A stretch of 64,000 nucleotides of DNA, taken from NCBI GenBank assembly GCA_944332025.1, contig CALVJB010000002.1, positions 26,566 to 90,565 on the forward strand. Direction: 5' to 3'. The notes under the pieces were generated by a model. That model was not told the origin of the DNA and did not search any database. It worked only from the letters and a program-made list of their open reading frames with translations. A program made the position numbers and the translations under genes. This document shows positions 1-64,000 of the stretch, in pieces (positions within the stretch are counted from its first letter, which is position 1; the number at the start of each line of letters is the position of its first letter). Origin of the DNA: an uncultured Bacilli bacterium (GTDB lineage Bacteria; Bacillota_I; Bacilli_A; RF39; UBA660).

Positions 1-14
1 AGAGGATGATTTTT

Positions 15-626
15 ATGTATGAATTAGGAATGTATGATAAGTTATCTAAAAGCTTTGTATTATCTAAAGAAGAATCTCATCGTATTGAGATGACAAAGAA
101 AGCTGTTAAGTTTTGTAATACTTTAGAAAGAAAAGGGATACAGTATGATTATTGTATTAGACATAAAGAAGCGACAGGATGTGTTGATTATAGTAGATGG
201 AATGATTATTTAGGAGATGATTATGCTATAGGTAAACATTTACTAGTACAAGAAAGAAAAGGAGAAAAGAAGAAATATTTAGTGATAACAGATAGTTCTA
301 AACAAGTAGATCTAAAATCTTTAAAAGAAGAATTAGATTGTCGTAAATTAGAGTTTGTTAGTCCTAGTGATATGGAGAGCTTAATCAATGCGACACCTGG
401 CAATGTTTCTATATTTAACCTTATATATGATAAAAATAAAGAAATAGAGTTAATTATAGATGAAGATTTATTAGAAGTAGATGAGATAGCTTTTCATCCA
501 TTATACAATGGTATGAGTATATTTATGCCATTACGTGAATGTTTTTATTTTCTTGCAACTATAGGTAGAAGTGCGAAAGTTATGACTATACCAGAGAAAG
601 AAAAAAGTTTTGTATATAAAGCTTAG
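15..626 (+). CDS. YbaK/ProX-like aminoacyl-tRNA deacylase domain protein
   Basis: ORF 6..626; the AGAGGA at 1-6 favours the ATG at 15. YbaK/ProX-type segments (HLLVQERKGEKKKYLVITD, TPGNVSIFNL, DEIAFHPLYNGMSI). Sits directly upstream of asnB-asnS. Confidence 0.55.
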   Translation: MYELGMYDKLSKSFVLSKEESHRIEMTKKAVKFCNTLERKGIQYDYCIRHKEATGCVDYSRWNDYLGDDYAIGKHLLVQERKGEKKKYLVITDSSKQVDLKSLKEELDCRKLEFVSPSDMESLINATPGNVSIFNLIYDKNKEIELIIDEDLLEVDEIAFHPLYNGMSIFMPLRECFYFLATIGRSAKVMTIPEKEKSFVYKA

Positions 627-637
627 GAGGGGTAGAT

Positions 638-2221
638 ATGTGTGGTTTTCAAGTTTACACAAAAAGAGATATTAGTAAAAAAGAATTTTTAGAAGGGTTT
701 TCTAAAATAAAATATAGAGGACCTGATATGAGTAGAGTTATGGAATATGACTTTGGAATCTTTGGATTTCATAGACTATCTATTATGGGGTTAAGTGAAG
801 AAGGGATGCAACCTTTTGAAAGAGATGGTAATGTTTTAGTTTGTAATGGAGAAGTTTATGGATTTCATAAAATTAAAGATGAATTAATTCATGATGGAGT
901 TAAATTTACTAGTGAAAGTGATTGTGAAGTATTACTTCCTATGTATGAAAAATATGGATTAGATATGTTTAAAATGCTAGATAGTGAGTTTGCTCTTGTT
1001 CTTTATGATTCTAAGAAGAAAGATTATGTAGCTGCAAGAGATCCTATTGGTATTAGAGGAATGTTTTATGGATATTCTAAAGTAAGTCATTCTATTATGT
1101 TTGCTAGTGAAGCGAAAGCATTAGTAGACTTATGTAGTGAAGTATATCCTTTTCCACCAGGACATTATTATGCTAATGGAGAGTTTAAAGAATATGTAGA
1201 TATGACTAAAGTAGAGTCTTTTATTAGTGATGATTTAGAAAAAATATATCCTGAGATTCATAAAAGATTAGTAGAGGGAGTTAAGAAAAGATTAGATTCT
1301 GATGTTCCTCTTGGTTTTCTATTAAGTGGAGGACTTGATTCTAGTTTAGTATGTTCTATAGCGTCTAAAATATTAGATAAACCTATTCATACCTTTGCTA
1401 TTGGTATGGATATAGATGCTATTGATTTGAAATATGCTAAACAAGTAGCAGATTATATAGGCAGTATTCATCATGAAGTTATTATTACAAGAGACGATGT
1501 TATTAAAGCCTTAAAAGATGTTATATATCGATTAGAAACATGGGATATTACAACTATTAGAGCATCTATTGGAATGTATTTACTTTCTAAATGGATTAGA
1601 GAAAATACTGATATTAGAGTAATATTAACAGGAGAAGTTAGTGATGAGTTATTTGGTTATAAATATACTGACTTCGCTCCATCTCCTAAAGAGTTCCAAA
1701 AAGAAAGTGAGAAAAGAGTTAGAGAACTATATATGTATGATGTGCTAAGAGCGGATAGATGTATTTCTAGTTGTTCTTTGGAAGCAAGAGTTCCCTTTGC
1801 AGATTTAGATTTTATACATTATGTGATCTCTATTGATCCTAAACTTAAGATGAATACTTATGGTATGGGAAAATATTTACTACGTAAATCTTTTGAGGGG
1901 GATTACTTACCAGAGAATATTTTATATAGAGAAAAGGCTGCTTTTAGTGATGCAGTAGGACACTCATTAGTTGATGATTTAAAAGAATATGCAGAGAGTT
2001 TATATACAGATGAAGAATATGAGAAGAAAATAAAAAAATATCCTAAACATACTCCATTTACTAAAGAGTCATTGTTATATCGTGAGATATTTGAAGAGTT
2101 TTATCTGGGTATGAGTGATTTAATAGTAGACTACTGGATGCCTAATAAAGACTGGGATGGCTGTAAAGTAGATGATCCAAGTGCTAGAGTTTTATCTAAC
2201 TATGGAGATAGTGGTAAATAA
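638..2221 (+). CDS. asnB: asparagine synthetase (glutamine-hydrolysing)
   Basis: N-terminal MCG (Cys2 of class II amidotransferases), SGGLDSS PP-loop, 527 aa; AGGAGG RBS. Confidence 0.9.
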   Translation: MCGFQVYTKRDISKKEFLEGFSKIKYRGPDMSRVMEYDFGIFGFHRLSIMGLSEEGMQPFERDGNVLVCNGEVYGFHKIKDELIHDGVKFTSESDCEVLLPMYEKYGLDMFKMLDSEFALVLYDSKKKDYVAARDPIGIRGMFYGYSKVSHSIMFASEAKALVDLCSEVYPFPPGHYYANGEFKEYVDMTKVESFISDDLEKIYPEIHKRLVEGVKKRLDSDVPLGFLLSGGLDSSLVCSIASKILDKPIHTFAIGMDIDAIDLKYAKQVADYIGSIHHEVIITRDDVIKALKDVIYRLETWDITTIRASIGMYLLSKWIRENTDIRVILTGEVSDELFGYKYTDFAPSPKEFQKESEKRVRELYMYDVLRADRCISSCSLEARVPFADLDFIHYVISIDPKLKMNTYGMGKYLLRKSFEGDYLPENILYREKAAFSDAVGHSLVDDLKEYAESLYTDEEYEKKIKKYPKHTPFTKESLLYREIFEEFYLGMSDLIVDYWMPNKDWDGCKVDDPSARVLSNYGDSGK

Positions 2222-2254
2222 ATGATATAATAAATATGAAAGAGAGGAATAATT

Positions 2255-3637
2255 ATGGTAATTGATGCAAAAGAATTATATGAAAAAATAGATGAATATA
2301 TGGATAAAGAAGTAACTTTGGAAGGATGGATTAGAAATCATCGTAAACAAAAAGAGTTTGGTTTTATAGATTTTTCTGATGGTACTTGTTTTAAACATAT
2401 ACAAGTTGTTTATGATGATAAATTAGAAGATTTTGAAGAGATACAAAAGTATCATGTTGGTAGTGCTATTAGAGTGAAAGGTTTAGTAGTTAAATCTCCT
2501 AAGGAAGGACAACCTTTTGAAATACAGGCAAGTGAAGTTATATTACTAGGAGAATGTCCAGAAGATTATCCAATTCAACCTAAGAAACACTCTCGTGAGT
2601 TTTTAAGAGAACAAGCTTATCTTAGACCTAGAACTAACTTGTTTCAAGCAGTATTTAGAGTTAGAAGTGTAGCAGCTTATGCTATTCATAAATATTTCCA
2701 AGATAGAGGCTATGTTTACTTCCATGCTCCATTAATTACAGCAAGTGACTGTGAAGGAGCAGGAGAGATGTTTCATGTAACATGTCTTGATTTAGATAAT
2801 GTTCCAAAAGTAGATGGTAAAGTAGATTATAGTAAAGATATGTTTTCTAAACCTACATCATTAACAGTATCAGGACAACTAGAAGCAGAGACATTCGCTC
2901 TTGCTTACAAGAAAACTTATACTTTTGGTCCTACATTTAGAGCAGAAAACTCTAATACTAAAGTACATGCTAATGAGTTTTGGATGATTGAACCTGAGAT
3001 TGCTTTTTGTGATTTAAATGGGGATATGGAAATAATGGAAAGTATGTTAAAATATGTAGTTAGTTATGTATTGGAGCACTGTAAAGATGAAATGGAATTC
3101 TTAGATAAATTTGTAGAGAAAGGATTACTTGATAAACTTACTAAACTAGTTAATTCTAAATTTACAAGAGTTACTCACAAAGAGGTTATAGACATATTAC
3201 AAAAAGCAGATGTTAAATGGGAGTTTGAACCTAAACAAGGTGAAGATATTGCAAAAGAACATGAGAAATATATTACAGAATATTTTGATGGACCAGTATT
3301 TATTACTGACTGGCCTAAAGATATTAAAGCTTTCTATATGAAACAAAATCCTGATGGAGAGACTGTTGCAGCAGTAGATCTTGAAGTACCTGGTGCAGGA
3401 GAGATAATGGGTGGTAGTCAAAGAGAAGAAGACTATGATAAATTAGTCACTCGTATGGATGAGTTAGGTATGGATAAAGATGAACTTGACTGGTACATTA
3501 ATCTTCGTAAGTATGGTGGTTGTGTTCATTCAGGATTTGGTATGGGTTTTGAAAGACTTTTAATCTATTTAACAGGTGTTGAAAATATAAGAGATGTTAT
3601 ACCATATCCAAGAACACCTGGTAACTGTGAGTTTTAG
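2255..3637 (+). CDS. asnS: asparaginyl-tRNA synthetase
   Basis: Class II aaRS motifs (FRAEN, GGSQREE, GFGMGFERL), N-terminal anticodon-binding OB fold, 460 aa. Confidence 0.95.
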   Translation: MVIDAKELYEKIDEYMDKEVTLEGWIRNHRKQKEFGFIDFSDGTCFKHIQVVYDDKLEDFEEIQKYHVGSAIRVKGLVVKSPKEGQPFEIQASEVILLGECPEDYPIQPKKHSREFLREQAYLRPRTNLFQAVFRVRSVAAYAIHKYFQDRGYVYFHAPLITASDCEGAGEMFHVTCLDLDNVPKVDGKVDYSKDMFSKPTSLTVSGQLEAETFALAYKKTYTFGPTFRAENSNTKVHANEFWMIEPEIAFCDLNGDMEIMESMLKYVVSYVLEHCKDEMEFLDKFVEKGLLDKLTKLVNSKFTRVTHKEVIDILQKADVKWEFEPKQGEDIAKEHEKYITEYFDGPVFITDWPKDIKAFYMKQNPDGETVAAVDLEVPGAGEIMGGSQREEDYDKLVTRMDELGMDKDELDWYINLRKYGGCVHSGFGMGFERLLIYLTGVENIRDVIPYPRTPGNCEF

Positions 3638-3647
3638 GAGGAGTAAA

Positions 3648-4142
3648 ATGAATAATTTCTTGTTAAAAGTAATAGATGCTAATGGTATTGAAATACTTGA
3701 TGATAAACAAGCTTTTGGTAAAACTCATTATGATTCTCTTGATAAGCTTTCAAAAATGATAAATATATCTTTTACAACTAGAAATAGAGAAACAATGGCA
3801 TTACAATTAGCGGAAGAAAGAAATTTGACAACTATTTTCAATGTTAAAGTAGGTTATCTTTTCGTTTTACCAGAAAATTGTACTGAACTTTTAATCAATT
3901 ATTTAGAAAATAATTTACCTTTATATCAAGAAGAAGAACAAAAAGGTAAGATAATTGAAGTAAGACTTTTCTCTAAGGAACCAGTTTATTATAATCACAA
4001 CCATTATCGTGATTTAATAACAGAAGAAAAGATAGATATTTTAGAAGGTAAGAAAAAAGAAGAAGAATTAGTTACAGTGTTGTTAAAAGAAGAACTTGCA
4101 AGACAAAAAGAGCTAATTGAATCAAAAAAAGATTTATGTTAA
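3648..4142 (+). CDS. hypothetical protein
   Basis: ORF 3594..4142 overlaps the asnS end. AGGAGG-7 nt-ATG at 3648 gives a 164-aa product (MNNFLLKVIDANG...). No family recognised. Confidence 0.5.
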   Translation: MNNFLLKVIDANGIEILDDKQAFGKTHYDSLDKLSKMINISFTTRNRETMALQLAEERNLTTIFNVKVGYLFVLPENCTELLINYLENNLPLYQEEEQKGKIIEVRLFSKEPVYYNHNHYRDLITEEKIDILEGKKKEEELVTVLLKEELARQKELIESKKDLC

Positions 4143-4164
4143 AAAACAACATAAATCTTTTTTG
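4128..4164 (+). terminator. rho-independent terminator
   Basis: 13-bp stem AAAGATTTATGTT / AACATAAATCTTT, 7-nt loop, then a T-run. Overlaps the stop codon at 4140. Confidence 0.7.
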
Positions 4165-4232
4165 TATCATTATTTTGGTTTACAAATATTCTTTTTGATG
4201 ATAAAATATAAACTATAAAAGAGGTGAGGATT

Positions 4233-5276
4233 ATGAATGAAATTGGAAGAAATTTAAAAAAAATAAGATTATTAAAAAGCCTTTCTCTTAAAGAAGCTGG
4301 TAATCTTCTTAATATGTCTCCTACTGCTGTTTCAAAATATGAGAAGGGGAATATAGTACCTGATTCTCTTAAACTAATAGAGTTTGCTAATGCCTATGAT
4401 GTTAAAACTATTGATTTAATTAAAGCATATAAAACACCTAAAATGGAATTTACTTCTTTTAGAAAGAAAAAAAGATTAACTGGTGGAAATTTAGAACTTT
4501 TGAAGCAATTAATATTAGAAGAAGTTTCTAAGTATTTAGAAGTTCTTAATTTAAGTAATGTAAGTATTAATAAAATCAAATTAAAAAAATATCTATGTAA
4601 TAATTTAAATGATGCCGAAAAAGCAGCAGAGAGTTTTAGAAACTTTATTGAGATATCTAATAAACAACCAATATCAGATTTAATTAACATATTAGAGAAT
4701 TTAGGTATTATTATAATTCAATTAAAAAATTATGATAATCGTTTTAGTGATTTTGATGGTTTAAGCGAAATTGTTGAAGGAGTTCCTGTCATTGTATTAT
4801 TAGATGGTATAACTGATGGAGCGAGACAAAGATTTACCATTGCTCATGAACTAGCTCATTTAATATTAGATATTAAAGATGAAAACATAGATGAAGAAAA
4901 GTTATGTAATCGTTTTGCTAGTGCTTTATTGATGCCTAAAGAAGCGATTATAAATGAGTTTGGTTTATTTAGAAAAAATATAAGTTTTTATGAGTTGAAT
5001 GCTTTTAAAAATGAATATAAAGTTAGTTATGCAGCGATTGTATATAGACTAAAAGATTTAAATATTATTTCAGAATATCTCTATAAAAAATTAAATATAT
5101 TTATAAGTAAAAATATAGAAAAAAATGATCCTAATCCTATAATGCCTGAAGTATCATATCAATTTAAAAGAATTGTTCATAAATTAAAAGCAAATGGGAT
5201 AATCACTTTAAATAAAGCTTGCGAACTTTTGGGGGTATCAGCTGATGAGTATAACAGAGAAGATTATAGTTACTGA
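4233..5276 (+). CDS. XRE-family HTH fused to ImmA/IrrE-family metallo-endopeptidase
   Basis: N-terminal HTH_3 (LKEAGNLLNMSPTAVSKYEKG) and a C-terminal ImmA/IrrE HEXXH region (RQRFTIAHELAHLIL). ATG at 4233 with AGAGGTG RBS; ORF track starts at GTG 4224. Confidence 0.8.
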   Translation: MNEIGRNLKKIRLLKSLSLKEAGNLLNMSPTAVSKYEKGNIVPDSLKLIEFANAYDVKTIDLIKAYKTPKMEFTSFRKKKRLTGGNLELLKQLILEEVSKYLEVLNLSNVSINKIKLKKYLCNNLNDAEKAAESFRNFIEISNKQPISDLINILENLGIIIIQLKNYDNRFSDFDGLSEIVEGVPVIVLLDGITDGARQRFTIAHELAHLILDIKDENIDEEKLCNRFASALLMPKEAIINEFGLFRKNISFYELNAFKNEYKVSYAAIVYRLKDLNIISEYLYKKLNIFISKNIEKNDPNPIMPEVSYQFKRIVHKLKANGIITLNKACELLGVSADEYNREDYSY

Positions 5277-5760
5277 TACAAATATAATAACAGATTTAAA
5301 TAATGCAAATATTTTAGATAAATTTGTAGGCTTAGATAATGTTTATATAAGTGATTTAGTTAAAAATGATGAAGTAAACTCTAAAACTGGTGATTTAAAA
5401 ATTATCGATAAATTTAAAACACTTAGACTAACTGATGAACAATTAATAGAAGTAAGTACTTTATCTAGTGAAGAAAATAAATTATCTGTATATGATTTAA
5501 TAAATTATATACTTGCAAGAGATAATGATGGAATACTGGCGACAGGCGATAATAGATTAAAAAATTATTCAGAAAAAAATGGGGTGAAGGTAATTAGAAC
5601 CTTAAAAATTATTAAATTGTTGAAAGATAATAATATAATATCTTGTAAAGAAGTGATTAAAGCTTGTATTTTGTTGAAAGAATGCCAGAGTACTAGAATA
5701 CCAGAAGAAGATATTAATAATTTAATAACAGAATTTAAAACAGGATTAGTTATAATTTAA
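5245..5760 (+). CDS. PIN-like (DUF4411-like) putative nuclease
   Basis: Acidic residues spaced as in PIN domains (IIVTDTNIITDL ... ILATGDNRL). Start overlaps the end of the ImmA/IrrE gene, so likely translationally coupled. Confidence 0.5.
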   Translation: MSITEKIIVTDTNIITDLNNANILDKFVGLDNVYISDLVKNDEVNSKTGDLKIIDKFKTLRLTDEQLIEVSTLSSEENKLSVYDLINYILARDNDGILATGDNRLKNYSEKNGVKVIRTLKIIKLLKDNNIISCKEVIKACILLKECQSTRIPEEDINNLITEFKTGLVII

Positions 5761-5848
5761 TAAATTATTAATAGAATATTATAATATTGGTAATAAAGAC
5801 AAAATCTTCTCTTTTCTATATAATAAGTGTATATTCGGTTTAGAATTA

Positions 5849-5869
5849 AATAAGGGGCTGAGTAGAAAT
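5849..5869 (+). repeat. 21-bp inverted repeat, left copy (AATAAGGGGCTGAGTAGAAAT)
   Basis: Perfect reverse complement of 6132..6152. Confidence 0.8.
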
Positions 5870-5893
5870 GAATAATTTCTATTCAGTTTTTTT
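5858..5893 (+). terminator. rho-independent terminator
   Basis: CTGAGTAGAAAT / ATTTCTATTCAG hairpin (one mismatch) followed by TTTTTTT. Downstream of the ImmA-PIN pair. Confidence 0.55.
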
Positions 5894-6128
5894 GAAATCA
5901 AGTAAAAAATTAAAAAAGCGAAAGAAAACTTAATTTCTAACGCTATATGTGATACGTAATCTAATGACAAAAGAAGATGTATCACATGAACTATTTTAAC
6001 ACAAAAGCATTTATTTTAATAGTTCCCTCAACAAGTACTATGAGGAAATTAAAAAAATATATTTATTATAAATATACATTTTTATAAATACTAAGAAATC
6101 AAACAAAAAAGAGGCTAGAAATTTTTAC

Positions 6129-6905
6129 TCAATTTCTACTCAGCCCCTTATTTAAATATTCAAGTATATTATCTTTTAAATATAGGCACTCACTTGTGTC
6201 TTTAACATTAAATGCCTTGATAAAAGTATTAATGATATTATCAATAGTATCTTTAGTAATTATTCTCTTGCTAGCTTGTAAATTTAAATCATAGACAAAA
6301 GCTAAGATATTAGCAAGTTTGTCTATAGCAGTTTTTCTGTTTCTTAAATCAACTAATCTATGACTATCAAAATCTTCTTTTACTTTAGAATCTAATTTAG
6401 CTCCTTCTACATATGGCAAAATATAAAAGTCTTTAATATTATTATCGTAGGTAGCTACATAAAATATATCTAATTTATCGGCATCTCTAATTGCTTTACA
6501 AAATAGTTCTTCTTTAGAAGTTAATTCATAATTTAAATTCATTTTATTATGGTATTTAACAGCTTTATAAATAATATCATCATACTTATTATCATCTATA
6601 AACCTTCTAATAAGATTATCTTTGAAAAGAATCTCTGCTCCTAAATCGGCATGGTCTATAGTTTTACTATCAACAATAGAATTATATCTTTTCATTTGAA
6701 GAAATCTGCCGATATCGTGTAAATAACCAATTAGAATTAAAAGGTTAGTATCTTCTAAAGAAAGATTAAGTGCATTAGCAATTTTTTTACAATTATTTTT
6801 TACTCTTAAAGTATGTTCATACTTTCTTTTAATAGTTACATTATTAAAATCATACTCGCTAACATAATCTTTAAAAGTTTTATCTATTTTTTCTAAATCT
6901 ATCAT
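6129..6905 (-). CDS. HD-domain phosphohydrolase
   Basis: HD motif (IGYLHDIGRF) with a downstream DHADLG; 258 aa. Confidence 0.7.
   Translation of the reverse strand: MIDLEKIDKTFKDYVSEYDFNNVTIKRKYEHTLRVKNNCKKIANALNLSLEDTNLLILIGYLHDIGRFLQMKRYNSIVDSKTIDHADLGAEILFKDNLIRRFIDDNKYDDIIYKAVKYHNKMNLNYELTSKEELFCKAIRDADKLDIFYVATYDNNIKDFYILPYVEGAKLDSKVKEDFDSHRLVDLRNRKTAIDKLANILAFVYDLNLQASKRIITKDTIDNIINTFIKAFNVKDTSECLYLKDNILEYLNKGLSRN
6132..6152 (-). repeat. 21-bp inverted repeat, right copy
   Basis: ATTTCTACTCAGCCCCTTATT is the perfect reverse complement of 5849..5869. It overlaps the last 6 codons (KGLSRN) of the HD-domain gene. Confidence 0.8.
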
Positions 6906-6913
6906 GATTCCTC

Positions 6914-7825
6914 CTAAAATATAAGAGTTTTTAATATTCTTTGTGTATTTCTAAAATTATACTTTGCTACATCTTTTAACTTTTCTTCTCCATATTTATT
7001 AACAAGCTCTTCTCCAACTTTATCAACATTAACTCCAGCTCCTTTAGGAAGAGGAAGTCCTACTTCATCACATAATCTATCAAACTCTTTTAAGAAGATA
7101 TATCTACTAATAATAGAAGCTGCTCCAACAGCTAGATTCTTATCTTCAGCTTTTTGAACGAAAGTAATACCTCTTTGAACATTAGGAACATCTTTAATAT
7201 AATCATAGTATCTAGCTTCTCTTGCGAATTCATCTACAATAATATAGTCAACGTCTGGTTTTAATTCTTGCATTATCTGGTATAATACTTTGTTATGCAT
7301 AATAGCCTTTATCTTATTCATATTAATATCTCTACTATACTTTTCATTATATTCTTTATTAGTTAGAATAACTGAACGATAAGGAATCTTTTTTATAAGT
7401 TCTGGAGTTACTTTTAAAATAAAGTCATCTGTTAATTTTTTAGAGTCTCTTATCCCTAAATCTTCTAAATACTTTACATTATCTTTACTAACATAAGTTG
7501 CAGTTACAACAATAGGACCAAAGTAGTCTCCTGTTCCAACTTCATCACTACCAACTGATGATACGTTATGATATATAGAATCCTTTTCTTTCTGTTTTTC
7601 TTTTTCTTCCTTAGTATTAGATAAAAAAGTTCCCCACATCGCTGCATCTACATCAGCACTTGTTCCTTGAAACATAACTTTACCAGATTCATACATAGTA
7701 ATAACAGTATCTTCATCTTTCGCTTGAAATACAACATAAGGAATCTTTTTATCACGCATTTTATCCTTGTAATACTCTATCATTTTTTGTTTTACTTCAT
7801 CATTTACTTTAATAACTACGTTCAT
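6914..7825 (-). CDS. rnhC: ribonuclease HIII
   Basis: 303 aa. N-terminal TBP-like domain (PYVVFQAKDEDTVITMYESGKVMFQG) plus an RNase H catalytic domain (GSDEVGTGDYFGP). Divergent from cvpA, as in Bacillus. Confidence 0.8.
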   Translation of the reverse strand: MNVVIKVNDEVKQKMIEYYKDKMRDKKIPYVVFQAKDEDTVITMYESGKVMFQGTSADVDAAMWGTFLSNTKEEKEKQKEKDSIYHNVSSVGSDEVGTGDYFGPIVVTATYVSKDNVKYLEDLGIRDSKKLTDDFILKVTPELIKKIPYRSVILTNKEYNEKYSRDINMNKIKAIMHNKVLYQIMQELKPDVDYIIVDEFAREARYYDYIKDVPNVQRGITFVQKAEDKNLAVGAASIISRYIFLKEFDRLCDEVGLPLPKGAGVNVDKVGEELVNKYGEEKLKDVAKYNFRNTQRILKTLIF

Positions 7826-7902
7826 ACTTTACACCTCTTACAAAATATTATAGCATAGTTTTAAAATATAGTTTATAATAAATATAGAAGGAGTGTGGTT
7901 TT

Positions 7903-8616
7903 ATGAGCCCAAATATATTTAGTGTTATTATTATTCTTTTAATACTAGCTTGTGGAGTTTTAGGTAGTAAAAGAGGAATACTTAAAGAACTTGTTATTAT
8001 TGTAGGTACAATTGTAGTATTTGTACTATCTTTCTTATTAAAAGATGTGGTAGCTTCTATTTTCTGTCAGAACTTACCGTTCTTTAATTTTAGAATACCT
8101 TTAGGTAATTTGGTAAGTTTAAATATTATTTTCTATCAATTAATAGCATTTTTAATATTAGTAATACTATTTAGATTAATTCTTCAAATATTAGTTGATG
8201 TTACAGGTATATTTAATAAGATTATTAATGCTACTATAATACTTGCTTTGCCTAATAAATTATTAGGATTTATTGTAGGACTATTAGAAGGTTATATCTT
8301 AATGTTTATTATTTTAAATGTTATTGCAATTCCTATGAGTGGTAGTGAGTTATTTATGGATTCTTCTGTTAGAAAGTTTATTGTCAATGATACTCCAGTA
8401 CTTAAAGATTCAATTGGTGGTTTAAACTATGCTATTGAAGATGTACTTAGCTTATCTAGTAAAGATGATAGAAATACTAATGATTTAAAAGTAATTGATA
8501 TTATGTTAAAATATGATGTAGTTACAACTGATTTTATGGATGATGTTAAATCTACTGGTAAATTAGATAAAATATCAGGACTTGATAGTGTAATAGATAA
8601 ATATAGGGAGGAATAG
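7903..8616 (+). CDS. cvpA: CvpA-family membrane protein
   Basis: Multi-pass membrane protein. AAGGAGTG RBS. Conserved rnhC-cvpA neighbourhood. Confidence 0.65.
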   Translation: MSPNIFSVIIILLILACGVLGSKRGILKELVIIVGTIVVFVLSFLLKDVVASIFCQNLPFFNFRIPLGNLVSLNIIFYQLIAFLILVILFRLILQILVDVTGIFNKIINATIILALPNKLLGFIVGLLEGYILMFIILNVIAIPMSGSELFMDSSVRKFIVNDTPVLKDSIGGLNYAIEDVLSLSSKDDRNTNDLKVIDIMLKYDVVTTDFMDDVKSTGKLDKISGLDSVIDKYREE

Positions 8617-8618
8617 TT

Positions 8619-8924
8619 ATGTATTATTTAGAAAATGTTGATGATTTTGAAAATTTAATTAAAGAAGGAGATGTTTTAGTAGATTTCTTTGCTACTTGGT
8701 GTGGACCATGTAAGATGTTAAGTCCAGTACTTGAAGAAATAGCAGAGAAATTTCCAAGAATAAAAGTAGTTAAAGTAGATATAGATCAGTTTGACGACTT
8801 AACAAGAGCGCATGGTATTATGAGTGTACCTACTTTAGAAGTATATAGGAATGGTACTTTAGTAAAAAAAGAAGTGGGTTATCATAATCTAGATGAAATA
8901 GTATCTTGGTTACCAAGGGACTAG
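8619..8924 (+). CDS. trxA: thioredoxin
   Basis: WCGPC active site; 101 aa. Confidence 0.9.
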   Translation: MYYLENVDDFENLIKEGDVLVDFFATWCGPCKMLSPVLEEIAEKFPRIKVVKVDIDQFDDLTRAHGIMSVPTLEVYRNGTLVKKEVGYHNLDEIVSWLPRD

Positions 8925-8942
8925 TAAAAACTAGTCTTTTTT
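8919..8942 (+). terminator. rho-independent terminator
   Basis: GACTAG/CTAGTC stem, then TTTTTT. Confidence 0.65.
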
Positions 8943-9033
8943 CTTGGTTGCAACTGAAAATTTACATAAATTAACTTAAAATTGGTGGGACGCAACCGAG
9001 TTTTTTGGTAAATTTTAAACAGAGGTGAGAAAT

Positions 9034-10410
9034 ATGTTTTTTGCTAGTAATTTGCAAAAGTTAAGAAAAAGAGAAAATATGTCTCAGGAAGCTTTAGCTG
9101 AAAAATTAGATGTTACAAGACAATCTGTATCTAAATGGGAAAGTGGGGCAAGTTATCCAGAGATGGATAAATTAATATCTATATGTAAGATCTTTAATGT
9201 AGATATGGATACTTTAGTAAATGGAGATGTAGATGAAAAGAAAGATACAAATAAGGAGACTACTATTAATACTAAAGATCTTTTAGATAAGTTTAATACT
9301 TTAATGAAAAAGATAGTTTGTCTTTTTGAAAGTATGAGTTTTAAAGAGATAATAGAGTTTTTAGTAACAGTATTTCTTTTAATTATTATTATTTTAATAG
9401 GGACTATACCTAAAGATATTATAGAGAATCTAATAGGAGATGGACTTTTATATGATATTGCATATGTAGGACCTGCACTTAATACGATATTTACATTTAT
9501 AGTAGATATTTTATATAGTGTTTTTTCTATAGTAATATTTATCTATGTCTTAAAGATTAAATACCTAGATAGAATTAAAATAAACGAAGATACTGATAAA
9601 GAGATAGTTGCAAAAGTTAAAGAGAAAAGAGTAGAAGAAGTAGAGAGAGTTATTATTAAAGATAATAATAGTAATTCTTTAACAAGAACACTTGCTAAGA
9701 TAATTATTTATATAATTAAGTTTTTTGTAGTATTATTTCTTTTCGCACCACTTATATGTATTGTAGTATTTGCAGTTATGTTAGGGTTTGAAGTGTTATT
9801 TGTTATAAAGGGACTTCCTTTAATAGGGATACTTTTATGGACAATAGCAGGTATAATAATTACTTCATTATGTTTTGAAGTACCTTTAAACTTTGTTATT
9901 AATCATAAAAATAATTATAAAAGAGTAATGATTACATTACTTATATCACTTATTATAATTATTATAGGTTCTATTATATTTGCTTTTGAATTCTTTTCTT
10001 TAACTTATGTAGATAGTCTGCCTATTGATGTTAAGACTAAAGATATTATAGAAACATTACCTATGACAAGTGATTTTAAGACTATAGGATATTATCATAA
10101 TGATATAAAATATGTAGTAGATGATAGTCTGACAGATAGAGTAGAGGTAACGGTTACTTATTATGACTATTTAGTAGATTATAATATAGAAGTGGAATTA
10201 CATAATGATAATTTATTAGTTTATATGGATAGTCCTAAAGAATTTAGCTTTAAGGATGCATTAGACAAAATAAGTGATGATATTAAAGATGGTAAGATCT
10301 ATAATTATGATAAGTTAAATGAATATAAAGTTACTATTAAAACTAGTAGTGATAATATTAATATAATAAAAAATAATAATAAAGAATTCTTTAATGAAAA
10401 TAATTCCTAG
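9034..10410 (+). CDS. XRE-family HTH regulator fused to a multi-pass membrane domain
   Basis: HTH_3 (SQEALAEKLDVTRQSVSKWESG) followed by at least 4 TM helices. ATG at 9034 with AGAGGTG RBS; ORF track starts at GTG 9025. Confidence 0.65.
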   Translation: MFFASNLQKLRKRENMSQEALAEKLDVTRQSVSKWESGASYPEMDKLISICKIFNVDMDTLVNGDVDEKKDTNKETTINTKDLLDKFNTLMKKIVCLFESMSFKEIIEFLVTVFLLIIIILIGTIPKDIIENLIGDGLLYDIAYVGPALNTIFTFIVDILYSVFSIVIFIYVLKIKYLDRIKINEDTDKEIVAKVKEKRVEEVERVIIKDNNSNSLTRTLAKIIIYIIKFFVVLFLFAPLICIVVFAVMLGFEVLFVIKGLPLIGILLWTIAGIIITSLCFEVPLNFVINHKNNYKRVMITLLISLIIIIIGSIIFAFEFFSLTYVDSLPIDVKTKDIIETLPMTSDFKTIGYYHNDIKYVVDDSLTDRVEVTVTYYDYLVDYNIEVELHNDNLLVYMDSPKEFSFKDALDKISDDIKDGKIYNYDKLNEYKVTIKTSSDNINIIKNNNKEFFNENNS

Positions 10411-10988
10411 TTAAGTTTAGGAATTATTTTTTCATTTACATAGTTTAATGTTACTAAGTTAGAGATACTATCTAATGCTTCTTTAGTAGTCTCTATTATA
10501 TAAGTACAGTTTTCTTCATATAACTTACTTTTTATAATACTATCTTTAAGTAAATAGTTAATCTCTTTTTCTTTAGAATATGGAAAGGTAATAGATGCTT
10601 CTATTCCTTTAATTAACTCTACTAAAGTAGATTTATTAATAACTTCTTTACATGTATTAGAATAGGCTCTAATAAGACCTCCTGGACCTAATTTAATGCC
10701 TCCAAAGTATCTAATTACTACTGCTAAAACATTTACTAGATTATTACCTTCAATAACATTTAGAATAGGAATACCTGCAGTTTTATTAGGTTCTCCATCA
10801 TCACTAAAGCCTTTATTATTGATTAGAGTAAAAGCATAACAGTAGTGAGTAGCATTTTTATATTCTTCTTTTAGGTTATTTAGATTATATTTAACATCAT
10901 CTAGAGATTCTATAGGTATAATAATTCCTATAAATTTAGAGTTTTTAATATTAGTTTCATATATTTCTTTATTTATAATACTCTTCAT
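10407..10988 (-). CDS. yigZ: YigZ/IMPACT-family protein
   Basis: UPF0029-type motifs (HYCYAF, SDDGEP, GTAGIPIL); 193 aa. Confidence 0.75.
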   Translation of the reverse strand: MKSIINKEIYETNIKNSKFIGIIIPIESLDDVKYNLNNLKEEYKNATHYCYAFTLINNKGFSDDGEPNKTAGIPILNVIEGNNLVNVLAVVIRYFGGIKLGPGGLIRAYSNTCKEVINKSTLVELIKGIEASITFPYSKEKEINYLLKDSIIKSKLYEENCTYIIETTKEALDSISNLVTLNYVNEKIIPKLN

Positions 10989-11147
10989 GATAAGTTCCTT
11001 TCTATACTTTTATTTTACAGTAAATAGGAAAAAAATACAAATAAAGTACTTGTATTACCCTTATTAACTGATATATAATACTATTAGATAAGTTAAGAGT
11101 ATTAAAAATATCTAATTGGTTATATTAAGTAGTAAGGAGCAATGAGA

Positions 11148-12068
11148 ATGGAAAAGACAAAGAAAGAGATAGTAATAATAGGATTACTCCTATTAATGGT
11201 AATAGCATTAATAGGAGTAAGTTATGCTGCTTTTAGATTTACAGGCGAAGGAACTAAAGTAAACTCAATAACAACAGGATCTATTACGATGACATATGAA
11301 GAGACTGATAATACTATTAGTTTAAATGGAGCATTACCGACAACAGATAAAACAGGTAAGACAAGATTAAATCCTGGAGAGTATTTTGATTTTACTGTTA
11401 GTAGTAATATATCAGGAGATACTAATATTAATTATGAGATAAGTGCTAAAGAAGTAGGAGATGGCACTATAGATGGAAGTAATATAAAGTTATATTTAAC
11501 TAGATTAACAGATGATGGAGAAGAAGAGTTAATGACACCAGAGACTTATAATGAAGAGAGTACATCTAATAGTTTTACTGGAAGACCATCAGGAGAGATG
11601 AGTTTATATACAAGTAGTATGAGTAGTAGTGAAAGTAATAGATATAGATTAAGAATGTGGGTAGATGAAGATTATAATCCTCAAGGAGATGGAGGGAATC
11701 TAACTTTCTCAGTACAAATAAATGTCTATGGATTAGATAGAGTAGCAGAATCTTTAGTTTTTGTTGCGGTTGATACATTTAGTGTTGTGAAGAGAAGATG
11801 GAGCGAGTGGGAGTATACGGTTACTGTAAAGGAAGGTACATTTGATGGAAATACTCCTGCGTTTAAAATGTACTATAAGAATGCCAATGATGAATTAACA
11901 TCAATTACGGTGTATACAAAGTTGAAAGAAACTAGTGGAGATAATGAGGTATATTCTTTAAGATTTAAGGCACCAAATGAAGAGGGACAGTTCCCAGTAC
12001 TGATTCACACTTATATTAATGGAGTAGAAAGTGAAGAATTTATTTCTACTAATATGACGGTAAAATAG
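11148..12068 (+). CDS. secreted Ser/Thr/Asn-rich protein with N-terminal signal/anchor
   Basis: N-terminal hydrophobic segment (IVIIGLLLLMVIALIGVSYA), then a low-complexity ST-rich body. AAGGAG RBS before the ATG at 11148. Confidence 0.5.
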   Translation: MEKTKKEIVIIGLLLLMVIALIGVSYAAFRFTGEGTKVNSITTGSITMTYEETDNTISLNGALPTTDKTGKTRLNPGEYFDFTVSSNISGDTNINYEISAKEVGDGTIDGSNIKLYLTRLTDDGEEELMTPETYNEESTSNSFTGRPSGEMSLYTSSMSSSESNRYRLRMWVDEDYNPQGDGGNLTFSVQINVYGLDRVAESLVFVAVDTFSVVKRRWSEWEYTVTVKEGTFDGNTPAFKMYYKNANDELTSITVYTKLKETSGDNEVYSLRFKAPNEEGQFPVLIHTYINGVESEEFISTNMTVK

Positions 12069-12208
12069 AGGAAGACAGTTAATAATAAATTTTATTGTTA
12101 TTTTACATCTGCGGATAAGAGTACTATTTTTTATTCTTAAGGCTATAATGGTTAAAGCAAAAACTTGTTCTAAATTATGTTTTTTATAGGATATATAATT
12201 AATAACAA

Positions 12209-12961
12209 ATGGTGAGGGAAAATTTTGCTCTCATCGTTTTGCCTATAAGGAGAGTTAAAATTGGAGATATTGTAGATGGTAATGGAATAATAGATAATCC
12301 ATATCGCTTAGAAGGAGATAATGATACAAATTTATCAGGAACACTACTAAATACAAGATATAGTGGAGAATATATAAGATTTGGAAATGATGAGAATAAT
12401 CTATATAGAATAGTAAGTCATGAAAATGGAACAGGAACAAAGATAGTGAGTGCCGAACCACTAAAGCGTGATAATACTTTTATAACAAGTGCTTTTGATA
12501 GTAATAATAGTGTAAATTATTCAAGTAGTACAACAATAGGTACATTCTTAAATGGAGAATATTTAACAAGTTATGTAGATAGTACATATAGTGATATGAT
12601 AGAAGATAGTACAACTTGGTATTTAGGAACAGTAGGAATAGGTGCAAGTTATAAACTAGCCAAATATACAGATATCAGTATGTCAGGGTATGCTACAAGT
12701 ACAGAATCTAAAGTAGGATTACTTCGAATGGGAGAATTAATGGCAGGGCTATTTTACAGATATGATAATAATACATTTTGGTGGACTTTGACACCATATA
12801 GTACGTCTGACGTGCGTTACGTGGGCTACAATGGCCTTGCGGACTACAACACTCCGACCTATTCGTACGGTGTCCGGCCATCCTTAAATCTAAAATCTAA
12901 CGTGCAAATTGTAAATGGTGATGGGACCTTAAATTCACCATTCACTTTAGCTCTACAATAA
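12209..12961 (+). CDS. surface-protein-like ORF with C-terminal WxxTP...GVRPxLNL motif; possible gene fragment
   Basis: No RBS and no signal peptide at the annotated ATG. C-terminal motif (WWTLTPYSTSD...YGVRPSLNL) resembles a surface-protein domain. Contains a local GC-rich codon patch. Confidence 0.4.
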   Translation: MVRENFALIVLPIRRVKIGDIVDGNGIIDNPYRLEGDNDTNLSGTLLNTRYSGEYIRFGNDENNLYRIVSHENGTGTKIVSAEPLKRDNTFITSAFDSNNSVNYSSSTTIGTFLNGEYLTSYVDSTYSDMIEDSTTWYLGTVGIGASYKLAKYTDISMSGYATSTESKVGLLRMGELMAGLFYRYDNNTFWWTLTPYSTSDVRYVGYNGLADYNTPTYSYGVRPSLNLKSNVQIVNGDGTLNSPFTLALQ

Positions 12962-13090
12962 ATAATAAAGTTATAAATATTTAGAATACTATCTAATGTT
13001 TATAACTTTTTCTTTTGGTTATACTAAGTATAGGTTATTTACTCTTAATGATGTTTGTGATAGAATACTTCATATATAAGGAGGGATGTT

Positions 13091-14296
13091 ATGTTTCGTA
13101 AAAATAATAAAAATGATGAATTAGATTATAAAGCTATTAATAAGTTCTTTTATACTTCTAATAATCTCTTAAATTTTGTGCTTGCTTTAGTTATTATACT
13201 TGCTATACTTCTTGCAACTTACTTAATTAAAGAGTGGAATATACTTGGTATAATTGGTACTATTCTATCAATAATATCACCAGTCTTTATAGGCTTTGTT
13301 ATTGCCTGGTTACTTGATCCTTTAGCAACTAAGTTTTCTAATAAAATGCCTAGAGTTATAGCATGCATACTAACATACTTAATTATATTTGGAGGAATTA
13401 TTTTAATGTTTGTTTTAATTGTTCCGACATTTTCAAGTGGAGTATCTGATATTGTTTCAGTAGTTCCTGATATAGTTGATAATGTTCAAGACTTTGCAAG
13501 TGATATGTTAGAAAATTTAGGTGATAGTAGCAGGGTTGAATCTTATAAAAATACTATGCTTGATAGAATAGAAGAAGTTGGTACTAGTTTAGTTAATACT
13601 CTCCCTAATACTATTTGGAATTTTGGTAGTGGCATTGTTGGTGTTGCAACTAATATAGTTTTAGGACTTATGATAGGTTTCTACTTGCTCTTTGATTTTC
13701 GTAAGTTTGAGGGACATATACTTAGTATTATGCCTAAAAGATGGCATAGTAATGCTAAAGATTTGATGAGTCGTATTAATGGTAAACTTAGAAGCTATGT
13801 TGGCGGTGTGCTTTTAATTATGGTACTTGTCTTTATTACTCAGTCTATTGGCTTTAGTTTAGCAGGACTTTCTGCTCCATTCCTATTCGCTTTGTTCTGT
13901 GCAATTACCGATGTAATACCTTATATTGGACCATGGATAGGAGGAGCTCCTGCAGTTATTGTAGGCTTTACGATTGACCCTATGGTAGGAGTATTTTGTT
14001 TAATATCAGTACTTGTATGTCAACTACTTGAGAACAACTTCTATCAACCATTAATTATGGGTAAGACTATGAAACTTCATCCTGTTACAATTATGCTAGG
14101 ACTATTGATTTTTAATTATTTCTTTGGTATGATAGGAATGATAGTTGCAACACCTGTTATCGCTACTATTAAGATAATTTTTGAGTTTATTATGGAGCAT
14201 TCTAGTATAGGTGAGGCGTTTAATAATTATCAAGAAAATAATAAGAAGACTGTGAAGGAAAAGAGTACAAAAGATAATCTTATCAAAGAGAGTTAA
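13091..14296 (+). CDS. AI-2E family transporter (PerM/UPF0118)
   Basis: About 8 TM helices and an AI-2E-type layout. AAGGAGGG RBS; 401 aa. Confidence 0.8.
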   Translation: MFRKNNKNDELDYKAINKFFYTSNNLLNFVLALVIILAILLATYLIKEWNILGIIGTILSIISPVFIGFVIAWLLDPLATKFSNKMPRVIACILTYLIIFGGIILMFVLIVPTFSSGVSDIVSVVPDIVDNVQDFASDMLENLGDSSRVESYKNTMLDRIEEVGTSLVNTLPNTIWNFGSGIVGVATNIVLGLMIGFYLLFDFRKFEGHILSIMPKRWHSNAKDLMSRINGKLRSYVGGVLLIMVLVFITQSIGFSLAGLSAPFLFALFCAITDVIPYIGPWIGGAPAVIVGFTIDPMVGVFCLISVLVCQLLENNFYQPLIMGKTMKLHPVTIMLGLLIFNYFFGMIGMIVATPVIATIKIIFEFIMEHSSIGEAFNNYQENNKKTVKEKSTKDNLIKES

Positions 14297-14372
14297 TGGT
14301 AGGTGGAAATTAACTAAGATGCTTTTGGAAAGCTAGTTCTAGAGTTTTCTAGGGAGACCTTTATCAAAATTA

Positions 14373-14426
14373 AGACCAAAGTAGGATGGTAACGTGTATT
14401 ATACACTCCTACAGTGGTCTTTTTTA
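14373..14426 (+). terminator. long hairpin plus U-run (terminator or attenuator)
   Basis: AGACCAAAGTAGGA ... TCCTACAGTGGTCT stem with an internal GTGTATTATACAC palindrome, then TTTTTT. Ends 24 nt before the RBS of the 14450 gene. Confidence 0.6.
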
Positions 14427-14449
14427 TGTATAAAATGGAGTTGGTTTAG

Positions 14450-14998
14450 ATGAAGATATTTTTGTTAGCAGGTAAAGCTGGTTGTGGTAAAGATTTACTT
14501 GGAAGTTATATGAAGACTAAATATGATTTTAAAGGAGATAGTGCTTGTATTCTTCATATAACGACACCTTTATATGAGTATGCTAAAAACTATTTTAGTT
14601 GGAATGGTGATATGAGAGAAAAACCAAGAGAGTTTTTACAAGAGATGGGAATTGAAGTAATTAGAAATACTCTTCATAAAGAAACATTCTTAGTAGATAG
14701 ATTATGTGAAGATATAGATATTTTAAAACATTACTTTGATGTCTTTATTATTACTGATGGTAGACTTGTTAGTGAGTTTGATTTGTTAAGAGAAAGATTT
14801 CCTGATATTAAGATAATTCATGTAATTAGAGATAATTATGATAATAAATTAACTCTTAAAGAAAAAGAACATATTACTGAGACTGATATGGATAATTATA
14901 AAGATTATGATTATGTAGTAAGAAATACTACTAAAGAAGAGTTATTTAGGGAAGCAGATAAGATTATGGATATAGAAAGTGGGGTCGAATATTTATGA
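14450..14998 (+). CDS. P-loop deoxynucleoside-monophosphate-kinase-like protein (T4 gp1-like)
   Basis: FLLAGKAGCGKD P-loop; IIHVIRD and HITE motifs parallel T4 dNMP kinase (FLSGVKRSGKD ... VIHVVR ... HITE), recalled from memory. Confidence 0.55.
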   Translation: MKIFLLAGKAGCGKDLLGSYMKTKYDFKGDSACILHITTPLYEYAKNYFSWNGDMREKPREFLQEMGIEVIRNTLHKETFLVDRLCEDIDILKHYFDVFIITDGRLVSEFDLLRERFPDIKIIHVIRDNYDNKLTLKEKEHITETDMDNYKDYDYVVRNTTKEELFREADKIMDIESGVEYL

Positions 14999-15543
14999 AA
15001 AAACTGATCGCAGTCGTTGGTATGAGTGGTAGTGGTAAAAGTGTTGCAACAACATACTTAGAGGATCAAGGTTATAAGAAAATATACTTTGGAGGAGTAA
15101 TTTATGATAAGATGAAAGAAGCTGGTATACCTATTACTCCTGATAGTCAAAAAGAGTTTAGAGAAAATTTAAGAAAAGAACATGGTATGGGAGTAGTTGC
15201 AAAGATTCTTTTACCTAGGATAGATGAAGCTTACAGTATAGGTGATACAGTTTTAGATGGATTATATTCTTGGGATGAATATTTAATACTTAAAGAAAGA
15301 TTTAAAGATTTAAAACTAGTTTGTGTTTGCACTGATAAGAAAATTAGATATAATAGAGTTGAGTCAAGACCTGATAGACCTTTTAATCACGAAGATATTA
15401 TTAAAAGGGATGTCGCGGAGATTGAAAACTCTGCTAAAGGTGGTCCTATTGCCTTTGCAGATTATTATATCTTAAATAATGGAGACTTAAATAGTTTTTA
15501 TAAGAGATTAGAAGAGATACTTGAAAGTATTGATAATGAGTAA
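14995..15543 (+). CDS. P-loop nucleotide kinase (dephospho-CoA-kinase/adenylate-kinase-like)
   Basis: VVGMSGSGKS Walker A; about 180 aa; overlaps the preceding kinase by 4 nt. Confidence 0.5.
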   Translation: MKKLIAVVGMSGSGKSVATTYLEDQGYKKIYFGGVIYDKMKEAGIPITPDSQKEFRENLRKEHGMGVVAKILLPRIDEAYSIGDTVLDGLYSWDEYLILKERFKDLKLVCVCTDKKIRYNRVESRPDRPFNHEDIIKRDVAEIENSAKGGPIAFADYYILNNGDLNSFYKRLEEILESIDNE

Positions 15544-15697
15544 TTTTTGCCACCGCAGTGGCAAAATTAAGACTTTTAATAGAGGTATTTGTGCAACAGG
15601 TGTTGCACAAATCTAAATAAAAATAGTAATTAATTAGTGTAGATAGTATCTGCATAATTTATAGATATTAAAATAATACAAGAAGGAGAGAAGTAAT

Positions 15698-18388
15698 ATG
15701 AGATATATGACTAGTAATGAAATTAGAAAGATGTGGATTAAATACTTTGAAGAGCATGGACACAAATATGTTAAATCTGCTCCCTTAATTCCTATTAATG
15801 ATGATTCACTACTTTGGATTAATGCTGGTGTTACACCATTAAAAAAATACTTTGATGGAAGCATAACCCCTGAGTCACGTAGAATTGTTAATATTCAAAA
15901 ATGTATTAGAACTAATGATATAGAAAATGTTGGTGTTACTAAAAGACATCATACTTTCTTTGAGATGATGGGTAATTTTTCGATTGGAGATTACTTTAAA
16001 GATGAAGCGATAGAGTTTGCTTATGAACTATTAACAAGTAAAGACTGGTTTAATATTCCTAAAGAGAAACTTTATGTAACAATCTATACAAATGATTCTG
16101 ATGCTTATAATAAATGGATAGAAGTAGGAATGGATGAAGATCACATTATAAAACTTGAAGGTAATTTCTGGGAAATAGGAGAAGGTCCATGTGGTCCTGA
16201 TAGTGAGATATTTTATGATCAAGGTGAAAAACTAGATCCCGATGGTACTGCTTGGGAGAAGTTTATTCATGATGAAGATCAAGATCGTTATGTAGAGATA
16301 TGGAATAATGTGTTTAGTCAGTTTAACTCTAAAGCTGGTGTAAAAAGAGAAAAATATGAAGAACTCCCTCATAAAAATATTGATACAGGTGCAGGACTAG
16401 AAAGATGGGCTTGTATCTTCCAAGGTGTTGAATCTAACTTTGAGACTGATTTATTTAAACCAATAATCGAAAAAATAGAAGAACTTAGTGGAGTTTTATA
16501 TAATGGTGAGGTTGCTTTTAAAGTAATAGCAGACCATATGAAAGCGGTAACATTTGCTATTAGTGATGGTGCAAGTTTTGGTAATACAGGACGTGATTAC
16601 GTTTTAAGAAGATTAGTAAGACGTAGTGTTAGATTTGGTAGAACTCTAGGATTTAGTGAACCATTCCTTTATAAATTAGTTCCTACTATTGTTAATGTAA
16701 TGGGAGAAGCTTATCCTGAGTTAAAGAAAAACTCTGGAGAAGTAGCAGTTTATATTCTTGATGAAGAGAAACTATTCTTTAATACTCTAGAAGATGGAGA
16801 AAGACGTCTAAAAGAGATTATGTCTGATGATAATGATAAAGTAATTAGTGGTTATGATGCTTTTAGATTATATGATACTTATGGTTTCCCATTAGAATTA
16901 ACAGAAGAAATTGCTAGTGAGAATGGATATACTGTTAACGCGCAAGAATTTAATGATTATATGACAAAACAAAAAGAACTTGCTAAAAAGAATTCTCGTA
17001 GTAAAACATCTATGGCTACTCAAAAGAAAGTCTTAATGGACTTTACTAAACCTTCAACATTTGTCTATGGATTATATCGTTTGAAGAGTAGTGTTCTTGC
17101 TATAGTTAGTAAAGATAAGTTAGAGAAGTCTCTTGATCACTCTGGTTATATCATTTTAAAGAGAACTTGTTTCTACTCAGAGTCTGGAGGACAAGTATCT
17201 GATACAGGTATGATTATAGGTAAAAACTTTAAAGCAAGAGTTGTTGATGTATTTAAAGGACCTAATGGACAACATATTCATAAAATTAAATTACTTGATG
17301 GAGTTGTTCATGTTAATGATGAAGTAGAAGTAATGGTTGATAAACCTAGAAGAAAAGAAATAGAAGCGAACCACTCTAGTGTTCATATGCTTCAATATGC
17401 TCTACAACAAGTAGTTGATAAAAATATTAGACAAGCAGGTAGTTATGTAGATGATGAGAAACTTAGATTTGATTTTACTTGTCCATCTAAAATTACTGAT
17501 GAAGAAATTGTTAAGACAGAAGACTTTGTTAATAAGATGATAAGTAAAAATATTATAACTTCTACTGAGACTATGCCAATAGATAAAGCGAAAGAATTAG
17601 GGGCAATGGCTTTATTTGGAGAAAAATATGGTGAGACTGTTAGAGTTGTTAAAATAGATAAATCTATAGAACTTTGTGGTGGTACTCATGTTGCAAATAC
17701 TAAAGATATAGGTAAGTTTGCAATATTTAACTTTGAATCTAAAGGAAGTAATACTTATAGAATTGAAGCAGTTACAGGTAGTAGATTAGAGAATACTTTA
17801 TTTGAAGTAATTAAACCATATAATGATGAGATGGTTAAACTATTAATAAAAGCTAAAGAAATACTTGCTCTTGCTAAAAGACAAAACATTAACTTAGATT
17901 TTGATGTTGAAATAGATAATAGTGTACCTACTTCATATAAAGATATTATCTATAATCAAAATGAATTATCTTATGTACAAAGTGAAGTTAAAGCACTTGA
18001 AAAAACTTATAATAATGAAGTAGAGAAACTTACAATATCAAGTTTAGATGCTTATTTAGATAGAGTAAAAGAAGTTAATGGAAAAAAACTATTATACTTA
18101 GAACTTGATAATTTAGAGATGTTTTTAGTAAAGACTATGGCAGATAACTTATGTAATAAATTTGATGAAGTAGTAGTATTCTTAGCTAATATCAAAGAAG
18201 ATAATAGTGTTAACTTTATTTGTCGTAGTTCTGTCTCTTCTGTTAATGCAGGATACATCGTTAAAAATATAACAACTGCCTTTGATGGTAATGGAGGAGG
18301 TAGTTCTACATTTGCTCAAGGAGGTATTAAAGACAAGAGTCATTTAAAAGATATAAAGCAAGCTTTAGAGGATTTAATCAATGAATAA
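15698..18388 (+). CDS. alaS: alanyl-tRNA synthetase
   Basis: 896 aa. Class II motifs (FFEMMGNFSIGDYFK, WNNVFSQF). C-terminal HxxxH editing motif and a C-terminal GGG C-Ala-type domain. Confidence 0.95.
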   Translation: MRYMTSNEIRKMWIKYFEEHGHKYVKSAPLIPINDDSLLWINAGVTPLKKYFDGSITPESRRIVNIQKCIRTNDIENVGVTKRHHTFFEMMGNFSIGDYFKDEAIEFAYELLTSKDWFNIPKEKLYVTIYTNDSDAYNKWIEVGMDEDHIIKLEGNFWEIGEGPCGPDSEIFYDQGEKLDPDGTAWEKFIHDEDQDRYVEIWNNVFSQFNSKAGVKREKYEELPHKNIDTGAGLERWACIFQGVESNFETDLFKPIIEKIEELSGVLYNGEVAFKVIADHMKAVTFAISDGASFGNTGRDYVLRRLVRRSVRFGRTLGFSEPFLYKLVPTIVNVMGEAYPELKKNSGEVAVYILDEEKLFFNTLEDGERRLKEIMSDDNDKVISGYDAFRLYDTYGFPLELTEEIASENGYTVNAQEFNDYMTKQKELAKKNSRSKTSMATQKKVLMDFTKPSTFVYGLYRLKSSVLAIVSKDKLEKSLDHSGYIILKRTCFYSESGGQVSDTGMIIGKNFKARVVDVFKGPNGQHIHKIKLLDGVVHVNDEVEVMVDKPRRKEIEANHSSVHMLQYALQQVVDKNIRQAGSYVDDEKLRFDFTCPSKITDEEIVKTEDFVNKMISKNIITSTETMPIDKAKELGAMALFGEKYGETVRVVKIDKSIELCGGTHVANTKDIGKFAIFNFESKGSNTYRIEAVTGSRLENTLFEVIKPYNDEMVKLLIKAKEILALAKRQNINLDFDVEIDNSVPTSYKDIIYNQNELSYVQSEVKALEKTYNNEVEKLTISSLDAYLDRVKEVNGKKLLYLELDNLEMFLVKTMADNLCNKFDEVVVFLANIKEDNSVNFICRSSVSSVNAGYIVKNITTAFDGNGGGSSTFAQGGIKDKSHLKDIKQALEDLINE

Positions 18389-19319
18389 TTTTTTGATTAA
18401 AAGTGATTCTATAAGTCTTATAGATAAGAAAATAGAAGAACTAATTAAAGAAAAAGGATTTAATGATGTTAGTAAAGCTAGCATTACTACTTATGATTTA
18501 GAAGAAGATAGTATTATAACTCTAATAGAAGATGCTGATACTATCTCTTTCCTTACTCCTAATAAAGTAATAATAGGTAAGAATCTATCTAATAATAACT
18601 TAGATGATAAAGCATTAGAGACTTTATCTAAATACTTAGATAATCCTAATAGTGATGTTTTATTAATCTTTGTAACTACTAATATCGATACAAGAAAAAA
18701 GATAGTTAAAGAAGTTATTAATAAACTTTCTTTAGTCAATATAAGTACTAATACTAAAGAAATAGTTAAAGATATATTAAAGGAATATGATGTAGAATAT
18801 AGAGTTATTAATCTTTTAGAAGAATATTATAGTGAAGATTTAGAAAGACTAATTAGTGAGACTAAGAAGTTAGCTTTAGCTTTCATTAATACTAAGAAAA
18901 TTACTTACAAAGATGCTTTAGATTTATTAGTTAAACCTTTAAATAAACAGGATACTCTTGCTTTTGATTTGGTTCGTGAGATAGCTTTAAAAGATAAGAA
19001 GAAAGCTCTTAATATCTATAATGAATTACTTAGTTATAATATCGAAAGTTATGCTTTATTTGGATTATTAGAAAGTCAATATAGACTTCTTTATCAAGTA
19101 AAAGTTTTAAATAAAAGAAATATTTCCTATAATGATATGGCAAGTATTTTAGATGTACATCCTTTTAGGGTTAAGAAGACTCTAGAACTAGTTAGATATT
19201 ATACTTTAAAAGAGATAAGAAAACTACTTATGAATCTTTCTGATATAGATTATAAAATTAAAAGTGGTATCTATGAAAATAATATAATTATAGATTTGTT
19301 AATATTAAATATCAAGTAA
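18381..19319 (+). CDS. holA: DNA polymerase III delta subunit-like
   Basis: 312 aa. Layout resembles HolA/YqeN (N-terminal alpha/beta, C-terminal helical KKALNIYNELL ... region). Overlaps alaS by 8 nt. Confidence 0.55.
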   Translation: MNNFLIKSDSISLIDKKIEELIKEKGFNDVSKASITTYDLEEDSIITLIEDADTISFLTPNKVIIGKNLSNNNLDDKALETLSKYLDNPNSDVLLIFVTTNIDTRKKIVKEVINKLSLVNISTNTKEIVKDILKEYDVEYRVINLLEEYYSEDLERLISETKKLALAFINTKKITYKDALDLLVKPLNKQDTLAFDLVREIALKDKKKALNIYNELLSYNIESYALFGLLESQYRLLYQVKVLNKRNISYNDMASILDVHPFRVKKTLELVRYYTLKEIRKLLMNLSDIDYKIKSGIYENNIIIDLLILNIK

Positions 19320-19329
19320 TATATACTTC

Positions 19330-19358
19330 TTGATATTTTTCTTCTTTTATGATATAAT
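19330..19358 (+). promoter_or_regulatory. sigma-A-type promoter TTGATA-17-TGaTATAAT
   Basis: Near-consensus -35, 17-nt spacer and an extended -10, 25 nt upstream of the AAGGGGGA RBS and the ATG at 19383. Confidence 0.6.
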
Positions 19359-19382
19359 ATGCACTACATAAAGGGGGATATT

Positions 19383-21050
19383 ATGAAGAATTTAAAGAAA
19401 TATAATTCTAATATTTTTAAAGGAATAGTAAAAGGTTTTGTACTTGGGTTGATTGCTTCTAATGTTACGATTATAGGGAGTAATGCTTTTAATAGTTTTA
19501 GATATGAAAGTGAATTATTAAATGAGAAAAAAGAAAAAGAGAGGAAAGAAAAAGAAGCTTTAAATCAAGAATTTGAAAGTTTATTATCTACTAGTGATTT
19601 AGAAATAAGCGAAGAAGCAAGTGAAGCGATTAATAAAATCTCTTTAGCTCCTCTTAATATGACTTATTTAGAAGATTTTGATATAACAAAAGAAAGTGTA
19701 TCTCTTGCTTATCAGGACTCTTCAGAATTTATTAATCATATAAATACGAGACTTTATGAAGAAGAGAGTAATAGTATTGACTGGGATGAAGCAGCTTCTA
19801 TTATTTATCAAAATGGTATATCAATAGAAGATTTAGATGATAGTATAGAACCTTTATCATTTGATGAAGTAAAAGAGCAAGTAGAGTGGATTGAAGAATT
19901 TTATAGCGAAGTTAAAAGTGACTTTAAAGACTATGATACAAAAGAACTAGCTTGTCTACTTGAAGATTATTCTTTTTTAAAAACTAGTACTGAAAAAGGT
20001 AATATAGTCGCTGAAACAACATTAGATAATATTACTTTTTATCCATTATACTATCAAGAACCTCGTATTTTGAAGGAAGCGACAACTAAGCATGAAGCGG
20101 TGCATTTACTAGTTAATCCTTGTATAGATGTTTCTATTAAAGATATGAGTGGTGGTATAGATGTTTTAAATTTAAATGGAGATGGCAATTACATCGATTT
20201 ATCTAGTTATATATTTAAATTTATAGAAGAGATATATGCAGAACTTTATTCTAAAGAAAAAACTATAGGTATTCAGTTAAGTTATAATAATTATGATGAA
20301 GCTTTAAACTATTTACAAGCAGTACTTGCTTTGGGAGATACTTATCAAGTAGATCTCTTATTACAAAATCTTTTATATAAAGATGCTAGGGGTTTTGTTC
20401 AAGAGTTACCTTCTTTTGGTCCTAATAAAGAAAAGCTTTTACTTGATACTTTAAAATCTATTAAAGCTTTAGATTTATTTGTAAATCCTGATTTAAACTA
20501 TTTATCTTATCTAAAAGATAAATATCCTGATATTAGTTATGAGAAAATGCTTATGGAAATAAAAGATTATTTTATTAGTGGTTTAGGAAAGCTTTATTAT
20601 AATAATTTAATCTTATTAAATGAAAAATATAATCTAACATTAGAAGATAATACTGCTTTAACAATTCTTTACTGGAAATTAATAAATAATGTTAAGGAAG
20701 GAAATATGTATTTAGTAGATGAAGAGGAAACTAACGACTATCTTCTTTATCCTAATAAAGATTTAAGTTATTTATTAAGAGAGTATCCATTATTAAAAGC
20801 TAATTATTCTAATTTAGATATTCATGATTATCATGATATATTTGTAGAATACTTATCTAAAAAATATAACATGGATAAAAATGATGTTTATGATGCAACT
20901 AAAGATACTAGCATTTTAAAGAAAGATTATCAAATGCCTAAAGTATTAGGAGAAGAAAAACAAGAATTTTATCAATGGCTATGGGAAGATAAAAGTGATG
21001 AGATAGATTTATTTAATAGTAGAGAACTTGTAAAGGAAAAAACGAGGTGA
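19383..21050 (+). CDS. N-terminally membrane-anchored hypothetical protein with HEAVH motif
   Basis: TM helix at residues ~15-35, a charged coiled-coil segment, then a large domain containing TKHEAVHLL (HExxH). ORF track begins at 19359, but RBS and promoter support 19383. Confidence 0.6.
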   Translation: MKNLKKYNSNIFKGIVKGFVLGLIASNVTIIGSNAFNSFRYESELLNEKKEKERKEKEALNQEFESLLSTSDLEISEEASEAINKISLAPLNMTYLEDFDITKESVSLAYQDSSEFINHINTRLYEEESNSIDWDEAASIIYQNGISIEDLDDSIEPLSFDEVKEQVEWIEEFYSEVKSDFKDYDTKELACLLEDYSFLKTSTEKGNIVAETTLDNITFYPLYYQEPRILKEATTKHEAVHLLVNPCIDVSIKDMSGGIDVLNLNGDGNYIDLSSYIFKFIEEIYAELYSKEKTIGIQLSYNNYDEALNYLQAVLALGDTYQVDLLLQNLLYKDARGFVQELPSFGPNKEKLLLDTLKSIKALDLFVNPDLNYLSYLKDKYPDISYEKMLMEIKDYFISGLGKLYYNNLILLNEKYNLTLEDNTALTILYWKLINNVKEGNMYLVDEEETNDYLLYPNKDLSYLLREYPLLKANYSNLDIHDYHDIFVEYLSKKYNMDKNDVYDATKDTSILKKDYQMPKVLGEEKQEFYQWLWEDKSDEIDLFNSRELVKEKTR

Positions 21051-21056
21051 TAAGCT

Positions 21057-22286
21057 GTGAATAGTGATAAAATTACAGAAAGAGATAATATTATTAAAAT
21101 GATGGATAATGCATCATCAATTGAGGATCTTTTAAAAATAAAATGGTTTTTTAATAAAAGATTTGGTTCTAAATACTATAATATTAAATATAATGCTGTT
21201 GCAAGAAATATAGAACGCATTTCATATGATACTGCTTTATCAAATGCTCCTTCTATAATTGGCGATTTACTTAAAGGTAGTGCTATAGAAAGCATTAAAG
21301 ATAATTATAATATTACTACAGAAGCGATTAATAGATTACTTATATTATATATTGAGAATGGTACTTATCCTAATAAATTTATACATTTAGTAGATGTAGT
21401 ACCAGAACATGATAGAGAGTTTATTAGTGCCAAGACTGCTATTAAACTTTTTATTGATAATAACGTATATAATATTAAGAAGATCTATGCTGAATTTAAT
21501 TGTAAAACTGAAGAATATAATAAATATTTAAGTATTCTAAAAGCTAAGAACCATTCTTTGTATTTTCTATTTAAAAAATTACAAAAAGAACATAACGATA
21601 AATCTACTTTAGAATATAAAATTAAATTTTATGATAAAAATAGAGAAATTAAACTAAAGACTATAGAGTCTGTTAGTAAATTAAATTCTAAAGAAATATT
21701 AGAAATATTATCTAATCCACATAGTAAAGAATTTATTAATTTTTGTCTTTATTATAAGTTAGATAGTAGAGTCTTAATACAACTTTTAAATGATAATAAT
21801 ACTCTTAAAGAAGAACTTTCTAATAATAAAGAACATATAACTGATATATATAATATATATTTGAGTAAATATAAAGATATAGTTAAAGAGCTTATATATG
21901 AAATTAAGATACTTAGTACAGATGGCTTTAAAGAACCAATAGACTTATATCATTATTATACTAATACGAATTATGATTTAGCAGCACTTTCAAGATTAGC
22001 TTTAACGTTTACTGATATTAAAAATACTAAACTTTTATCTATATATATTGAAAGAAATCCATCTCTTTTTAAAGGCATTGTTCAAAAAGAGATGGATGGT
22101 TATAAGCAAAGAGGAATAATAAGTTGTTCTAAAGATAGTGTTTCTTTTACTAAAGAAGAACTAAATAAAGCGATAGAGGATATCAAAGTAAATAATTTAC
22201 CTATGATTAAAGGTGTTTTATATGGTGCAATTAAAAGACAAGTTGCATTTAGAAATGATTTTACAATGAAAAAAAGTTTGTTTTAA
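21057..22286 (+). CDS. hypothetical protein (409 aa)
   Basis: GTG start 6 nt after a GAGGTGA RBS, 7 nt after the preceding stop. No family recognised. Confidence 0.5.
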   Translation: MNSDKITERDNIIKMMDNASSIEDLLKIKWFFNKRFGSKYYNIKYNAVARNIERISYDTALSNAPSIIGDLLKGSAIESIKDNYNITTEAINRLLILYIENGTYPNKFIHLVDVVPEHDREFISAKTAIKLFIDNNVYNIKKIYAEFNCKTEEYNKYLSILKAKNHSLYFLFKKLQKEHNDKSTLEYKIKFYDKNREIKLKTIESVSKLNSKEILEILSNPHSKEFINFCLYYKLDSRVLIQLLNDNNTLKEELSNNKEHITDIYNIYLSKYKDIVKELIYEIKILSTDGFKEPIDLYHYYTNTNYDLAALSRLALTFTDIKNTKLLSIYIERNPSLFKGIVQKEMDGYKQRGIISCSKDSVSFTKEELNKAIEDIKVNNLPMIKGVLYGAIKRQVAFRNDFTMKKSLF

Positions 22287-22328
22287 TTAGATAATTTGGT
22301 ACAATATATTAAAGAGAGTTGATAAGTT

Positions 22329-22613
22329 GTGAAGAATGAATATATCAAAACAAGACAAGGAACATTTCCTATAAGTGTTTTTGAAAAGGATATGTATGAT
22401 GTTAATCTACCTAAATATCTTGATGATGATATTAAAGCTTTACTTAAAGGAATTAAAGAAAATAGTACTTTACTTGATTGTTTGATGGATGAAGTATATA
22501 GTTCTATTAATGGGGCTTACTTTGATAGACGAATTAGTGAAGAACATGCTGATCATTTGAGAGAAAAATATTTATTATTAAATTTCAGGGAAGGTGATAA
22601 AGATGTTAGATAA
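22329..22613 (+). CDS. small hypothetical protein (94 aa), possible HipS-like partner
   Basis: GTG start. Its 3-prime end overlaps the start of the HipA-like kinase gene by 20 nt. A possible internal TGgTACAAT extended -10 lies at 22297-22305. Confidence 0.4.
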   Translation: MKNEYIKTRQGTFPISVFEKDMYDVNLPKYLDDDIKALLKGIKENSTLLDCLMDEVYSSINGAYFDRRISEEHADHLREKYLLLNFREGDKDVR

Positions 22614-23505
22614 TTTTAATAACTATGAAATAAATAAATTTAAATATTATGATGGAAGAAATGGTAATAAAATATGTCTTTTAGATGAGCATGGTACTAA
22701 ATATATGTTAAAAACACCTCCCGTAAAGAATAATAATACCAAAGATAAGTATTATACTAACGGATGCATTTCAGAACATCTTGGATGTTTAATATATAAA
22801 TGTTTAGGTTTTAATACACAAGATACTAAGCTTGGTATTTATACAATTGATGGTAAAGATAAATTGTGTGTATTATGCAAAGATTTTGAAACAGATAATA
22901 AGAAACTATTTAAATTTGCCGAAATAAAAAATGCTATTATATCATTAAGTGAAAATGGATTTGGAGTAGAACTTTCTAGTGTTTTAGAGGCAATTGAAGA
23001 ACAAGATAATATTAATCCTTTGATATTAAAATCATTTTACTGGGATATGTTTATTGCAGATGCTTTTCTGGGTAACTTTGATAGACATAATGGTAATTGG
23101 GGACTACTTCTTGATGAAACTAATAAAACTAGCGAAATAGCACCTATATATGATTGTGGTAGTTGTTTGTATCCTGCCCTTAGTGATGAAGAAATGAAGA
23201 AAATATTAAATGATCCTAAGGAGATAGATGCAAGAATATATGTTTTTCCTAATTCTATTTTGACGATTAATGATAAGAAAATTAATTATTTTAATTATAT
23301 AAGTTCTCTTGAAAATAAGGATTGTAATGAAGCATTAAAAAGAATAGGAAGAAAAATAGATTTAAATGAGATTAATAAAGTTATTGATGGGATAGAAGGA
23401 ATATCTGATGTAAGAAAAGAATTTTATAAGACTATGTTAAAATTACGGAAAGAAAAGATTATAGATTATTCACTAAATTTATTAGATGAAAAAGAAGGAG
23501 ATTAG
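22594..23505 (+). CDS. short HipA-C-like Ser/Thr kinase (HipT-like)
   Basis: Catalytic-loop-like FLGNFDRHNGNWGLLLDE and IAPIYDCGS parallel HipA LIGNTDDHAKNFSLL and LAPAYDL, recalled from memory; 303 aa. Confidence 0.6.
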   Translation: MIKMLDNFNNYEINKFKYYDGRNGNKICLLDEHGTKYMLKTPPVKNNNTKDKYYTNGCISEHLGCLIYKCLGFNTQDTKLGIYTIDGKDKLCVLCKDFETDNKKLFKFAEIKNAIISLSENGFGVELSSVLEAIEEQDNINPLILKSFYWDMFIADAFLGNFDRHNGNWGLLLDETNKTSEIAPIYDCGSCLYPALSDEEMKKILNDPKEIDARIYVFPNSILTINDKKINYFNYISSLENKDCNEALKRIGRKIDLNEINKVIDGIEGISDVRKEFYKTMLKLRKEKIIDYSLNLLDEKEGD

Positions 23506-24734
23506 TTTTCCTTCTTTTGTTTTTCTAAGTATAAATATATCTCTTTTAGTTTATGTTCATAACCTAAGTCTTTAGGATGATAGTACCTTTTATCCTTTAA
23601 CTTATCAGGTAAGTATTGTTGTTTAACAAAAGCATTTTTATAGTCATGAGGATATTTATAAGTATCACTAGGATTCTTTAAATGTTTTGGAATATCTCCG
23701 ACATTACCTTTTTCTATATCACTTAAAGCTTCATCTAAAGCGATATGAGCAGTATTACTTTTAGGGGATAGAGCCATTTCTGTAACAATAGTTCCTAGTG
23801 GTATTCTTGCTTCTGGTAATCCTACTAATTTAGCGGCTTCTATCGCTGCCATTACTTTAGGTCCAATAGAAGGATTAGCAAGGCCTATATCTTCATAGGC
23901 AATAACTGACATACGTCTAAAGATACTATCTAAGTCTCCTATTGTAATTAATCTTGCTAAGTAGTGAAGAGCAGCATCTACATCACTACCTCTAATAGAT
24001 TTTTGAAAAGCAGATAACATATCATAGTAACCATCACCATTTTTATCAGCATTAAAAACTGGTTTACTATTTATCTTTTTAACAACATCTAAATCTACTT
24101 TAAAATCATTAGTAGAGTAGTAAGATATTTCTAGCAAGTTATAAGCATATCTTAAGTCATTTCCTGATAGTCTAGCAATATAATTAATAGTCTCTTCATC
24201 TATCTTTATATTAGGTAAATAAGGACTTTTAACCGCTCTTTCTAATCCATCTATAATATCATCTGTTGCAAGTTCTTTAAGTTCAAATAATTGACATCTA
24301 GACCTAATAGCAGGGTTAATTGCATGATAGGGATTACTTGTAGTCATACCTATTAAAGTAATAAGACCACTCTCTAAACAAGGTAGTAAGATATCTTGTT
24401 TATCTTTGTTTAATCTATGTATCTCATCCATAATAAGAACTAGTCCATCATACATTTTCGCTTCTTCTATAACAATATCTAAATCTTTCTTAGAATTAAC
24501 AGTAGCATTTAAAAATCTATGTCTTACTCCTAAATCATTAATAATAGCATTGGCAATAGATGTTTTACCTATACCAGGTTTACCATATAAAATCATGGAA
24601 AATAACTTCTTATTCTTTACTAAATTACTAAGAATCATATTATCTCCAACTAAGTGTTTTTGACCTATTACATCTTTTAAAGAATTAGGGGCAAGCTTTA
24701 AAGCTAGAGGTTTATCCATATGTATCACTTCCAT
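23502..24734 (-). CDS. rarA: replication-associated recombination protein A (AAA+ ATPase)
   Basis: GKPGIGKTS Walker A, MDEIHR Walker B, C-terminal MgsA helical domain; 410 aa. Confidence 0.9.
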   Translation of the reverse strand: MEVIHMDKPLALKLAPNSLKDVIGQKHLVGDNMILSNLVKNKKLFSMILYGKPGIGKTSIANAIINDLGVRHRFLNATVNSKKDLDIVIEEAKMYDGLVLIMDEIHRLNKDKQDILLPCLESGLITLIGMTTSNPYHAINPAIRSRCQLFELKELATDDIIDGLERAVKSPYLPNIKIDEETINYIARLSGNDLRYAYNLLEISYYSTNDFKVDLDVVKKINSKPVFNADKNGDGYYDMLSAFQKSIRGSDVDAALHYLARLITIGDLDSIFRRMSVIAYEDIGLANPSIGPKVMAAIEAAKLVGLPEARIPLGTIVTEMALSPKSNTAHIALDEALSDIEKGNVGDIPKHLKNPSDTYKYPHDYKNAFVKQQYLPDKLKDKRYYHPKDLGYEHKLKEIYLYLEKQKKEN

Positions 24735-24804
24735 AATTATTTTATCAAAAAATACTGTTTTTTTAAAGATATTGATGTTATACTTTATTTATGGAGGGTT
24801 TCGT

Positions 24805-25740
24805 ATGGATGAGAAAATAGAAGATTTATATAAAAAATATAAAGAGATAAATGTGATTATAAAAAATAAAACAGAACAGAAGGATAAAGTACTTAGTAGT
24901 TTATTAAAGTCTAAAGTTGGAAAATTATATTTTAGTTTAAATGATGAGCAGAAAAAACTATTTGAAAGTATTTATCGTGACGTTGATTTTTCTAGATATC
25001 TTTATTTGCGAGATGATATTGGAGAACATCAAGAAAAATTAGATGAACTTGCGACTATTATTGTTACTCATATAGATTTTCCTTTTAAGGATAGAGGTCC
25101 TGCAATTTATATTAGTGATGGTGTTGATACTTATAATGCCCTAACAGATGAGAATACAAAAGGTGTTGATACATCTGATAAAGAAGTTATTAAAGAAATT
25201 ATTTCTAATATTTATGGTTTTGAAAGTGAATTTGAAATTTCTGATGTACCACTAATTAAAGTTATTTATGATAAAATAAATAAAAATTTTGCTAATTATA
25301 TAATAGAAGATAATATTTTAAAACAAGTTGAAAGAATACATAGATTAGATAAAATGCATAGTACATATAAAGAATACAGAAGAAATGTTATTACCAATTT
25401 AAAGGAATCTATTGCAAATACTGAGTTAGAAATCAAAAACAGTGATAGTGGCTTTAAATATTTACTTTTATATTCTATTGAAGTAGCTAAATATGAAGTA
25501 TCTTTATTAGAAGGAAAGAGAGTAACTACTATTTTAAAAGAAATAGATGAAAGTAATATGAGTGAAAGTGATAAAGATTACTTTAAAGATGCCCTTGTTA
25601 AAGCATATTATAATTTAACAAATATTGAATTTAGAAAAGAAAGTAAATATTTTGATAATGATAGAGATATTTGTTATGCTAGTTTTGAGACGGCAAATGC
25701 TGAGATAAATAAAAGATTAATTAAAATGAGACAAGGGTAA
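24805..25740 (+). CDS. hypothetical protein, paralog A of a tandem pair
   Basis: GGAGGG RBS before the ATG at 24805. Shares DVPLIKVIYDK and a C-terminal YYNLTNIEFRK ... ETA(N/D)xEINKR(L/M) with the next gene. Confidence 0.55.
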   Translation: MDEKIEDLYKKYKEINVIIKNKTEQKDKVLSSLLKSKVGKLYFSLNDEQKKLFESIYRDVDFSRYLYLRDDIGEHQEKLDELATIIVTHIDFPFKDRGPAIYISDGVDTYNALTDENTKGVDTSDKEVIKEIISNIYGFESEFEISDVPLIKVIYDKINKNFANYIIEDNILKQVERIHRLDKMHSTYKEYRRNVITNLKESIANTELEIKNSDSGFKYLLLYSIEVAKYEVSLLEGKRVTTILKEIDESNMSESDKDYFKDALVKAYYNLTNIEFRKESKYFDNDRDICYASFETANAEINKRLIKMRQG

Positions 25741-25751
25741 TAGGTGGAATT

Positions 25752-26741
25752 ATGCAGTATAATAAAGAAGAATTTAAGTTTTACTATGATAATTATATAG
25801 ATATAAAAAATAGAATAGATGAAACTAAGGGTAAAATAAATGAGCTTTTACAAGATGATAAATTAAATAAAACTATAGATTTTTATAATAGTTTAAATGA
25901 CAATGATAAAAAGATTTTTGATTATATTAATTGTAATATGGGATATGTTAGATATAAATTAAATAAACTAGCACTTGAAAAATTACAAGAATCATTTGAA
26001 AAATTATGTAATGAATTTATAGAAAGCGATGCTTTTCCTTTTTCTAAAGATGAATTTCACTTCTTTGTTAGTAAAGACAGTTATTTAATTGATGCAATAA
26101 CCGATCTAGATACTAGTGAATTAAGTAAAGAAGAAAACATATTTTTAAATGATAGTATAAGTTGTGTATATAATAGTTCAGATTATAATCCTAGTGATTA
26201 TAGTATAGATGATATACCTTTAATAAAAGTATTATATTTGAAAGATAAGCTTAAATATGAAAGAAGATGTTTGCCTTTAGATATAGACAGTATGATATAC
26301 GATATTGACCTTGCTAAAAGAATAGATAATGGTGCTTTTACTTATGATGAAAGAAAATGTAGTTGTCTTCCAGGATGGAAACAAACTCACTTAAAGACAA
26401 AATTGTTAACTCAACAGCAAAGAATTATAGAGAGTGATTCTAGAAATAAAGATTTATTATTATTTTCTATTGACTCAGCTTTTTATGAAATAGAATTACA
26501 AAGTGGAGTAAGAGTTAATGAAATATATGATAGATTAAATAATATGGAAGTTAAAAATGAACATCAAAAGAGAAAAATAGAAAGAGAAAAAGATGCTTTA
26601 ATTAATGCTTATTATAATTTAACAAATATTGAATTTAGAAAGAATAGTGGTTATTATATGGGAAATCATTATATTTTTGCTAGGTATGAAACTGCTGATC
26701 CTGAAATTAATAAAAGAATGTTAAAAATGATGAAAAGATAG
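25752..26741 (+). CDS. hypothetical protein, paralog B of a tandem pair
   Basis: AGGTGG RBS. Clear paralog of 24805..25740 (DIPLIKVLY, YYNLTNIEFRKNSGYY, ETADPEINKRMLKM). Confidence 0.55.
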   Translation: MQYNKEEFKFYYDNYIDIKNRIDETKGKINELLQDDKLNKTIDFYNSLNDNDKKIFDYINCNMGYVRYKLNKLALEKLQESFEKLCNEFIESDAFPFSKDEFHFFVSKDSYLIDAITDLDTSELSKEENIFLNDSISCVYNSSDYNPSDYSIDDIPLIKVLYLKDKLKYERRCLPLDIDSMIYDIDLAKRIDNGAFTYDERKCSCLPGWKQTHLKTKLLTQQQRIIESDSRNKDLLLFSIDSAFYEIELQSGVRVNEIYDRLNNMEVKNEHQKRKIEREKDALINAYYNLTNIEFRKNSGYYMGNHYIFARYETADPEINKRMLKMMKR

Positions 26742-26752
26742 GTAGTGATAAC

Positions 26753-29323
26753 TTGAAACGAAGTGAAGTAGATAGAGATAAATTAAGTCCTATGATGAGA
26801 CAATATTTAGATATTAAAGATAATTATGAAGATACTATTATCTTTTTTAGACTTGGAGACTTTTATGAAATGTTCTTTGAAGATGCTGTTACTGCTTCTC
26901 GTGAGCTTGAATTAACACTAACAGGTAGAAATGCAGGACTTGATGAGAGAGTTCCTATGTGTGGTGTGCCTTTTAAAGCTTATGAAGGATATTTAGATAA
27001 ATTAATAGATAAAGGTTATAAAGTAGCGATAGTTGAACAATTGGAAGATCCTAAGACTACTAAAGATATGGTAAAAAGAGATGTTATTCAAGTAGTTACT
27101 AAAGGTACAAGACTTGATTCATCTATTAATGCTAAAGATAATAATTTTATCGCATCTATCTATGACTTAGAGTATTGTTATGTCTTATCATACTCTGATG
27201 TATCTACTGGAGAAGTCTATGTTTTATTAGAAAATGGAGATAAGGATTCACTACTTAGAGAAGTCTTAAGACATAACTTTAGTGAAATTATTGTTAATAA
27301 TAAAATAGATAGAGAGTTTGTTAATACTCTTAGAACTACCTATCATTTAAATGTTACTATCTATGATGAATTATATAATGGCAGTGATTATAGTTACGTA
27401 TATAAAAACTTAAAAGATGTTAGAGAAGAGACTGGTATTAAACATTTACTTGCCTATCTTACAAATACTAAAAAAGGAGATTTGTCTCATTTAGGGGAAG
27501 CAAGAATTGAGAATGTTAAAGAACATTTATTAATAGATAATAATACGAAAAGAAATCTGGAACTTACTGAGACTGTTAGATTAAGAGAGAGAACTTATAG
27601 TCTTTTGTGGCTTTTAGATAAGAATAAGACTGCTATGGGTAGTAGACTTTTAAAACAAAATATAGAGAGTCCTTTAACTAATAAGAAAGAAATAGAAAAA
27701 AGGTATGACTTTGTAGATAAGTTAAGAGTAGAATTTATCTTAAGAGATGATTTAAAAAATAACTTAAATGAAGTTTATGACTTAGAGAGACTTGCTAGTA
27801 GAATTACTTATGGTAATTTAAATGCTAGAGACATGCTTCAACTTAAGAATAGTTTAAAAGTATTACCAGAGATTAAGAGAATCTTAAAAGAGTTAAACTA
27901 TTATAAAGAAATAGAGTATTTTCCTGAAGTGTTTAGTTTACTTGATAAAAGTATAGTAGAAGATCCTCCTATTACCTTAAGAGAAGGACATCTTATTAAA
28001 GATGGTTATAACGTTGAGTTAGATGAATTAAGAAAAGTATCTAGCGGTTCTAAAGACTTTATCTTAGAACTTGAACAAAAAGAAAAGGAAAGAACTGGTA
28101 TTAAGAACTTAAAAGTAGGTTTTAATAAAGTCTTTGGTTATTATATAGAAGTTAGTAAAGGACAAGTTAAAGAGTTAAAAGATGAATATGGGTATGAGAG
28201 GAAACAGACCTTATCTAACTGTGAGAGATTTATTACTCCTTTACTTAAAGAAAAAGAAAATATTATCTTAGGAGCAGAAGAAAAGATTATTAACTTAGAA
28301 TATGATTTATTTATGAAGATAAGAGAGACTATTAAAAGATATATTCATCCTTTACAGAGAACTGCTAATATAATTGCTGAAGTTGATATGTTACAAGCAT
28401 TTTCTACTGTTTCTGATATGTATAACTTTGTAAGACCTACTATTACAGATAACACTTGCGTTAAAATAATTGCATCACGTCATCCTGTTATAGAAGAAGT
28501 AATGGCTCGTGATGATAAAAAGTATGTCTCTAATGATATAATTATGGATGAAGATACAAGTATACTTTTAATAACAGGCCCTAATATGGCTGGTAAATCT
28601 ACTTATATGAGACAGTTTGCAATTACTGTTATTATGGCCCAGATAGGTTGTTTTGTACCTGCTAAGAGTTGTTCTATGCCAATATTTGATAAGATATTTA
28701 CAAGAATAGGGGCAAGTGATGATTTAGTTAGTGGTGAGTCTACTTTTATGGTAGAGATGAAAGAAGCTAATCTTGCTTTAGAGAATGCAACAAGAAATAG
28801 TTTAATTTTATTTGATGAATTAGGACGTGGAACTGCTACTTATGATGGAATGAGTTTGGCTCAAGCAATACTTGAATATATCCATGATAAGATAGGGGCA
28901 AAGACAATGTTTTCTACTCATTATCATGAACTTACTAGTCTATCTAATAGTCTAAAACATTTACAGAATGTGCATGTTTCTGCTGTTGAGGAAGATGGAA
29001 AATTAACATTCTTACATAAGATAAAACTAGGTGCAGTTGATAAGAGTTATGGACTTAATGTTGCATCTCTTGCACATTTACCATCATCTTTAATTAAACG
29101 GGCTGAAGAGATACTTAATGTCTATGAAAGTGAAGGGGTTAAAGAAAGAGAGTTTACTCAGACTAGTCTATTTAGTCTTGATGAAGAAGAAGTGAAAGTT
29201 GAAGAGAGGGTTAATGAAATAGAAGAGATGGTTAAAGAGTGTGATCCTTTAAATATGACACCTATTAATGCTTTAAACTTTCTATATGAATTAAAAGAAA
29301 AAATAAAGAAAGAAGGAAAATAG
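26753..29323 (+). CDS. mutS: DNA mismatch repair protein MutS
   Basis: 856 aa. GPNMAGKSTYMRQ Walker A, DELGRGT, STHYHEL, N-terminal mismatch-binding domain. Confidence 0.95.
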   Translation: MKRSEVDRDKLSPMMRQYLDIKDNYEDTIIFFRLGDFYEMFFEDAVTASRELELTLTGRNAGLDERVPMCGVPFKAYEGYLDKLIDKGYKVAIVEQLEDPKTTKDMVKRDVIQVVTKGTRLDSSINAKDNNFIASIYDLEYCYVLSYSDVSTGEVYVLLENGDKDSLLREVLRHNFSEIIVNNKIDREFVNTLRTTYHLNVTIYDELYNGSDYSYVYKNLKDVREETGIKHLLAYLTNTKKGDLSHLGEARIENVKEHLLIDNNTKRNLELTETVRLRERTYSLLWLLDKNKTAMGSRLLKQNIESPLTNKKEIEKRYDFVDKLRVEFILRDDLKNNLNEVYDLERLASRITYGNLNARDMLQLKNSLKVLPEIKRILKELNYYKEIEYFPEVFSLLDKSIVEDPPITLREGHLIKDGYNVELDELRKVSSGSKDFILELEQKEKERTGIKNLKVGFNKVFGYYIEVSKGQVKELKDEYGYERKQTLSNCERFITPLLKEKENIILGAEEKIINLEYDLFMKIRETIKRYIHPLQRTANIIAEVDMLQAFSTVSDMYNFVRPTITDNTCVKIIASRHPVIEEVMARDDKKYVSNDIIMDEDTSILLITGPNMAGKSTYMRQFAITVIMAQIGCFVPAKSCSMPIFDKIFTRIGASDDLVSGESTFMVEMKEANLALENATRNSLILFDELGRGTATYDGMSLAQAILEYIHDKIGAKTMFSTHYHELTSLSNSLKHLQNVHVSAVEEDGKLTFLHKIKLGAVDKSYGLNVASLAHLPSSLIKRAEEILNVYESEGVKEREFTQTSLFSLDEEEVKVEERVNEIEEMVKECDPLNMTPINALNFLYELKEKIKKEGK

Positions 29324-29325
29324 AT

Positions 29326-30093
29326 ATGAAAACAGATTTAGTACAATTAATAAAAGACAGATGTAATTTAGTAGAAAATAATATTGTAGTAAGTAAAATT
29401 TTAAAGTCTTATCTTAAAGATAGTTATACATCTAAAATTATAGAATGTAATGAATATGGCTTTGATTTAAGTAATGGAATATCTATTAGAATAGTTAATA
29501 ATGATATTTTTATAGAAAATTCAGATAGTAAGAGTCTCTTAGGAGAAGATATGAGGTTAACTATTAATAATAACAGTTTTATCTTATCGTATATTAATAA
29601 TATAAGAACTAATGATAAATATATTATTCAAAGCTTTAGACTATACTTTATAAATAAAGAAATAGTAAGTGCTGATATAGGAGAATATCAATATGGTTTA
29701 GATGTTAAAGCCATAAAAGAATATATAGATAATACTATTCTTAACTTACAAGTTATTCATTCTGATTATTATAAACAATTAAAGCTATATATAGTTAATG
29801 ATATATATGAAAATATGCGAATACTACCTGATAATTATAAAGAGTTAGCTTTTGATGTGACTAGTAATAAGGCATTATTTAATGTAAATGATAGTAGTGA
29901 AGAAGAAGAATATACTGGTAATGTATTTGATTTAATTTATCAGTTTGGAAATATTTCTCTTGATAATTCTAATAATACGCAAATGGTTAATATTATTCTT
30001 CAAATTAATAATCTCTTAGAGAAAGAAAAAGATTATACTCCTAAAGAAAGACAATATATCTTACTTAATAATAGAAAAATAAAAAAGGGATGA
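29326..30093 (+). CDS. hypothetical protein (255 aa)
   Basis: ORF immediately after mutS, in the position where mutL usually lies. No family recognised. Confidence 0.45.
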   Translation: MKTDLVQLIKDRCNLVENNIVVSKILKSYLKDSYTSKIIECNEYGFDLSNGISIRIVNNDIFIENSDSKSLLGEDMRLTINNNSFILSYINNIRTNDKYIIQSFRLYFINKEIVSADIGEYQYGLDVKAIKEYIDNTILNLQVIHSDYYKQLKLYIVNDIYENMRILPDNYKELAFDVTSNKALFNVNDSSEEEEYTGNVFDLIYQFGNISLDNSNNTQMVNIILQINNLLEKEKDYTPKERQYILLNNRKIKKG

Positions 30094-30099
30094 TAACTA

Positions 30100-30618
30100 A
30101 TGAATTATGTATTAATATATAAAGATACTAAAAAGAATATAAACTACTATTATAATTTTAATGATAGGTTAGTTTATGCTAGTGATAATAAAAATAATAA
30201 TTGTAACATAATGGGAATAATAGGCATTATTATAGGATTTATTTTCTATCTTACTTTCGCTTGTCTTAGTTATTATTTACCATATTCATATCTATTTATA
30301 GTACTAGTTGGAATTATCTTTGGTATAGTTATAACTCTTATTGCAAACTCTACTATTAAAGATATTTTTAAAGAAAAAGGTAAGAAAATATCTCTAGATA
30401 AACTAAGAGAAATGTATAATAAGAATAAATCATTTAGAATTAAATACTTTATCTTACTAGTTGCTTTCTTTATGCTTACAGTTTTAAATTTAATACTATA
30501 TCAAAATATTACTACCATAAATTTTCTTTTGTTTACTAGTACTATAATGACTTCGTTTTTATTACTTTTATATAGGCCAATTAATAGTTTTAAGTTTTAT
30601 AAAGTGATTAATAAATAG
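30100..30618 (+). CDS. hypothetical membrane protein
   Basis: At least 4 predicted TM helices. Confidence 0.45.
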   Translation: MNYVLIYKDTKKNINYYYNFNDRLVYASDNKNNNCNIMGIIGIIIGFIFYLTFACLSYYLPYSYLFIVLVGIIFGIVITLIANSTIKDIFKEKGKKISLDKLREMYNKNKSFRIKYFILLVAFFMLTVLNLILYQNITTINFLLFTSTIMTSFLLLLYRPINSFKFYKVINK

Positions 30619-30628
30619 TGAGGTAATT

Positions 30629-31213
30629 ATGAAAAAAGAATTAGAAATATGTGTTAAGGCATTAGTTCCATTTAAGGAAATTATTAATGATATGTTAGAA
30701 AAAGGATTTCATGTCCAAGAAGAATTTCAACTTAATGATATTTATATGGTTCCAAAAGATAAAGAGATATCTTTGAAAGAAGCTGATAAACTTTTATCTA
30801 ATTATGTTTTAGTTAGAGAAACAGTAGGTAAGAGAATAATGCTAACTTTAAAAAATAAAGAAATTAATTCTAAAGGTGAAATAGTAAAGCAAAGTTCTAT
30901 TAAATGTCAGATTACTAATTCAGATGATGGTTATAAGTTTATGAAGGAATTAGGATATAAGAAAATGTTAGAAATAAAAGATCATAATATTTTGCTTTCT
31001 AATGGTAAAAATGAGATATATGTTCAAGATGTAGAAGGATTAGGTGCTTATGTAGAGATGGAACAGAAGAATTTATTACTTGATAATAATAATGGTAATA
31101 GTATTGAAGAAATGATTAATACCTTAAATAGTTATGATCTAAAAATAGATAAGAGTAACTACTTTGCTAAAAAATCTTACGATATGTTAAAGATAGTTAT
31201 AGATAATAAATAA
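30629..31213 (+). CDS. CYTH-like domain protein
   Basis: N-terminal ELEICVK (ExExK) motif and a pattern of alternating charged beta-strands typical of CYTH; 194 aa. Confidence 0.5.
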   Translation: MKKELEICVKALVPFKEIINDMLEKGFHVQEEFQLNDIYMVPKDKEISLKEADKLLSNYVLVRETVGKRIMLTLKNKEINSKGEIVKQSSIKCQITNSDDGYKFMKELGYKKMLEIKDHNILLSNGKNEIYVQDVEGLGAYVEMEQKNLLLDNNNGNSIEEMINTLNSYDLKIDKSNYFAKKSYDMLKIVIDNK

Positions 31214-31256
31214 TTTTATTTACTTGTAACTAATTAATAATAGAGATTATTGAGAT

Positions 31257-31288
31257 AGAACAAACATTTTATAATGTTTGCTCTTTTC
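31257..31288 (+). terminator. rho-independent terminator
   Basis: AGAACAAACATT / AATGTTTGCTCT stem (one mismatch), then TTTTC. Confidence 0.6.
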
Positions 31289-31327
31289 ATATGTGACTTT
31301 TTTTGATAAAATAAATTAAGAAAGCGA

Positions 31328-31744
31328 GTGATACTTTTGAAAACAAGAAATGAAGTGAGAGAAATAGCTCTTCGTATAATTTATAAGATAAATATATTTG
31401 ATGATGCTAATGTTTATTATGATGTAGATGATTTAATTAAAGAAGAATATGAAGTTGAAAATGATTTTGTTAATTCTTTAGTTAATGGAGTTATAGAGAA
31501 AAGAGAAGAATTAACTAATTTAGTTAATAAATATATGTCTGATTGGGCTCTTAATAGATTAAATAAAGTAGATCAGGCTTTATTCCTTTTATCTAGTTAT
31601 GAGTTAAAGTATCTTGATACTCCTAGTATTGTTAGTATTAATGAGTGGGTAGAGGTATCTAAAAAATATAGTGATGAGAAAATTACTAAGATGCTAAATG
31701 GGGTTTTAGATAATATTTATCATAGTGAGGACGTAAATGAATAA
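31328..31744 (+). CDS. nusB: transcription antitermination factor NusB
   Basis: KTRNEVREIALRIIYK N-terminus is typical of NusB. Start ambiguous (GTG 31328 or TTG 31337). Overlaps xseA. Confidence 0.8.
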   Translation: MILLKTRNEVREIALRIIYKINIFDDANVYYDVDDLIKEEYEVENDFVNSLVNGVIEKREELTNLVNKYMSDWALNRLNKVDQALFLLSSYELKYLDTPSIVSINEWVEVSKKYSDEKITKMLNGVLDNIYHSEDVNE

Positions 31745-32990
31745 AGAATACTTAACAGTTAGTCAGTTAACTAAATATATTAAATATAAGTTAGATAATG
31801 ATGTTAATTTAAGAGAAGTTTATCTTAAAGGTGAGATTTCTAACTTTAAAGCACATACTAGAGGACACTTTTATTTTACTATTAAAGATGAGGGTAGTAG
31901 AATTAATGCTGTTATGTTTGCAAGTAGTGCTAGTAAAGTTAAGTTTACTCCAGAAGATGGTATGAAGATACTTGTGACTGGTAAAATATCTGTTTATGAA
32001 GCGACAGGTGGATATCAGATTTATGTTAATGAAATGATGGAAGATGGAGTAGGTAATCTTTATGTAGCTTTTGAACAGTTAAAGAAGAAACTTGCTAGTG
32101 AAGGATTATTTGATGATAGATACAAAAAACCTATTCCTAAAATACCAGAGCGAGTAGGAGTAATAACGGCATCAACAGGGGCTGCAATACGTGATATAAT
32201 ATCTACTATTAATAGAAGATTTCCTTTAACAGAAGTTATACTTTTACCAAGTTTAGTACAAGGAGAAGGTGCTAAAGAAGATATTGTAAGGCAGATTAAA
32301 CGAGCTGAAGATTATAATCTTGATGTTCTAATAGTAGGTAGAGGAGGAGGCTCTATTGAAGATTTATGGGCCTTTAATGAAGAGATAGTGGCTCGTGCTA
32401 TTTTTGAATGTCCTATACCAGTAATAAGTGCCGTAGGACATGAGATAGACTTTACTATAGCAGACTTTGTAGCAGACCTTAGAGCACCTACACCTACTGG
32501 AGCGGCAGAGATTGCAGTTCCTAATAAAACTGATGTTATAAACTATATTAATCAGTTAAATTTAAGAAGTAGGAAAGCAGTAGGTACAATACTTGAGTTA
32601 AAGAAGAAGAAACTTGATAGTATTAAAGGACATTACATATTAAATAATCCTTTAGATTTATATTCTGCTAAGATTCAAAAACTTGATTATTTAACAGAGA
32701 GTTTAGTTAAGAATTATAAAGTTATTATTGATAAAGAGAAGATTAAACTAAATAATATTAAGACAAGACCTTTATTTAGTAATCCTTTAGTAATATTAGA
32801 TAAGACTAAACAAAAATATGCATTATTATTAAGTAAATTAGATGCCTTATCACCTTTAAAAACCCTTGAGAGGGGTTATGGTATTGTTAAAATTGGTGAT
32901 AAAGCTGTAACTAGTATAAAAGACTTAAAAAAGGATGATTTAATAAATATAGAATTAAAAGATGGTAGTAAGGAAGCTATCATAAAGTAG
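31737..32990 (+). CDS. xseA: exodeoxyribonuclease VII large subunit
   Basis: N-terminal OB fold (VYLKGEISNFKAHTRGHFYFTIKD), catalytic GRGGGS region; 417 aa. Confidence 0.9.
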   Translation: MNKEYLTVSQLTKYIKYKLDNDVNLREVYLKGEISNFKAHTRGHFYFTIKDEGSRINAVMFASSASKVKFTPEDGMKILVTGKISVYEATGGYQIYVNEMMEDGVGNLYVAFEQLKKKLASEGLFDDRYKKPIPKIPERVGVITASTGAAIRDIISTINRRFPLTEVILLPSLVQGEGAKEDIVRQIKRAEDYNLDVLIVGRGGGSIEDLWAFNEEIVARAIFECPIPVISAVGHEIDFTIADFVADLRAPTPTGAAEIAVPNKTDVINYINQLNLRSRKAVGTILELKKKKLDSIKGHYILNNPLDLYSAKIQKLDYLTESLVKNYKVIIDKEKIKLNNIKTRPLFSNPLVILDKTKQKYALLLSKLDALSPLKTLERGYGIVKIGDKAVTSIKDLKKDDLINIELKDGSKEAIIK

Positions 32991-33002
32991 GAGGAATTAA
33001 TT

Positions 33003-33233
33003 ATGGAAAAGAAAGAGAAAAAATTTGAAGAGAAAATAGAAGAATTAGAAATGCTTGTTAAATCTTTAGAAAATGGTGATGTAGAACTAGATAAAGCGAT
33101 AGATTATTTTACTAAAGCAACTAAACTTGCTAGTGAATGTGATAAAGATTTAAAAGAAGCTGAAAAAGCTTTAACATCTATAGTTAATGAAGATGGTAGT
33201 CTATCTGAATTTAAAGGAGAGGTAGAAGCATAA
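33003..33233 (+). CDS. xseB: exodeoxyribonuclease VII small subunit
   Basis: 76-aa helical protein immediately after xseA; AGGAGG RBS. Confidence 0.85.
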   Translation: MEKKEKKFEEKIEELEMLVKSLENGDVELDKAIDYFTKATKLASECDKDLKEAEKALTSIVNEDGSLSEFKGEVEA

Positions 33234-33235
33234 TT

Positions 33236-33493
33236 ATGAGAGATCTTAAACTCCATGGTATCTATAAACACTTTAAAGGAGATTATTATCTAGTTGAAGA
33301 AATTGCTAAAGACTGTGAGACTTTAGAAGATTTAGTTATCTATCGAAAACTATATGAAGATGGTTCGTGTTGGGTTAGACCTTTAAAAGACTTTATGGAA
33401 AAAGTTAATCATGAAAAGTATCCTAATGTAGAGCAAGAGTATAAGTTTGAACTTATAGAACCATATAGTAAAAGAGAGAGATTTAATGAGTAG
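33236..33493 (+). CDS. DUF1653-like small protein
   Basis: GIYKHFKGDYY ... VIYRKLYEDGSCWVRP pattern. Confidence 0.5.
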   Translation: MRDLKLHGIYKHFKGDYYLVEEIAKDCETLEDLVIYRKLYEDGSCWVRPLKDFMEKVNHEKYPNVEQEYKFELIEPYSKRERFNE

Positions 33494-33947
33494 AGTAATT
33501 ATATATAAAAGTAAAACAGGGCATACTGAAAGATATGCTAGGATGCTTAGTAAAGAGTTAAATATCCCATGTTATTCATATAATGATGCTAAAGTTAGTG
33601 AAAATGATGAGATAATATTCCTTAGTTATATCTATGCTTATAAAATAATGGGGCTTTCTAAAATATTAAAGAGATATAAAGTAAAAGTAATTATTGCTGT
33701 AGGTGCACTTGCCTATAGTAAAGATTATCTTAATACTCTAAAAGATGCTAATAATATAAAACTTCCTTTCTTTTATCTAAGAGGAGGAATTGATTACAGT
33801 AAATTAAATTTTTTCTTTAGAAAGTTGCTTCCTGTTATTGGTAAAGATATTGCTAAAGATGATAAAGAACTCTTAAACTTATTTAAAAATGGTGGAGATT
33901 TTGTTAATAAAGATAACTTAAAAGAAGTACTTAATTACTTAAAATAG
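33486..33947 (+). CDS. flavodoxin-like fold protein
   Basis: N-terminal VIIYKSKTGHTERYA flavodoxin-like signature; 153 aa. Confidence 0.5.
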   Translation: MSRVIIYKSKTGHTERYARMLSKELNIPCYSYNDAKVSENDEIIFLSYIYAYKIMGLSKILKRYKVKVIIAVGALAYSKDYLNTLKDANNIKLPFFYLRGGIDYSKLNFFFRKLLPVIGKDIAKDDKELLNLFKNGGDFVNKDNLKEVLNYLK

Positions 33948-33973
33948 CTATTAATTTAGTTATTTTTTATTTA

Positions 33974-34004
33974 AAAGAGTGCTAGTTAGTTGCTAGCACT
34001 CTTA
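33974..34004. terminator. bidirectional hairpin terminator
   Basis: 12-bp stem AAAGAGTGCTAG / CTAGCACTCTT(a), U-rich on the minus-strand side. Overlaps the last codons of the SpoIVB-like gene. Confidence 0.6.
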
Positions 34005-35005
34005 TCTCCTTCTTCTAACATAGTTGTTATAAAAATACCATACCCTTTCTTAGCATCACTTACAATAACATGAGTAACCGCTCCAACTATCTTATTATTC
34101 TGGATAATAGGGGAACCACTCATACCTTGGATGACACCTCCAGTTTCATTTAAAAGTTCTTTATCTGTTATTTCAAAAAGAATATTTTTAATATCAGTAT
34201 CTTTATTAACATTTAAAATATTTATCTTATATTCTTTTACTTCATTACCATTTATAACAGTCCTAATTATTGCTTCACCTTTCTTAACATCATCTTTGGT
34301 TCCTACTTCTAAAGTTTCAGTATTTAAGAGTTCACTTGTATATTCACCAAATATTCCAGACTCTTCATTAGAGTTAATCTTACCATAAGTTACAGATTCA
34401 TCATAAGTTGCATTTTTCTCACCTGGTGAACCATTCTCACTTCTAGTATTATCAGTTACAGTTGCTTTAAAGATTTTTCCATCTTTTATCTCAAATTTTT
34501 CACCAGTAGTTCTCTCTGTAATTTCATGACCTAAAGCTCCAAAGATAGTTGTTTTAGGATCGATATAAGTTAGTGTACCAATACCTGTTATTTCATCCTT
34601 TACATAAAGACCAGTTTTACAAACATTACTACTATCACAAATCATATCTAAAGTTAAATTAGAAGACTTATTATCTCTAATAATAGTTACATCTAACTGA
34701 TTATCATTTGCTGCTTCTTCATTAACTGCATTTACCATTTCATCAATATTACTTACTTTGGTATCATTTATTTCTGTAATAGTATCGCCAATTTCAAAAC
34801 CAGCATCTTTTCCAATATATCTACTTTCTACTTCATAGAAGCCAACTACTAAAACACCTTCAGAATTAACTTCTATACCAATGGTTTCTCCACCTGGGAT
34901 AATATATTTGGAATAAGCATAGATGTTTATGGGCATAATAAAGAGTATAAGAAGGGGAAAAATTATTTGTAGCTTTAATTTTTTTAAAAAATGCATTTTA
35001 ATCAC
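33986..35005 (-). CDS. spoIVB: SpoIVB-family (S55) peptidase
   Basis: Signal/TM, PDZ-like segment, S55 motifs (GIGTLTYIDP ... FGALGHEI ... GMSGSPII); 339 aa. Confidence 0.7.
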   Translation of the reverse strand: MIKMHFLKKLKLQIIFPLLILFIMPINIYAYSKYIIPGGETIGIEVNSEGVLVVGFYEVESRYIGKDAGFEIGDTITEINDTKVSNIDEMVNAVNEEAANDNQLDVTIIRDNKSSNLTLDMICDSSNVCKTGLYVKDEITGIGTLTYIDPKTTIFGALGHEITERTTGEKFEIKDGKIFKATVTDNTRSENGSPGEKNATYDESVTYGKINSNEESGIFGEYTSELLNTETLEVGTKDDVKKGEAIIRTVINGNEVKEYKINILNVNKDTDIKNILFEITDKELLNETGGVIQGMSGSPIIQNNKIVGAVTHVIVSDAKKGYGIFITTMLEEGDKSASN

Positions 35006-35114
35006 TCCTTAGCTACATTACTATTATGGAGTGTTTTAAGAAAAAAAGACGTGTTAAATCTTGCCAATATTAATCAAATATGATATAATATAGAGCTAAT
35101 TAAGGGGGAATACT

Positions 35115-35417
35115 ATGAAAGTATGGAAGACTGCTAAATTTTTTAAAAAAGATAAAAATATAGAGTTAATTACGAGAAGTTATATTAATTATATATATAA
35201 ATATGGCCCAATTAACGATATTATTAGGAAATATAATATTAATCCAAGTGATGTTTATAAATTAAATCAATATACTGCTAATAGAATTGCGGGATTACTT
35301 ATATTATATCTTGCTAAAGATAAGAAAAGGCTTAATGATATAGTATTAAAGTATGATACTAGTGATTTATTAGTTAGTGATATTACACCAGAAATAGAAG
35401 GATATATAGAAAGGTAA
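35115..35417 (+). CDS. hypothetical protein (100 aa)
   Basis: ORF with GGGGGA RBS. No family recognised. Confidence 0.4.
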   Translation: MKVWKTAKFFKKDKNIELITRSYINYIYKYGPINDIIRKYNINPSDVYKLNQYTANRIAGLLILYLAKDKKRLNDIVLKYDTSDLLVSDITPEIEGYIER

Positions 35418-35541
35418 GGGGAGTTTATGGAAATAAGAAAAGTTAAAGGAAATTATAATAAAAAGAAAAATGTTAAGAAAGTAAATTGTCTTTCTAATAG
35501 TAAAAGAGTTAATACAACAAAGTTATTTAAATAGGTGAGAT

Positions 35542-36561
35542 ATGTATAGTAAGAAATTAATATATGACTATATTATAGGTAATGATATAGATAATTTAGA
35601 AGAATTAGAAAGTGATAATAATTTTCTTTTTGATGCTTTAAAACTATCTCGTGATATATCATATTATAGTTATTTAGATATATCTTATAGAAGAAGTTAT
35701 GATGTTATTAAATATATGTTACTTAACTTTAAAGATAACTTAGATGTCTATCAGGAAGATGCTGATTACTTATTAGATAGTTTAGATGTAGAGAGTATGG
35801 AATATAAAGAGATTATAGTTTTAATAGCTACTATAGATAAAAATAAATTTAATGATTATAAAATATCAAGAGCAGGTTTTTATGTTACAGATAAAGTAGA
35901 AGTAGGTGCTATTCAAAATAGTGATAAAGAACTTGAAGAATTAATAGGCCTAGGTTTTGAAGTAGTTTTATCTAAATATGAAGATAAACCTTTAATACTT
36001 GATTACTATGCTATATGTTTTTTATATGAAATATTTTATCAAGATAAGAATTTTGAAGAACTAGTTCATAAAAATATTAAAGATAAAGAAAAATTGATTA
36101 AAATAGGGAATATTAAGTATTTATTAGATTATATTGGTAATTTAGATTTTTATTTAAAAGAATATTTAGAGGGTCATTTATATCTTTTAGATAATTTAGA
36201 TAAAGACTTAGATTTAGTTAAGAATAATTGGGATAATTATATTAATAGAGTTAATCAACAACGAGTTGCGATAGTTTATCAAGTAGTTGATAAATTTGCA
36301 GAAGAATATAGAGGAAAATTCTATTTTGATATATATGCTGTTTTAGATAAAATAATTCGTAAGTATCATTTAGAAAATATATTTGGACTTGAAGAAGTTT
36401 TAGAAGAATTTGATTTAAAAGATAGTGAATACTTAAAAGAAAAATATACTTCTGATATAGATAAACTAATTAATGAACTGTTTAGGGAAGATGTAGTATT
36501 TAATGATAATAGTGATTATGACATTACTGATGGAAAAGTTGTTGAATTTAAAAAGAAATAG
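35542..36561 (+). CDS. hypothetical protein (339 aa)
   Basis: ORF followed by a terminator. No family recognised. Confidence 0.45.
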   Translation: MYSKKLIYDYIIGNDIDNLEELESDNNFLFDALKLSRDISYYSYLDISYRRSYDVIKYMLLNFKDNLDVYQEDADYLLDSLDVESMEYKEIIVLIATIDKNKFNDYKISRAGFYVTDKVEVGAIQNSDKELEELIGLGFEVVLSKYEDKPLILDYYAICFLYEIFYQDKNFEELVHKNIKDKEKLIKIGNIKYLLDYIGNLDFYLKEYLEGHLYLLDNLDKDLDLVKNNWDNYINRVNQQRVAIVYQVVDKFAEEYRGKFYFDIYAVLDKIIRKYHLENIFGLEEVLEEFDLKDSEYLKEKYTSDIDKLINELFREDVVFNDNSDYDITDGKVVEFKKK

Positions 36562-36587
36562 ATTAAACAAAACCTATTTCTTTTTTT
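36554..36587 (+). terminator. rho-independent terminator
   Basis: AGAAATAG / CTATTTCT stem with a 12-nt loop, then TTTTTTT. Confidence 0.6.
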
Positions 36588-36678
36588 ATATTACATAATA
36601 AAATATTACACTAATTACACCAGCTAGTATTGCTACTAACATTATAGCAGAAACTACCTTTACTATTTTTTGATTCAT
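36586..36678 (-). CDS. 30-aa hydrophobic peptide (MNQKIVKVVSAIMLVAILAGVISVIFYYVI)
   Basis: Not in the ORF track. GAGGTG-5 nt-ATG RBS on the minus strand; single predicted TM helix. Confidence 0.4.
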   Translation of the reverse strand: MNQKIVKVVSAIMLVAILAGVISVIFYYVI

Positions 36679-36778
36679 GTTTTCACCTCAAATTAATTAT
36701 ATATAAAAAGTCTATTTTTGTAAAATAAATTTAGGTAAATAATATTTATTTTTGAATAATATTTACTAGGTGATTATA

Positions 36779-37408
36779 ATGGATTTAAAACTTAAAAAAG
36801 TAAAGACTAAAGTAACTAATAAACTAGCAGAACAGAAAAAAATATATATCTTTCTAATAATAGTAATGCTTATAGGTTTAATACTTGGTATTATCTATGC
36901 TGTTATATTAAATAAGAGTGATCATAATTTAGTAACTACAAGTCTAGATAGTTTCTTTACTAGTATTAAGAAGAATGATATAGACTATAAAAGTGCTTTA
37001 ATTAATAGTTTAGTTGGTAATATTTCTTTTGTAACATTTATCTTTTTATTAGGTATATCTATTATAGGAATACCTCTAATTATCTTTAGTTTAGCATCAT
37101 CTACCTTTATTTTTGGTTTTTCTTTATCATCAATTATCTATACATATCACTTTAATGGTATTTTAAAGGCTATTACTTATCTTTTTCCTCATCAGTTGAT
37201 TACTTTATTAATGAGCTTGTTTTTAGGATTCTATGCCCTTTATTTTGGTATTAAACTATTTAAATACTTATTTAGAGGTATAGATATTAATCTAAGAAGT
37301 TCTATGAAAAGATATCTACAAGTATATGTAACAGTTCTATTAATATTTATAGGTTGTAGTTTTATAGAAGTATTCTTATCTCCAGCTTTAATTAAATTAG
37401 TAGTTTAA
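36779..37408 (+). CDS. polytopic membrane protein, possibly SpoIIM/DUF95-like
   Basis: About 5 TM helices and ~210 aa. AGGTGA RBS before the ATG at 36779. Family assignment is tentative. Confidence 0.35.
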   Translation: MDLKLKKVKTKVTNKLAEQKKIYIFLIIVMLIGLILGIIYAVILNKSDHNLVTTSLDSFFTSIKKNDIDYKSALINSLVGNISFVTFIFLLGISIIGIPLIIFSLASSTFIFGFSLSSIIYTYHFNGILKAITYLFPHQLITLLMSLFLGFYALYFGIKLFKYLFRGIDINLRSSMKRYLQVYVTVLLIFIGCSFIEVFLSPALIKLVV

Positions 37409-38928
37409 TTAAGAGTTAAAGTCTTAGCTTTCTCCTCATTAAAATAATAGTGTATATCCTGATCAAGTTTAACTTCACTAACAATACTAGCATACTTAAA
37501 TAATCTATCCAATTTATCATAGTCATAAATTTCATCATTATATGCAAAGAAAGACATTAACATATTAGTAACTTCTGTAGTATTTTCAGTATCATCTAAT
37601 GTAGATTCTAATAATTTAAAGAAATTATTTACATGTAAATAAGCAGCTTTTTCACTAATATAACTATTATTATTTTTATATGCCTCTTTTAATTCTTCTT
37701 TAATTATAGATGCATCATCTGTACTCATCGCTTCTAAAAAACTATCTTTACTAATTATATCAATAGTAGCCTTTGTAACTGCTATATTTTTATTATAACC
37801 TCCATAATCTTGTTTATTTTCTTCTTTAAAGTATTCATTTTCTATAATTTCTGCAAATCCTTCTACATAGGCAGTAGGAATACTCCTAGTATCAAAAATA
37901 GCATGAGTAACTTCATGACCTATAATTGATCTAGTAGGAGTACAATAATAAGTAATTGCATCATTATAATAACTAGCTTTGATAACAGTGTTATTATAGT
38001 TATCTTTACCATTAGAAAAAGGATTATAATTACGTATAAAATCTAGATTTATTAAACTCTCATAAACTTCTTTAGTATCTAGATAAGGATTACTATTAAA
38101 GAAGTCTAGAAACTCATACATTACTTCCTTTTCTTTATTATTAGCATAAGGATTATTATTAATAGCATTAAGTAGTAAATAATTATCTATTTCTTCTTTA
38201 GTATTAACATTATCAATACTATATTTGTCATCATTAGTTATCTTCATAACTTCAATTTCTATATCTTTTAATAAAGTGTTTAGTTCATCTTCACTTAAAC
38301 TATTTTTATCATCATAGTAGTTTAAAATACTTTCTTCGTTATTAGTACTTGTTTTTTTGTTATAAGAAGTATTTATAATACTAGTACAAGTTATAATAAT
38401 ATAGATAGTTAACATCTTTAAAAGTTTTAGACGATGTTTATAGTTTTTATTTTCTAATGCTTTGTTTAATTTGAACTCTTTTAAATTAGAATTTATTTGT
38501 AATTTTTCTTCTTCATTAAGTAAATATACATGATTTTTTTCTTGTTTTAAAACATCTCCACTAGGTGTAATAATTATTCTACTATTATTATCATCTTTGG
38601 CTATTTTAGAATCTATTAAATCATTTAAATTAATAGTTATTCCTTTTAAGTTTAACTTTTCTATATTACCATTTAGTTTTCTTGTACTTAACTTTAAACT
38701 CTTACTATATCTAGTTATATATATTTCTTTAATATATTTAATAGTAAGAAATGGTATAGTAAGGTTAGCAATGGCTAGATTCGTTTTTAATAATTCTAAA
38801 ACAGTATTAGTTATAGCATATATAATAATATTATTACCAAGGTATGTGATATAGGGGATTTTATTTTTCTTAACTATTTTAATATTTAAAATATCATTTA
38901 TAATCTCTTCATCAAGCACTTTTTTCAA
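37405..38928 (-). CDS. membrane-anchored hypothetical protein with HEVTH zincin-like motif
   Basis: 507 aa with one central TM helix (LKMLTIYIIITCTSII). C-terminal domain contains IIGHEVTHAIF followed by EG 14 residues later (gluzincin-like spacing). Confidence 0.5.
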   Translation of the reverse strand: MKKVLDEEIINDILNIKIVKKNKIPYITYLGNNIIIYAITNTVLELLKTNLAIANLTIPFLTIKYIKEIYITRYSKSLKLSTRKLNGNIEKLNLKGITINLNDLIDSKIAKDDNNSRIIITPSGDVLKQEKNHVYLLNEEEKLQINSNLKEFKLNKALENKNYKHRLKLLKMLTIYIIITCTSIINTSYNKKTSTNNEESILNYYDDKNSLSEDELNTLLKDIEIEVMKITNDDKYSIDNVNTKEEIDNYLLLNAINNNPYANNKEKEVMYEFLDFFNSNPYLDTKEVYESLINLDFIRNYNPFSNGKDNYNNTVIKASYYNDAITYYCTPTRSIIGHEVTHAIFDTRSIPTAYVEGFAEIIENEYFKEENKQDYGGYNKNIAVTKATIDIISKDSFLEAMSTDDASIIKEELKEAYKNNNSYISEKAAYLHVNNFFKLLESTLDDTENTTEVTNMLMSFFAYNDEIYDYDKLDRLFKYASIVSEVKLDQDIHYYFNEEKAKTLTLN

Positions 38929-39028
38929 ATTGTTTCCTCTTTTCTACGCAATGGGAATTATATCACGGATACAACTTGAAAGCAAGGGAAAATTATAGTA
39001 TAATTAGTACGAATTAGAGGTGGTAACT

Positions 39029-40138
39029 ATGAAGAAAGTAGTAGTTGGAATAAGTGGTGGTGTAGATTCATCTGTCGCTGCTATTCTTTTAAAAGAACAA
39101 GGCTATGATGTTATTGGTTTATTCATGCGTAATTGGGATAGTTCTATTAATAATGATTTTTTAGGTAATCCTAATTTAAATAATAATATTTGTCCTCAAG
39201 AAGAAGATTATAATGATGCTAAGACAGTATGTGATAAGTTAGGAATACCTTTACATAGAGTAGATTTTATTAAAGAGTACTGGGATGATGTATTTACTTA
39301 CTTTTTAGATGAACTTAAGAAGGGAAGAACACCTAATCCTGACATTATGTGTAATAAATATATTAAGTTTGATCTATTTGTTAGGGAAGCGAAAAGGCTT
39401 GGAGCAGACTATATTGCTACAGGTCATTATGCTAAAATTGAAAACGGTAGACTTATGAGAAGCCATGAGCATAATAAAGATCAGACTTATTTCTTATCAC
39501 AAGTATCTAAAGAACAACTTAAAAATGTTTTGTTCCCTTTAGGAGATATTAAAGATAAAAAAGAAGTACGTGAGATTGCAGAAAAATACGGTTTAGTAAC
39601 TGCTAAAAAGAAAGATTCTACAGGTATTTGCTTTATAGGTGAAAGAAACTTTAAAAACTTTCTTAAGAATTATTTGCCAAACAAGAAAGGTAATATTGTT
39701 AATATAGATACTAATGAAGTGTTAGGAGAACATATTGGTCTTATGTATTATACAATAGGGCAGAGAAAGGGTCTTGATGTTGGTGGTACTAAGGATAAGT
39801 TGTTTGTTGTTGGTAAAGATTTAAATAAAAATATTTTATATGTTGCAGAAGGGGATAATAACAAGTATCTTTACTCAGATAGTGCTGTTTTAGAGACTAT
39901 TAACTTTAACTGTGATGAAAGACCGGTAGAATGTACTGCTAAATTTAGATATAGAGCGCCTGATATACCTGTTAGGATTGAATATCTTGATAATGGAGAA
40001 ATATTAGTAAGATATGATAATGTAAAAGCGGTTACACCTGGACAAGCATGTGTTTTTTATGATGGGGAATACTGTCTAGGAGGCGGTATAGTTAAAGAAG
40101 TTAGAAAAGATAATAAGAAGTTATGGTATTTACTATAA
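39029..40138 (+). CDS. mnmA: tRNA-specific 2-thiouridylase MnmA
   Basis: [17 protein letters not shown]-loop and C-terminal beta-barrel. ATG at 39029 after a GAGGTGG RBS; ORF track starts at GTG 39020. Confidence 0.9.
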
Positions 40139-40179
40139 GGTCTTTTTCTTTGTATTAAAGAATTTTACATCAATTTTAC

Positions 40180-40208
40180 TTGACTAAACTTGTCAAACTT
40201 ATTAAAAT
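40180..40208 (+). promoter_or_regulatory. sigma-A-type promoter TTGACT-17-TAAAAT with overlapping TTGAC/GTCAA palindrome
   Basis: Consensus-like hexamers; an inverted repeat TTGACtaaacttGTCAA spans the -35 and spacer. Confidence 0.45.
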
Positions 40209-40226
40209 GTATTATAGGTGGTTAGC

Positions 40227-40994
40227 ATGAAAGATTTAAACAAATTATTAAGTGAACTTGGAATTTCGAAGGTGAGACTTGCTAAGTATTTAGGAGTATC
40301 AAGACAAATGTTATATAACTATCTAGCTTTAGATAGTTTATCATTGTGGCCTAAAGAAAAAGCAGTTAGATTACTTGCTTTATTAAATATAGAAGATGAA
40401 GAAGAAGTAAGTGGTATAACTGTAACTAGTGACTATATTATTGAGGTTGAAAATAGATTAAATGAAGGGGTAAAAGATTCTTCTAATAGAGAAGTGTTAG
40501 CAGACCTTAAATGTTTTAATAAAAAAGAACAAGAAATAATGGCTGATATAATTAACCTATTAAAAGAAAAATTATCAGAAGATAAGACAAAAACTACTTA
40601 TAATACATATGTATATTTATATCATTACTTACAGTCAATGGAAACTGCAGATGAATTAAGATATATTTTAGGTTATATGTCTAAATCTATGGGATTTACT
40701 GATCCAATGGAATTTGTTTTTGATAAAGATAAGCAATTTATATTTGAAAGTATTTTATTCTCTGCTATGACGTTATATCATAATGGTGGTGCTTCTAAAA
40801 ATAAAATAGCAGAAACCCATAAGAGATTTGTTCAAGATATTGAAGCTAAAAAAGAAGAGAAACTTAGTCGTACTCAAGAATTAAATACTGCTAAAGTACA
40901 AGCTTTGAGAGAACTTGGATACAGTGAGATTAATGAAACTAATGCTAAAGAAGTACTAGAGAAAATAGCAGAGATTCAATCAAGAAAGGTATAA
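40227..40994 (+). CDS. HTH-containing hypothetical protein
   Basis: N-terminal HTH-like segment (ISKVRLAKYLGVSRQMLYNYL); AGGTGG RBS. Confidence 0.5.
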   Translation: MKDLNKLLSELGISKVRLAKYLGVSRQMLYNYLALDSLSLWPKEKAVRLLALLNIEDEEEVSGITVTSDYIIEVENRLNEGVKDSSNREVLADLKCFNKKEQEIMADIINLLKEKLSEDKTKTTYNTYVYLYHYLQSMETADELRYILGYMSKSMGFTDPMEFVFDKDKQFIFESILFSAMTLYHNGGASKNKIAETHKRFVQDIEAKKEEKLSRTQELNTAKVQALRELGYSEINETNAKEVLEKIAEIQSRKV

Positions 40995-41213
40995 AATGTA
41001 TAACTTTTTAATTCTAATAGCAATTATAATAATTATATGAAAAAATATGTTATTAATAAAACTAAAGAAAATTATTTAATCAAACAAAATAACTAGATTT
41101 AAGGTCTAGTTTTATTTATATGTTAAGTGTAAACTGTGTGTAAAGCATAAACTGAGGTAGGGGAGAAGTACTATATATTTGGTATAATTAAAGTGTAGAG
41201 AGGTGTTTATTTT

Positions 41214-41522
41214 ATGGCTGATAATAGTACAGTAGAAGCTATTTCTAATGTAATAACATATAATTCATATTATGGTTTATTTTTAACTTATGTTTTTCCA
41301 ATACTTTTATTAGTTTTAATAGTTTTCGCCATTGGTTATTTAGCTAGTATAAATAAGAAATTGAAATATGTTTTTGATGAAGAAAACTCTGAAACTGAAT
41401 ATATTGAAAAAGAACAAACTAATAATAAAACGTTATATGATGCTACAATAATACCTGCTATAATTATATCGGTGTTAGTTGTATTTTTAACTTTTATTGC
41501 ATTATTTTTTTCTTTTGATTAG
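41214..41522 (+). CDS. small membrane protein (102 aa)
   Basis: Two TM helices; TGgTATAAT extended -10 at 41180-41188; AGAGAGGTG RBS. Confidence 0.5.
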   Translation: MADNSTVEAISNVITYNSYYGLFLTYVFPILLLVLIVFAIGYLASINKKLKYVFDEENSETEYIEKEQTNNKTLYDATIIPAIIISVLVVFLTFIALFFSFD

Positions 41523-41787
41523 ATATATGTTAATAAAGTTATCATTAAGGATTGTTTGGTTTTTTAGGTCACAGAACTAACTATATATATTAGTTAACAT
41601 AATATATATTATAGGAAGCAAGATAAAACTATATTTTAGATGAATAATTGATAGTCTTATCATCAAACTTTTTATATTTATTTATATTATACCATCCATA
41701 ACTTATATAATTCCCCAAATAAATAAATTATAACATTATAGTTAATAAATAAACTAAATATAAGCTTTTCTTTAATTAGATTAATTT

Positions 41788-41832
41788 ATTATATTATATA
41801 TTATATATTATATATTATATATTATATATTTA
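41788..41832. repeat. tandem heptamer repeat (TTATATA)x6
   Basis: Direct read of 41781-41835; lies in a 480-bp AT-rich intergenic region upstream of the DUF1540-like gene. Confidence 0.8.
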
Positions 41833-42004
41833 TTTCTGCAATTATATTAAATTAAATAACAATATAAATATTATAAATAATTAATATAAAATCCATTTGC
41901 ACTACTCTATTTTATTTAAAGTTGAAAGTAGGGGAAGTGAATCTTAAAAATAGGGGAATAATATTATATTTTTTGGGAAATATAAATAGTGAAGGAGAGA
42001 TATA

Positions 42005-42184
42005 ATGAAAAAGAAACAAAGTATTAAATGCGACGTTGATAGTTGCAAATATAATAGTAACAATCAAGAATGCAACTTAGATGAAATTAAGGTTAGTAGT
42101 AACTGTGACTGTCCAAAAGATGAAGTTTGTGATCAAGAACAAACAGTATGTGCTAGCTTTGAAAAAAATGAAGAAGAAAACTAA
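42005..42184 (+). CDS. DUF1540-like small Cys-rich protein (59 aa)
   Basis: Not in the ORF track (<60 aa). AAGGAGAG-7-ATG. Repeated CxVxxCxYN / C..D..C pattern: KCDVDSCKYNSNNQECNLDEIKVSSNCDCPKDEVCDQEQTVCASF. Confidence 0.6.
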   Translation: MKKKQSIKCDVDSCKYNSNNQECNLDEIKVSSNCDCPKDEVCDQEQTVCASFEKNEEEN

Positions 42185-42226
42185 TAGAGTGATGAACTCT
42201 ACTAGTTTTTTGTTTACTACTCTTCC

Positions 42227-43396
42227 CTACTCTAGTTCGTCTAATATACTTGTTCCTATTTCAGGAGGTGTTATTTCAAAATTATCTGCTATAGTTGCTC
42301 CAATTACTGCTAATGTATCCTGTATTTCTAATCTTTTGGGATTTTTAAAATTTCTACTATAAATAATTAAAGGAACATTTTCTCTAGTATGATCATTTCC
42401 TTTAAAGGTTGGATCGTTACCGTGGTCAGCTGTTATAATAAATAGATCATCTACTTCTAGTTTATTTAAAATCATAGGTATTTCTACATCTAACTCCTCT
42501 ATTGCTTTAGCATAACCTTCCCCATCTCTTAAATGACCATATAAACTATCGAAATCACATAAATTAACCATGCATAGTCCAGTGAAATTTTTATCCATAA
42601 CATTAGTTAACTTATTAATAGCATCCATATTAGAGTTAGCTTTCAAAGTCTTGTTTATACTTGTTTTACTAAATATATCATTCATTTTACCTATAGCGAT
42701 AACATTATAGTTATTAGCATTTAAATCGTCTAGAATAGTCTTAGATGGAGGTGCTACTGGATAATCTTTTCTACCAGTGCTATTTAATTTAAATTTGCCA
42801 TTACTACCAGTAAAAGGTCTTGCAATTACTCTACCTACTAAAAAGTCATCTTTTAGAGTTAGTTCTCTAACCTTTTCGCAATAACTATATAAAATTTCAG
42901 GACTAATAACATCTTCATGAGCAGCGATTTGTAAATCTGAATCAGCTGATGTATAAACAATTAAAGAACCATAATCTACTTGTCTTTCTCCTAGTTCATT
43001 AATAATACTGTTATCATTACTACATTTATTACCTATAACTCTTCTTCCAGTAACTGTTTCAATTTCATCTATTAACTCAATAGGGAACCCATTTTCATTA
43101 AAAGTTTTAAATGGGATATTAGAAGTAATTCCCATCATTTCATAATGACCTGCTAAAGTATCTTTACCAGCATTATTAGGCCTTGCAATAGTATAATAAG
43201 CATCTACATCAGTATTTTCATCCATATTTAAAGTATTAAGAAAACCTATTTTAGCAAGGTTTGGAACAAATAAATCATAGTTTTCTTTAATATGACCTAA
43301 TGTATTCGCACCACTATCTCCATAATTTGCTGCATCACTAGCTTCCCCTACTCCTAAGGAATCTAAAACCATTAAAAATATTCTTTTAAATCTCAT
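42227..43396 (-). CDS. deoB: phosphopentomutase
   Basis: MVLDSLGVGEA N-terminus, metal-binding DHGNDPT motif; 389 aa. Confidence 0.9.
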   Translation of the reverse strand: MRFKRIFLMVLDSLGVGEASDAANYGDSGANTLGHIKENYDLFVPNLAKIGFLNTLNMDENTDVDAYYTIARPNNAGKDTLAGHYEMMGITSNIPFKTFNENGFPIELIDEIETVTGRRVIGNKCSNDNSIINELGERQVDYGSLIVYTSADSDLQIAAHEDVISPEILYSYCEKVRELTLKDDFLVGRVIARPFTGSNGKFKLNSTGRKDYPVAPPSKTILDDLNANNYNVIAIGKMNDIFSKTSINKTLKANSNMDAINKLTNVMDKNFTGLCMVNLCDFDSLYGHLRDGEGYAKAIEELDVEIPMILNKLEVDDLFIITADHGNDPTFKGNDHTRENVPLIIYSRNFKNPKRLEIQDTLAVIGATIADNFEITPPEIGTSILDELE

Positions 43397-43398
43397 AA

Positions 43399-44316
43399 TT
43401 AATTCTCCTTTTTAGCACGAGGATGATTATCTAAGTAATCATTCCTAACTTTTTCATTAGTAATATGTGTATATATACGGGTAGTAGCAATATCAGAGTG
43501 TCCTAAAAGCATTTGAATACTTCTAAGGTCTGCTCCCCCATTTAATAAATGTGTTGCAAAAGAATGTCTTAAACTATGAGGAGATATATCAGGATCAAGA
43601 CCTTTTTCTTTTAAAATCTCTTTTAAATTCTTAAAGAATCCTTGTCTTGATATACCTGTTCCTCTAGAGTTTAAAAATAAATAATCAGACTGTTTCTTTT
43701 TTAATAGTAGATGTCGTTTATCTAAATATTCATTTAAATAATACTTTTCTACATCATTAATAGGAACAATTCTCTCTTTACTGCCTTTACCTTTAACTCT
43801 AACAATATCGTTATTAAAATCTATATCATAAACTGTTAGACTAATAAGTTCAGATACTCTTAGTCCTGAACCATACATTAATTCTAACATAGCTTTATTC
43901 CTATAGTCAAATGGGGTATCTAGTTCTATATCTAAGAGTTTATCTACTTCTTCTATAGTTAAACTATGTGGAAGTGTTTTAGTAGTCTTAGGTCTATCTA
44001 TAAATTCACTAGGATTGTTAGTCTCATTTTCTTCTTTTTCTAAATAGTTATGAAAGTTCTTAATAGTAGTAAGTTTATGAGCGACAGTTTTACTATCTTC
44101 ATTACGAAGATAGCAGTATTTTAGATATTTAGTTATAGTATCTTTAGTTATATTTTTTGTATTATCTATTTTCTCTTTTTCTAAAAAATTAATATAGTCT
44201 TTCATCTCATAGTCATAACTTTTAATACTATTATTAGAAAGTCCTTTTTCAAACTCACAGTAATTTAGAAAATTATCTTTAGCAGTCATTAGTTTCATAA
44301 CATCATCTTCTTTCAA
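43399..44316 (-). CDS. xerD: tyrosine recombinase XerD/XerC family
   Basis: R..HxxR..Y catalytic set (LRHSFATHLL ... LLGHSDIATTRIYTH); 305 aa. Confidence 0.85.
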   Translation of the reverse strand: MKEDDVMKLMTAKDNFLNYCEFEKGLSNNSIKSYDYEMKDYINFLEKEKIDNTKNITKDTITKYLKYCYLRNEDSKTVAHKLTTIKNFHNYLEKEENETNNPSEFIDRPKTTKTLPHSLTIEEVDKLLDIELDTPFDYRNKAMLELMYGSGLRVSELISLTVYDIDFNNDIVRVKGKGSKERIVPINDVEKYYLNEYLDKRHLLLKKKQSDYLFLNSRGTGISRQGFFKNLKEILKEKGLDPDISPHSLRHSFATHLLNGGADLRSIQMLLGHSDIATTRIYTHITNEKVRNDYLDNHPRAKKEN

Positions 44317-44319
44317 ATA

Positions 44320-47300
44320 TTAATATGACATAGTAACAGTAGTAGTAATATCTTTATTATTTTCTTTATTAAGTTCTAAAAGACTATTAAGATCCTCTTT
44401 ATGCTTTTCTTTAACTAAATACATAGATAATACCTGTTTCATCTTTTTATACCCTTCATCAGTTAAATTATCTATAAAATTATCGTGTCTATATATTCCT
44501 TCTTCATCTGCATAGTGGTTTTCTCCAAAATCCCATATTGCATAAGAATCTTTAAATTCATCTAGCTCTTTTCCTTTAGAAGCTTCAATAAAACTAGTAG
44601 CAGCATCATAAAAAGATCCCCCATTTTGTAATACCCAGTTTTCAATACCTATACCACTAATACCACCTTGCTGCTTTTTATAAACTTCCGCAGTTTTTAA
44701 TGTTTTTTTCGCTTCTATTACATTTGCAAGTACAAGGTTATATTTATCGCTACTTTGTTCTTTAATAGAGTTATATCTATCTTTTAAAGCTTCATCAGAC
44801 GAATACTCTAATTTATCTGTTTTAGGTATAAAAGTAATATCTATATCAATAGGTTTATCTATACCTTTAATTTTTACATTTTTAAATCTAAAATTACCAT
44901 TTAATATTTCATTTTTATGTTCTATTCCTAATTTTTTTAGTAAGGCGTCTTTAACATTTTCGAGCTTTACAGGATCAGAAATTATTTCCCTGTCTAGTCT
45001 CATAATAAAATCATAATCCCCATCACCTGGTAAGTTTGTATCTCTTCCAGTAGATCCCGTATCAATAAGTTCAACTGTACCATTTTCAAGTTTTTTATCT
45101 ATTTTGTTTTTTAATCCTAAATTTACTTTACCTAAACCATCTTTAAGTGTTGCATTTATCGCTTCCCTGTTTCTTTTATTTTCCTCTTCACTTTGATGTA
45201 AAGTGTTAGCGATTTTTTCTATTTCATCAGTTTCTAATTTACTAGATACATTATATTTACTAGTACCATAGTAAGATAAGCCTTGCATTTTAGAACGCAA
45301 ATTATCATAATCATTAGGAGTAAAAATAACTTTTTCAGTTTCTTTATCAATAACAGGAATATAAAAGCCATTTTTAGCAATTTCAACACCTATACGATTA
45401 TCATTATTAGCAGTAATAATATAATCAATGTTACTTGAGGCAAATCCCGTTCTAATACTATAAGTATCAGGACCCGCATACGTTTTAAATACTTCAAGTT
45501 TATTCATTATGTCATTAATATTTTTAGAAGTTATTATCTCACCATTTTTATCTCTAGTCAAAATAAATCTATCATCGTTTTTTAACACAAGCCATATAGG
45601 ACCCAAACTTCCACTATAAGATGATGAGATTGTATCAGAAATTCTAAGATGCTCATTTACCATTGATACATCAGTATCTAAAGGAGTATAATCACTACTA
45701 GCATCAGAACCTAAATATTCTTTAGCAACGGAACCATTTTGTAATATATTAGATAAATATCTAATATCCCCTATGCCTTTAATAAAATCTCCAGTTTCTA
45801 AAATTTCTTTATTTTCTTTTATTCTTTCTCTATTTCTATTATTTGCTTTATTAATACTATCATTCATAGCTTTCTCTAAACTTTCTATACTATCAAATCC
45901 TGCAAAATGACAGAACATGCTAACTAATCTATCACCTATATTTTCTTTATCATCTATATTTAAATTATTTATATAAAAGTTAATTTTTTCATTTAAATTC
46001 ATATCTTGATTATAGACATCATCATATCCTTTTTTAGTATTATAATATAAAGTATCTAAGTGACTCATAAAAGTATTTAATAAAGTTTGTTGTGCCTTAT
46101 TTAAGTCACTAAAACTTATATTATTAGTAGCAAGGTCATTAAATAAATAACTACCATTCTTTAAATTATTAATATATTCTCGCATTACCCTATTATTAGA
46201 ACCTACAGAAGATTTTATTAAATCAGAAAAAATAATTGTTTCTCTACCTCTTGTAGACTTACATTTTAAAATCGGCGATACCATAGAATTATCACTAAAA
46301 TTAAAGTCATTAAGACCCGGATGAAGTATTTCAAAAGTTAAGAAGACTTTTCCTACAGTTGGTAAATTATTTCTTATAAAGATATTTTCTACTTTCTCAA
46401 AACTTTCTTCTGGGTTATTAGATTTAATAATTTCTGTAAGCATTGCTTTAGCATGATTTTTAAGCTCACTAGAATTAGAATTTATAATTTTAGCAGCAAT
46501 ACTAACTAATGTTTCAATTTTATTATCATCATAATTGTTGCCTTTAATACAATCCTTTACTATATTGGTAATTTCTTCATTATTATACTTTCTAATAATA
46601 TTATATATATGAAATTTTCTTTTACTTGCTTCATTAACATCAAGTTCATTATATAAGTTTGCTAAAAAAAACCACTTAGGATCTTTGGCTATTTTTTTAA
46701 CAACACTATTACAAAGATTAGCTTCAATACTTGCACTATTAGCATTAGAAGATAAATCAAAATGTTCACCATCAAGTTTGGTCGCACATATTCCATATTT
46801 TGCTATTAAATTTAAAAAACTTTCTTTACCAAATCTTTTTATATAAAATTCTTGAAAATCTATAATTTCATTATTGTACTCTACTTTAAAATTTCCATCT
46901 ATTTTAATATTTTTATTTGCTAAATCAGGTATATATTTGCCATACTTTTGTAAAGCATAAGCAGTAATTTTCTTTGCTTCTTTACTCTCTAAAAATATAT
47001 CAAAAATTTTTTCTGTTAAAACTTCATTTGATATAGAAGATTTTGGAACGCTTTTAATATATTCTAAAACAGAAAAAATGACATCAGCATTATTATGAAT
47101 ATAAAGGTCAAGACCAATATTTGTTAAAAAATATCCAAACAAAAAAGATTTAGAAGAAAAAATACTAGTTTCTTTTTCGAATTCCAAAATATTTTTAATA
47201 CCTAAAGCATTAATTGCATCAAATTGTCTTTTATTAATTATAAAAGTTTCATCAGTATAATTTAATAACTCTTCAAAAGTTTCATAATGACTCACAAAAT

Positions 47301-48591
47301 CATAATTCATAGATTTAGCCCAATCTACCATATATGATTTACTACCATCTTCATTTATTTTTTCTTGTATACTTTCATTTTCCCATTCATGGATATACTT
47401 TTGCAAAGCAACTGATAAATCACCTTCAAAATTTGTAGTACCAGCTAAATACTTGTTAAATTCGTTTAATTTTTTATTGTAATAAAGATGATCTAATACA
47501 TCTCTATGTCTTTCAATAAAATAACTAAAACTATTTATACCAATTTTACTTATAAGTTCTTTTATATAATAATTATCATAATTTCTATCATCTATAAAAC
47601 TATGATAATCAATTTTTTTCAAAATATTTAGATTATTAACAATATCTTCATAAGTTAATTGTTTATTATAAAAATGATCTCTTAACTCATCAGGAATATT
47701 AATATCTATTAAGAATATATCATTATTTTCTTTAATAAAATCTTCTGTAAATTGTTTAGGATCTATAACTACATTTGTATTTATTAAATTGTTCCTAATG
47801 TAGTTATAAATTGTATTTTTTATATCTTTAGATTCTACATTACTTAATAAAGGTTTTATTTTGTATTCATCTAAATAACGGTAAAGATGTGTCCCTCCAT
47901 ATCTATTTAAACTTGCTAATTTTTCTATTTCTTGATAATCTTTAAGATTCTCTTTATATAATTTAACAGCTTTTTCTAAACCTAACATTTCTATCATTTT
48001 ATTTGTTGATTTATCACACCTATTAAAGTACTCAAAGCCATTAGAACTTGTATATATTCCTTTCTTGCTTATTTCTTCTATTTGACTATCTGTTAAAGTA
48101 ACAAAATCTTTAGTACTTAAAGTTCTAGTATAATATTTATCTTTAAAATCAAGAGGGAAATTAGAAGATAAAAATATATCTTGATTTTCACTAATAGTCT
48201 TATCATCAAAATATTCTTCTTTTAAACCATAAAATCTTTCTAAGTTTCTTATAGTACAGTTTTTAAAATTAAAATTATTTCCATCAAGTTCTATAATATT
48301 AAAATCTATATTCGCTTTTGTTTTGGAAAAGTCAAGCACATCATTTTGAGTAGCTGCTAAAAATGGTAAATCTCTATATTCTTCAGAAGGTATGTCACTT
48401 AAATCACTTGATAATAATAGATTTTGTAAAGATAAATATTCATTAAAAAACTGTCTTAAAAAATCTTGTTCATTAAAATTAGGATTATTTTCATTACTTT
48501 CCACTATACTTTCTGCTTCTCTATAAATTCTTTGCATTTCTTTTTTTATGCTATTAAATTCTTCTATAGTTAATTTTCTATTGTTATCCAT
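44320..48591 (-). CDS. 1423-aa hypothetical protein with C-terminal Pol-beta-superfamily nucleotidyltransferase motif
   Basis: Long ORF overlapping the xerD start. Encodes IDTGSTGRDTNLPGDGDYDFIM (GS-x9-DxD NTase signature) at about 45025-45075, with a downstream IDIDITF strand. Confidence 0.7.
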   Translation of the reverse strand: MDNNRKLTIEEFNSIKKEMQRIYREAESIVESNENNPNFNEQDFLRQFFNEYLSLQNLLLSSDLSDIPSEEYRDLPFLAATQNDVLDFSKTKANIDFNIIELDGNNFNFKNCTIRNLERFYGLKEEYFDDKTISENQDIFLSSNFPLDFKDKYYTRTLSTKDFVTLTDSQIEEISKKGIYTSSNGFEYFNRCDKSTNKMIEMLGLEKAVKLYKENLKDYQEIEKLASLNRYGGTHLYRYLDEYKIKPLLSNVESKDIKNTIYNYIRNNLINTNVVIDPKQFTEDFIKENNDIFLIDINIPDELRDHFYNKQLTYEDIVNNLNILKKIDYHSFIDDRNYDNYYIKELISKIGINSFSYFIERHRDVLDHLYYNKKLNEFNKYLAGTTNFEGDLSVALQKYIHEWENESIQEKINEDGSKSYMVDWAKSMNYDFVSHYETFEELLNYTDETFIINKRQFDAINALGIKNILEFEKETSIFSSKSFLFGYFLTNIGLDLYIHNNADVIFSVLEYIKSVPKSSISNEVLTEKIFDIFLESKEAKKITAYALQKYGKYIPDLANKNIKIDGNFKVEYNNEIIDFQEFYIKRFGKESFLNLIAKYGICATKLDGEHFDLSSNANSASIEANLCNSVVKKIAKDPKWFFLANLYNELDVNEASKRKFHIYNIIRKYNNEEITNIVKDCIKGNNYDDNKIETLVSIAAKIINSNSSELKNHAKAMLTEIIKSNNPEESFEKVENIFIRNNLPTVGKVFLTFEILHPGLNDFNFSDNSMVSPILKCKSTRGRETIIFSDLIKSSVGSNNRVMREYINNLKNGSYLFNDLATNNISFSDLNKAQQTLLNTFMSHLDTLYYNTKKGYDDVYNQDMNLNEKINFYINNLNIDDKENIGDRLVSMFCHFAGFDSIESLEKAMNDSINKANNRNRERIKENKEILETGDFIKGIGDIRYLSNILQNGSVAKEYLGSDASSDYTPLDTDVSMVNEHLRISDTISSSYSGSLGPIWLVLKNDDRFILTRDKNGEIITSKNINDIMNKLEVFKTYAGPDTYSIRTGFASSNIDYIITANNDNRIGVEIAKNGFYIPVIDKETEKVIFTPNDYDNLRSKMQGLSYYGTSKYNVSSKLETDEIEKIANTLHQSEEENKRNREAINATLKDGLGKVNLGLKNKIDKKLENGTVELIDTGSTGRDTNLPGDGDYDFIMRLDREIISDPVKLENVKDALLKKLGIEHKNEILNGNFRFKNVKIKGIDKPIDIDITFIPKTDKLEYSSDEALKDRYNSIKEQSSDKYNLVLANVIEAKKTLKTAEVYKKQQGGISGIGIENWVLQNGGSFYDAATSFIEASKGKELDEFKDSYAIWDFGENHYADEEGIYRHDNFIDNLTDEGYKKMKQVLSMYLVKEKHKEDLNSLLELNKENNKDITTTVTMSY

Positions 48592-48653
48592 ATTATACTA
48601 CCTCCGTATATTAAAATTATACAACAGTTTTCTTATTTTAAAAAGGCTTGATA

Positions 48654-48682
48654 TTGATTTAGTATCAAAACAGTGTTATAAT
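48654..48682 (+). promoter_or_regulatory. sigma-A-type promoter TTGATT-17-TGtTATAAT
   Basis: Extended -10 upstream of tmcAL; overlaps an inverted repeat TTGATA...TATCAA. Confidence 0.5.
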
Positions 48683-48712
48683 TAATAACAATTTAAGAAA
48701 GGGGTGTTAGTC

Positions 48713-49888
48713 TTGTCTAAACATATAGTTGGTATTATCGCTGAATATAATCCTTTTCATAATGGACATTTATATCATATAGAAAAGGTTAAAGAAATGT
48801 TTCCAGATAGTCCTATTATATTAGTACTAGGCGGTAATTTTACAGAAAGAGGAGATATATCAATATTAGATAAATGGGAGAAAACTGCAATTGCTATTAA
48901 AAATGGAATAGATTTAGTAGTAGAACTTCCCTTTCCTTTCTCTTGTTCATCAGCAGATATCTTTGCAAAAGGTTCTCTTGATATTTTAAACTATTTAGGA
49001 GTTACTGATTTAGTATTTGGTAGTGAATCTGATGATATAGAAGGTATTAAAAAATTAGTAGAGACTGAGCTTTCTAACCCTGATTTTGATAATTTAGTAC
49101 AAGTTTATTTAAGAATGGGTTATAACTACCCTACTTCATTATCTAAAGCTTTAGAAGATATAACAGGTAATTGTTTTAAATTACCTAATGATATTTTAGG
49201 CATTAGTTATGTAAAAGCAATTTACTCTAATAATTATAAAATAACATCTCATACTATTAAAAGAACTAATGATTATCATAGTAAAGAATTAGATAATATG
49301 AGCATAAGGAGTATATCCAGTGCAACAAGTATAAGAGAAGCTTTACTAAATAATAAAGATATTAAAGACAGTGTATCTTCTATTACTTATAGTTATTTAA
49401 AAGATAAGAAGATACCTAAGTTAGATGATTATTTTAATCTCTTAAAGTATAAAATAATAAGTTGTAATGATTTAACTATCTATAATCTAGTAGATAGTGG
49501 TATTGCTACTAAACTAAAAAAAGAAATACTTAATAGTTATAGTTTTGATGAACTTATTAATAAAGTTAAAAGTAAGAACCTAACCTACTCTAGACTTTCT
49601 AGGACTTTAATTTATATATTATGTGATTATACTAAAGATATGGCTAAAGAGTTTAAAGATATTAAATATATTAGATTACTTGGTTTTTCTAATAAAGGAA
49701 GAGATTATTTAAATAAGATAAAGAAAGCTGTAGATATACCTATTATTAGTAAATTTACAAGAGAAAAAGATAAGATGTTAGAATATGAATACAAAATCAC
49801 AAAGATATATTCTTTAGCATTTGATAAAGATAAGGCTAAAAGCTTAATAGAAGCTTATTATAAGATGAAACCTATAAGGGAGGAATAA
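48713..49888 (+). CDS. tmcAL: tRNA(Met) cytidine acetate ligase (YlbM/TmcAL family)
   Basis: GIIAEYNPFHNGHLYH HIGH-like motif of the YlbM family. TTG at 48713 fits the RBS AAAGGGG; ORF track starts at GTG 48704. Confidence 0.75.
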   Translation: MSKHIVGIIAEYNPFHNGHLYHIEKVKEMFPDSPIILVLGGNFTERGDISILDKWEKTAIAIKNGIDLVVELPFPFSCSSADIFAKGSLDILNYLGVTDLVFGSESDDIEGIKKLVETELSNPDFDNLVQVYLRMGYNYPTSLSKALEDITGNCFKLPNDILGISYVKAIYSNNYKITSHTIKRTNDYHSKELDNMSIRSISSATSIREALLNNKDIKDSVSSITYSYLKDKKIPKLDDYFNLLKYKIISCNDLTIYNLVDSGIATKLKKEILNSYSFDELINKVKSKNLTYSRLSRTLIYILCDYTKDMAKEFKDIKYIRLLGFSNKGRDYLNKIKKAVDIPIISKFTREKDKMLEYEYKITKIYSLAFDKDKAKSLIEAYYKMKPIREE

Positions 49889-49891
49889 GAT

Positions 49892-50581
49892 ATGAATAAT
49901 ATGGTTAAAACAAAGAAACAAGGGCTTTTAATAGTTATTTCAGGGCCTTCTGGTTGTGGTAAGAATAGTATTATTAATGAATTATTAAAGATAAGAAAGA
50001 ATACTTGGGTATCTATTTCGTGTACTAGTAGAGAACCAAGAGGTGAAGAAAAAGATGGTATTAACTATTATTTCTTATCTAAAGAAGAGTTTGAAGAAGA
50101 TATTAATAATGATGAATTCTTAGAATATGCAGAATACTCTGGTAATTACTATGGTACTCCTAAGAAATATATCAAAGAACATTTAGATAATGGTGAAGAT
50201 GTAATTCTTGAAATAGAGATTCAAGGAGCTTTAAAGATTAAAGAAAAGTTAGACGAGACTGTCTTTATCTTTATAATGCCACCTACTATGAATGAGTTAA
50301 AAAGAAGACTTATTAATAGAAAGACTGATAGTTTAGATAAAATAGAAAAAAGGTTTAAAAGAGCCTATGAAGAGATAAATGAAATACCTAAATATAACTA
50401 TGTAGTTGTTAATGATGATTTAGATAAGGCAGTTAAAAAGGTTGATGCTATATTAGAAGCTGAAAAGTGTAGAGTTGATAGAATTGAAGAAGTTTATCTA
50501 GACAGTAAAGAAGAAAAAATCCATGAAGCTTTACTTGATGATGTTAAGGAATTTGATAATTCTAAAATAGAAATAAAATAA
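49892..50581 (+). CDS. gmk: guanylate kinase
   Basis: ISGPSGCGKNS P-loop, YYF, YxxxE motifs; 229 aa. Confidence 0.9.
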   Translation: MNNMVKTKKQGLLIVISGPSGCGKNSIINELLKIRKNTWVSISCTSREPRGEEKDGINYYFLSKEEFEEDINNDEFLEYAEYSGNYYGTPKKYIKEHLDNGEDVILEIEIQGALKIKEKLDETVFIFIMPPTMNELKRRLINRKTDSLDKIEKRFKRAYEEINEIPKYNYVVVNDDLDKAVKKVDAILEAEKCRVDRIEEVYLDSKEEKIHEALLDDVKEFDNSKIEIK

Positions 50582-50613
50582 GAGATGATATTTGTTTATT
50601 AATCATCTCTTTT
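50581..50613. terminator. bidirectional rho-independent terminator
   Basis: AGAGATGAT / ATCATCTCT stem, U-runs on both strands. Lies between convergent gmk and the S51 peptidase gene. Confidence 0.7.
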
Positions 50614-50617
50614 GGTA

Positions 50618-51352
50618 TTAATTTTTTATACAAAAACTTTTTCCTTCATCACATATCTCTTTAATTAAACCATCTTTTATTAAATAGGATTTCCCATAAA
50701 CAGTAATAGTTCCACCAACTTCTAGTATATGAGATCCATCACATAAAGCATAAATTGTTCTTTTTTTAGACTCGTTTATTATATGATTTCTTTGATATAA
50801 TTGCATTTCATCAAAATCTTTAGTATCTAAAACAAAATGTGGTTCAATATTAATATTACTTAATCCTAATCCCTCAAAATAAATAGGTTCAGAATTTTCT
50901 CCTTCTTCTGGACTATTATAAACGGAATTAGCCATATTTATAGAACCAGCACTTTGACCAATAATAATGCCATTATAATTATGTAACAATTCTTTTAATT
51001 TTATTTCTTCAAAGAATTTATTCTCTATAAAAGTGTCTCCACCACTTAAAAAGATAACATTAACTTTACTTATATATTCACTTGCTTTATCTTTTGTTCT
51101 ATTATCTAGAACTAAATAGTCAGAAAAGGTAATATTAGATAGTTTAAAAGCTTCAAATATCAATGATGAATAACTATCTATTTTTTCATAGTCATTTGGA
51201 TCTGATGCTATGTATAATATTGAATGATTCTTATTTATTAATTTTTTAATTTGATCTACTATTCCATTAGTATTATCTATTTCTTTAGGTAACTTCATAT
51301 CATTATCTTTATAATAATGTTTTGTATTACTAGTAAAAAATAACTTTTTCAT
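50618..51352 (-). CDS. peptidase S51 (dipeptidase E-like)
   Basis: FLSGGDT and GQSAGS motifs of the S51/class I GATase-like fold; 244 aa. Confidence 0.7.
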   Translation of the reverse strand: MKKLFFTSNTKHYYKDNDMKLPKEIDNTNGIVDQIKKLINKNHSILYIASDPNDYEKIDSYSSLIFEAFKLSNITFSDYLVLDNRTKDKASEYISKVNVIFLSGGDTFIENKFFEEIKLKELLHNYNGIIIGQSAGSINMANSVYNSPEEGENSEPIYFEGLGLSNINIEPHFVLDTKDFDEMQLYQRNHIINESKKRTIYALCDGSHILEVGGTITVYGKSYLIKDGLIKEICDEGKSFCIKN

Positions 51353-51427
51353 AGCGGCCTCCTCATATTTATTATAATTATATAATTCTTATAAAGGAAA
51401 AGCAAGGAATAAAATCCTCGCTTATTT

Positions 51428-52837
51428 TTATATTTCTTCAATCTTCATTAAGTTAGTAATTCTCTTAGTTTCTGTATTAGGGAAACCTCCAGTAATTACA
51501 ATTAAATCTCCTTCATTAAGTTCCATAAACTCTTTAGCTTTCTCTACACTCCTAGTTAATACTTCATCAGTTGTATCTAAGAATGGTAATGTTCCAGCAT
51601 AAACACCCCAGTTTAAAGCTAAACGTCTACCAGTTTTCTCATCAGTACATAAAGCAAGTATTGGAGCATCTGGTTTTAAGTTACTAATTACTCTTGCAGT
51701 TCTACCACTAATAGTAGCAGCACAGATTAATTTAGCACCAAGTGCATCTGTACTAAGTACAACATTAGAGGCAATAGATTTAGTAATGTTGTCTAGGCTT
51801 TCGATATCAAAAGCATAATCAAAACTTGCATATTTTTCAGTAGTTTCACAAATACTAGCCATAGCAGCAACTGTTTCTATTGGATGTTTTCCTACAGTAG
51901 TTTCACCACTTAACATAACAGCATCTGTACCATCTAATACTGCATTAGCAATATCACTAGTTTCTGCTCTTTTTGGACGGATATTATCCATCATTGTCTC
52001 AAGCATTTCAGTAGCAACAATAGATATTTTTCCAAGTCTTCTACAAGTATTAATCATTTGTTTTTGATAGATTGGAACCATTTCACTAGGTACTTCAGTA
52101 CCAAGGTCACCACGTGCTACCATAACACCATCACTAACACTTAAGATATCTTCTAAGTTTTCAATACCTAAAGCACTCTCAATCTTACAAATAATTTGTA
52201 AGTCTTCTCTATTATGTTCTTTTAAGATTTCTTTAACTTCTAATACATCTTCTTTAGTAGAAACAAAAGATAAAGCTAAGAATTCTCCACCATGTTCACA
52301 TGCATAGATGATATCTTCACGATCTACATCACTAACATATGGAATATTAAGTTTAATACCAGGAACACTCATACTCTTACGGTTTCCTAAAGTACCACCG
52401 CTTATAATCTTACATGTAACTCTATCTTCATACTTAGCGATAACTTCAAGTTTCATCTTAGCATTCTCTAATAAGATAATATCACCAACATTAAGAGAAT
52501 CAATAGCACTAGGATGATTAACAGAAAATCTCTCTTTAGTACCTGTAACAGTCTCTTTAACTATATCAATAGTTTCACCTGGAACAAGTTCAATAGAATC
52601 ATTTTCCATAACTCCACATCTAAATTCAGGACCTTTAGTATCCCAAAGAATAGCAACATTCATACCAGTTCTTTTTCTAACTTCACGAACTGAGGCACAT
52701 GCTTTCTCTCTTTCTTCTATAGTAGCATGAGAAAAGTTAATTCTTGCTACATTCATTCCTGCTCTAACCATTTTTTCCATAACATCAGGTTCATTACTAG
52801 CAGGACCTATACTACAAACAATCTTTGTCTTTTTCAT
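51428..52837 (-). CDS. pyk: pyruvate kinase
   Basis: 469 aa; MVARGDLGTE and TKGPEFR motifs. Confidence 0.95.
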   Translation of the reverse strand: MKKTKIVCSIGPASNEPDVMEKMVRAGMNVARINFSHATIEEREKACASVREVRKRTGMNVAILWDTKGPEFRCGVMENDSIELVPGETIDIVKETVTGTKERFSVNHPSAIDSLNVGDIILLENAKMKLEVIAKYEDRVTCKIISGGTLGNRKSMSVPGIKLNIPYVSDVDREDIIYACEHGGEFLALSFVSTKEDVLEVKEILKEHNREDLQIICKIESALGIENLEDILSVSDGVMVARGDLGTEVPSEMVPIYQKQMINTCRRLGKISIVATEMLETMMDNIRPKRAETSDIANAVLDGTDAVMLSGETTVGKHPIETVAAMASICETTEKYASFDYAFDIESLDNITKSIASNVVLSTDALGAKLICAATISGRTARVISNLKPDAPILALCTDEKTGRRLALNWGVYAGTLPFLDTTDEVLTRSVEKAKEFMELNEGDLIVITGGFPNTETKRITNLMKIEEI

Positions 52838-53037
52838 TATTTACTTCACTCCTTCTAATCAAGCTATATAATTATAGCATAGTTTTATTAAAATTAAAAG
52901 AGTATTTTTCTTAAATCATATTACGAAAATTCGTAACTAATTTATTACATTTTTTCTTGCTATAGAGAAATTAATATGATACTATTTATATAGAGAACAT
53001 TTAATGGTTGGGTGGGCCTCAGAAAGGAGGCTAATAT

Positions 53038-53130
53038 ATGAACAAGAAAGATTGCTTAATTTCTTCCTTAATCATCATATTATTTCTTCAAAATCTCATA
53101 TTTTTATTCATGATACTTGCTTTAATATAG
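53038..53130 (+). CDS. 30-aa hydrophobic peptide (MNKKDCLISSLIIILFLQNLIFLFMILALI)
   Basis: Not in the ORF track. AAAGGAGG-7 nt-ATG; followed by a GAACCACCT/AGGTGGTTC hairpin. Confidence 0.4.
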   Translation: MNKKDCLISSLIIILFLQNLIFLFMILALI

Positions 53131-53289
53131 AAGAAACCACCTAGCTCAGCAATGATTTAGGTGGTTCTTAACATAATTTTATTATTCGAGGCCACTCAAC
53201 ATGCCATTATTAAGTGTTCTCTCTTTTTTATTTTATGTAAATTTCTTTTACATATTCATGGTATCATACATATTAACTTTTGTCAAAAA

Positions 53290-54108
53290 TTATTTTTGGC
53301 ATTTAGGACAATAGTAAGTTCCTCTACCTCCTACTTTAGTAACAATAAGTTTCTCTCCACAATTAGGACAAATACCATCTTTTTTACCGTGAACAGATAG
53401 TTCATTTTGAAATAAGCCGTGTACTCCTTCTGCCGATGTAAAACTCTTAATAGTAGTGCCTCCCATAGTCACAGCTTTATCTAATATTATTTTCGTATTT
53501 TTAATAATAGCATCCGCTTCATCTATATTAATACTATCTGCTTTCCTTAAAGGGTTAATATGACTTGCAAATAGAATTTCATCATCATAAATATTACCAA
53601 TACCTGTAATAATTGACTGATCAAGTAAAGCTGTTTTAATAGGCACTTTCTTTTTTCTTAAAGCCTCTAACAAATAACTAGGTGTTAGGCTCTTATCATA
53701 GTACTCTAACCCTAAATCAGAAAGTGGTTTTAAATTATAAATTTGTTCTTTTGGTAAACATGCCATTTTTCCAAACTTTCTAACATCATTAAATCTCATA
53801 TCTGTATTATCAGTAAAAGTAATAATAACGTGTTCATGTTTTTCTTTAGGTACACTAGGATCTCTAAAGAAGAACTTTCCTTCCATTCTTAAATGACATA
53901 TTAAAGCTTTAGTTGTAAGAAAGATAACTATCCATTTACCTCTTGTAGTAATAGATTCTATTTTCTCACCAACTAAATCTTTTTTAAATTCATCTTTATC
54001 ACCTATAATTATATTATCCCAGTATACATCTACTTTCTTAATAGTTTTACCTATAATAATCTTTTCTAATGTCTTACTTACTGTAATTACTTCTGGTTTT
54101 TCGGGCAT
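53290..54108 (-). CDS. mutM: formamidopyrimidine-DNA glycosylase
   Basis: MPEKPEV N-terminus (catalytic Pro2), C-terminal CxxC...CxxC zinc finger; 272 aa. Confidence 0.9.
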   Translation of the reverse strand: MPEKPEVITVSKTLEKIIIGKTIKKVDVYWDNIIIGDKDEFKKDLVGEKIESITTRGKWIVIFLTTKALICHLRMEGKFFFRDPSVPKEKHEHVIITFTDNTDMRFNDVRKFGKMACLPKEQIYNLKPLSDLGLEYYDKSLTPSYLLEALRKKKVPIKTALLDQSIITGIGNIYDDEILFASHINPLRKADSINIDEADAIIKNTKIILDKAVTMGGTTIKSFTSAEGVHGLFQNELSVHGKKDGICPNCGEKLIVTKVGGRGTYYCPKCQK

Positions 54109-54110
54109 TG

Positions 54111-54605
54111 TTAATCACTTCTTTCATTTCCTAAATCTAATTTGTATAATCGTTCTATCCTTTGCTCTTTTTTAAAGGTATCAACTTCTTCTATAGAAGT
54201 CCAACCAAATTTCTCATATAAACCTATATGTTTTGTATATAGAAATATCTCATCAAAGTTAACATTTTCTTTAGCATTGTCAAATACACTTTCTAGTAAT
54301 TCTCTTCCATATCCTTTACCTCTATATTTCTCATCTATATAAACATTGGCAAGCCAAGGATAAATATCTGGTCTAACACTTAAGTCATCATAAGTAAATT
54401 GATACATACCAATAATTTTATTATCTAAAAACAAGCCATAAGTTTGAGGTAATCTATTTTCTTCCATACTATGTTTCATAAAACATTTAACTGCTTCTAA
54501 ACTATATCCATCACGTTTGCCCCACCAATTATACATCCATTCAGTTAATTTATCTAATGTTTCATTATCAACATTTACTAATTTTCTAACTTCCAAATTT
54601 TCCAT
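54111..54605 (-). CDS. GNAT-family N-acetyltransferase
   Basis: Acetyl-CoA-binding YRGKGYGRELL motif; 164 aa. Confidence 0.7.
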   Translation of the reverse strand: MENLEVRKLVNVDNETLDKLTEWMYNWWGKRDGYSLEAVKCFMKHSMEENRLPQTYGLFLDNKIIGMYQFTYDDLSVRPDIYPWLANVYIDEKYRGKGYGRELLESVFDNAKENVNFDEIFLYTKHIGLYEKFGWTSIEEVDTFKKEQRIERLYKLDLGNERSD

Positions 54606-54617
54606 TTAAAACTTCTC

Positions 54618-57248
54618 CTACTTAGCTTCATACCAGTCATTACCTGTTTCAATATCTACTTTTAAAGGAACATCTAACTTAATAACATTTTCCATCTTAT
54701 CTCTTACTAACTCTTTAACTTCATCTAACTCATCTTTATAAACGTTTAAAACAAGTTCATCGTGTACTTGAATAAGTATTTTACTCTTTAAATTTCTTTT
54801 AGTCATATCACTATATAAGTCTACCATCGCTTTTTTAAGGATATCAGCAGCACTACCTTGAATAGGAGTATTAAGAGCCATTCTCTCTCCTCCACTTCTA
54901 ACCATATAATTACTACTCTTTAACTCATCAATAACTCTTCTTCTATTCATAATAGTAGTAACATAACCATTTTTATAAGCTTCCCTTTTCTCTTTATCCA
55001 TATATTCACTAATACCCGGATAAGTCTCTAAATAGTTATCCATAAACTTCTTAGCACTACCTACATCTATTTTTAAATCTTCTGATAGACCAAAACTACT
55101 AATGCCATAAAGAATTCCAAAATTAACGGCTTTTGCAGTTCTTCTCATGGATTTATCTACATCTTTAATATCTACTTTAAAAATATCACTAGCAGTCTTA
55201 GAATGGATATCTTTATCTTCTTTAAAGGCTTGAATTAAGTTAGTCGCTTTAGATAGTGAAGCAAAGACTCTAAGTTCTATTTGCGAATAATCAGAACTCA
55301 TAATAATAGATTTATCTTCAGGTATAAAAGCTTTTCTAATTAATCTTGAATAATCACTTCTAATAGGAATATTTTGTAAGTTAGGCTCAGTTGATGATAG
55401 TCTTCCTGTTCTAGTTAAACATTGATTAAAGATAGTATGAACTTTACCATCATCTTTTATCTTATCTAAAAGTCCAACTACATAGTTAGCATATAACTTA
55501 GTAAGCATCCTATATTCTAATACTTTATTTACTATAGGATGATATGGACTTACTTTATCTAAAATATCTCTACCAGTAGAGTAACTAGTCTCATCTTTTT
55601 TTCTCTTTTTAGGATAAGGTAGTTCTAACTTTATAAATAAGACTTCACCTAATTGTTTAGGAGAACTAATATTAAACTCACATCCAGCATCATTATATAT
55701 GTCTTCTTCCATATCTTTTATCTTTACTTCTAACTCATCTTTTAGTTTTAATAAGTAATCTTTATCTACTCTAATACCAGTAAGTTCCATATCGATAAGG
55801 ACATATGCTAAAGGCATCTCTATTTCACTAAATAATTTAGTCTCACCATATTCATCAATTTTAAGTAGAAAATCACTTTTAGTATTATAGATAAAACTAC
55901 TCTTTAAGTTACACTGTTTAATTGTTTCTTCAAGTTCTACTTTCTTTCTTCTCTTAAGTGTTCCATAAGTATCTTCAAAGGACTTAATCTCTACCTTTAA
56001 ATCATTCATTAAAGTAGTAATATCATCATTCATTTTATAGTCTAAAAGGTAAGATGCAATCATGGCGTCATAGTTACAGTTATTTAATTTTATACCTAGT
56101 TTATTTAATAGAATATAACACTTCTTAACATCATATGTAGATTTAGGAGTATCATTTTCAAATAATTCTCTATAATTAACAACATCTTCTCCTTTTATAA
56201 AACAAGTCCCACTATCATTTGTAAAACTAACTCCTATAATAACTGACTCATTATAGTTATAAGCATCCATTTCTATATAAAAGGAATAATCTTTACTACT
56301 ATCAAAGTCTTTAACATCTACTTCTTTTACTTGTATTTTTTTATCATCACTATTACTGTCATTATCATCTAAAGTATTACTATCAATACTATTAACTTTT
56401 TTTAGTAAAGATTTAAACTCTAATTCTTCTAGAATTTCTATATATTCTTTTCTATTAAATCCTTTGTATTTACAATCTTCTAAGCTAAATGGAATATCTA
56501 CATTTCTATATATAGTTGCAAGATCATAACTCATATAAGCATTCTCTTTATCATCTATTAATTTCTCCTTAGTCTTTGGAGTTAACTCATCTACATGAGC
56601 ATATAAATTATCTAAAGTCTTATATTTTTCTAATAGATTAATTGCAGTTTTCTCACCAATTCCTCTAACACCAGGTATATGATCAGACATATCTCCCATT
56701 AAAGCTTTAAGATCAATCATATTAATAGGTTCTACTTTATAAAATTCTTTAAATACTTCTCTATTAAATCTAATAAAACCTTTAGTCTTCAATAGTTTTA
56801 CATCTACTTCATCACTGATTAACTGTAATAAATCTTTATCACTAGAGATAATTGTAGCGATAAACTCATCTTCTTCATCTACTCTTTTTGCAAGAGTACC
56901 AATAATATCATCCGCTTCATAATTATCTATTTCAAAATGTTTAATACCTAAAGCATCAAGAACTTCCTTAGCTTTAGGAAACTGTAATCTTAAGTCATCT
57001 GGCATTTCTTTACGTCCTGCTTTATATGAATCATATTTATCATGTCTAAAAGTCTTACCTTTATCGAAAGCAACCATAATATAGCTAGGTTTCTCTTCTT
57101 CAATAATTTTATTCATCATATTAATAAAACCATATAGACCATTAGTAGGAAAACCTTTAGAATTTCTCATAATAACTCCACTATAACTAGTAGCATAGTA
57201 ACTCCTAAATAAAAGATTATTTCCATCAACTAATATTATTTTTTTCAT
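54618..57248 (-). CDS. polA: DNA polymerase I
   Basis: 876 aa. 5-prime nuclease N-terminus, pol motifs A (DYSQIELR) and B (RRTAKAVNFGILYG), QVHDELV. Confidence 0.95.
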   Translation of the reverse strand: MKKIILVDGNNLLFRSYYATSYSGVIMRNSKGFPTNGLYGFINMMNKIIEEEKPSYIMVAFDKGKTFRHDKYDSYKAGRKEMPDDLRLQFPKAKEVLDALGIKHFEIDNYEADDIIGTLAKRVDEEDEFIATIISSDKDLLQLISDEVDVKLLKTKGFIRFNREVFKEFYKVEPINMIDLKALMGDMSDHIPGVRGIGEKTAINLLEKYKTLDNLYAHVDELTPKTKEKLIDDKENAYMSYDLATIYRNVDIPFSLEDCKYKGFNRKEYIEILEELEFKSLLKKVNSIDSNTLDDNDSNSDDKKIQVKEVDVKDFDSSKDYSFYIEMDAYNYNESVIIGVSFTNDSGTCFIKGEDVVNYRELFENDTPKSTYDVKKCYILLNKLGIKLNNCNYDAMIASYLLDYKMNDDITTLMNDLKVEIKSFEDTYGTLKRRKKVELEETIKQCNLKSSFIYNTKSDFLLKIDEYGETKLFSEIEMPLAYVLIDMELTGIRVDKDYLLKLKDELEVKIKDMEEDIYNDAGCEFNISSPKQLGEVLFIKLELPYPKKRKKDETSYSTGRDILDKVSPYHPIVNKVLEYRMLTKLYANYVVGLLDKIKDDGKVHTIFNQCLTRTGRLSSTEPNLQNIPIRSDYSRLIRKAFIPEDKSIIMSSDYSQIELRVFASLSKATNLIQAFKEDKDIHSKTASDIFKVDIKDVDKSMRRTAKAVNFGILYGISSFGLSEDLKIDVGSAKKFMDNYLETYPGISEYMDKEKREAYKNGYVTTIMNRRRVIDELKSSNYMVRSGGERMALNTPIQGSAADILKKAMVDLYSDMTKRNLKSKILIQVHDELVLNVYKDELDEVKELVRDKMENVIKLDVPLKVDIETGNDWYEAK

Positions 57249-57302
57249 ATCTAACCACTCTTTCTTTATTTATTGTACCACACTACTAGGGAGTTTTTAA
57301 AA

Positions 57303-57461
57303 TTATTTTAAAGATAAAGCAACTGTAGTGTTGATTATTTCCTCTTCACTACTCTCTAACTCGTTAACTCGATCACACATAAATAAAGTAAGAACAACAG
57401 CCATCATATAGATTAGGCTAACTCCAATAGCAGTTTTTAAAATATTTTTTAAATTTAACAT
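57303..57461 (-). CDS. 52-aa membrane peptide divergent from lexA (candidate SOS cell-division inhibitor)
   Basis: Not in the ORF track. AGGAGTG-7-ATG; N-terminal TM helix (TAIGVSLIYMMAVVLTLFM) and an acidic C-terminus. LexA boxes lie in its upstream region. Confidence 0.4.
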   Translation of the reverse strand: MLNLKNILKTAIGVSLIYMMAVVLTLFMCDRVNELESSEEEIINTTVALSLK

Positions 57462-57496
57462 ATCTATCACTCCTTCTTTCTGATATCATTTTATAT

Positions 57497-57510
57497 CGAA
57501 CACTTGTTTA
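57497..57510. promoter_or_regulatory. putative LexA (Cheo-type) box CGAACACTTGTTTA
   Basis: GAAC-N4-GTTt match to the Firmicute SOS box. A second, weaker box CGAAGATTTGTTTG at 57526-57539 overlaps a TTGACA -35 for lexA. Confidence 0.5.
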
Positions 57511-57593
57511 TGTCAATATATTTTCGAAGATTTGTTTGACATTTTACAGTCTATATGCTAAACTAGATACAAATAAAGGAGGAAGTGTGTCAA

Positions 57594-58211
57594 ATGGAAA
57601 AACTAACTGATAGACAGTATGATATATTACAGATTATTAAGAAATTAATTGCAAAAAATGGTTATCCACCTACTGTAAGAGAAATAGGAGATGAAGCGAA
57701 ATTATCTAGTCCTGCTACTATTCATTTTCATATTAAACAACTAGTTAAAAAAGGATATATTAAGAAAGGTAGCGGTACTAATAGAACAATTGAAGTATTA
57801 GTTGATAATGAATACTTAGATAATGATGATGAGGTTGTTAAAGTACCTCTACTTGGTAAAGTTACTGCAGGTACACCAATTGAGGCGATAGAACGACCTG
57901 ATGAGACTTTCGCTTTACCTACTGAATTATTTGGTAATCAAAAAGAAATATTTACTTTAAAAGTAAGTGGTGAATCTATGATTAATGTAGGTATATATGA
58001 TGGTGATATCTTAATAGTTGAAAGATGTAATACTGCTAGAAATGGTGAAACCGTAGTTGCTATGAATAATAATAATGAAGCGACAGTTAAAACATTTTAC
58101 AAAGAAAAAGGACATTTTAGATTACAACCAGAAAATGATACAATGGATCCTATAATATTAGATGAAGTTACAATACTTGGTAAAGTTGTAGGACTATATA
58201 GGAAATTTTAA
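57594..58211 (+). CDS. lexA: LexA repressor
   Basis: N-terminal winged HTH and a C-terminal S24 domain (VSGESM ... GDILIV, Lys in VVAMNNNNEATVKTF). ATG at 57594 after GGAGG; ORF track starts at GTG 57585. Confidence 0.9.
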   Translation: MEKLTDRQYDILQIIKKLIAKNGYPPTVREIGDEAKLSSPATIHFHIKQLVKKGYIKKGSGTNRTIEVLVDNEYLDNDDEVVKVPLLGKVTAGTPIEAIERPDETFALPTELFGNQKEIFTLKVSGESMINVGIYDGDILIVERCNTARNGETVVAMNNNNEATVKTFYKEKGHFRLQPENDTMDPIILDEVTILGKVVGLYRKF

Positions 58212-58218
58212 AACGAGG

Positions 58219-58905
58219 CTAACATTTAGTCTCGTTTATTTTTCTAACTATATAACTTGCTATTAAAAGTCCTGCACTGCTAGGTACAAAAGCATTCGAC
58301 CCAATAACAGTTTTATCTTTAACTTTTAAAGGTAATTCAGTTGATGTGCAAACGGTTATTTTTTTCTGTACACTCTTATCAAACTTAGAACGAATGCTTC
58401 TTGCAAGTGGATCATTGAAAGTTTTATCTAAAGTTGTAATAGTTAGTTTACTTGGATCTAATCTATTACCAGTACCCATAGAACTAATAAAGTCTATGTT
58501 ATGTTCTAGGCAATAATTAATTATAGAAACCTTTGCTCTTACATCATCAACTGCATCTACAACAAAATCTATTTTAGTGTTAAAAATATCTTTAATATTT
58601 TCATTATCTATTTTTAAGTTATAGGAAATAACATTACATTCTTCATTAATACTTTCTATTCTTTCTTTAAAACAATCTACTTTATACTTATCAATATTTT
58701 CATTAACAGCGATTATTTGTCTATTGAAGTTAGTAATATCAACTTTATCATAATCTACTAGTATCAAATTACCAATGCCGCTTCTAGCAAGTGCTTCAAC
58801 AACATATCCCCCTACTCCTCCAAGGCCAACAATTAGAACAGTAAAGCTTTTTAACTTTTCTAAAGAAAAAGAACCTATTAAGTTCTCTAATCTATTAAAC
58901 TTCAT
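58219..58905 (-). CDS. tcdA: tRNA threonylcarbamoyladenosine dehydratase (ThiF/MoeB-like E1)
   Basis: VLIVGLGGVGGYVVEALARSGIGNLILVDYD Rossmann motif of TcdA/CsdL; 228 aa. Confidence 0.75.
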   Translation of the reverse strand: MKFNRLENLIGSFSLEKLKSFTVLIVGLGGVGGYVVEALARSGIGNLILVDYDKVDITNFNRQIIAVNENIDKYKVDCFKERIESINEECNVISYNLKIDNENIKDIFNTKIDFVVDAVDDVRAKVSIINYCLEHNIDFISSMGTGNRLDPSKLTITTLDKTFNDPLARSIRSKFDKSVQKKITVCTSTELPLKVKDKTVIGSNAFVPSSAGLLIASYIVRKINETKC

Positions 58906-58907
58906 AA

Positions 58908-59744
58908 TTAAGCAGCCCTATTATTAGAATTTAATTTTTTGATAAGTATTTTTTGTTGTTCTTCTGAAAGTACTGGCCATTCTAAATTTCTTCCATTTAC
59001 TATGGTATTTAAAGCAGCTAGATACATATAACTATCATAATTATTTATAGCAGTATTTTTATAATTTGTTAAAAAGTTATTTATCTTGTTAGAATCGTTA
59101 AAGAAAGCATTAACTGTATCTAATTCCTCAGTTAATAAAACATCACTATTTTTACTATTCTCATAATCTAAAGTATTAAGAAAATCTAATATTTCTAGTT
59201 GTTTTTCACATCCAGCATTCATTAAACTATTTCTAATATATAGTTGATTAGGATTATTATTTTTAATACTTGCAATTTTATTATAAAACTCTCCATTAAA
59301 TAACTCATCAAAGCCAATACTGGCAAGTGATATATTTGTTTTCTTTATTTTATCTGGACTACTAAGTCTAATATTATTAACAAGTGTACCATAAATATAA
59401 TCATTGACTTCATTAGGTTTATAACTAGGAGCAGGAACTATATAAGTATCATAAAAATCTCTATCTTTATATCTTTTAGTATTTACTTCGATATAATTAG
59501 CATTCTCACTTCCATAATTAACATTTCTTCTAATAAAGTCTGTAATAGCTTTAGGATTTGTAATAGGCTTTTTAGTATCTTCATAAGCTTTAAGATGAGT
59601 TTTGCCAATAATTATATCACTTTCTTTTACATCTTTTGCTCCTGAATCTAACCTATCTTTTTTTACCTCTAAATCTTTAAAGTTAATAGTTACTTTTAGT
59701 ATTACATCATTTATCATTAATGGTAAACTTATCATATAAATCAC
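58908..59744 (-). CDS. hypothetical protein (about 275 aa)
   Basis: ORF; start ambiguous (GTG 59744 or ATG 59735). No family recognised. Confidence 0.45.
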   Translation of the reverse strand: MIYMISLPLMINDVILKVTINFKDLEVKKDRLDSGAKDVKESDIIIGKTHLKAYEDTKKPITNPKAITDFIRRNVNYGSENANYIEVNTKRYKDRDFYDTYIVPAPSYKPNEVNDYIYGTLVNNIRLSSPDKIKKTNISLASIGFDELFNGEFYNKIASIKNNNPNQLYIRNSLMNAGCEKQLEILDFLNTLDYENSKNSDVLLTEELDTVNAFFNDSNKINNFLTNYKNTAINNYDSYMYLAALNTIVNGRNLEWPVLSEEQQKILIKKLNSNNRAA

Positions 59745-59796
59745 TGCCTTTCCATAGGAAGAGTATTATACCACATATTTTTATTCTTGACAAGTA

Positions 59797-59825
59797 TTGC
59801 ATGTTTAAAAAAAGTGTGCTAAAAT
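59797..59825 (+). promoter_or_regulatory. sigma-A-type promoter TTGCAT-17-TGcTAAAAT
   Basis: Extended -10 ending about 19 nt upstream of the tRNA 5-prime end. Confidence 0.45.
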
Positions 59826-59843
59826 TTATTAGTAACTTGTTAT

Positions 59844-59920
59844 GGCCTGTTGGTGAAGTGGTTTAACACGCGCGCCTCTCAAGCTCGTATTCACGGGTTC
59901 GAACCCCGTACAGGCTACCA
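59844..59920 (+). tRNA. tRNA-Glu (anticodon CTC) with encoded CCA
   Basis: Cloverleaf folded by hand: acceptor GGCCTGT/ACAGGCT, T-arm ACGGG-TTCGAAC-CCCGT, anticodon loop CTCTCAA. One C-U mismatch in the anticodon stem. Overall close to Bacillus tRNA-Glu. Confidence 0.6.
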
Positions 59921-59932
59921 ATAAAGTATTTA

Positions 59933-59966
59933 ACACCTACTATTTTGCAGGTGTTTTTATTTTTTT
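59933..59966 (+). terminator. rho-independent terminator
   Basis: ACACCT/AGGTGT stem, then TTTTTATTTTTTT. Confidence 0.65.
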
Positions 59967-60398
59967 CTTAACTTGTTCTTTAGGCTCTAATTTATTAAGT
60001 TCTTCTTGATAGAATTCTATTTCTTCTCTACAACGTCTATACATTTCTCCGAAGTTTTCTCCTTCTTTAGGATGTAAACTTGCTAATAGACTTGAATTTA
60101 CTCTATCTCTTTCTTTAATTGCTTCTTCATAGTCATACGTTACATAGTCTGTAGTAAAACCATTAATGCATTCCCAAGAGTCAAGTTTGTTTATTTCTGG
60201 AATTTGTTCTTCTCTACTATTATAACCTCTTCTAGGATAAACAATTTCATAACCTTTTTCATTTCTACTATCTGCCATATGAATTAATAATTCTTTAACT
60301 ATGTAACACGGAGATACAATATAAAAACCTTCATCACTCTTTTGTTTAGGTACTTTCATAAGGGCATATGCTCTAGGATATTTTAATTCATCTATCAT
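59940..60398 (-). CDS. hypothetical protein (152 aa)
   Basis: ORF downstream of the pepC-like gene. No family recognised. Confidence 0.45.
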   Translation of the reverse strand: MIDELKYPRAYALMKVPKQKSDEGFYIVSPCYIVKELLIHMADSRNEKGYEIVYPRRGYNSREEQIPEINKLDSWECINGFTTDYVTYDYEEAIKERDRVNSSLLASLHPKEGENFGEMYRRCREEIEFYQEELNKLEPKEQVKKKIKTPAK

Positions 60399-60449
60399 AT
60401 TAATTCCTTCTTTCTTATTTACTACTGTAACACAAATAAATTAATTAAT

Positions 60450-61757
60450 CTATGCTAATGTTCCTAAAGGATCCCATGGTTTTAACTCTACTGGTTCATA
60501 TGACATTTCATCTAATTGCTCTTGAGTTAAATATTTCTTATTAATAACAACTTGATATACATACTTTTCAAACCAAGAATCACTTGCGACAAAATATCCT
60601 TTATTACCTACATCTTCACCCCAACTATTCTCAAGTTTCCATTTAGTTGCTTTATTATCCTCTAAATTAACTCCAGTAACTATCATAGCATGATTCATTG
60701 AGCTTTCATAATTATCAAGAGCTTCTTCTTTAGTCATAAAGAAATCAGTTTTAAAGGTATCATAATAATTAAAACTCATATCATCAAATATTCCATCTCT
60801 TTTATCTATTGTTTTTTTGAAGTCACAACCTAACCAAACTACTTCTTTGGCTTGTAATTGCTTAATTACAAGTTTTTTTACCTCTTCAATAGGAAGATTA
60901 AGAAATATAGGTGTTTTTCCTTCGATAACATTATTTAAATATTTAACTACATAAGTTCTATTAAAAGTTTTATCCTTAGTTGGTACATTAGTAATACATA
61001 CATAGTTATTTATGTTTATATCAGTATATTCATGATAAAATTCTAAAGGAGTAATTCCCTTAATAATATGATATTTTTTATCTTTATCTGTATATTCAAA
61101 ATCAAACTGTTTTGGTGGAACACCGTAACAACAAGCTAGTATTCTATAAATATCATCTAAATATAAACTTTTTAAATAATCTAAATTCTCATTACTAGTA
61201 AGTAATCTAGCATTAAACTGCCTTAATTTTCTATCAAGTAGATGATTCATTTCATCAGGATTAAGGCTTTGATACGTATCACTCATCGCTGTTTTAGGAA
61301 CAAAACCATATTTGTTAATAATATTAGAAAAGAAATCCCATACACCACCATCTTGAACTCCTTTTGTCAGTAAAAAATGTCTTTCTCTATCATCTATATC
61401 TCTATCCTTAAGTTGGGCTAAACTTTCCATAATATAATTACATTTTTCTAATTTGTCATAAAAAGATATATAACTTTGAGAAATCTCAAAATTTTCTAAA
61501 TCATATTTTTTACATATAGACTCTCTTAATACATTACATCCTGCATATATAAAAGAATTATTTGCATTCTTTTGATTTACAGCCTTTAAAGTATCTAAAT
61601 TAATAGAAAAATTAAATAATAATTCTCCTTCTTTTTCTTTATTTCTCATAATATCTCTTATACTATTATTTACTAGAGCACATCTTACTGTTTTATTTTC
61701 TATACCATGTATATAGTTATTACTTATTTCTTCAAGTATTTCTCTTTTTATTTCCAT
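60450..61757 (-). CDS. aminopeptidase C (C1B/bleomycin hydrolase)-like protein
   Basis: NQKN, NHAMIVTGV and ENSWGEDVGNKGYF..SD.WF..YVYQVV motifs match C1B. The Cys position in the expected QKNSGRCW motif appears to read NQKNANNSF (possible Ser). Confidence 0.7.
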   Translation of the reverse strand: MEIKREILEEISNNYIHGIENKTVRCALVNNSIRDIMRNKEKEGELLFNFSINLDTLKAVNQKNANNSFIYAGCNVLRESICKKYDLENFEISQSYISFYDKLEKCNYIMESLAQLKDRDIDDRERHFLLTKGVQDGGVWDFFSNIINKYGFVPKTAMSDTYQSLNPDEMNHLLDRKLRQFNARLLTSNENLDYLKSLYLDDIYRILACCYGVPPKQFDFEYTDKDKKYHIIKGITPLEFYHEYTDININNYVCITNVPTKDKTFNRTYVVKYLNNVIEGKTPIFLNLPIEEVKKLVIKQLQAKEVVWLGCDFKKTIDKRDGIFDDMSFNYYDTFKTDFFMTKEEALDNYESSMNHAMIVTGVNLEDNKATKWKLENSWGEDVGNKGYFVASDSWFEKYVYQVVINKKYLTQEQLDEMSYEPVELKPWDPLGTLA

Positions 61758-61851
61758 ATTATCACCATCCTTTAATAGTATATCTATTATAATGGTTTTA
61801 ATACACTTTTAACATGACAAATTTAATGATAAAATATTTATAGGTGATTAT

Positions 61852-62688
61852 ATGAAGATGGTCAATTTAGATAAAATAATTAACAAAGATAATTTAATTC
61901 CTAATTTTAAAGGAAGCCATACTATATACAATTTTAAAATGGATAATGATACTTATTACTTTAAAGAAGTACCTAATAGAGAACTAGTAATGGAAATGAT
62001 TTCTAAATCTATTGCCTTCCTTTTAGGAATACCTTATCTTAAAGAATCTATTGCTATTTTAAACGATAAATATGGACTACTTAGCAAAAGTTATTTAAAA
62101 GATGATAATAAAAGTTATGATTTGCATAACTTAATGCAAAACTACTTTTACGAAAACAATGATGATGAGCTATTAGACTATAGAAAGCTAGCTAGTTTAA
62201 ATAATTTAGAAGATATTTGGTTTGCTCTAGAAGATAGATATGAAGATAAAAATATTGTTAAAAATCTTATGGATGGCATTACTAATATATTTATGTTTGA
62301 TCTATTAGTAGGAGAATCTGATAGAACTTTAAGAAATATAGAAATAATAGAAAGTTATAATACCGTAACACTCGCTCCTTTATATGATACATCAAGCATA
62401 CTAGCTGATAAAAGTACAGCTTTAGGCGTAGATGAAGATGATTATTTAAAAAGTGATTTAGATAAATTAGATAAATTTATAGAAAACTCTGATACTGCTT
62501 ATAAAGAGAAATTCTATAGTTATCTTAATACACTAGACTCTATAGGTATAGAAAAGATAATAGAAGAAACTGAAAGAGAAAATGATTTTATAATAGACAA
62601 TAACTTAAAGAATGAAATAATTACTAAATTTAATAGTCGGATAAATATGTTTAAAGAACATGAAAAAAGAGTTAGTATTTCTAAATAA
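61852..62688 (+). CDS. short HipA-C-like kinase homolog (variant catalytic loop)
   Basis: LLVGESDRTLRNIEII and LAPLYDTSS parallel the HipA catalytic loop and DFG-like region. AGGTGA RBS; 278 aa. Confidence 0.5.
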   Translation: MKMVNLDKIINKDNLIPNFKGSHTIYNFKMDNDTYYFKEVPNRELVMEMISKSIAFLLGIPYLKESIAILNDKYGLLSKSYLKDDNKSYDLHNLMQNYFYENNDDELLDYRKLASLNNLEDIWFALEDRYEDKNIVKNLMDGITNIFMFDLLVGESDRTLRNIEIIESYNTVTLAPLYDTSSILADKSTALGVDEDDYLKSDLDKLDKFIENSDTAYKEKFYSYLNTLDSIGIEKIIEETERENDFIIDNNLKNEIITKFNSRINMFKEHEKRVSISK

Positions 62689-62697
62689 ACTAACTCT

Positions 62698-64000
62698 TTA
62701 ATTTTTATAAAACTCTACTCTATTTTTAAATTCATCTATTCCGATAATTTTTAATAATTGATATAAATTAGGAGTCTTAACTCTACCTGTAAGTAGATGT
62801 CTAATCATCTCACAAACATCTCCTATATGTCCTTTATATAAAGTTGGATCTTCTTTATACATTTTAACACTAGGAGCATATCCCATTTCTTCTGCAAGTA
62901 CTTTAATTTGATTGTACCATTCGTCTTCACTATTAAAGTCCCTGTATATCTCTATATATTTATTAATAACATCATAATCGATTTTCTCATCTATATCTTT
63001 ATAAGTTTCATTTCTATCTTTATAGAATAAATCGTTAAATATATAAGCACTTTCAGTTTTGATATCTTTATATGTTGCAATATCCTTACGAGGTCTTTTA
63101 CTATCACGTTCTATATTTAAGAATGAAATTAACTTATCTTTATCTTGTACCATTAAATCATAGAACACTTCATCGTACTTTTTATAATAGTTTAAAGCAT
63201 CGTTATAAATAGTTTCGGCATTAATTCTTGAAAAATAAGTTCTACAGATATTATTTAACTTCTCCATATCAAATAAAGTTCCACCTGTAGGCATCTTCTT
63301 AAATGAGAACTTAAAATCCTCAATAGATTTATCTTTATTTTGTAGATACCACTCTTCAAAGTTAGTATTTGCTAGTGTTGCAAGATAAAGTCTAACACCT
63401 TCTTTAGGTATACCTGCTTCTTCATAGTAACTAACAGCAAATTCTGGATCTTTTCTCTTACTAAACTTACGGATTTTACCATCTTCTTTTTTAGTAAGAG
63501 GTGCAATATGGGCATACTTACATGGTTTAAAACCTAAAACTTGATTAAGTTGTAAATGTTTAGGGAAACTAGGTACCCACTCATCTCCTCTTAATACATG
63601 AGTTGTATGCATTAAATGATCATCTATAACATGAGCGAAATGATAAGTTGGAATACCATCTTTTTTAAGTATTACTTCATCGATATCATTTTCTGGCAGA
63701 CTAATATCTCCTTTAATTAAGTCATGTAAGATTATCTCATTATGAGAATCCCCTGGTGATTTTAGACGAATAACATAACTATCACCATTATCTAAATGAG
63801 TTTTAACTTCATCAAATGATAAATCTCTATCAACAGCATAACTTCCATAAATACCAATTTTTTCTTTTCTTAACTCTTGACCACTTCTTATATCAGCGAT
63901 TTCTTCTTCACTCATAAAACAAGGATAAGCTTTACCTTCACTTACTAACTTCTTAGCATAAGCTTGATATATTTCTACTCTTTCACTTTGTAAATAAGGC
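62698..64000 (-). CDS. gltX: glutamyl-tRNA synthetase (5-prime partial; runs past the window end)
   Basis: KFSKRKD (KMSKS-like), HVIDDHLMHTTHVLRGDEW motifs. The reading frame stays open to position 64000. Confidence 0.85.
   Translation of the reverse strand, partial: PYLQSERVEIYQAYAKKLVSEGKAYPCFMSEEEIADIRSGQELRKEKIGIYGSYAVDRDLSFDEVKTHLDNGDSYVIRLKSPGDSHNEIILHDLIKGDISLPENDIDEVILKKDGIPTYHFAHVIDDHLMHTTHVLRGDEWVPSFPKHLQLNQVLGFKPCKYAHIAPLTKKEDGKIRKFSKRKDPEFAVSYYEEAGIPKEGVRLYLATLANTNFEEWYLQNKDKSIEDFKFSFKKMPTGGTLFDMEKLNNICRTYFSRINAETIYNDALNYYKKYDEVFYDLMVQDKDKLISFLNIERDSKRPRKDIATYKDIKTESAYIFNDLFYKDRNETYKDIDEKIDYDVINKYIEIYRDFNSEDEWYNQIKVLAEEMGYAPSVKMYKEDPTLYKGHIGDVCEMIRHLLTGRVKTPNLYQLLKIIGIDEFKNRVEFYKN

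Follow-up and report, generated by a model that had tools for sequence, protein, structure and literature searches.

Fusions of a helix-turn-helix (HTH) domain to an ImmA/IrrE protease domain, combined with varied toxins, are among the commoner and least understood toxin-antitoxin (TA)-like defence modules, and the question for such modules is how the protease senses infection and whether binding, proteolysis or repression alone neutralises its partner. The window, which is the whole stretch of 64,000 nucleotides analysed here, carries such a fusion gene (gene 1) followed by a shorter gene (gene 2), in an uncultured gut bacterium and at a variable defence islet with a GC content lower than that of its flanks. 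Does this pair act as a stress- or phage-responsive module of regulator plus toxin, as the original prediction proposed, and how does it compare with the systems already described? The features on which the answer depends are collected in Table 1.

Table 1. Positions of the gene pair, its expression signals and its immediate surroundings in the window
Feature	Position	Strand	Basis or remark
asnS	2255-3637		upstream, separated from the pair by the 164-aa ORF
164-aa ORF (orf164)	3648-4142		between asnS and gene 1; function not assigned
Left junction, TCAAAAAAAGA, one copy of a ~10-nt direct repeat	4122-4132	.	junction alignment, L164
Inverted repeat of 16 nt, perfect (100% complementary), with T-run	4125-4163	+	dG -15.3 kcal/mol, z -5.1
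Promoter and candidate operator block GGTTTACAAATATTCTTTTTGATGATAAAATATAAACT, 38 nt	4177-4214	+	promoter scan, conservation
Shine-Dalgarno for gene 1, AAGAGGTGAGG	4219-4229	+	sequence; GGAG-like run conserved in relatives
Gene 1, RmrA-like, 347 aa	4233-5276 (ATG 4233, stop 5274-5276)	+	Pfam, PADLOC, phrog_2439, AF2, Foldseek
HEXXH zinc-binding/catalytic motif, H205-E206-L-A-H209	4845-4859	+	sequence
Internal Shine-Dalgarno GGGGG for the PIN gene, in the 3' end of gene 1	5231-5235	+	sequence
Gene 2, PIN domain, COG2405/DUF3368 type, 171 aa	5245-5760 (ATG 5245, stop 5758-5760)	+	AF2, Foldseek, profiles
Fic remnant (last ~32 codons of a 223-aa Fic-family gene)	5756-5875	+	context, outside the system
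Intrinsic-terminator-like hairpin, 18-bp stem with T-run	5852-5892	+	dG -18.6 kcal/mol, z -6.26

The regulator-protease and the PIN protein

Gene 1 starts with an XRE-type HTH (residues ~1-63), which a linker joins to a Peptidase_M78 domain (~125-294); a second linker, modelled at low confidence (295-313), leads to a small helical, HTH-like element at the C-terminus (309-340). Residues 63-67 and 108-114 are further linker stretches of low confidence. The fusion of an XRE HTH to an ImmA/IrrE HEXXH protease, which had been predicted for this gene, was confirmed by Pfam matches to HTH_3 (E 4.9e-10) and Peptidase_M78 (PF06114; E 7.2e-15, 55.3 bits against a cut-off of 22, residues 159-274), and by 14 RmrA models of PADLOC that match the full-length protein (residues 6-338, best E 2.7e-40). 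It was also confirmed by Foldseek on an AF2 model of moderate quality (pLDDT 73.5), where the peptidase matches CapP (7t5t, E 1.1e-4) and IrrE (3dti, E 5.6e-4), both with probability 1.0, and the HTH resembles C-proteins, DdrO and CapH in its fold. The HTH also matches ImmR of ICEBs1, PADLOC further detects capP (8.4e-19) and capH (5.8e-06) in gene 1, and phrog_2439, annotated as 'transcriptional regulator', matches over the full length (2.5e-55), while the best sequence match in the PDB is 9vzy, a chain with an HTH and an M78-like domain (1.3e-4).

The HEXXH motif lies within RFTIAHELAHL (residues 200-210), and across 49 homologues E206 and H209 never vary, with H205 conserved to at least 90%; the third zinc ligand is probably E222, in an E-x2-C-N-x-F-A motif, or E237. 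No GAF domain was found in gene 1 by Pfam, and past the peptidase the model contains only about 50 residues, which form three short helices. The ssDNA-sensing mechanism of CapP and IrrE was therefore not adopted for gene 1, and the IrrE/CapP trigger is not transferable to it. RmrA models that have other toxins as partners share the RmrA-type C-terminus, and this speaks against a tail dedicated to binding the PIN protein. The dN/dS ratio of gene 1 is about 0.21, indicating purifying selection.

Gene 2 had been described as PIN-like from the spacing of its acidic residues, and structure prediction did return a PIN fold. Its AF2 model (pLDDT 89, pTM 0.85) comprises a PIN core with strands at residues 7-9, 33-36, 58-60, 97-99 and 116-117, followed by a C-terminal helical extension (~119-170). 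The top Foldseek matches are VapC4, PAE2754, VapC and FitB, and nearly all of the top 50 PDB entries are PIN proteins (VapC, PAE2754, FitB, Nob1, HARP), with a probability of ~1.0 and a target TM of 0.6-0.66 at modest E-values (2e-3). All 54 close homologues keep the four acidic residues (D11, E43, D84, D102) unchanged, and among 56 distant homologues (24-49% identity) D11 and D84 are still invariant and T100-G101-D102 is at least 90% conserved. D11 is situated in the motif VTDTNI and D102 in ATGDNRL, and the gene 2 profile matches the PIN structure 1o4w at 1e-6, with the DTN and TGD motifs aligning to PIN structures. The retention of the PIN catalytic residues in distant relatives points to an enzyme and not to an inert inhibitor, and gene 2 is likewise under purifying selection (dN/dS about 0.27).

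Gene 2 appears to belong to the COG2405/DUF3368 branch of PIN proteins. It scores 18.9 bits with Pfam PIN (PF01850), below the gathering cut-off of 23.6; 39 of the 56 relatives match PF01850 at E <=0.01, and the Rhodothermus relative reaches 27.8 bits. PF11848.13 gave no match to gene 2 in a local hmmscan, and in precomputed annotation the identical protein carries PF11848 with no 'weak' mark; PF11848.14 is present on nearly all close homologues and PF11848 on 22 of the 56 relatives, mapping to residues ~112-160. The resemblance to DUF4411 suggested earlier was not retained, because PF14367 has no match in gene 2 at E <=1 and is absent among the eight families matched by the 56 relatives at E <=0.01. 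PADLOC detected no family in gene 2 at E up to 1, hence no RmrT model, and the partner of gene 2 is an HTH-M78 protein, not the UPF0175/COG2886 antitoxin usual for COG2405.

Expression signals and borders of the pair

Both ORFs occupy the positions given in the original prediction. The start codon of gene 2 lies 32 nt before the stop of gene 1, and this overlap (32 or 38 nt) is kept in 70 of the 77 sequences compared, so it is not a chance overlap. A GGGG or GGAG run stands at an equal distance from the PIN start in relatives, in agreement with the internal GGGGG in the window and with the translational coupling foreseen in the original prediction. As read from these signals, one promoter drives gene 1 and, by means of the 32-nt overlap and the internal ribosome-binding site, gene 2.

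The 38-nt block upstream of gene 1 contains a -35 element (TTTACA, 4179-4184) and an extended -10 element (TGaTAAAAT, 4199-4207), and a dyad, AGTTTA...TAAACT, brackets the promoter. All 70 loci whose upstream sequence was usable have the block, its spacer and the ATAAAC after the -10 element included, and at these loci conservation falls to background directly upstream of the -35 element. The block may serve as the operator for the gene 1 product. For an XRE operator, the ~31 bp between the half-sites of the dyad is an unusual distance. The left arm is constant, while the right arm is either ATAAAC or ATTAAC and varies with no compensating changes; the dyad is therefore only a candidate operator.

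A consensus terminator scan of the sequence found none, and direct folding yielded two strong AT-rich hairpins. The upstream one is the predicted terminator of the 164-aa ORF, which would insulate the cassette promoter. The downstream one, which none of 200 shuffles equalled in direct folding, is located 92 nt past the PIN stop, belongs to the remnant of a deleted Fic gene and is probably where transcription of the operon stops in this strain; a terminator after the pair had been expected, and this hairpin answers to it. Rfam gave no match on 3500-7000, and so nothing that would suggest a riboswitch or an antitoxin made of RNA.

The Fic remnant is 75% identical to Fic residues 190-221 (tblastn, with which the translation agrees), and in the relatives L001, L002, L005 and L006 a full, intact Fic gene (Pfam Fic) follows the PIN gene after 10-17 nt. 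As a third component of the system, this Fic gene was ruled out, since it is restricted to the genus and deleted in the window, L003 and L004. The 164-aa ORF was also ruled out, since it is missing in all 70 loci outside the genus and in L005. The same ORF bears on the claim that the pair adjoins asnS: asnS is indeed nearby, but is not the direct neighbour.

Distribution and proposed function

In its lineage, the pair was recovered from 77 species representatives at 55-98% identity, and both genes occur together in 76 of these 77 loci, from about 70 species of uncultured gut Bacilli. The 524 flanking ORFs fall into 373 clusters without a shared context, many of them being ordinary housekeeping or metabolic genes, and asnS/rnhC synteny is limited to the six closest loci, which are same-genus relatives. 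Exact-sequence lookup of asnS returned no record, and that of rnhC and PIN returned only two contigs with an identical arrangement. Locus L164 is an empty site, with the order asnS-orf164-Fic-rnhC and an overlap (GTGA) between the 164-aa ORF and the Fic gene, and L088 lacks the pair as well. About ten loci carry a truncated PIN gene with an intact regulator, and L062 is the only locus with an intact PIN gene and a destroyed regulator, its promoter also being lost.

A search of neighbouring genomes for prophages or defence islands, as called for originally, gave a divided result. Defence surroundings were found: AbiLi/AbiLii and a Fic gene adjoin the pair in L001/L002, and in L078 it is surrounded by a KAP NTPase (PDC-S20), a type II restriction-modification pair, PDC-S57 and SoFic. 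Plasmids of Rhodothermus and Sphingobium bear distant pairs of a 347/354-aa XRE-M78 protein and a 163-aa DUF3368 PIN protein, at 33% and 30% identity, and the Rhodothermus pair adjoins a type I-U CRISPR-Cas system; the distant PIN relative on pRMAR01 matches only the candidate family PDC-S70 in PADLOC. Phage and viral collections gave no PIN homologue, neither by tblastn against 50,697 phage records nor in a scan of IMG/VR for relatives, and a phage origin of the pair was therefore ruled out. For the regulator, one weak phage match was obtained, to Lacticaseibacillus phage R24.2, where a 218-aa ORF precedes it.

The conserved unit is limited by the -35 element on one side and the PIN stop on the other. 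At the junction, the ~10-nt repeat has its second copy after the PIN stop in relatives and a single copy in L164; being A-rich, it is weak evidence by itself. That the ~1.64-kb unit of terminator, promoter, regulator-protease and PIN gene is a discrete insertion cassette which moves without its own recombinase seems quite unlikely to us. If true, it would represent a defence/TA cassette with an unexplained means of insertion, possibly with sensor, repressor and antitoxin in a single polypeptide that detects infection without a GAF/ssDNA groove like that of IrrE and CapP.

In this genus the cassette lies between the 164-aa ORF and the Fic gene, bracketed by the ~10-nt direct repeat, and it recurs at dozens of other, unrelated sites across some 70 species, whose genomes are ~1.5 Mb in size.

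On balance, the pair is likely a self-contained, horizontally mobile, RosmerTA-like toxin-antitoxin or abortive-infection cassette, in which the regulator-protease restrains a PIN RNase. The traits seen are the generic ones of type II TA systems, namely a conserved overlapping bicistron, an accessory distribution and decay of the toxin with the regulator kept. Likewise, the RmrA models, the defence neighbours, the presence and absence of the pair and the toxin decay fit the proposed role of a stress- or phage-responsive regulator plus toxin. According to this model, the HTH would bind the 38-nt promoter block, so that the operon is auto-repressed, and the gene 1 protein would keep the PIN protein harmless by direct binding and/or low expression. 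A trigger such as phage infection or other stress might switch on or divert the peptidase, which, by analogy with ImmA/ImmR, IrrE/DdrO and CapP/CapH, could cleave, in cis or in trans, the polypeptide that bears the HTH. De-repression of the operon would follow, the PIN RNase would be free to cut tRNA, rRNA or mRNA, and the growth arrest that follows may amount to abortive infection or to addiction to the element.

Alternatively, the pair might be a purely transcriptional switch of the CapH-CapP type, with the PIN protein as an inducible effector that is never neutralised post-translationally. The fold of gene 1, closest to CapP/IrrE in the peptidase and to CapH/DdrO in the HTH, is in line with this explanation, as are the capP and capH matches of PADLOC, the strong conservation of the promoter block and the CapH-CapP fusions reported by Lau et al., one of which stands beside a vapC-like gene in a DISARM locus; moreover, NetFlax could predict no RmrA-RmrT complex for the Kita phage pair. 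However, CapH/CapP are normally upstream and divergent, whereas here the effector is co-transcribed and translationally coupled in the classic TA layout, the ssDNA-sensing GAF domain is absent, and deletion of rmrA is not tolerated in RosmerTA, so we regard this switch as unlikely.

Very unlikely, in our view, is a third explanation, in which gene 1 is a fused ImmR-ImmA that acts as the immunity/lysogeny master regulator for a small integrative element, and the PIN gene is cargo of that element or an addiction factor. It can draw on a conserved 107-aa ORF that is divergent beside the pair in at least nine loci and after which, in L078-L081, come an HTH_36 protein and a serine recombinase of the large type, and on the phrog_2439 and ImmR matches of gene 1. 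On the other hand, no recombinase or element genes were found beside the pair in the window or most loci, the conserved unit stops at the -35 element and the PIN stop, and the phage and viral-contig collections hold no relatives.

The roles might also be reversed, the HTH-peptidase being harmful and the PIN-like protein restraining it, as reported for PD-lambda-2, where the Xre-peptidase was toxic alone and was rescued by a HigB-like partner; NetFlax also notes a variable gene order around the ImmA node. Such reversal is highly improbable, since an intact regulator with a truncated PIN gene, as in ~10 loci, would then be lethal, and since the conserved catalytic residues indicate that the PIN protein is the enzyme. 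A housekeeping regulator with an RNA-processing nuclease of the lineage, which the spread over 77 species representatives, the purifying selection and the many metabolic neighbours could suggest, is just as improbable, because the universal syntenic core position expected of it was not found (contexts are unrelated, the L164 site is empty and L088 lacks the pair), the PIN gene is decayed in ~10 loci, and the pair also occurs on plasmids of unrelated phyla.

Read as a RosmerTA-like cassette, the clade offers a compact test case: its toxin is a recognisable enzyme (PIN), there are ~70 natural variants, the promoter/operator block is sharply delimited, alleles with a decayed toxin or an empty site occur in nature, and distant relatives reside on plasmids. 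The clade further indicates that uncultured gut Bacilli with small genomes keep such cassettes in variable defence islets.

Comparison with known systems

CapH/CapP, IrrE/DdrO and ImmA/ImmR share with gene 1 the M78 fold with HEXXH and the XRE-type HTH repressor, and in these systems the peptidase cleaves the repressor and thereby de-represses the operon. In IrrE and CapP, the C-terminal GAF and the peptidase domain form an ssDNA groove. Here, in contrast, HTH and peptidase are one polypeptide without such a GAF/ssDNA groove, and the controlled gene is co-transcribed, not divergent as in CapH/CapP-type switches. With VapBC and COG2405-UPF0175, the pair has in common a PIN protein that has four acidic residues and whose gene follows, and overlaps, that of a DNA-binding partner; however, the partner here is a 347-aa enzyme-bearing regulator instead of a small RHH, AbrB or UPF0175 antitoxin, and a C-terminal helical extension of the DUF3368 type is attached to the PIN core. 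PD-lambda-2 (Vassallo et al. 2022) also includes an Xre-peptidase fusion in an anti-phage TA-like operon, but has three components with a HigB-like partner, and its Xre-peptidase is itself the toxic part, so that the roles within the family are not fixed.

RosmerTA, an anti-phage TA system (Millman et al. 2022; NetFlax node D25, Ernits et al. 2023), resembles the pair in being a two-gene operon whose regulator/antitoxin is an HTH with Peptidase_M78, as reflected by the RmrA matches of gene 1. In RosmerTA the antitoxin role falls to the protein with the Zn-peptidase, and transformation with delta-rmrA did not succeed. The difference lies in the toxin, as the PIN protein of gene 2 matches no catalogued RmrT model, and the toxins validated for RosmerTA are membrane proteins or have no assigned function. 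According to NetFlax (Ernits et al. 2023), the ImmA-node antitoxin is paired with diverse toxins, PIN-like domains included; the systems that NetFlax validated do not include a PIN-type pair, and the literature searched contained no toxicity, neutralisation or phage assay for the HTH-M78 plus PIN architecture.

This architecture was already predicted computationally (Matelska 2017; NetFlax 2023), and the present cassette adds a member and leaves knowledge of the system type unchanged. Matelska et al. (2017) predicted an operon of HTH-DUF955 (COG2856) with a COG2405/DUF3368 PIN protein, for example GYMC61_2169 in Geobacillus sp. Y412MC61, and listed HTH-DUF955 as an alternative COG2405 partner in a purely computational description. 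Likened by that description, the two operons have the same three domains in identical order, with the fused HTH-protease upstream of a COG2405-type PIN protein, while the present clade is distinguished by being confined to uncultured gut Bacilli and by a promoter block of its own.

Organization of the pair and its conserved unit

The pair consists of two ORFs in the same orientation, gene 1 encoding a putative regulator with an XRE-type helix-turn-helix (HTH) and a Peptidase_M78 domain, and gene 2 encoding a PIN protein. All the motifs named in the original prediction (RFTIAHELAHL, VTDTNI, and ATGDNRL) were found in these ORFs, and the two genes are coupled as claimed, the start of gene 2 lying inside the end of gene 1. 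The pair was also placed next to asnS, and it does lie in the same region, but orf164, an ORF between asnS and the pair, intervenes. For the terminator proposed after the pair, direct folding recovered a hairpin with a T-run, which is plausible in this role; a consensus terminator scan did not pick up this hairpin.

Coordinates of the features discussed (window positions unless a locus in a relative, L-numbered, is named)
Feature	Position	Strand	Details
orf164	3648-4142		164-aa ORF of unknown function, between asnS and the pair
Hairpin upstream of the pair	4125-4163		perfect 16-nt hairpin with T-run; terminator of orf164
Promoter, sigma-70-like	4179-4207		TTTACA, 17 nt, TGaTAAAAT
Gene 1 Shine-Dalgarno	4219-4229	+	strong; AAGAGGTGAGG
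Gene 1	ATG 4233 to 5276	+	347 aa
HEXXH	nt 4845-4859	+	within RFTIAHELAHL, gene 1 residues 200-210
GGGGG run	5231-5235	+	ahead of gene 2 ATG
Gene 2	ATG 5245 to 5760	+	171 aa; ATG 32 nt before gene 1 stop
Fic/Doc-family gene remnant	5756-5875	+	last ~32 codons; gene intact in L001, L002, L005, L006
19-nt inverted repeat	5851-5869 and 6132-6150		perfect; TAAGGGGCTGAGTAGAAAT
Hairpin downstream of the pair	5852-5892		T-run; dG -18.6 kcal/mol, z -6.3 (folding)
HD-domain gene	6129-6905	-	258 aa; weak likeness to Cas3-HD models (PADLOC E 5e-08)
461-aa protein gene	9025-10410	+	N-terminal XRE HTH, then several predicted membrane-spanning stretches
AbiLi + AbiLii	L001 11303-13149; L002 6854-8697		AAA_21 + RloB abortive-infection system; absent from window
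IS200-type (Y1_Tnp) transposase	L004 8121-8579		between asnS and cassette; orf164 disrupted
PIN ORF with regulator remnant	L062 7222-7987		PIN ORF intact
Cassette and recombinase module	L078 5775-8704		
orf164-Fic junction	L164 790-900		stop/start overlap GTGA
Rhodothermus marinus pRMAR01 pair	L082 1945-3489		347-aa XRE-M78 + 163-aa DUF3368; beside type I-U CRISPR-Cas
Sphingobium pTK1 pair	L083 1927-3486		354-aa + 163-aa proteins; beside IS3 transposase and TerB-N protein

Scanning GTDB with a single genome for each species yielded 77 loci; all come from MAGs of uncultured gut Bacilli, of 'Tenericutes', or of 'Mycoplasma sp. CAG', and they include one circular 1.52-Mb chromosome. The regulator gene is present in every locus, followed immediately by the PIN gene in 76 of the 77; the genes overlap by 32 or 38 nt in 70/77 sequences, always with a GGGG/GGAG run ahead of the ATG. 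Both are under purifying selection (median dN/dS 0.21 for gene 1 and 0.27 for gene 2). A 38-nt promoter block, (T)AGTTTACATTTCTnCTTTTTTATGATAAAATATAAACT, which takes in the spacer and the ATAAAC after the -10, occurs in each of the 70 loci whose upstream sequence was usable, while conservation is at background level directly upstream of the -35, so that the conserved unit comprises the promoter and both genes. The promoter is flanked by the half-sites of a dyad, AGTTTA/TAAACT, ~31 bp apart, which is a candidate operator; compensatory variation between the half-sites was not seen among the compared loci.

The regulator-protease and the PIN protein

Pfam detected HTH_3 (E 4.9e-10) and Peptidase_M78 (E 7.2e-15, over the curated threshold) in gene 1, which together with HEXXH in one ORF confirms the predicted fusion of a lambda-repressor-like HTH to an ImmA/IrrE protease. 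In PADLOC, 14 full-length models of RmrA, the antitoxin of the toxin-antitoxin (TA) system RosmerTA, match gene 1 (best E 2.7e-40, residues 6-338), as do the capP and capH models more weakly; phrog_2439 of PHROGs matches at 2.5e-55, and the NCBIfam spr1629 repressor/antitoxin family matches under its cut-off. With 49 homologues, AlphaFold gave a moderate-quality model (pLDDT 73.5) in which an N-terminal HTH and the peptidase domain are followed by a disordered linker (295-313) and then by three short helices at the C terminus. By Foldseek, the modelled peptidase domain resembles CapP (7t5t) and IrrE (3dti), and the HTH resembles C-proteins, DdrO, and CapH; a PDB profile search recovered an HTH + M78 chain (9vzy), ICEBs1 ImmR, IrrE, and CapP. 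In IrrE and CapP, a GAF domain and the peptidase domain together form the ssDNA-sensing groove, whereas the gene 1 protein has no GAF domain, so that their activation mechanism is not simply transferable to it and the activating signal need not be ssDNA.

Sequence profiles are weak for gene 2 (Pfam PIN E 0.0025, under the cut-off), and no PADLOC family matches it. A structural model based on 54 homologues has high confidence (pLDDT 89, pTM 0.85), and its best PDB matches are nearly all PIN proteins, including VapC4 5h4g, PAE2754, Rv0301 VapC, FitB, Nob1, and HARP RNase P (probability ~1.0, target TM 0.6-0.66, E ~2e-3). Residues D11, E43, D84, and D102 are invariant among close homologues, and the PIN-like fold and acidic residues of the original prediction thus hold. 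When 1.84 billion cluster representatives were searched exhaustively, 801 relatives appeared at E <=1e-3, only 24 of them at E <=1e-30. In an alignment of 56 distant full-length relatives (24-49% identity), D11 and D84 are invariant, and conservation is 90% or higher at D17, T100-G101-D102, and R151/P153; the resulting profile matches the PIN structure 1o4w at 1e-6, with the DTN, SxxD, and TGD motifs aligned.

The suggested likeness to DUF4411 was ruled out, with no Pfam match in the protein itself and 0/56 among its relatives. Instead, Pfam PIN matches 39 and DUF3368 22 of the 56, the latter over a helical extension past the last strand of the PIN core, and PF11848 is listed for an identical protein in precomputed annotation; on these grounds, gene 2 probably encodes a COG2405/DUF3368-type PIN. 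The DUF3368 call for gene 2 itself hangs on the Pfam model version, since PF11848.13 gave no match locally, in contrast to the precomputed match of PF11848.14.

Accessory distribution and decay of the cassette

The pair is accessory and not part of a universally syntenic core. The asnS ... rnhC-cvpA-trx context is restricted to the six closest loci; in the others, 524 flanking ORFs fall into 373 clusters, whose Pfam mix covers housekeeping, restriction-modification, AbiEii-like, Fic, and HTH_36 genes. Some relatives carry the pair in defence islands, with AbiL, Fic, restriction-modification, and KAP NTPase genes nearby. Moreover, the pair is missing from L088 (rnhC 93% identical) and from L164, found by a metagenome scan with rnhC, in which asnS, orf164, Fic, and rnhC are contiguous. 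Junction alignment shows one TCAAAAAAGA at the empty site versus a copy at both borders of the cassette, compatible with a target-duplicating insertion or with a deletion across short repeats; being A-rich, the repeat is weak evidence. As orf164 and Fic abut in L164 (after correction of an apparent frameshift), the cassette appears to sit inside what could be another two-gene module, while L005, with Fic and no orf164, counts against strict dependence.

The asnS-rnhC islet varies within the genus and has a GC content of 0.22-0.26, versus 0.28-0.33 in the flanks. The intact Fic-family gene (223 aa) lies 10-17 nt after the PIN gene; L003 holds a remnant similar to that in the window, and L004 an internal deletion. 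The intact relatives read SQLFWDGNKRTA, with Q in place of the catalytic His of the usual Fic/Doc motif, and the protein may therefore be non-catalytic. AbiLi and AbiLii follow Fic in L001 and L002 (E 2.5e-95 and 5.6e-26). The HD gene is another variable islet gene, being found only in the window, L004, and L006, with an apparent frameshift in L006. The 262 nt enclosed by the arms of the 19-nt inverted repeat have the Fic remnant on one side and the convergent HD gene on the other; the window contains the repeat sequence only in these two places (0.01 expected by chance), and each arm encodes ...NKGLSRN at an ORF end. At this place L003 and L004 share a short hairpin instead, and the repeat might represent a small insertion whose ends are inverted or result from an inversion. 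The 461-aa protein gene, which is conserved beside trx in same-genus relatives, has no relation to the pair.

In L078-L081, which represent a more distant relative, the pair has a serine-recombinase/HTH_36 module on one side and a series of defence genes on the other (KAP NTPase (PDC-S20), type II restriction enzyme and methylase, PDC-S57, and SoFic). There the cassette is divergent from ORFs of 41 aa and 107 aa, an HTH_36 gene, and a gene for a large serine recombinase; the 107-aa ORF is common to ~9 GTDB loci. A small integrative element may thus carry the cassette in some species, or be regulated by it. A tblastn search of phage genomes and IMG/VR contigs found no PIN relative. The same pair occurs on plasmids of Rhodothermus and Sphingobium (regulators 33% identical, collinear over full length, E 2e-53; PINs 30% identical, E 1e-18), members of two unrelated phyla, which argues that the pairing is old and horizontally spread. 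The Rhodothermus PIN matches the PADLOC candidate family PDC-S70 (E 9.9e-07); the window PIN does not.

Decay of the pair is asymmetric. In ~10 loci the PIN is cut off or frameshifted beside an intact regulator, and L062 is the only locus with an intact PIN and a broken regulator (last 27% kept), the promoter being lost too. Such a pattern would follow from a harmful PIN and a protective regulator, and it speaks against the role reversal reported for PD-lambda-2. The L062 PIN keeps all acidic residues, and its regulator remnant lacks a start codon and the promoter block; this PIN ORF is presumably a silent orphan toxin gene.

Proposed mechanism and comparison with known systems

The HTH would auto-repress the promoter, and the regulator would hold the PIN in check by binding it, by keeping its expression low, or both. 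A signal would then activate or divert the peptidase, which, by analogy with ImmA/ImmR, IrrE/DdrO, and CapP/CapH, might cleave the HTH-bearing chain; the freed PIN would cut RNA and growth would stop. This overall picture seems on balance likely, and most of the remaining probability goes to a purely transcriptional switch of the CapH-CapP kind, without post-translational neutralisation.

No experimental study of an HTH-M78 + PIN pair was found in the literature searched. According to Matelska et al. 2017, COG2405, DUF4411, and other PIN families are co-transcribed with HTH and DUF955 domains, for instance in Geobacillus, where an HTH-DUF955 gene lies upstream of a COG2405 gene. RosmerTA was reported as an anti-phage TA system with the Zn-peptidase protein as antitoxin (Millman et al. 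2022), and CapH-CapP fusions were described next to a vapC-like gene (Lau et al. 2022). As well, the ImmA node of NetFlax 2023 is a hub antitoxin with PIN-like toxins among others, of which only a membrane toxin was validated. The module is real and well-formed and is probably functional, and its interest lies in a comparative resource more than in surprise; it is of a kind already known and described computationally.

Follow-up and report, generated by a model that had tools for sequence, protein, structure and literature searches.

Our results indicate that the functional unit of a four-gene operon, P1 to P4, in a 64,000-nucleotide stretch of DNA from an uncultured Bacilli bacterium (the window) consists of its last two genes, which encode a kinase, P4, and its cognate small helical partner, P3. 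The explanation we lean towards is that P3-P4, which has a fixed place between holA and rarA, is an HTH-less kinase module resembling type II toxin-antitoxin systems, in which P4 would be toxic to the cell, P3 would inhibit it, and an intracellular protein would be its target.

Table 1. Features of the P1-P4 locus (window positions).
Feature	Positions	Strand	Remarks
Predicted sigma-70-type promoter, extended -10, TTGATA-17-TGaTATAAT	19330..19358	+	11/12 plus TG
P1	19359/19383..21050	+	555-aa form from ATG 19383
P2	21057..22286	+	409 aa, GTG start
P3	22329..22613	+	94 aa, GTG start
P4	22594..23505 or 22603..23505	+	303 aa (GTG) or 300 aa (ATG); ORF call plus SD and CtkA alignment
12-bp hairpin	23490..23518		terminator-like scan; spans the ends of P4 and rarA

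An ORF call on the window returned P1-P4 where the sequence-only reading had placed them. The predicted promoter that it had picked out proved to be the top-scoring site within 18300-25000, and the same -35 and TGnTATAAT are kept in the relatives L002-L005 and L008, where they stand directly before P2. Promoter-like sites are common in this AT-rich DNA (65 observed versus 50 +/- 7 in shuffles), and this conservation outweighs the match to the consensus. The 555-aa form of P1 has the RBS AAAGGGGGAT upstream of its start, P2 begins 6 nt past the P1 stop, and separate SD sequences precede P3 and P4, that of P3 being AAAGAGAG. The 20-nt overlap of P3 and P4 reported in the same reading holds for the GTG start at 22594; since the strong SD GGAAGGTGA stands before ATG 22603 and the alignment with CtkA begins at residue 8, P4 more likely starts at this ATG, and the overlap is then 11 nt. 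P4 and rarA are convergent, with ends overlapping by 4 nt, and the hairpin across these ends is likely to act as a bidirectional terminator. The neighbours of the locus are alaS, holA, rarA and mutS; mobile-element genes were not found near it, nor were T4SS genes in its neighbourhood. The locus occupies the same syntenic place between holA and rarA in all ten related genomes, and it is a hot spot at which other fast-evolving genes are found. Going by record names, most of the related genomes are metagenome bins from gut or faeces.

Although none of the four products had been credited with a recognisable function, P4 is a full-length homologue of Helicobacter pylori CtkA, a comparison that the sequence-only reading had itself suggested. 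A phmmer search of the PDB aligned P4 residues 8-293 with residues 6-286 of CtkA (3akj_A, E=1.5e-80), the identity is about 47-50% across the full length with equal size, and the CtkA family profile matched P4 with E=1.3e-141. The HipA-C-like motifs noted earlier, FLGNFDRHNGNWGLLLDE and IAPIYDCGS, are present. In an alignment of 15 diverse members, G21/N23/G24/K26, K40, E61, R164, H165, N166, N168 and D187 are invariant and D163 is nearly so (N in P0053), and in P4 the Gly-rich loop, the ATP-binding Lys, the catalytic loop and the Mg-binding Asp are all intact. The match to Pfam HipA_C (PF07804; 23.9 bits, E=3.7e-5) lies under the 30.5-bit gathering cut-off, and PF07804 is precomputed for most homologues; PI3_PI4_kinase matched at 6.5e-3. 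By sequence profile, kinship with HipA and HipT was barely detectable (best HipA match E=0.33). Nine PDC-M03A models of PADLOC matched P4, the best being PDLC04340 (2.8e-31, residues 8-292). At 300-303 aa and with its Gly-rich loop at residues 21-26, P4 is without the HipA N-subdomain 1; no signal peptide or hydrophobic segment was found in it, and its C-terminus (...LLDEKEGD) is acidic, with no basic tail in the 15-member alignment. Its dN/dS of 0.08-0.11, about 0.09, is at the level of alaS and rarA, so that P4 is under housekeeping-level constraint. Judged from these alignments, P4 is predicted to be a CtkA-family Ser/Thr kinase, from a short HipA_C-type branch that is reduced to the core and probably belongs to the HipA superfamily, and it is most likely intracellular. 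A structural kinship between CtkA and HipA has been reported (bioRxiv 10.1101/2022.07.12.499685), and recombinant CtkA has Ser/Thr kinase activity and phosphorylates itself (PMC5536186).

P3 is an acidic helical protein with 16 close homologues and with homologues that span phyla; relatives use ATG at the position of its GTG start, and its dN/dS of 0.17-0.48 indicates purifying selection, which bears out the 94-aa ORF as a real gene. The sequence-only reading had staked itself on the kinase clan of P4 and the conservation of P3, and it holds on both, because P4 is HipA_C/PI3-4K-like and P3 is conserved under purifying selection. Neither Pfam nor the other family databases searched contained a family for P3, and a Pfam search revealed no HTH in it. 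Its AF2 model (pLDDT 78) has a hairpin at residues 5-14 followed by helices; the conserved core is modelled as a three-helix bundle, and the 70-aa family members are without even the N-terminal hairpin. Comparison of this fold with the PDB gave no specific match, only generic helical bundles, and no Stl chain was among the fold matches listed. The core motif LPxYL...LDCL...E.YGSIN...ISEE.A.YLR.KYL is common to the partners in 54 of the 57 complete genome loci, each encoded immediately before the kinase, and it also occurs in a gene of a Campylobacter fetus plasmid (hhalign 99.3%). The pair occurs in Clostridia, Bacilli and Negativicutes as well as on this plasmid. In roughly three quarters of the partnered loci, the stop of the partner gene overlaps the kinase start, the longest overlap being 31 nt; gaps of 3-72 nt separate the two in the remainder. 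The partner diverges in step with the kinase (Mantel r=0.94, a value reached in 0 of 2000 permutations). Short HTH-less partners, the form found in the window, are the commoner ones (37 of the 54 partnered loci); in 18 loci, all Clostridia-type, the partner core is joined to an XRE-type HTH (HTH_26/HTH_3), yielding a protein of about 150 aa whose N-terminal half is the HTH and C-terminal half the partner domain, and whose stop overlaps the kinase start. Textbook type II antitoxins combine a DNA-binding domain with a toxin-binding domain and precede the toxin gene, and the HTH-fused relatives have, by domain prediction, this classical layout. Beside short partners elsewhere there was no conserved third gene, and inspection of ORFs, made without a domain scan, revealed no evident separate HTH gene upstream of short partners in other lineages. 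P3 is an HTH-less member of the partner family of CtkA-like kinases and a putative antitoxin or regulator.

The conserved unit is thus partner plus kinase alone, and the view of the four genes as one functional unit found no support. P1, an acidic protein (pI 4.5), does contain the N-terminal hydrophobic segment claimed for it (one segment at about residues 14-33, by hydropathy), the HEAVH motif at residue 237 and a Lys/Glu-rich stretch, but it is absent from L002-L008, split in L001 into fragments without the HEAVH region, and shortened to 148 aa by an internal deletion in L009; Pfam, NCBIfam, PADLOC, PHROGs and the PDB gave no credible match. P1 is a lineage-specific accessory insertion outside the conserved module. 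P2 is a basic (pI 9.1), all-alpha protein with no recognisable fold and no homologue found outside its own clade, where its place is invariably between the promoter and P3-P4; L008 has two further genes between P2 and P3. With dN of about 0.55 and identity of 29-41%, versus more than 88% for the flanks, P2 is a fast-evolving, hypervariable gene confined to the clade. Its top conserved motif, KGVLYGAIK, resembles GELYGSIN of the partners in the same register in three comparisons, but with an hhalign probability below 1% this likeness has no statistical significance. No HTH was found in P1 or P2, in agreement with the absence of an HTH gene from the locus that had been noted before, but the idea that these two large proteins take the position of HipB was misleading, since relatives carry the HTH as an N-terminal fusion to the P3-like domain itself. 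The pair P3-P4 is widespread, and the two large genes before it are additions specific to this lineage. The earlier interpretation therefore stands for the short kinase, its real partner and the lack of an HTH, and falls for the four-gene unit and for the likeness of P3 to HipS.

That likeness had suggested a split HipA as in HipBST, with P3 as HipS, the HipA N-subdomain 1, and P4 as HipT. In both loci, a small gene precedes and overlaps that of a short HipA-type kinase of HipT size without N-subdomain 1, and for both it is proposed that a small protein inhibits the kinase. However, HipS consists of five strands and three helices (PMC10627512), whereas the modelled core of P3 is a three-helix bundle, and P3 is not homologous to HipS by sequence or fold; HipBST has a separate HipB gene, which is missing here, and P4 belongs to the CtkA branch. 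HipS-type partners of HipI and HipJ are encoded downstream of the kinase (PMC8262856), and P3 upstream, although in hipBST hipS precedes hipT. We consider a split HipA highly improbable. Equally hard to credit is a secreted, host-targeting effector kinase with P3 as its chaperone, to which the near-50% identity with CtkA and the gut or faecal origin of most related genomes might point. CtkA (JHP0940; PDB 3AKJ/3AKK/3AKL) and P4 share the Gly-rich loop GxNGNK, the YMxK lysine, the catalytic GNFDRHNGNWG loop and the (Y/F)DCGS Mg site. In contrast to P4, CtkA sits in the tfs3 ICE cargo slot and has acquired a basic C-terminal secretion tail, common to Fic and PZ39; these ~25 residues (...KRRR) are needed for Tfs3-dependent CtkA activity (PMC5536186), whereas P4 ends in acidic EKEGD and has neither a signal peptide nor T4SS genes nearby. 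CtkA is regarded as a pro-inflammatory effector aimed at the host, and it has no P3-like or HTH partner (the gene before it lies on the other strand, and a tblastn search found nothing); the Helicobacter genes examined, H. pylori ctkA included, likewise have none. For want of a secretion tail and of ICE/T4SS context, identity of P4 as a CtkA-type T4SS effector was rejected. The closest layout, matched by description, is hipRG. Gerdes, Baerentsen and Brodersen 2021 (PMC8262856), whose study included only 5 such modules, classed short Hip kinases that are reduced to the core and preceded by HTH partners as putative TA modules, hipRG combining HipR, an HTH/'Stl-like' putative antitoxin, with the short core kinase HipG. 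As described there, these kinases (279-321 aa) resemble P4 in having no N-subdomain 1, a Gly-rich loop near the N-terminus and no Ser/Thr adjoining that loop. Like them, P4 has an upstream partner; in the HTH-fused relatives this partner has an HTH plus a second helical domain, in agreement with the description of hipRG, whereas P3 has no HTH.

A rather doubtful alternative, yet the one with the most in its favour, is a domesticated signalling pair, in which P4 would have a housekeeping, regulatory function as a kinase, with P3 as either its substrate or its regulatory subunit. Together they would adjust a core process, for instance translation or DNA repair, in a reduced genome, and would have no role in growth arrest or addiction. 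The fixed syntenic locus, the constraint on P4, the strong conserved predicted promoter, the lack of an HTH for autorepression and the absence of mobile-element genes nearby are consistent with this, and conserved Ser residues of P3 (GSIN, ISEE) could be phospho-sites. At the family level, however, the pair is patchy and its contexts vary, including ICEs, plasmids and toxin islands: kinase family members were found in conjugative elements and near other toxin-antitoxin genes (Fic/VbhA, Fst, YoeB/Phd, HipA). The antitoxin architecture of the HTH-fused relatives also argues against a signalling pair, as does the evolution of P3, which is 2-5 times faster than that of P4; antitoxins usually evolve faster than toxins. 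P2 might instead join P3-P4 in a three-component anti-phage (abortive infection) system, as a hypervariable sensor or specificity subunit that frees the kinase from P3 upon infection. The constant position and rapid evolution of P2 in its clade, the hot spot at the site, the motif resemblance between P2 and the partners and the match of P4 to a PADLOC defence-candidate model suggest such a role, and Gerdes et al. proposed phage-triggered activation for hipRG/hipRF (PMC8262856). PDC-M03, however, is an unvalidated candidate, a HipA-like kinase plus a HIRAN-domain protein (PMC13245101), of which P4 matches the kinase component alone; its defining gene PDC-M03B is absent from the locus, where Pfam revealed no HIRAN and PADLOC gave P1-P3 no match but one spurious one. 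The restriction of P2 to its clade, its lack of a recognisable fold, the absence of a third gene elsewhere, the intervening genes in L008 and the insignificance of the motif resemblance also speak against it, and we regard the anti-phage system as unlikely, more so than the signalling pair.

Counted in favour of the toxin-antitoxin reading are the adjacency of the partner, the HTH fusions, the co-divergence, the spread across phyla, the toxin-antitoxin and conjugative contexts and the purifying selection; like type II modules, P3-P4 comprises two small co-directional overlapping genes inherited as a unit. Against it count the permanence of the pair at one locus in ten related genomes and the dN/dS of P4, which are unlike typical selfish TA modules, and the rarity of the family, which was found in 5 of 72,556 records of sequenced plasmids, in 2 of 50,697 phage records and at 10 loci among 2.9 million viral contigs. 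The DNA-binding domain generic to type II antitoxins, which would serve autoregulation, is present in the 18 related loci and absent from P3, whose strong predicted promoter is common to P2 and whose generic helical bundle offers no mechanistic clue. The literature searched contained no experiments showing a CtkA-family kinase toxic to bacteria or a P3-like inhibitor. If P3-P4 is such a module, P3 and P4 would be translated from a single mRNA, with the overlap coupling their translation, and P3 would bind P4 and keep it inactive. Once P3 had been titrated away or degraded, P4 would phosphorylate an essential intracellular protein, by analogy with HipA and HipT perhaps a translation factor or an aminoacyl-tRNA synthetase, and growth would be arrested. 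In this small-genome Bacilli clade, the pair is fixed at a site off any mobile element, under a strong conserved predicted promoter, and P2 and P1 may be co-transcribed passengers or lineage-specific modulators rather than generic parts of the module.

P4, the last gene of the operon, encodes a protein whose closest known relative is the H. pylori kinase CtkA. P4 was homologous to CtkA (PDB 3AKJ) over its full length (E=1.5e-80; E=1.3e-141 with a profile built from 15 family members) and matched the PADLOC candidate model PDC-M03A at 2.8e-31. In Pfam, it matched PI3_PI4_kinase weakly and HipA_C at 3.7e-5, under the gathering score; PF07804 is precomputed for most homologues, and NCBI names the relatives 'CtkA family protein' or 'HipA domain-containing protein'. 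When 15 diverse members were aligned, no change was seen at G21, N23, G24 and K26 in the Gly-rich loop, at K40, E61 and D187, or at R164, H165, N166 and N168 in the catalytic loop, where D163 was nearly invariant. Because these catalytic motif residues are kept across diverse members, P4 is very probably an active kinase. The single exception at D163 is P0053, a CtkA-family protein from Erysipelotrichia that reads GNSNRHNGNWG; since the catalytic-loop Asp is replaced by Asn, this protein may be a pseudokinase. The kinase family is large: at least 4,905 clusters (90% identity) matched P4 at E<=1e-10, and at least 6,065 matched CtkA at E<=1e-60, both counts being lower bounds.

What the sequence-only reading had observed was confirmed: all four ORFs lie where it had placed them, the near-consensus promoter is present, P1 has a hydrophobic N-terminus and an HEAVH motif, and P4 contains FLGNFDRHNGNWG and IAPIYDCGS. 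Its interpretation was right in part, as the kinase assignment holds and neither a HipS-like P3 nor a four-gene functional unit does. Promoter-like sites are frequent in this DNA (65 versus 50 +/- 7 in shuffles) and its G+C content is 22-31%, so that the consensus match by itself is weak proof of a promoter; conservation of the -35 element and of TGnTATAAT in the related loci L002-L005 and L008 is the stronger argument. A Shine-Dalgarno sequence, GGAAGGTGA, is located immediately 5' of ATG 22603, and the CtkA alignment begins at P4 residue 8, indicating that P4 probably starts at this ATG and that the P3/P4 overlap would therefore be 11 nt, not 20. P2 and P3 have a common reading frame, which we treated as a coincidence; a single interrupted ORF was rejected in view of in-frame stops at 22284 and 22323.

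Features of the operon and its flanks (window positions)
Feature	Position	Strand	Description
Promoter	19330-19358	+	sigma-70-type, TTGATA-17-TGaTATAAT; top site in scan of 18300-25000, 11/12 plus TG
P1	19383..21050	+	ORF, 555 aa from ATG 3' of AAAGGGGGAT
P2	21057..22286	+	ORF, 409 aa
P3	22329..22613	+	ORF, 94 aa
P4	22594..23505	+	ORF, 303 aa
Hairpin	23490-23518		12-bp, across convergent P4 and rarA ends

The sequence-only reading had let its case depend on whether the 94-aa ORF is conserved and selected, and both proved true. P3 has 16 close homologues; its start codon is ATG in nine related genomes where the window has GTG, and its dN/dS against these genomes was 0.17-0.48; P3 is therefore a real gene under purifying selection. 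Using tblastn and ORFs, we surveyed 70 genome loci encoding P4 relatives for such a partner, and the 57 that include both the start of the kinase gene and the DNA before it were usable. A P3 homologue was located directly 5' of the kinase gene in 54 of the 57; one of the three partnerless loci is at a contig edge, and the other two encode distant kinases (35-38% identity). The partners share the core motif LPxYL…(Y/L)LDCL…E(L/V)YGSIN…I(S/T)EEQAxYLRxKYL, which no Pfam, NCBIfam, PADLOC or PHROGs family covers, and occur in two architectures. Partners at 37 loci stand alone at 70-98 aa, as does P3, and those at 18 loci are ~150 aa long with an XRE-type HTH as their N-terminal half (HTH_26, 3.7e-13; HTH_3); the kinases with HTH-fused partners group together. 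Inspection of ORFs revealed no evident separate HTH gene 5' of the short partners, the split HipBST-like layout. Partner and kinase distances were tightly correlated (Mantel r=0.94, with 0/2000 permutations as high, and still 0.94 with the close clade left out); partner and kinase are passed on together. In addition, a 68-aa gene 5' of the kinase on the Campylobacter fetus plasmid pCfviMP1 belongs to the partner family (hhalign 99.3%, E=2e-20), and the pair therefore crosses phyla. The 136-aa gene 5' of the kinase on a Megamonas plasmid, considered as a further partner, was unrelated to P3. At two loci, L034 (8142-8813) and L039 (9235-9993), the partner core continues the frame of an unrelated N-terminal ORF and no stop intervenes; the N-terminal part resembles a low-molecular-weight phosphotyrosine phosphatase (MVKVLFVCLGNICRSPMAE…) in L034 and a QueH/DUF208-type protein in L039. 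The joining may be genuine, or it may have arisen only because the first start codon was taken; a genuine fusion of a phosphatase to a kinase partner would be notable.

In the AF2 model of P3 (pLDDT 78, pTM 0.70), helices follow a short hairpin at the N-terminus. Since the hairpin is missing in the 70-aa family members, the conserved partner core is predicted to be a three-helix bundle. A profile of 14 diverse partners retrieved nothing from PDB sequences (best E=0.14), and Foldseek gave nothing at E<=0.001. Neither HipS nor the HipA N-subdomain was among the P3 matches listed; a Stl-like fold was rejected, as no Stl chain was among them either.

The two upstream genes behaved differently from the P3-P4 pair. 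Across the related loci, P1 is absent from L002-L008, broken in L001 into fragments without the HEAVH region, and cut down to 148 aa in L009, and is therefore an accessory insertion; in relatives without P1, P2 is directly 3' of the conserved promoter. P1 had no family match in Pfam, NCBIfam, PADLOC or PHROGs and none in PDB; since HEAVH is not kept in the L001 remnant, a metalloprotease role is unsupported. Among 1.84 billion representative proteins, no more than 34 clusters belong to the P2 family, and P2 occurs only in the window's clade. P2 identity there is 29-41%, compared with 83-97% for alaS, rarA and P4; its dN is ~0.55 and its dN/dS 0.51-0.66, versus 0.05-0.11 for those three. P2 is confidently modelled as all-alpha (pLDDT 90.8), and its basic character (pI 9.1) is the sole pointer that hints at nucleic-acid binding. 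When P2 was considered as the missing HTH or DNA-binding part, 15 family members lacked any Pfam match, no fold match was found, and P2 had no similarity to the HTH-fused partner. Two P2-family proteins of ~800 aa, P0252 and P0253, are tandem duplications with two matched stretches. The most conserved P2 segment (22155-22235, residues 367-393, …AIEDIKVNNLPMIKGVLYGAIK) aligned with P3 residues 33-61 (22425-22511, …LLKGIKENSTLLDCLMDEVYSSIN) in one register in three profile comparisons, pairing KGVLYGAIK with GELYGSIN; this alignment was insignificant (hhalign probability <1%, E 0.06-0.2), and a common motif is not claimed. No conserved third gene accompanies short-partner modules in other lineages. 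Because P1 is accessory and P2 clade-only, and given this lack of a third gene, the conserved functional unit is P3 with P4, and the four-gene operon, proposed earlier as one functional unit, would be a lineage-specific transcription unit.

The module occupies one site in the window and in nine related MAGs, which come from uncultured Bacilli or 'Tenericutes' and include one closed chromosome (1.52 Mb): it lies between alaS-holA and convergent rarA, followed by two genes and then mutS. P4 dN/dS against related genomes was 0.08-0.11, equal to that of alaS and rarA; this constraint and the fixed site are atypical of a selfish toxin-antitoxin (TA) system and suggest domestication. In relatives, the holA-rarA interval is a hot spot for insertions (L008 6812-9686; L006 10909-12685; L007 6444-7883; L001 5950-6933). 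Inserts encode 448-485-aa proteins with pentapeptide-repeat C-termini, two such genes lying between P2 and P3 in L008 and others 3' of P4 in L006, with a duplicated 96-aa 3' rarA fragment, and in L007; L001 and L009 have an extra 327-aa gene 3' of holA. The two genes of the rarA-mutS interval, 24772-25740 (+) and 25752-26741 (+), had no Pfam match, and the former is fast-evolving (32-72% identity to close relatives; apparent dN/dS 0.46 to >2, the high values being probably inflated by poor alignment). In other lineages, the pair occupies varied chromosomal sites, one inside a conjugative element (TraG, MobL relaxase, VirD4-type coupling protein, DNA methylases) and one near YoeB/Phd; the C. 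fetus plasmid pair adjoins Fic, and the Megamonas plasmid has its kinase-family locus by Fic/VbhA, Fst, ArdA and SSB. Carriage was rare on phages (2/50,697 sequenced records), plasmids (5/72,556 records) and viral contigs (10 loci). In Helicobacter, Campylobacter and Megamonas (L076 8346-9215; L077; L078 2481-3547; L079 4926-5741; L090 2595-3074; L091 4089-4655), Fic/Fido-family genes, at times accompanied by VbhA antitoxins, recurrently adjoin CtkA-like kinase genes, and the downstream ORF in Clostridia L025 (8427-9035) and L033 (10902-11564) is Fic-like by eye only. Further HipA genes, a resolvase and a restriction-modification system also often lie close by. A further short ORF in the window, at 61852-62688 (+), encodes a 278-aa HipA_C-like kinase (Pfam HipA_C 2.9e-5; PADLOC PDC-M03A 6e-18), only ~34% identical to P4, over the catalytic loop, and has no partner ORF upstream. 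It is convergent with a glutamyl-tRNA synthetase gene at 62698-63915 (-) (tRNA-synt_1c 2.1e-31); GltX is what HipA classically targets, P3-P4 is itself a few genes 3' of alaS, and this proximity to aminoacyl-tRNA synthetase genes may be a coincidence.

To our knowledge, studies of CtkA have been confined to its role as a Helicobacter virulence factor, with human cells as the target. The literature searched held no link of CtkA to a partner gene and no usage of 'CtkA family' or 'CtkA-like'. By tblastn, no partner was found for H. pylori ctkA, whose upstream gene is on the opposite strand, or in Helicobacter sp. NHP21005; gene calls contained none in H. bizzozeronii and H. suis, where the upstream position is taken by Fic, a 50-aa ORF or nothing called and Fic genes are recurrent kinase neighbours. 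The closest published architecture, as described in PMC8262856, is hipRG, which combines the HTH protein HipR with the short core kinase HipG, a kinase that in this description has no Ser/Thr at the Gly-rich loop. The HTH-fused relatives fit this description of hipRG. PDC-M03 has the kinase in common with the window, and its HIRAN partner is absent here.

Intact CtkA-type kinase motifs, a conserved, co-inherited and usually overlapping upstream partner, and purifying selection on both genes are in place. By analogy, inhibition of a short Hip-type kinase by a small protein is the most plausible logic for P3-P4. P3 would bind and inhibit P4, and free P4 would phosphorylate an essential intracellular protein and cause growth arrest, as do HipA and HipT, for which PMC8262856 and PMC10627512 give GltX and TrpS as the respective substrates; in HTH-fused relatives, the partner would also autoregulate transcription. 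We lean, by a little more than even chances, towards a TA-like module. The fixed locus and strong constraint favour a domesticated, non-toxic regulatory kinase with its regulator, which we consider a serious but distinctly less probable explanation. A tripartite defence system, with the fast-diverging P2 as a hypervariable sensor, is unlikely.

HipS is a five-strand/three-helix domain (PMC10627512); since P3 has a helical core and HipS was not among its sequence or fold matches listed, the proposed HipS identity was abandoned, the HipBST analogy fails on its defining feature, and we regard this reading of P3-P4 as extremely improbable. Equally little weight is given to P4 as a secreted effector. 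CtkA has a basic C-terminal tail that is needed for its Tfs3-dependent activity and is common to Fic and PZ39 (PMC5536186), a sharing also visible in L076; P4 has no such tail in the alignment. Plasmid- and ICE-borne kinase homologues end in basic tails (…KRRR, …KKLRR, …RVMNR, …YRGYER) that recall T4SS substrate signals, the C-termini concerned in the alignment being those of P0138, L079 3962-4924, L078 3959-4936 and P0174. Most of the chromosomal Firmicute kinases aligned, including P4, have none, and P0174 has one. A joint reading is doubtful, more so than the tripartite system: partner and CtkA-like kinase would form a large unnamed TA/defence family outside the ten published Hip gene organisations, H. 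pylori CtkA, as an exapted toxin, would have shed its antitoxin and acquired a T4SS tail, and in the window's clade P2 would compete for the kinase via its P3-like motif as trigger or sensor of a three-part system.

We conclude that P3-P4 is probably a kinase toxin-antitoxin-type module, HTH-less and chromosomally fixed, with a partner domain outside the family databases searched, and that P1 and P2 are lineage-specific genes upstream of it. Nearly all Firmicute CtkA relatives examined, and one on a Campylobacter plasmid, have a conserved small partner, often HTH-fused. Because CtkA relatives are usually paired in this way, often with a repressor-type HTH, the comparison points to intrabacterial toxin-antitoxin or defence as the ancestral role of the CtkA family, and to a derived position of H. 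pylori CtkA, as an offshoot with no partner and with a secretion tag. The textbook view would change only if toxicity and neutralisation were demonstrated. Naming the partner domain could allow genome annotation to recognise such modules. The window's instance is unusual: it lacks an HTH, is fixed in the chromosome and, in a genome of ~1.5 Mb, is as constrained as housekeeping genes. It is therefore a useful case for how a toxin-type kinase gets domesticated.

What the first reader, a model, noticed from the sequence alone, without database searches (positions are those of the whole stretch)
44320..48591. Giant (1423 aa) uncharacterised protein with a C-terminal Pol-beta/CD-NTase-like nucleotidyltransferase motif, upstream of xerD and deoB
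No family is recognisable in the first ~1150 residues. The C-terminal region carries a clean GS-x9-D-x-D signature (IDTGSTGRDTNLPGDGDYDFIM), then a strand with a further acidic residue (IDIDITF) and a Gly-rich segment (GGISGIGIENW). This resembles minimal nucleotidyltransferases and cGAS/DncV-like enzymes.

Its stop overlaps the xerD start, which suggests co-transcription with the dimer-resolution recombinase. Large NTase-containing proteins of this size are not a standard housekeeping component.
Basis: partly seen in the sequence, partly recalled or inferred. Interest (0 to 1): 0.6.

Follow-up and report, generated by a model that had tools for sequence, protein, structure and literature searches.

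The report
Giant gut-Bacilli protein with PAP/OAS-like nucleotidyltransferase
The 1423-residue gene is real and ends in a nucleotidyltransferase domain with all catalytic residues intact, belonging to a large unannotated family of giant proteins from uncultured animal-gut bacteria; its substrate is unknown and its position next to xerD looks like inherited gene order, not a functional partnership.

Summary
The ORF at 44320-48591 (- strand, 1423 aa) is confirmed. It has its own GGAGG ribosome-binding site. The GS...DxD segment folds, in a confident AlphaFold2 model (pLDDT 93.8), into a two-lobed Pol-beta-superfamily nucleotidyltransferase (NTase). Its best structural matches are archaeal class I CCA-adding enzymes, poly(A) polymerase, Cid1 uridylyltransferase, OAS1 and CdnC.

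G1179/S1180, D1192, D1194, D1251, K1295, K1299 and Y1304 are kept in 82-86 of 86 aligned relatives.

Two details were wrong. The spacing is GS-x11-DxD, not x9. The stop does not overlap xerD; there is a 21-nt gap.

New findings:
- The NTase is the last part of a conserved ~780-aa module: helical domain, then alpha/beta domain, then NTase.
- The alpha/beta domain is weakly ADP-ribosyltransferase-like; this is not significant.
- The module occurs in at least 816 protein clusters and 437 species genomes, nearly all uncultured gut Bacilli/Mycoplasmatota MAGs.
- It has no Pfam, NCBIfam, PDB-sequence, phage or plasmid match.
- The N-terminal 640 aa are fast-evolving ~150-aa repeats, which a second giant family carries in front of an unrelated C-terminal part.
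- No neighbouring gene is conserved.

The substrate and biological role remain inferred.

The parts
44320..48591 (-). Complete gene for the 1423-aa protein (stop codon included)
   Evidence: ORF list and translation. An identical protein is called on ENA and Logan contigs.
48601..48605 (-). GGAGG ribosome-binding site, 9 nt upstream of the ATG. It lies in the 112-nt divergent spacer shared with tmcAL.
   Evidence: Read directly from the sequence.
46672..48591 (-). N-terminal module (aa 1-640): divergent tandem repeats of about 150 aa. Each carries an F[LI]-x(4-6)-P-x-[EF]-L/[KR]-x2-[FY][YF] motif (aa 139-154 and 292-308).
   Evidence: hhalign of the module against itself: aa 4-224 vs 155-371 at prob 95.5%, and 276-371 vs 123-224 at 93.9%. 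Motif scan. The module is shared with P0009-P0026, which have a different C-terminal part. No Pfam hit.
45817..46674 (-). All-helical domain (aa 640-925), the first part of the conserved C-module. Nearly invariant polar motifs: SNSSEL, ENIFxxNNLPxVGK, FSDL, GSNNR.
   Evidence: AlphaFold2 model of aa 640-1130: pLDDT 89.2, pTM 0.89. Conservation. No significant structural or sequence match.
45280..45792 (-). Alpha/beta domain (aa 934-1104), possibly ADP-ribosyltransferase-like. Motifs: GDF[IV][KR]GIGxIxxLxxILxNG, SDxTPLDxD, KxExFxT, HYGxRTG, NGFYIP.
   Evidence: Model. Invariant residues. The best weak Foldseek hits are repeatedly ART-fold proteins: DarT 7omx E 0.9 prob 0.35, then CteC, exotoxin A, cholix toxin and tankyrase. 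None is significant. No Pfam or PDB profile hit.
44344..45234 (-). Nucleotidyltransferase domain (aa 1120-1416): long N-terminal helix, alpha/beta palm, and a helical second lobe ending in a long C-terminal helix.
   Evidence: AlphaFold2 pLDDT 93.8, pTM 0.88. Foldseek against PDB: 53 hits at E <= 1e-3. The top hits are class I CCA-adding enzyme (1r89, E 1.8e-6), yeast PAP, Cid1, NF90/NF45, OAS1 and CdnC.
45010..45057 (-). Catalytic motif G1179-S1180-x11-D1192-x-D1194
   Evidence: G and S in 86/86 relatives; D1192 in 85/86; D1194 in 85/86.
44839..44841 (-). Third catalytic carboxylate, D1251, in the strand IDIDITF
   Evidence: D in 82/86 relatives plus E in 2. It lies on a predicted strand, model residues 129-137.
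44617..44724 (-). Second-lobe motif N1290-x4-K1295-x3-K1299-x4-Y1304 ... GG-x-GG-x-G-x-E1317-N-W1319-x-LQ-x-GG
   Evidence: N1290, K1295, G1310, G1315, E1317, W1319 and G1325 are kept in 86/86 relatives; K1299 in 83 and Y1304 in 85.
43399..44298 (-). xerD, downstream neighbour 21 nt after the stop. Not part of the system; listed because the finding invokes it.
   Evidence: TIGR02225 at 338 bits, above its cut-off. Gene call. The adjacency is not conserved.
42177..42209 (-). Terminator-like hairpin after deoB. It is the likely end of a giant-gene/xerD/deoB transcript in this genome.
   Evidence: Consensus scan only. Two sites were found against 1.1 expected.

Best explanation
The gene encodes a soluble cytoplasmic giant enzyme built from two evolutionary units.

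(1) N-terminal unit, aa 1-640. This is an array of divergent ~150-aa repeats. It evolves much faster than the rest of the protein and probably provides target or partner recognition. This role is inferred.

(2) C-terminal unit, aa ~640-1416. This ~780-aa module is always inherited as one piece. It consists of a helical domain, an alpha/beta domain and a catalytically competent two-lobed Pol-beta-superfamily nucleotidyltransferase.

Shown: the NTase has the fold and the G-S / D-x-D / D triad, plus the Lys-Lys-Tyr and Gly-rich second-lobe motif of the PAP / TUTase / class I CCA / OAS / CD-NTase group.

Inferred: it uses two-metal-ion chemistry to transfer an NMP from an NTP onto a ribose hydroxyl of an RNA end or of another nucleotide.

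The helical and alpha/beta domains pack as one confident unit and carry many invariant polar residues. They probably form a second ligand-binding or catalytic site, possibly ADP-ribosyltransferase-like. This is tentative.

The protein belongs to a large, unannotated, chromosomally inherited family. The family is confined to uncultured animal-gut Bacilli/Mycoplasmatota-type MAGs, plus some MAGs labelled Saccharibacteria.

Its place beside xerD-deoB reflects a conserved Bacillus-like syntenic block (spoIIM-mnmA...deoB-xerD), not a functional partnership.
For: NTase fold and active site:
- Model pLDDT 93.8.
- All top 50 PDB matches are template-independent RNA or nucleotide NTases, each with probability 1.00.
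- Active-site residues are conserved in 82-86 of 86 sequences.
- Weak sequence hits go only to CD-NTase models.

The module is one unit:
- In the exhaustive profile search, 174 of the 150 best-listed hits... correction: 149 of the 150 listed hits match profile positions from about 1-95 through to 770-812 as a single stretch; one (P0175) stops at position 682.
- 1209 clusters have E <= 1e-3 and 816 have E <= 1e-30.
- 437 species-representative genomes carry it, almost always at the C-terminus of proteins with a median length of about 1500 aa.

The N-terminal part diverges faster:
- In tandem paralogs the C-modules are 72-77% identical and the N-terminal parts 35-44%.
- Against the window protein, relatives are 44-48% identical in the C-module and 30-34% in the N-module.
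- Internal repeats are detected.
- The same N-module is joined to an unrelated C-terminal part in P0009-P0026.

Cytoplasmic location: no signal peptide and no hydrophobic segment. The highest 19-residue Kyte-Doolittle mean is 0.96.

Chromosomal and housekeeping context:
- Window neighbours include alaS, mutS, xseA, polA, pyk, gmk, tmcAL, xerD, deoB and mnmA.
- The same syntenic block surrounds relatives in L003, L039 and L081.
- P0007 sits after dnaG-sigA-trmK.
- The module is absent from the phage, plasmid and IMG/VR collections.
Against: - No biochemical data exist.
- TM-scores to known NTases are only about 0.46-0.52, and no curated NTase family reaches its threshold by sequence. The enzyme is an outlier, and substrate class cannot be read from homology.
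- The acceptor could be RNA, a nucleotide, a protein or a small molecule; this is not determined.
- The ART-like reading of the alpha/beta domain rests on non-significant Foldseek hits (E about 1, prob <= 0.35) and a motif resemblance recalled from memory.
- The recognition role of the N-terminal repeats is pure inference.
- Fast-evolving repeats and tandem paralogs fit a conflict or defence role at least as well as a housekeeping one.
Confidence: 0.6

Rival explanations
1. Single-polypeptide anti-phage or conflict sensor. The fast-evolving N-terminal repeats sense an invader. This activates a cGAS/OAS/CD-NTase-like domain that makes an oligonucleotide signal, or directly modifies invader or host RNA. 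The helical and alpha/beta part acts as the effector or regulator.
For: - The only sequence-level hits are to CBASS cyclase models and SMODS.
- CdnC and OAS1 are among the structural matches.
- The recognition-like N-terminal part diversifies much faster than the catalytic module, and there are tandem paralog arrays.
- The same N-module is swapped onto alternative C-terminal parts.
Against: - No separate effector gene or other conserved neighbour is present.
- The contexts seen are housekeeping, not defence islands or mobile elements.
- PADLOC hits are far below family-level scores (14-17 bits).
- The position inside one syntenic block is retained across divergent genomes, which is unusual for defence genes.
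Confidence: 0.2
2. Secreted polymorphic toxin or host-directed effector. A conserved N-terminal trafficking region carries exchangeable C-terminal toxic enzyme heads. Here the head is an RNA-tailing NTase in the manner of MenT/AbiEii, with or without an ART.
For: - One N-module is found with two unrelated C-terminal modules.
- NTase and ART domains are common toxin heads in polymorphic toxin and polyvalent protein systems (PMC5512222).
- The hosts are gut organisms from MAGs labelled Mycoplasmatota, Tenericutes or Saccharibacteria; that such lineages have reduced genomes is general knowledge, not tested here.
Against: - There is no signal peptide, no TM segment, and no Pfam-detectable trafficking domain such as LXG, RHS or MuF.
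- No conserved downstream immunity-like ORF was found, even at >= 40 aa.
- No secretion-system gene is among the conserved neighbours.
- Within the family it is the N-terminal part, not the C-terminal head, that varies most. This is the opposite of classical polymorphic toxins.
- The NTases of polyvalent proteins are minimal NTox45-like versions, unlike this two-lobed enzyme.
Confidence: 0.1
3. Nucleotidylyltransferase acting on a protein or small molecule (AMPylation or adenylylation, as in GlnE, DrrA or aminoglycoside NTases) rather than on RNA or nucleotides.
For: - The Pol-beta fold with a helical second lobe is also used by GlnE-type and KNTase-type enzymes (general knowledge).
- The large accessory domains could bind a protein substrate.
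Against: None of the 50 best structural matches is a GlnE, DrrA or KNTase-type enzyme. All are RNA-end or nucleotide-acceptor enzymes or their pseudoenzyme relatives.
Confidence: 0.07
4. Functional partner of XerD, co-transcribed and acting in chromosome dimer resolution.
For: - There is a 21-nt gap and no terminator-like site between the genes. A terminator-like hairpin appears only after deoB.
- The same order is found in the closest relative, L003.
Against: - xerD is adjacent in only 1 of 78 related loci, and that one is a near relative. In L039 and L081 xerD-deoB lie kilobases away on the opposite strand.
- Other relatives sit in unrelated contexts.
- That xerD-deoB-spoIIM is an ancestral Bacillus-type arrangement is my recollection of B. 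subtilis ripX/drm/spoIIM, not tested here.
Confidence: 0.03

Closest known systems
Archaeal class I CCA-adding enzyme (A. fulgidus; PDB 1r89, 4x4u, 1ueu)
   Same: - Best structural match (E 1.8e-6, prob 1.00).
- An N-terminal helix precedes the strand-GS-helix element; DxD lies on the next strand and a third Asp two strands later.
- A helical neck follows, with a basic/Tyr/Gly-rich motif.
- The GS-x11-[DE]xD spacing appears to be the same (recalled from memory, not tested).
   Different: - The body and tail tRNA-binding domains are absent.
- TM-score is only about 0.46-0.49 and identity 14-16%.
- There is no sequence-level match, even with a profile.
- It is embedded in a 1423-aa protein behind two unrelated domains.
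Minimal non-canonical poly(A)/poly(U) polymerases (Cid1, TUT4) and canonical PAP
   Same: - Two-lobe catalytic plus central-domain architecture of similar size.
- Highest target-normalised TM-scores (0.45-0.49 for Cid1).
   Different: - Neither Pfam NTP_transf_2 nor PAP_assoc is detected in the window protein. Only 1 of 30 relatives gives NTP_transf_2 at E 0.002.
- The family-specific C-terminal insert WDFGENH...HDNF and the long terminal helix are unmatched.
CD-NTases / SMODS (CBASS cyclases, DncV, CdnC) and OAS/cGAS
   Same: - The only sequence-level resemblance: SMODS E 0.01, and PADLOC cyclase models at E 6e-4 to 2e-3 covering the palm.
- CdnC (6u7b) and OAS1 (4rwp) are structural hits at E about 2e-4.
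- A long helix precedes the palm.
   Different: - Scores are below the Pfam gathering threshold (16.5 vs 26.5 bits).
- There is no CBASS operon: no effector, Cap2/3 or HORMA neighbour.
- It is not in a defence island or mobile element.
ADP-ribosyltransferase fold (DarT, CteC, diphtheria-toxin/PARP-like), compared with the aa 934-1104 domain only
   Same: - About 18 of the 50 best (non-significant) Foldseek hits are ART-fold proteins.
- The order of predicted strands and helices, a basic residue on strand 1 followed by a helix ending in G, and a conserved Glu at the start of a later strand all resemble ARTs (the comparison itself is from memory).
   Different: - No hit is significant (best E 0.9; TM normalised to target <= 0.37).
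- No ART Pfam family is hit in any of 30 members.
- The first motif residue is K or R, and the middle motif is TPLDxD rather than STS or Y.
- One aligned member has Ser in place of the Glu.
Polyvalent proteins of phages and conjugative elements, and polymorphic toxins (Iyer et al. 2017, PMC5512222)
   Same: - Very large multidomain proteins that can combine ART and Pol-beta NTase domains.
- One weak BFVD hit is a 'large polyvalent protein associated domain' protein.
   Different: - Their NTases are minimal four-strand NTox45-like versions fused to ArdC-N in T4SS contexts.
- This family is chromosomal, lacks MPTase, ArdC and MuF domains, and is absent from the phage, plasmid and IMG/VR collections.

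Membership tests
Pol-beta superfamily nucleotidyltransferase | hG[GS] motif, then [DE]x[DE] on the next strand | tested here: met
   G1179-S1180-x11-D1192-x-D1194. Kept in 85-86 of 86 relatives.
Pol-beta superfamily nucleotidyltransferase | Third carboxylate on a later strand of the palm | tested here: met
   D1251 on predicted strand 129-137 of the model. D in 82/86 relatives, E in 2.
Pol-beta superfamily nucleotidyltransferase | Alpha/beta palm fold | tested here: met
   Model pLDDT 93.8. 53 PDB matches at E <= 1e-3; all 50 listed are NTases of this superfamily.
PAP/TUTase/CCA class I/OAS/CD-NTase group (two-lobed enzymes) | Helical second lobe after the palm carrying basic, Tyr and Gly-rich NTP-binding residues | tested here: met
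   Helices 146-230 of the model. N1290, K1295, K1299, Y1304 and the GGxGGxGxENW motif are invariant or nearly so. Alignments to these enzymes span about 290-350 columns.
Class I CCA-adding enzyme | Body and tail tRNA-binding domains C-terminal to the neck | tested here: not met
   The protein ends about 100 residues after the second-lobe motif with a hairpin and one long helix. Query-normalised coverage matches only the head and neck of the 430-440-aa targets (TMt 0.33-0.37).
CD-NTase / SMODS (PF18144) | Score above the Pfam gathering threshold | tested here: not met
   16.5 bits against a cut-off of 26.5, E 0.01, and only aa 1164-1209 matched.
CD-NTase / CBASS | Operon with an effector gene (and often Cap2/3 or HORMA/TRIP13) | tested here: not met
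   No conserved neighbour in 78 loci, and no conserved adjacent ORF of >= 40 aa. The window's neighbours are tmcAL and xerD.
CD-NTase / OAS / cGAS | Synthesis of cyclic or 2'-5'-linked oligonucleotides | not testable with these tools
   Needs an enzyme assay.
ADP-ribosyltransferase fold (aa 934-1104) | Split beta-sheet ART fold with an H-Y-E or R-S-E type triad | tested here: inconclusive
Polymorphic toxin system | N-terminal secretion or trafficking domain | tested here: not met
   No signal peptide or TM segment. No Pfam trafficking domain.
Polymorphic toxin system | Cognate immunity gene immediately downstream | tested here: not met
   Downstream ORFs are not conserved across 73 cases. Here the downstream gene is xerD.
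Polyvalent protein of mobile elements | Encoded on a phage, plasmid or ICE alongside T4SS or virion genes; MPTase, ArdC or MuF hub domains | tested here: not met
   No match in the phage, plasmid or IMG/VR collections. Housekeeping context. None of those Pfam domains is present.

The most novel reading that the evidence does not exclude
The conserved ~780-aa module could be a previously unrecognised bifunctional nucleic-acid-end (or nucleotide) modifying machine. In this reading an ART-like domain and a PAP/OAS-like NTase act in sequence on the same substrate, for example ADP-ribosylation plus nucleotidylation of RNA ends, or synthesis of a new NAD-derived nucleotide signal. Fast-evolving repeat arrays would aim it at its target. 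The module would be shared by horizontal transfer between animal-gut Bacilli and Saccharibacteria-labelled lineages, as a lineage-specific conflict or host-dependency system.
Probability: 0.12. Interest if true: 0.8.

Novelty: new variant of a known kind. Interest (0 to 1): 0.55.

Why it matters
At least 816 protein clusters (50% identity) and 437 species-level genomes carry this module. Most are abundant but uncultured gut Bacilli of humans, mice, rabbits and ruminants. No curated database describes any part of it.

It adds a deep, outlying branch to the nucleotidyltransferase group that includes poly(A) polymerases, CCA-adding enzymes, OAS/cGAS and CBASS cyclases. Here that enzyme is welded to two further conserved domains and to rapidly diversifying repeats.

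Working out its substrate could reveal one of two things:
- a new RNA-tailing or nucleotide-signalling activity in Firmicutes-type bacteria, or
- a new type of single-protein conflict system.

It would also give a function to some of the largest dark genes in these small genomes.

Tried and rejected
Searches that found no annotation:
- Pfam and NCBIfam on the whole protein, on five fragments, on 30 full-length relatives and on three relatives of 2500-3300 aa. Nothing passed a threshold.
- PHROGs: nothing.
- PDB sequence search with the whole protein, the NTase fragment, the mid-domain profile (A5) and the 86-sequence profile (A3). Only chance hits, namely heparosan synthase at E 0.012 and designed repeat proteins.

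Context tests that came back negative:
- Conserved gene neighbours, using all-against-all clustering of 1034 ORFs from 79 loci. None found beyond spurious antisense ORFs.
- Conserved immediately flanking ORFs of >= 40 aa, as immunity-gene candidates. None found.
- xerD, deoB, tmcAL, gmk and mnmA linkage across loci. Present only in close relatives or the same syntenic block.
- A possible association with tRNA-modification genes (tmcAL, mnmA, trmK, miaA/B near some members) was considered. It was set aside as not general.

Other checks:
- Homology between the C-module and the alternative C-terminal part of P0009-P0026: none by hhalign.
- Phage, plasmid and IMG/VR collections for both modules: no match.
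- Promoter scan: uninformative in this AT-rich DNA (42 found against 51 expected).
- Literature searches for a description of this family found none.
- The polyvalent-protein paper describes different, minimal NTases.

Full report
**1. Observation**

The window has about 26% G+C. It contains one uninterrupted ORF on the - strand, 44320..48591, of 1423 aa. A GGAGG sits 9 nt upstream of its ATG, in a 112-nt divergent spacer shared with tmcAL. The identical protein is called on a 111.8-kb ENA metagenome scaffold and on a Logan contig.

Two details need correcting:
- The spacing is GS-x11-DxD, not x9.
- The TAA stop (44320-44322) does not overlap xerD. The called xerD ATG is at 44298, 21 nt downstream, and the earliest in-frame TTG is 3 nt after the stop.

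xerD and deoB are confirmed (TIGR02225 at 338 bits; NF003766 E 1e-141). Pfam and NCBIfam recognise nothing in the protein. This holds when it is cut into five pieces, apart from a sub-threshold SMODS hit over the GS...DxD region (16.5 bits, E 0.01).

**2. The C-terminal domain is a nucleotidyltransferase**

I built an 86-sequence alignment (A3). With it, AlphaFold2 gives a model of aa 1120-1423 with mean pLDDT 93.8 and pTM 0.88. The model has four parts:
- a long N-terminal helix;
- a strand-GS-helix, strand(DxD), strand, strand(D) palm;
- a helical second lobe;
- a small hairpin and a long C-terminal helix.

Foldseek against the PDB returns 53 matches at E <= 1e-3. All 50 listed have probability 1.00 and all belong to one enzyme group:
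- archaeal class I CCA-adding enzymes (best: 1r89, E 1.8e-6);
- yeast and human poly(A) polymerases;
- Cid1, TUT4 and TUT7 uridylyltransferases;
- the NF90/NF45 DZF pseudo-NTases;
- OAS1;
- the CBASS cyclase CdnC.

TM-scores are modest (0.46-0.52) and identity is 11-17%. The domain is therefore an outlying member of the group, not close to any one family.

Conservation across the 86 sequences:

| Residue | Kept in |
|---|---|
| G1179, S1180 | 86/86 |
| D1192 | 85/86 (+1 E) |
| D1194 | 85/86 |
| D1251 | 82/86 (+2 E) |
| N1290, K1295 | 86/86 |
| K1299 | 83/86 |
| Y1304 | 85/86 |
| G1310, G1315, E1317, W1319, G1325 | 86/86 |

Both were tested and neither holds.

At the sequence level the only resemblance is to CD-NTases. 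Three PADLOC CBASS cyclase models hit at E 6e-4 to 2e-3, and one of them spans the whole palm. Profile searches of PDB sequences find nothing.

**3. The NTase is the end of a larger conserved module**

BLAST of the 26 homologues from the first search shows the protein is modular:
- aa 1-640 are shared with ~1600-aa proteins (P0009-P0026) that have a different C-terminal part;
- aa ~640-1400 are shared with proteins that have other N-termini (P0005-P0008).

I then ran an exhaustive HMM search of 1.84 billion representative proteins with a profile of aa 640-1423. It finds 1209 clusters at E <= 1e-3 and 816 at E <= 1e-30. In 149 of the 150 listed hits the whole ~780-position profile is matched as one stretch; P0175 stops at profile position 682. 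The match usually lies at the C-terminus of proteins of 1100-1750 aa, and a few are 3000-6100 aa.

A model of aa 640-1130 has pLDDT 89.2 and pTM 0.89. It shows an all-helical domain (aa 640-925) packed against an alpha/beta domain (aa 934-1104). Both carry many invariant polar residues:
- helical domain: SNSSEL, ENIFxxNNLPxVGK, FSDL, GSNNR;
- alpha/beta domain: GDF[IV][KR]GIG, SDxTPLDxD, KxExFxT, HYGxRTG, NGFYIP.

This suggests a second ligand-binding or catalytic site.

Foldseek finds no significant PDB match for this model. However, about 18 of the 50 best weak hits are ADP-ribosyltransferase-fold proteins: DarT, CteC, exotoxin A, cholix toxin and tankyrase (best E 0.9, prob 0.35). The predicted order of strands and helices also fits an ART. 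A basic residue sits on strand 1 before a helix ending in G, and a conserved Glu opens a later strand. That comparison is my own recollection of ART motifs, not a test.

**4. The N-terminal 640 residues**

A self-comparison of an N-module profile detects internal repeats of about 150 aa. Residues 4-224 align to 155-371 at prob 95.5%, and 276-371 to 123-224 at 93.9%. Each repeat carries an F[LI]...P.EL[KR]..FY-type motif, which recurs in the N-terminal parts of most family members (consensus).

This part evolves much faster than the catalytic module:

| Comparison | C-module identity | N-terminal identity |
|---|---|---|
| Three tandem paralogs in L071 | 72-77% | 35-44% |
| Window protein vs more distant relatives | 44-48% | 30-34% |

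The same N-module is joined to an unrelated ~930-aa C-terminal part in P0009-P0026 (motif IGTLTDCCQEL...AQSWxWRN...LCFDNIE). hhalign finds no relation to the NTase module, and there is no Pfam or PDB match.

There is no signal peptide and no hydrophobic segment.

**5. Distribution and context**

A scan of one genome per GTDB species finds 437 loci encoding the module. Of the 78 loci fetched, about three quarters are labelled uncultured Bacilli. The rest are labelled Mycoplasmatota, Tenericutes, Erysipelotrichaceae or Firmicutes/Clostridia. Sources are human (Hadza), mouse, rabbit and ruminant guts. Median G+C is 27%.

Four MAGs labelled Saccharibacteria (G+C 40-42%) also carry the module, behind unrelated N-termini. 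I did not verify their taxonomy.

No neighbouring gene is conserved across loci, and no small downstream ORF recurs. In three loci the N- and C-modules are separate adjacent ORFs.

The window itself is core chromosome. It holds asnB, an AsnRS/AspRS-type tRNA synthetase, alaS, mgsA, mutS, xseA, spoIVB, spoIIM, mnmA, deoB, xerD, tmcAL, gmk, pyk, fpg and polA.

The gene lies in the same block, spoIIM-mnmA-HTH gene...deoB-xerD, in L003, L039 and L081. In the last two it is on the other side of deoB-xerD and in the opposite orientation relative to them. Another member follows dnaG-sigA-trmK.

Neither module has any match in 50,697 phage records, 72,556 plasmids or IMG/VR.

The xerD adjacency is therefore inherited synteny in this genus. 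Co-transcription here is plausible: the gap is 21 nt, no terminator-like site lies between the genes, and a terminator-like hairpin follows deoB. Nothing ties the protein to dimer resolution.

**6. Mechanism**

Shown:
- an NTase fold with an intact metal-binding triad and NTP-binding second lobe;
- strict co-inheritance with two further conserved domains;
- a fast-evolving repeat array in front of the module;
- a soluble protein in a chromosomal, non-mobile context.

Inferred:
- two-metal-ion transfer of an NMP from an NTP to a ribose hydroxyl of an RNA end or a nucleotide, because every structural relative does this or is a pseudoenzyme descendant of one that does;
- the helical and alpha/beta unit binds or further modifies the same substrate;
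- the repeats confer target or partner specificity.

Rivals, each weighed with a confidence figure in the rival-explanations section of this report:
- a CBASS/OAS-like single-protein conflict sensor;
- a secreted toxin or effector;
- a protein or small-molecule nucleotidylyltransferase;
- a XerD partner.

The diversifying N-terminus and tandem paralogs favour a conflict role. The stable housekeeping context and the lack of partner genes argue against the classical forms of it.

**7. Comparison and novelty**

The protein is a member of the Pol-beta NTase superfamily, in the two-lobed PAP/TUT/CCA-I/OAS/CD-NTase group; all defining features that I tested are met.

It is not a member of the more specific families considered:
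- Class I CCA-adding enzymes: the body and tail domains are absent.
- Pfam SMODS: the score is below threshold.
- CBASS: there is no operon.
- Polymorphic toxins: there is no trafficking domain or immunity gene.
- Polyvalent proteins: there is no mobile-element context, and their NTases are the minimal type.

I found no published description. I rate it a new variant of a known kind: a large, unannotated, deeply divergent NTase family in an unprecedented three-domain module fused to repeats.

Interest is moderate to good (0.55). The family is large, ecologically relevant and entirely dark. The fold is familiar, though, and the function is still open.

Noticed in passing
P0009-P0026; no copy in the window: A second family of ~1600-aa giant proteins shares the window protein's N-terminal repeat module. 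Its ~930-aa C-terminal part is unrelated and carries the conserved motif IGTLTDCCQEL..MEHS..GRxF..RD..G.IVAQSWxWRNKDxLCFDNIEIP. It has no Pfam or PDB match.
   Followed up: partly
L071:2527-14628; L026:182-12782: There are three tandem paralogs of the giant gene in L071 and two in L026. Their C-modules are 72-77% identical, but their N-terminal parts only 35-49%.
   Followed up: partly
L062, L064, L067, L074 (match at about 8001-10450 in each, except L074 at 432-2750): Four MAGs labelled Candidatus Saccharibacteria (locus G+C 0.40-0.42, against a median of 0.27) encode the same C-module behind unrelated N-terminal regions. This may reflect cross-phylum transfer or mislabelled bins.
   Followed up: partly
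L007, L026, L043 (ORF immediately upstream of the C-module ORF): The N-terminal module and the C-module are separate adjacent ORFs with a gap of 0-26 nt. These could be split genes, frameshifts or assembly errors.
   Followed up: no
window 44314-44322 (- strand): The xerD reading frame is the same as that of the giant gene. TAA is followed by TAT and then an in-frame TTG, so stop-codon read-through would fuse the two proteins. This is probably chance (1 in 3).
   Followed up: no
window 19359-21050 (+) and 21057-22286 (+): Two adjacent ORFs of 563 and 409 aa have no Pfam match at E <= 1e-5. They lie between alaS and mgsA.
   Followed up: no
window 37405-38928 (-): A 507-aa ORF between spoIIM and mnmA has no Pfam family. 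It is also called as a gene on the ENA scaffold.
   Followed up: no
window 40218-40994 (+): A ~255-aa protein has a weak N-terminal HTH (sub-threshold Pfam hits). It follows mnmA in the window, L003 and L039 (74-95% identity), and an unannotated 255-aa gene occupies the same position after mnmA in L081. It seems to be a conserved lineage-specific regulator-like gene in the same syntenic block as the giant gene.
   Followed up: partly
P0006 C-terminus: One C-module homologue ends in a hydrophobic, TM-like segment (GYVIFGVTFIISFLMTTITIVICLL). The window protein lacks it. Some family members may therefore be membrane-anchored.
   Followed up: no
L081:16368-19532 (-): A 1054-aa protein made of many zinc-ribbon (DZR / Zn_Ribbon_1) repeats lies between the giant gene and deoB in a related genome.
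   Followed up: no
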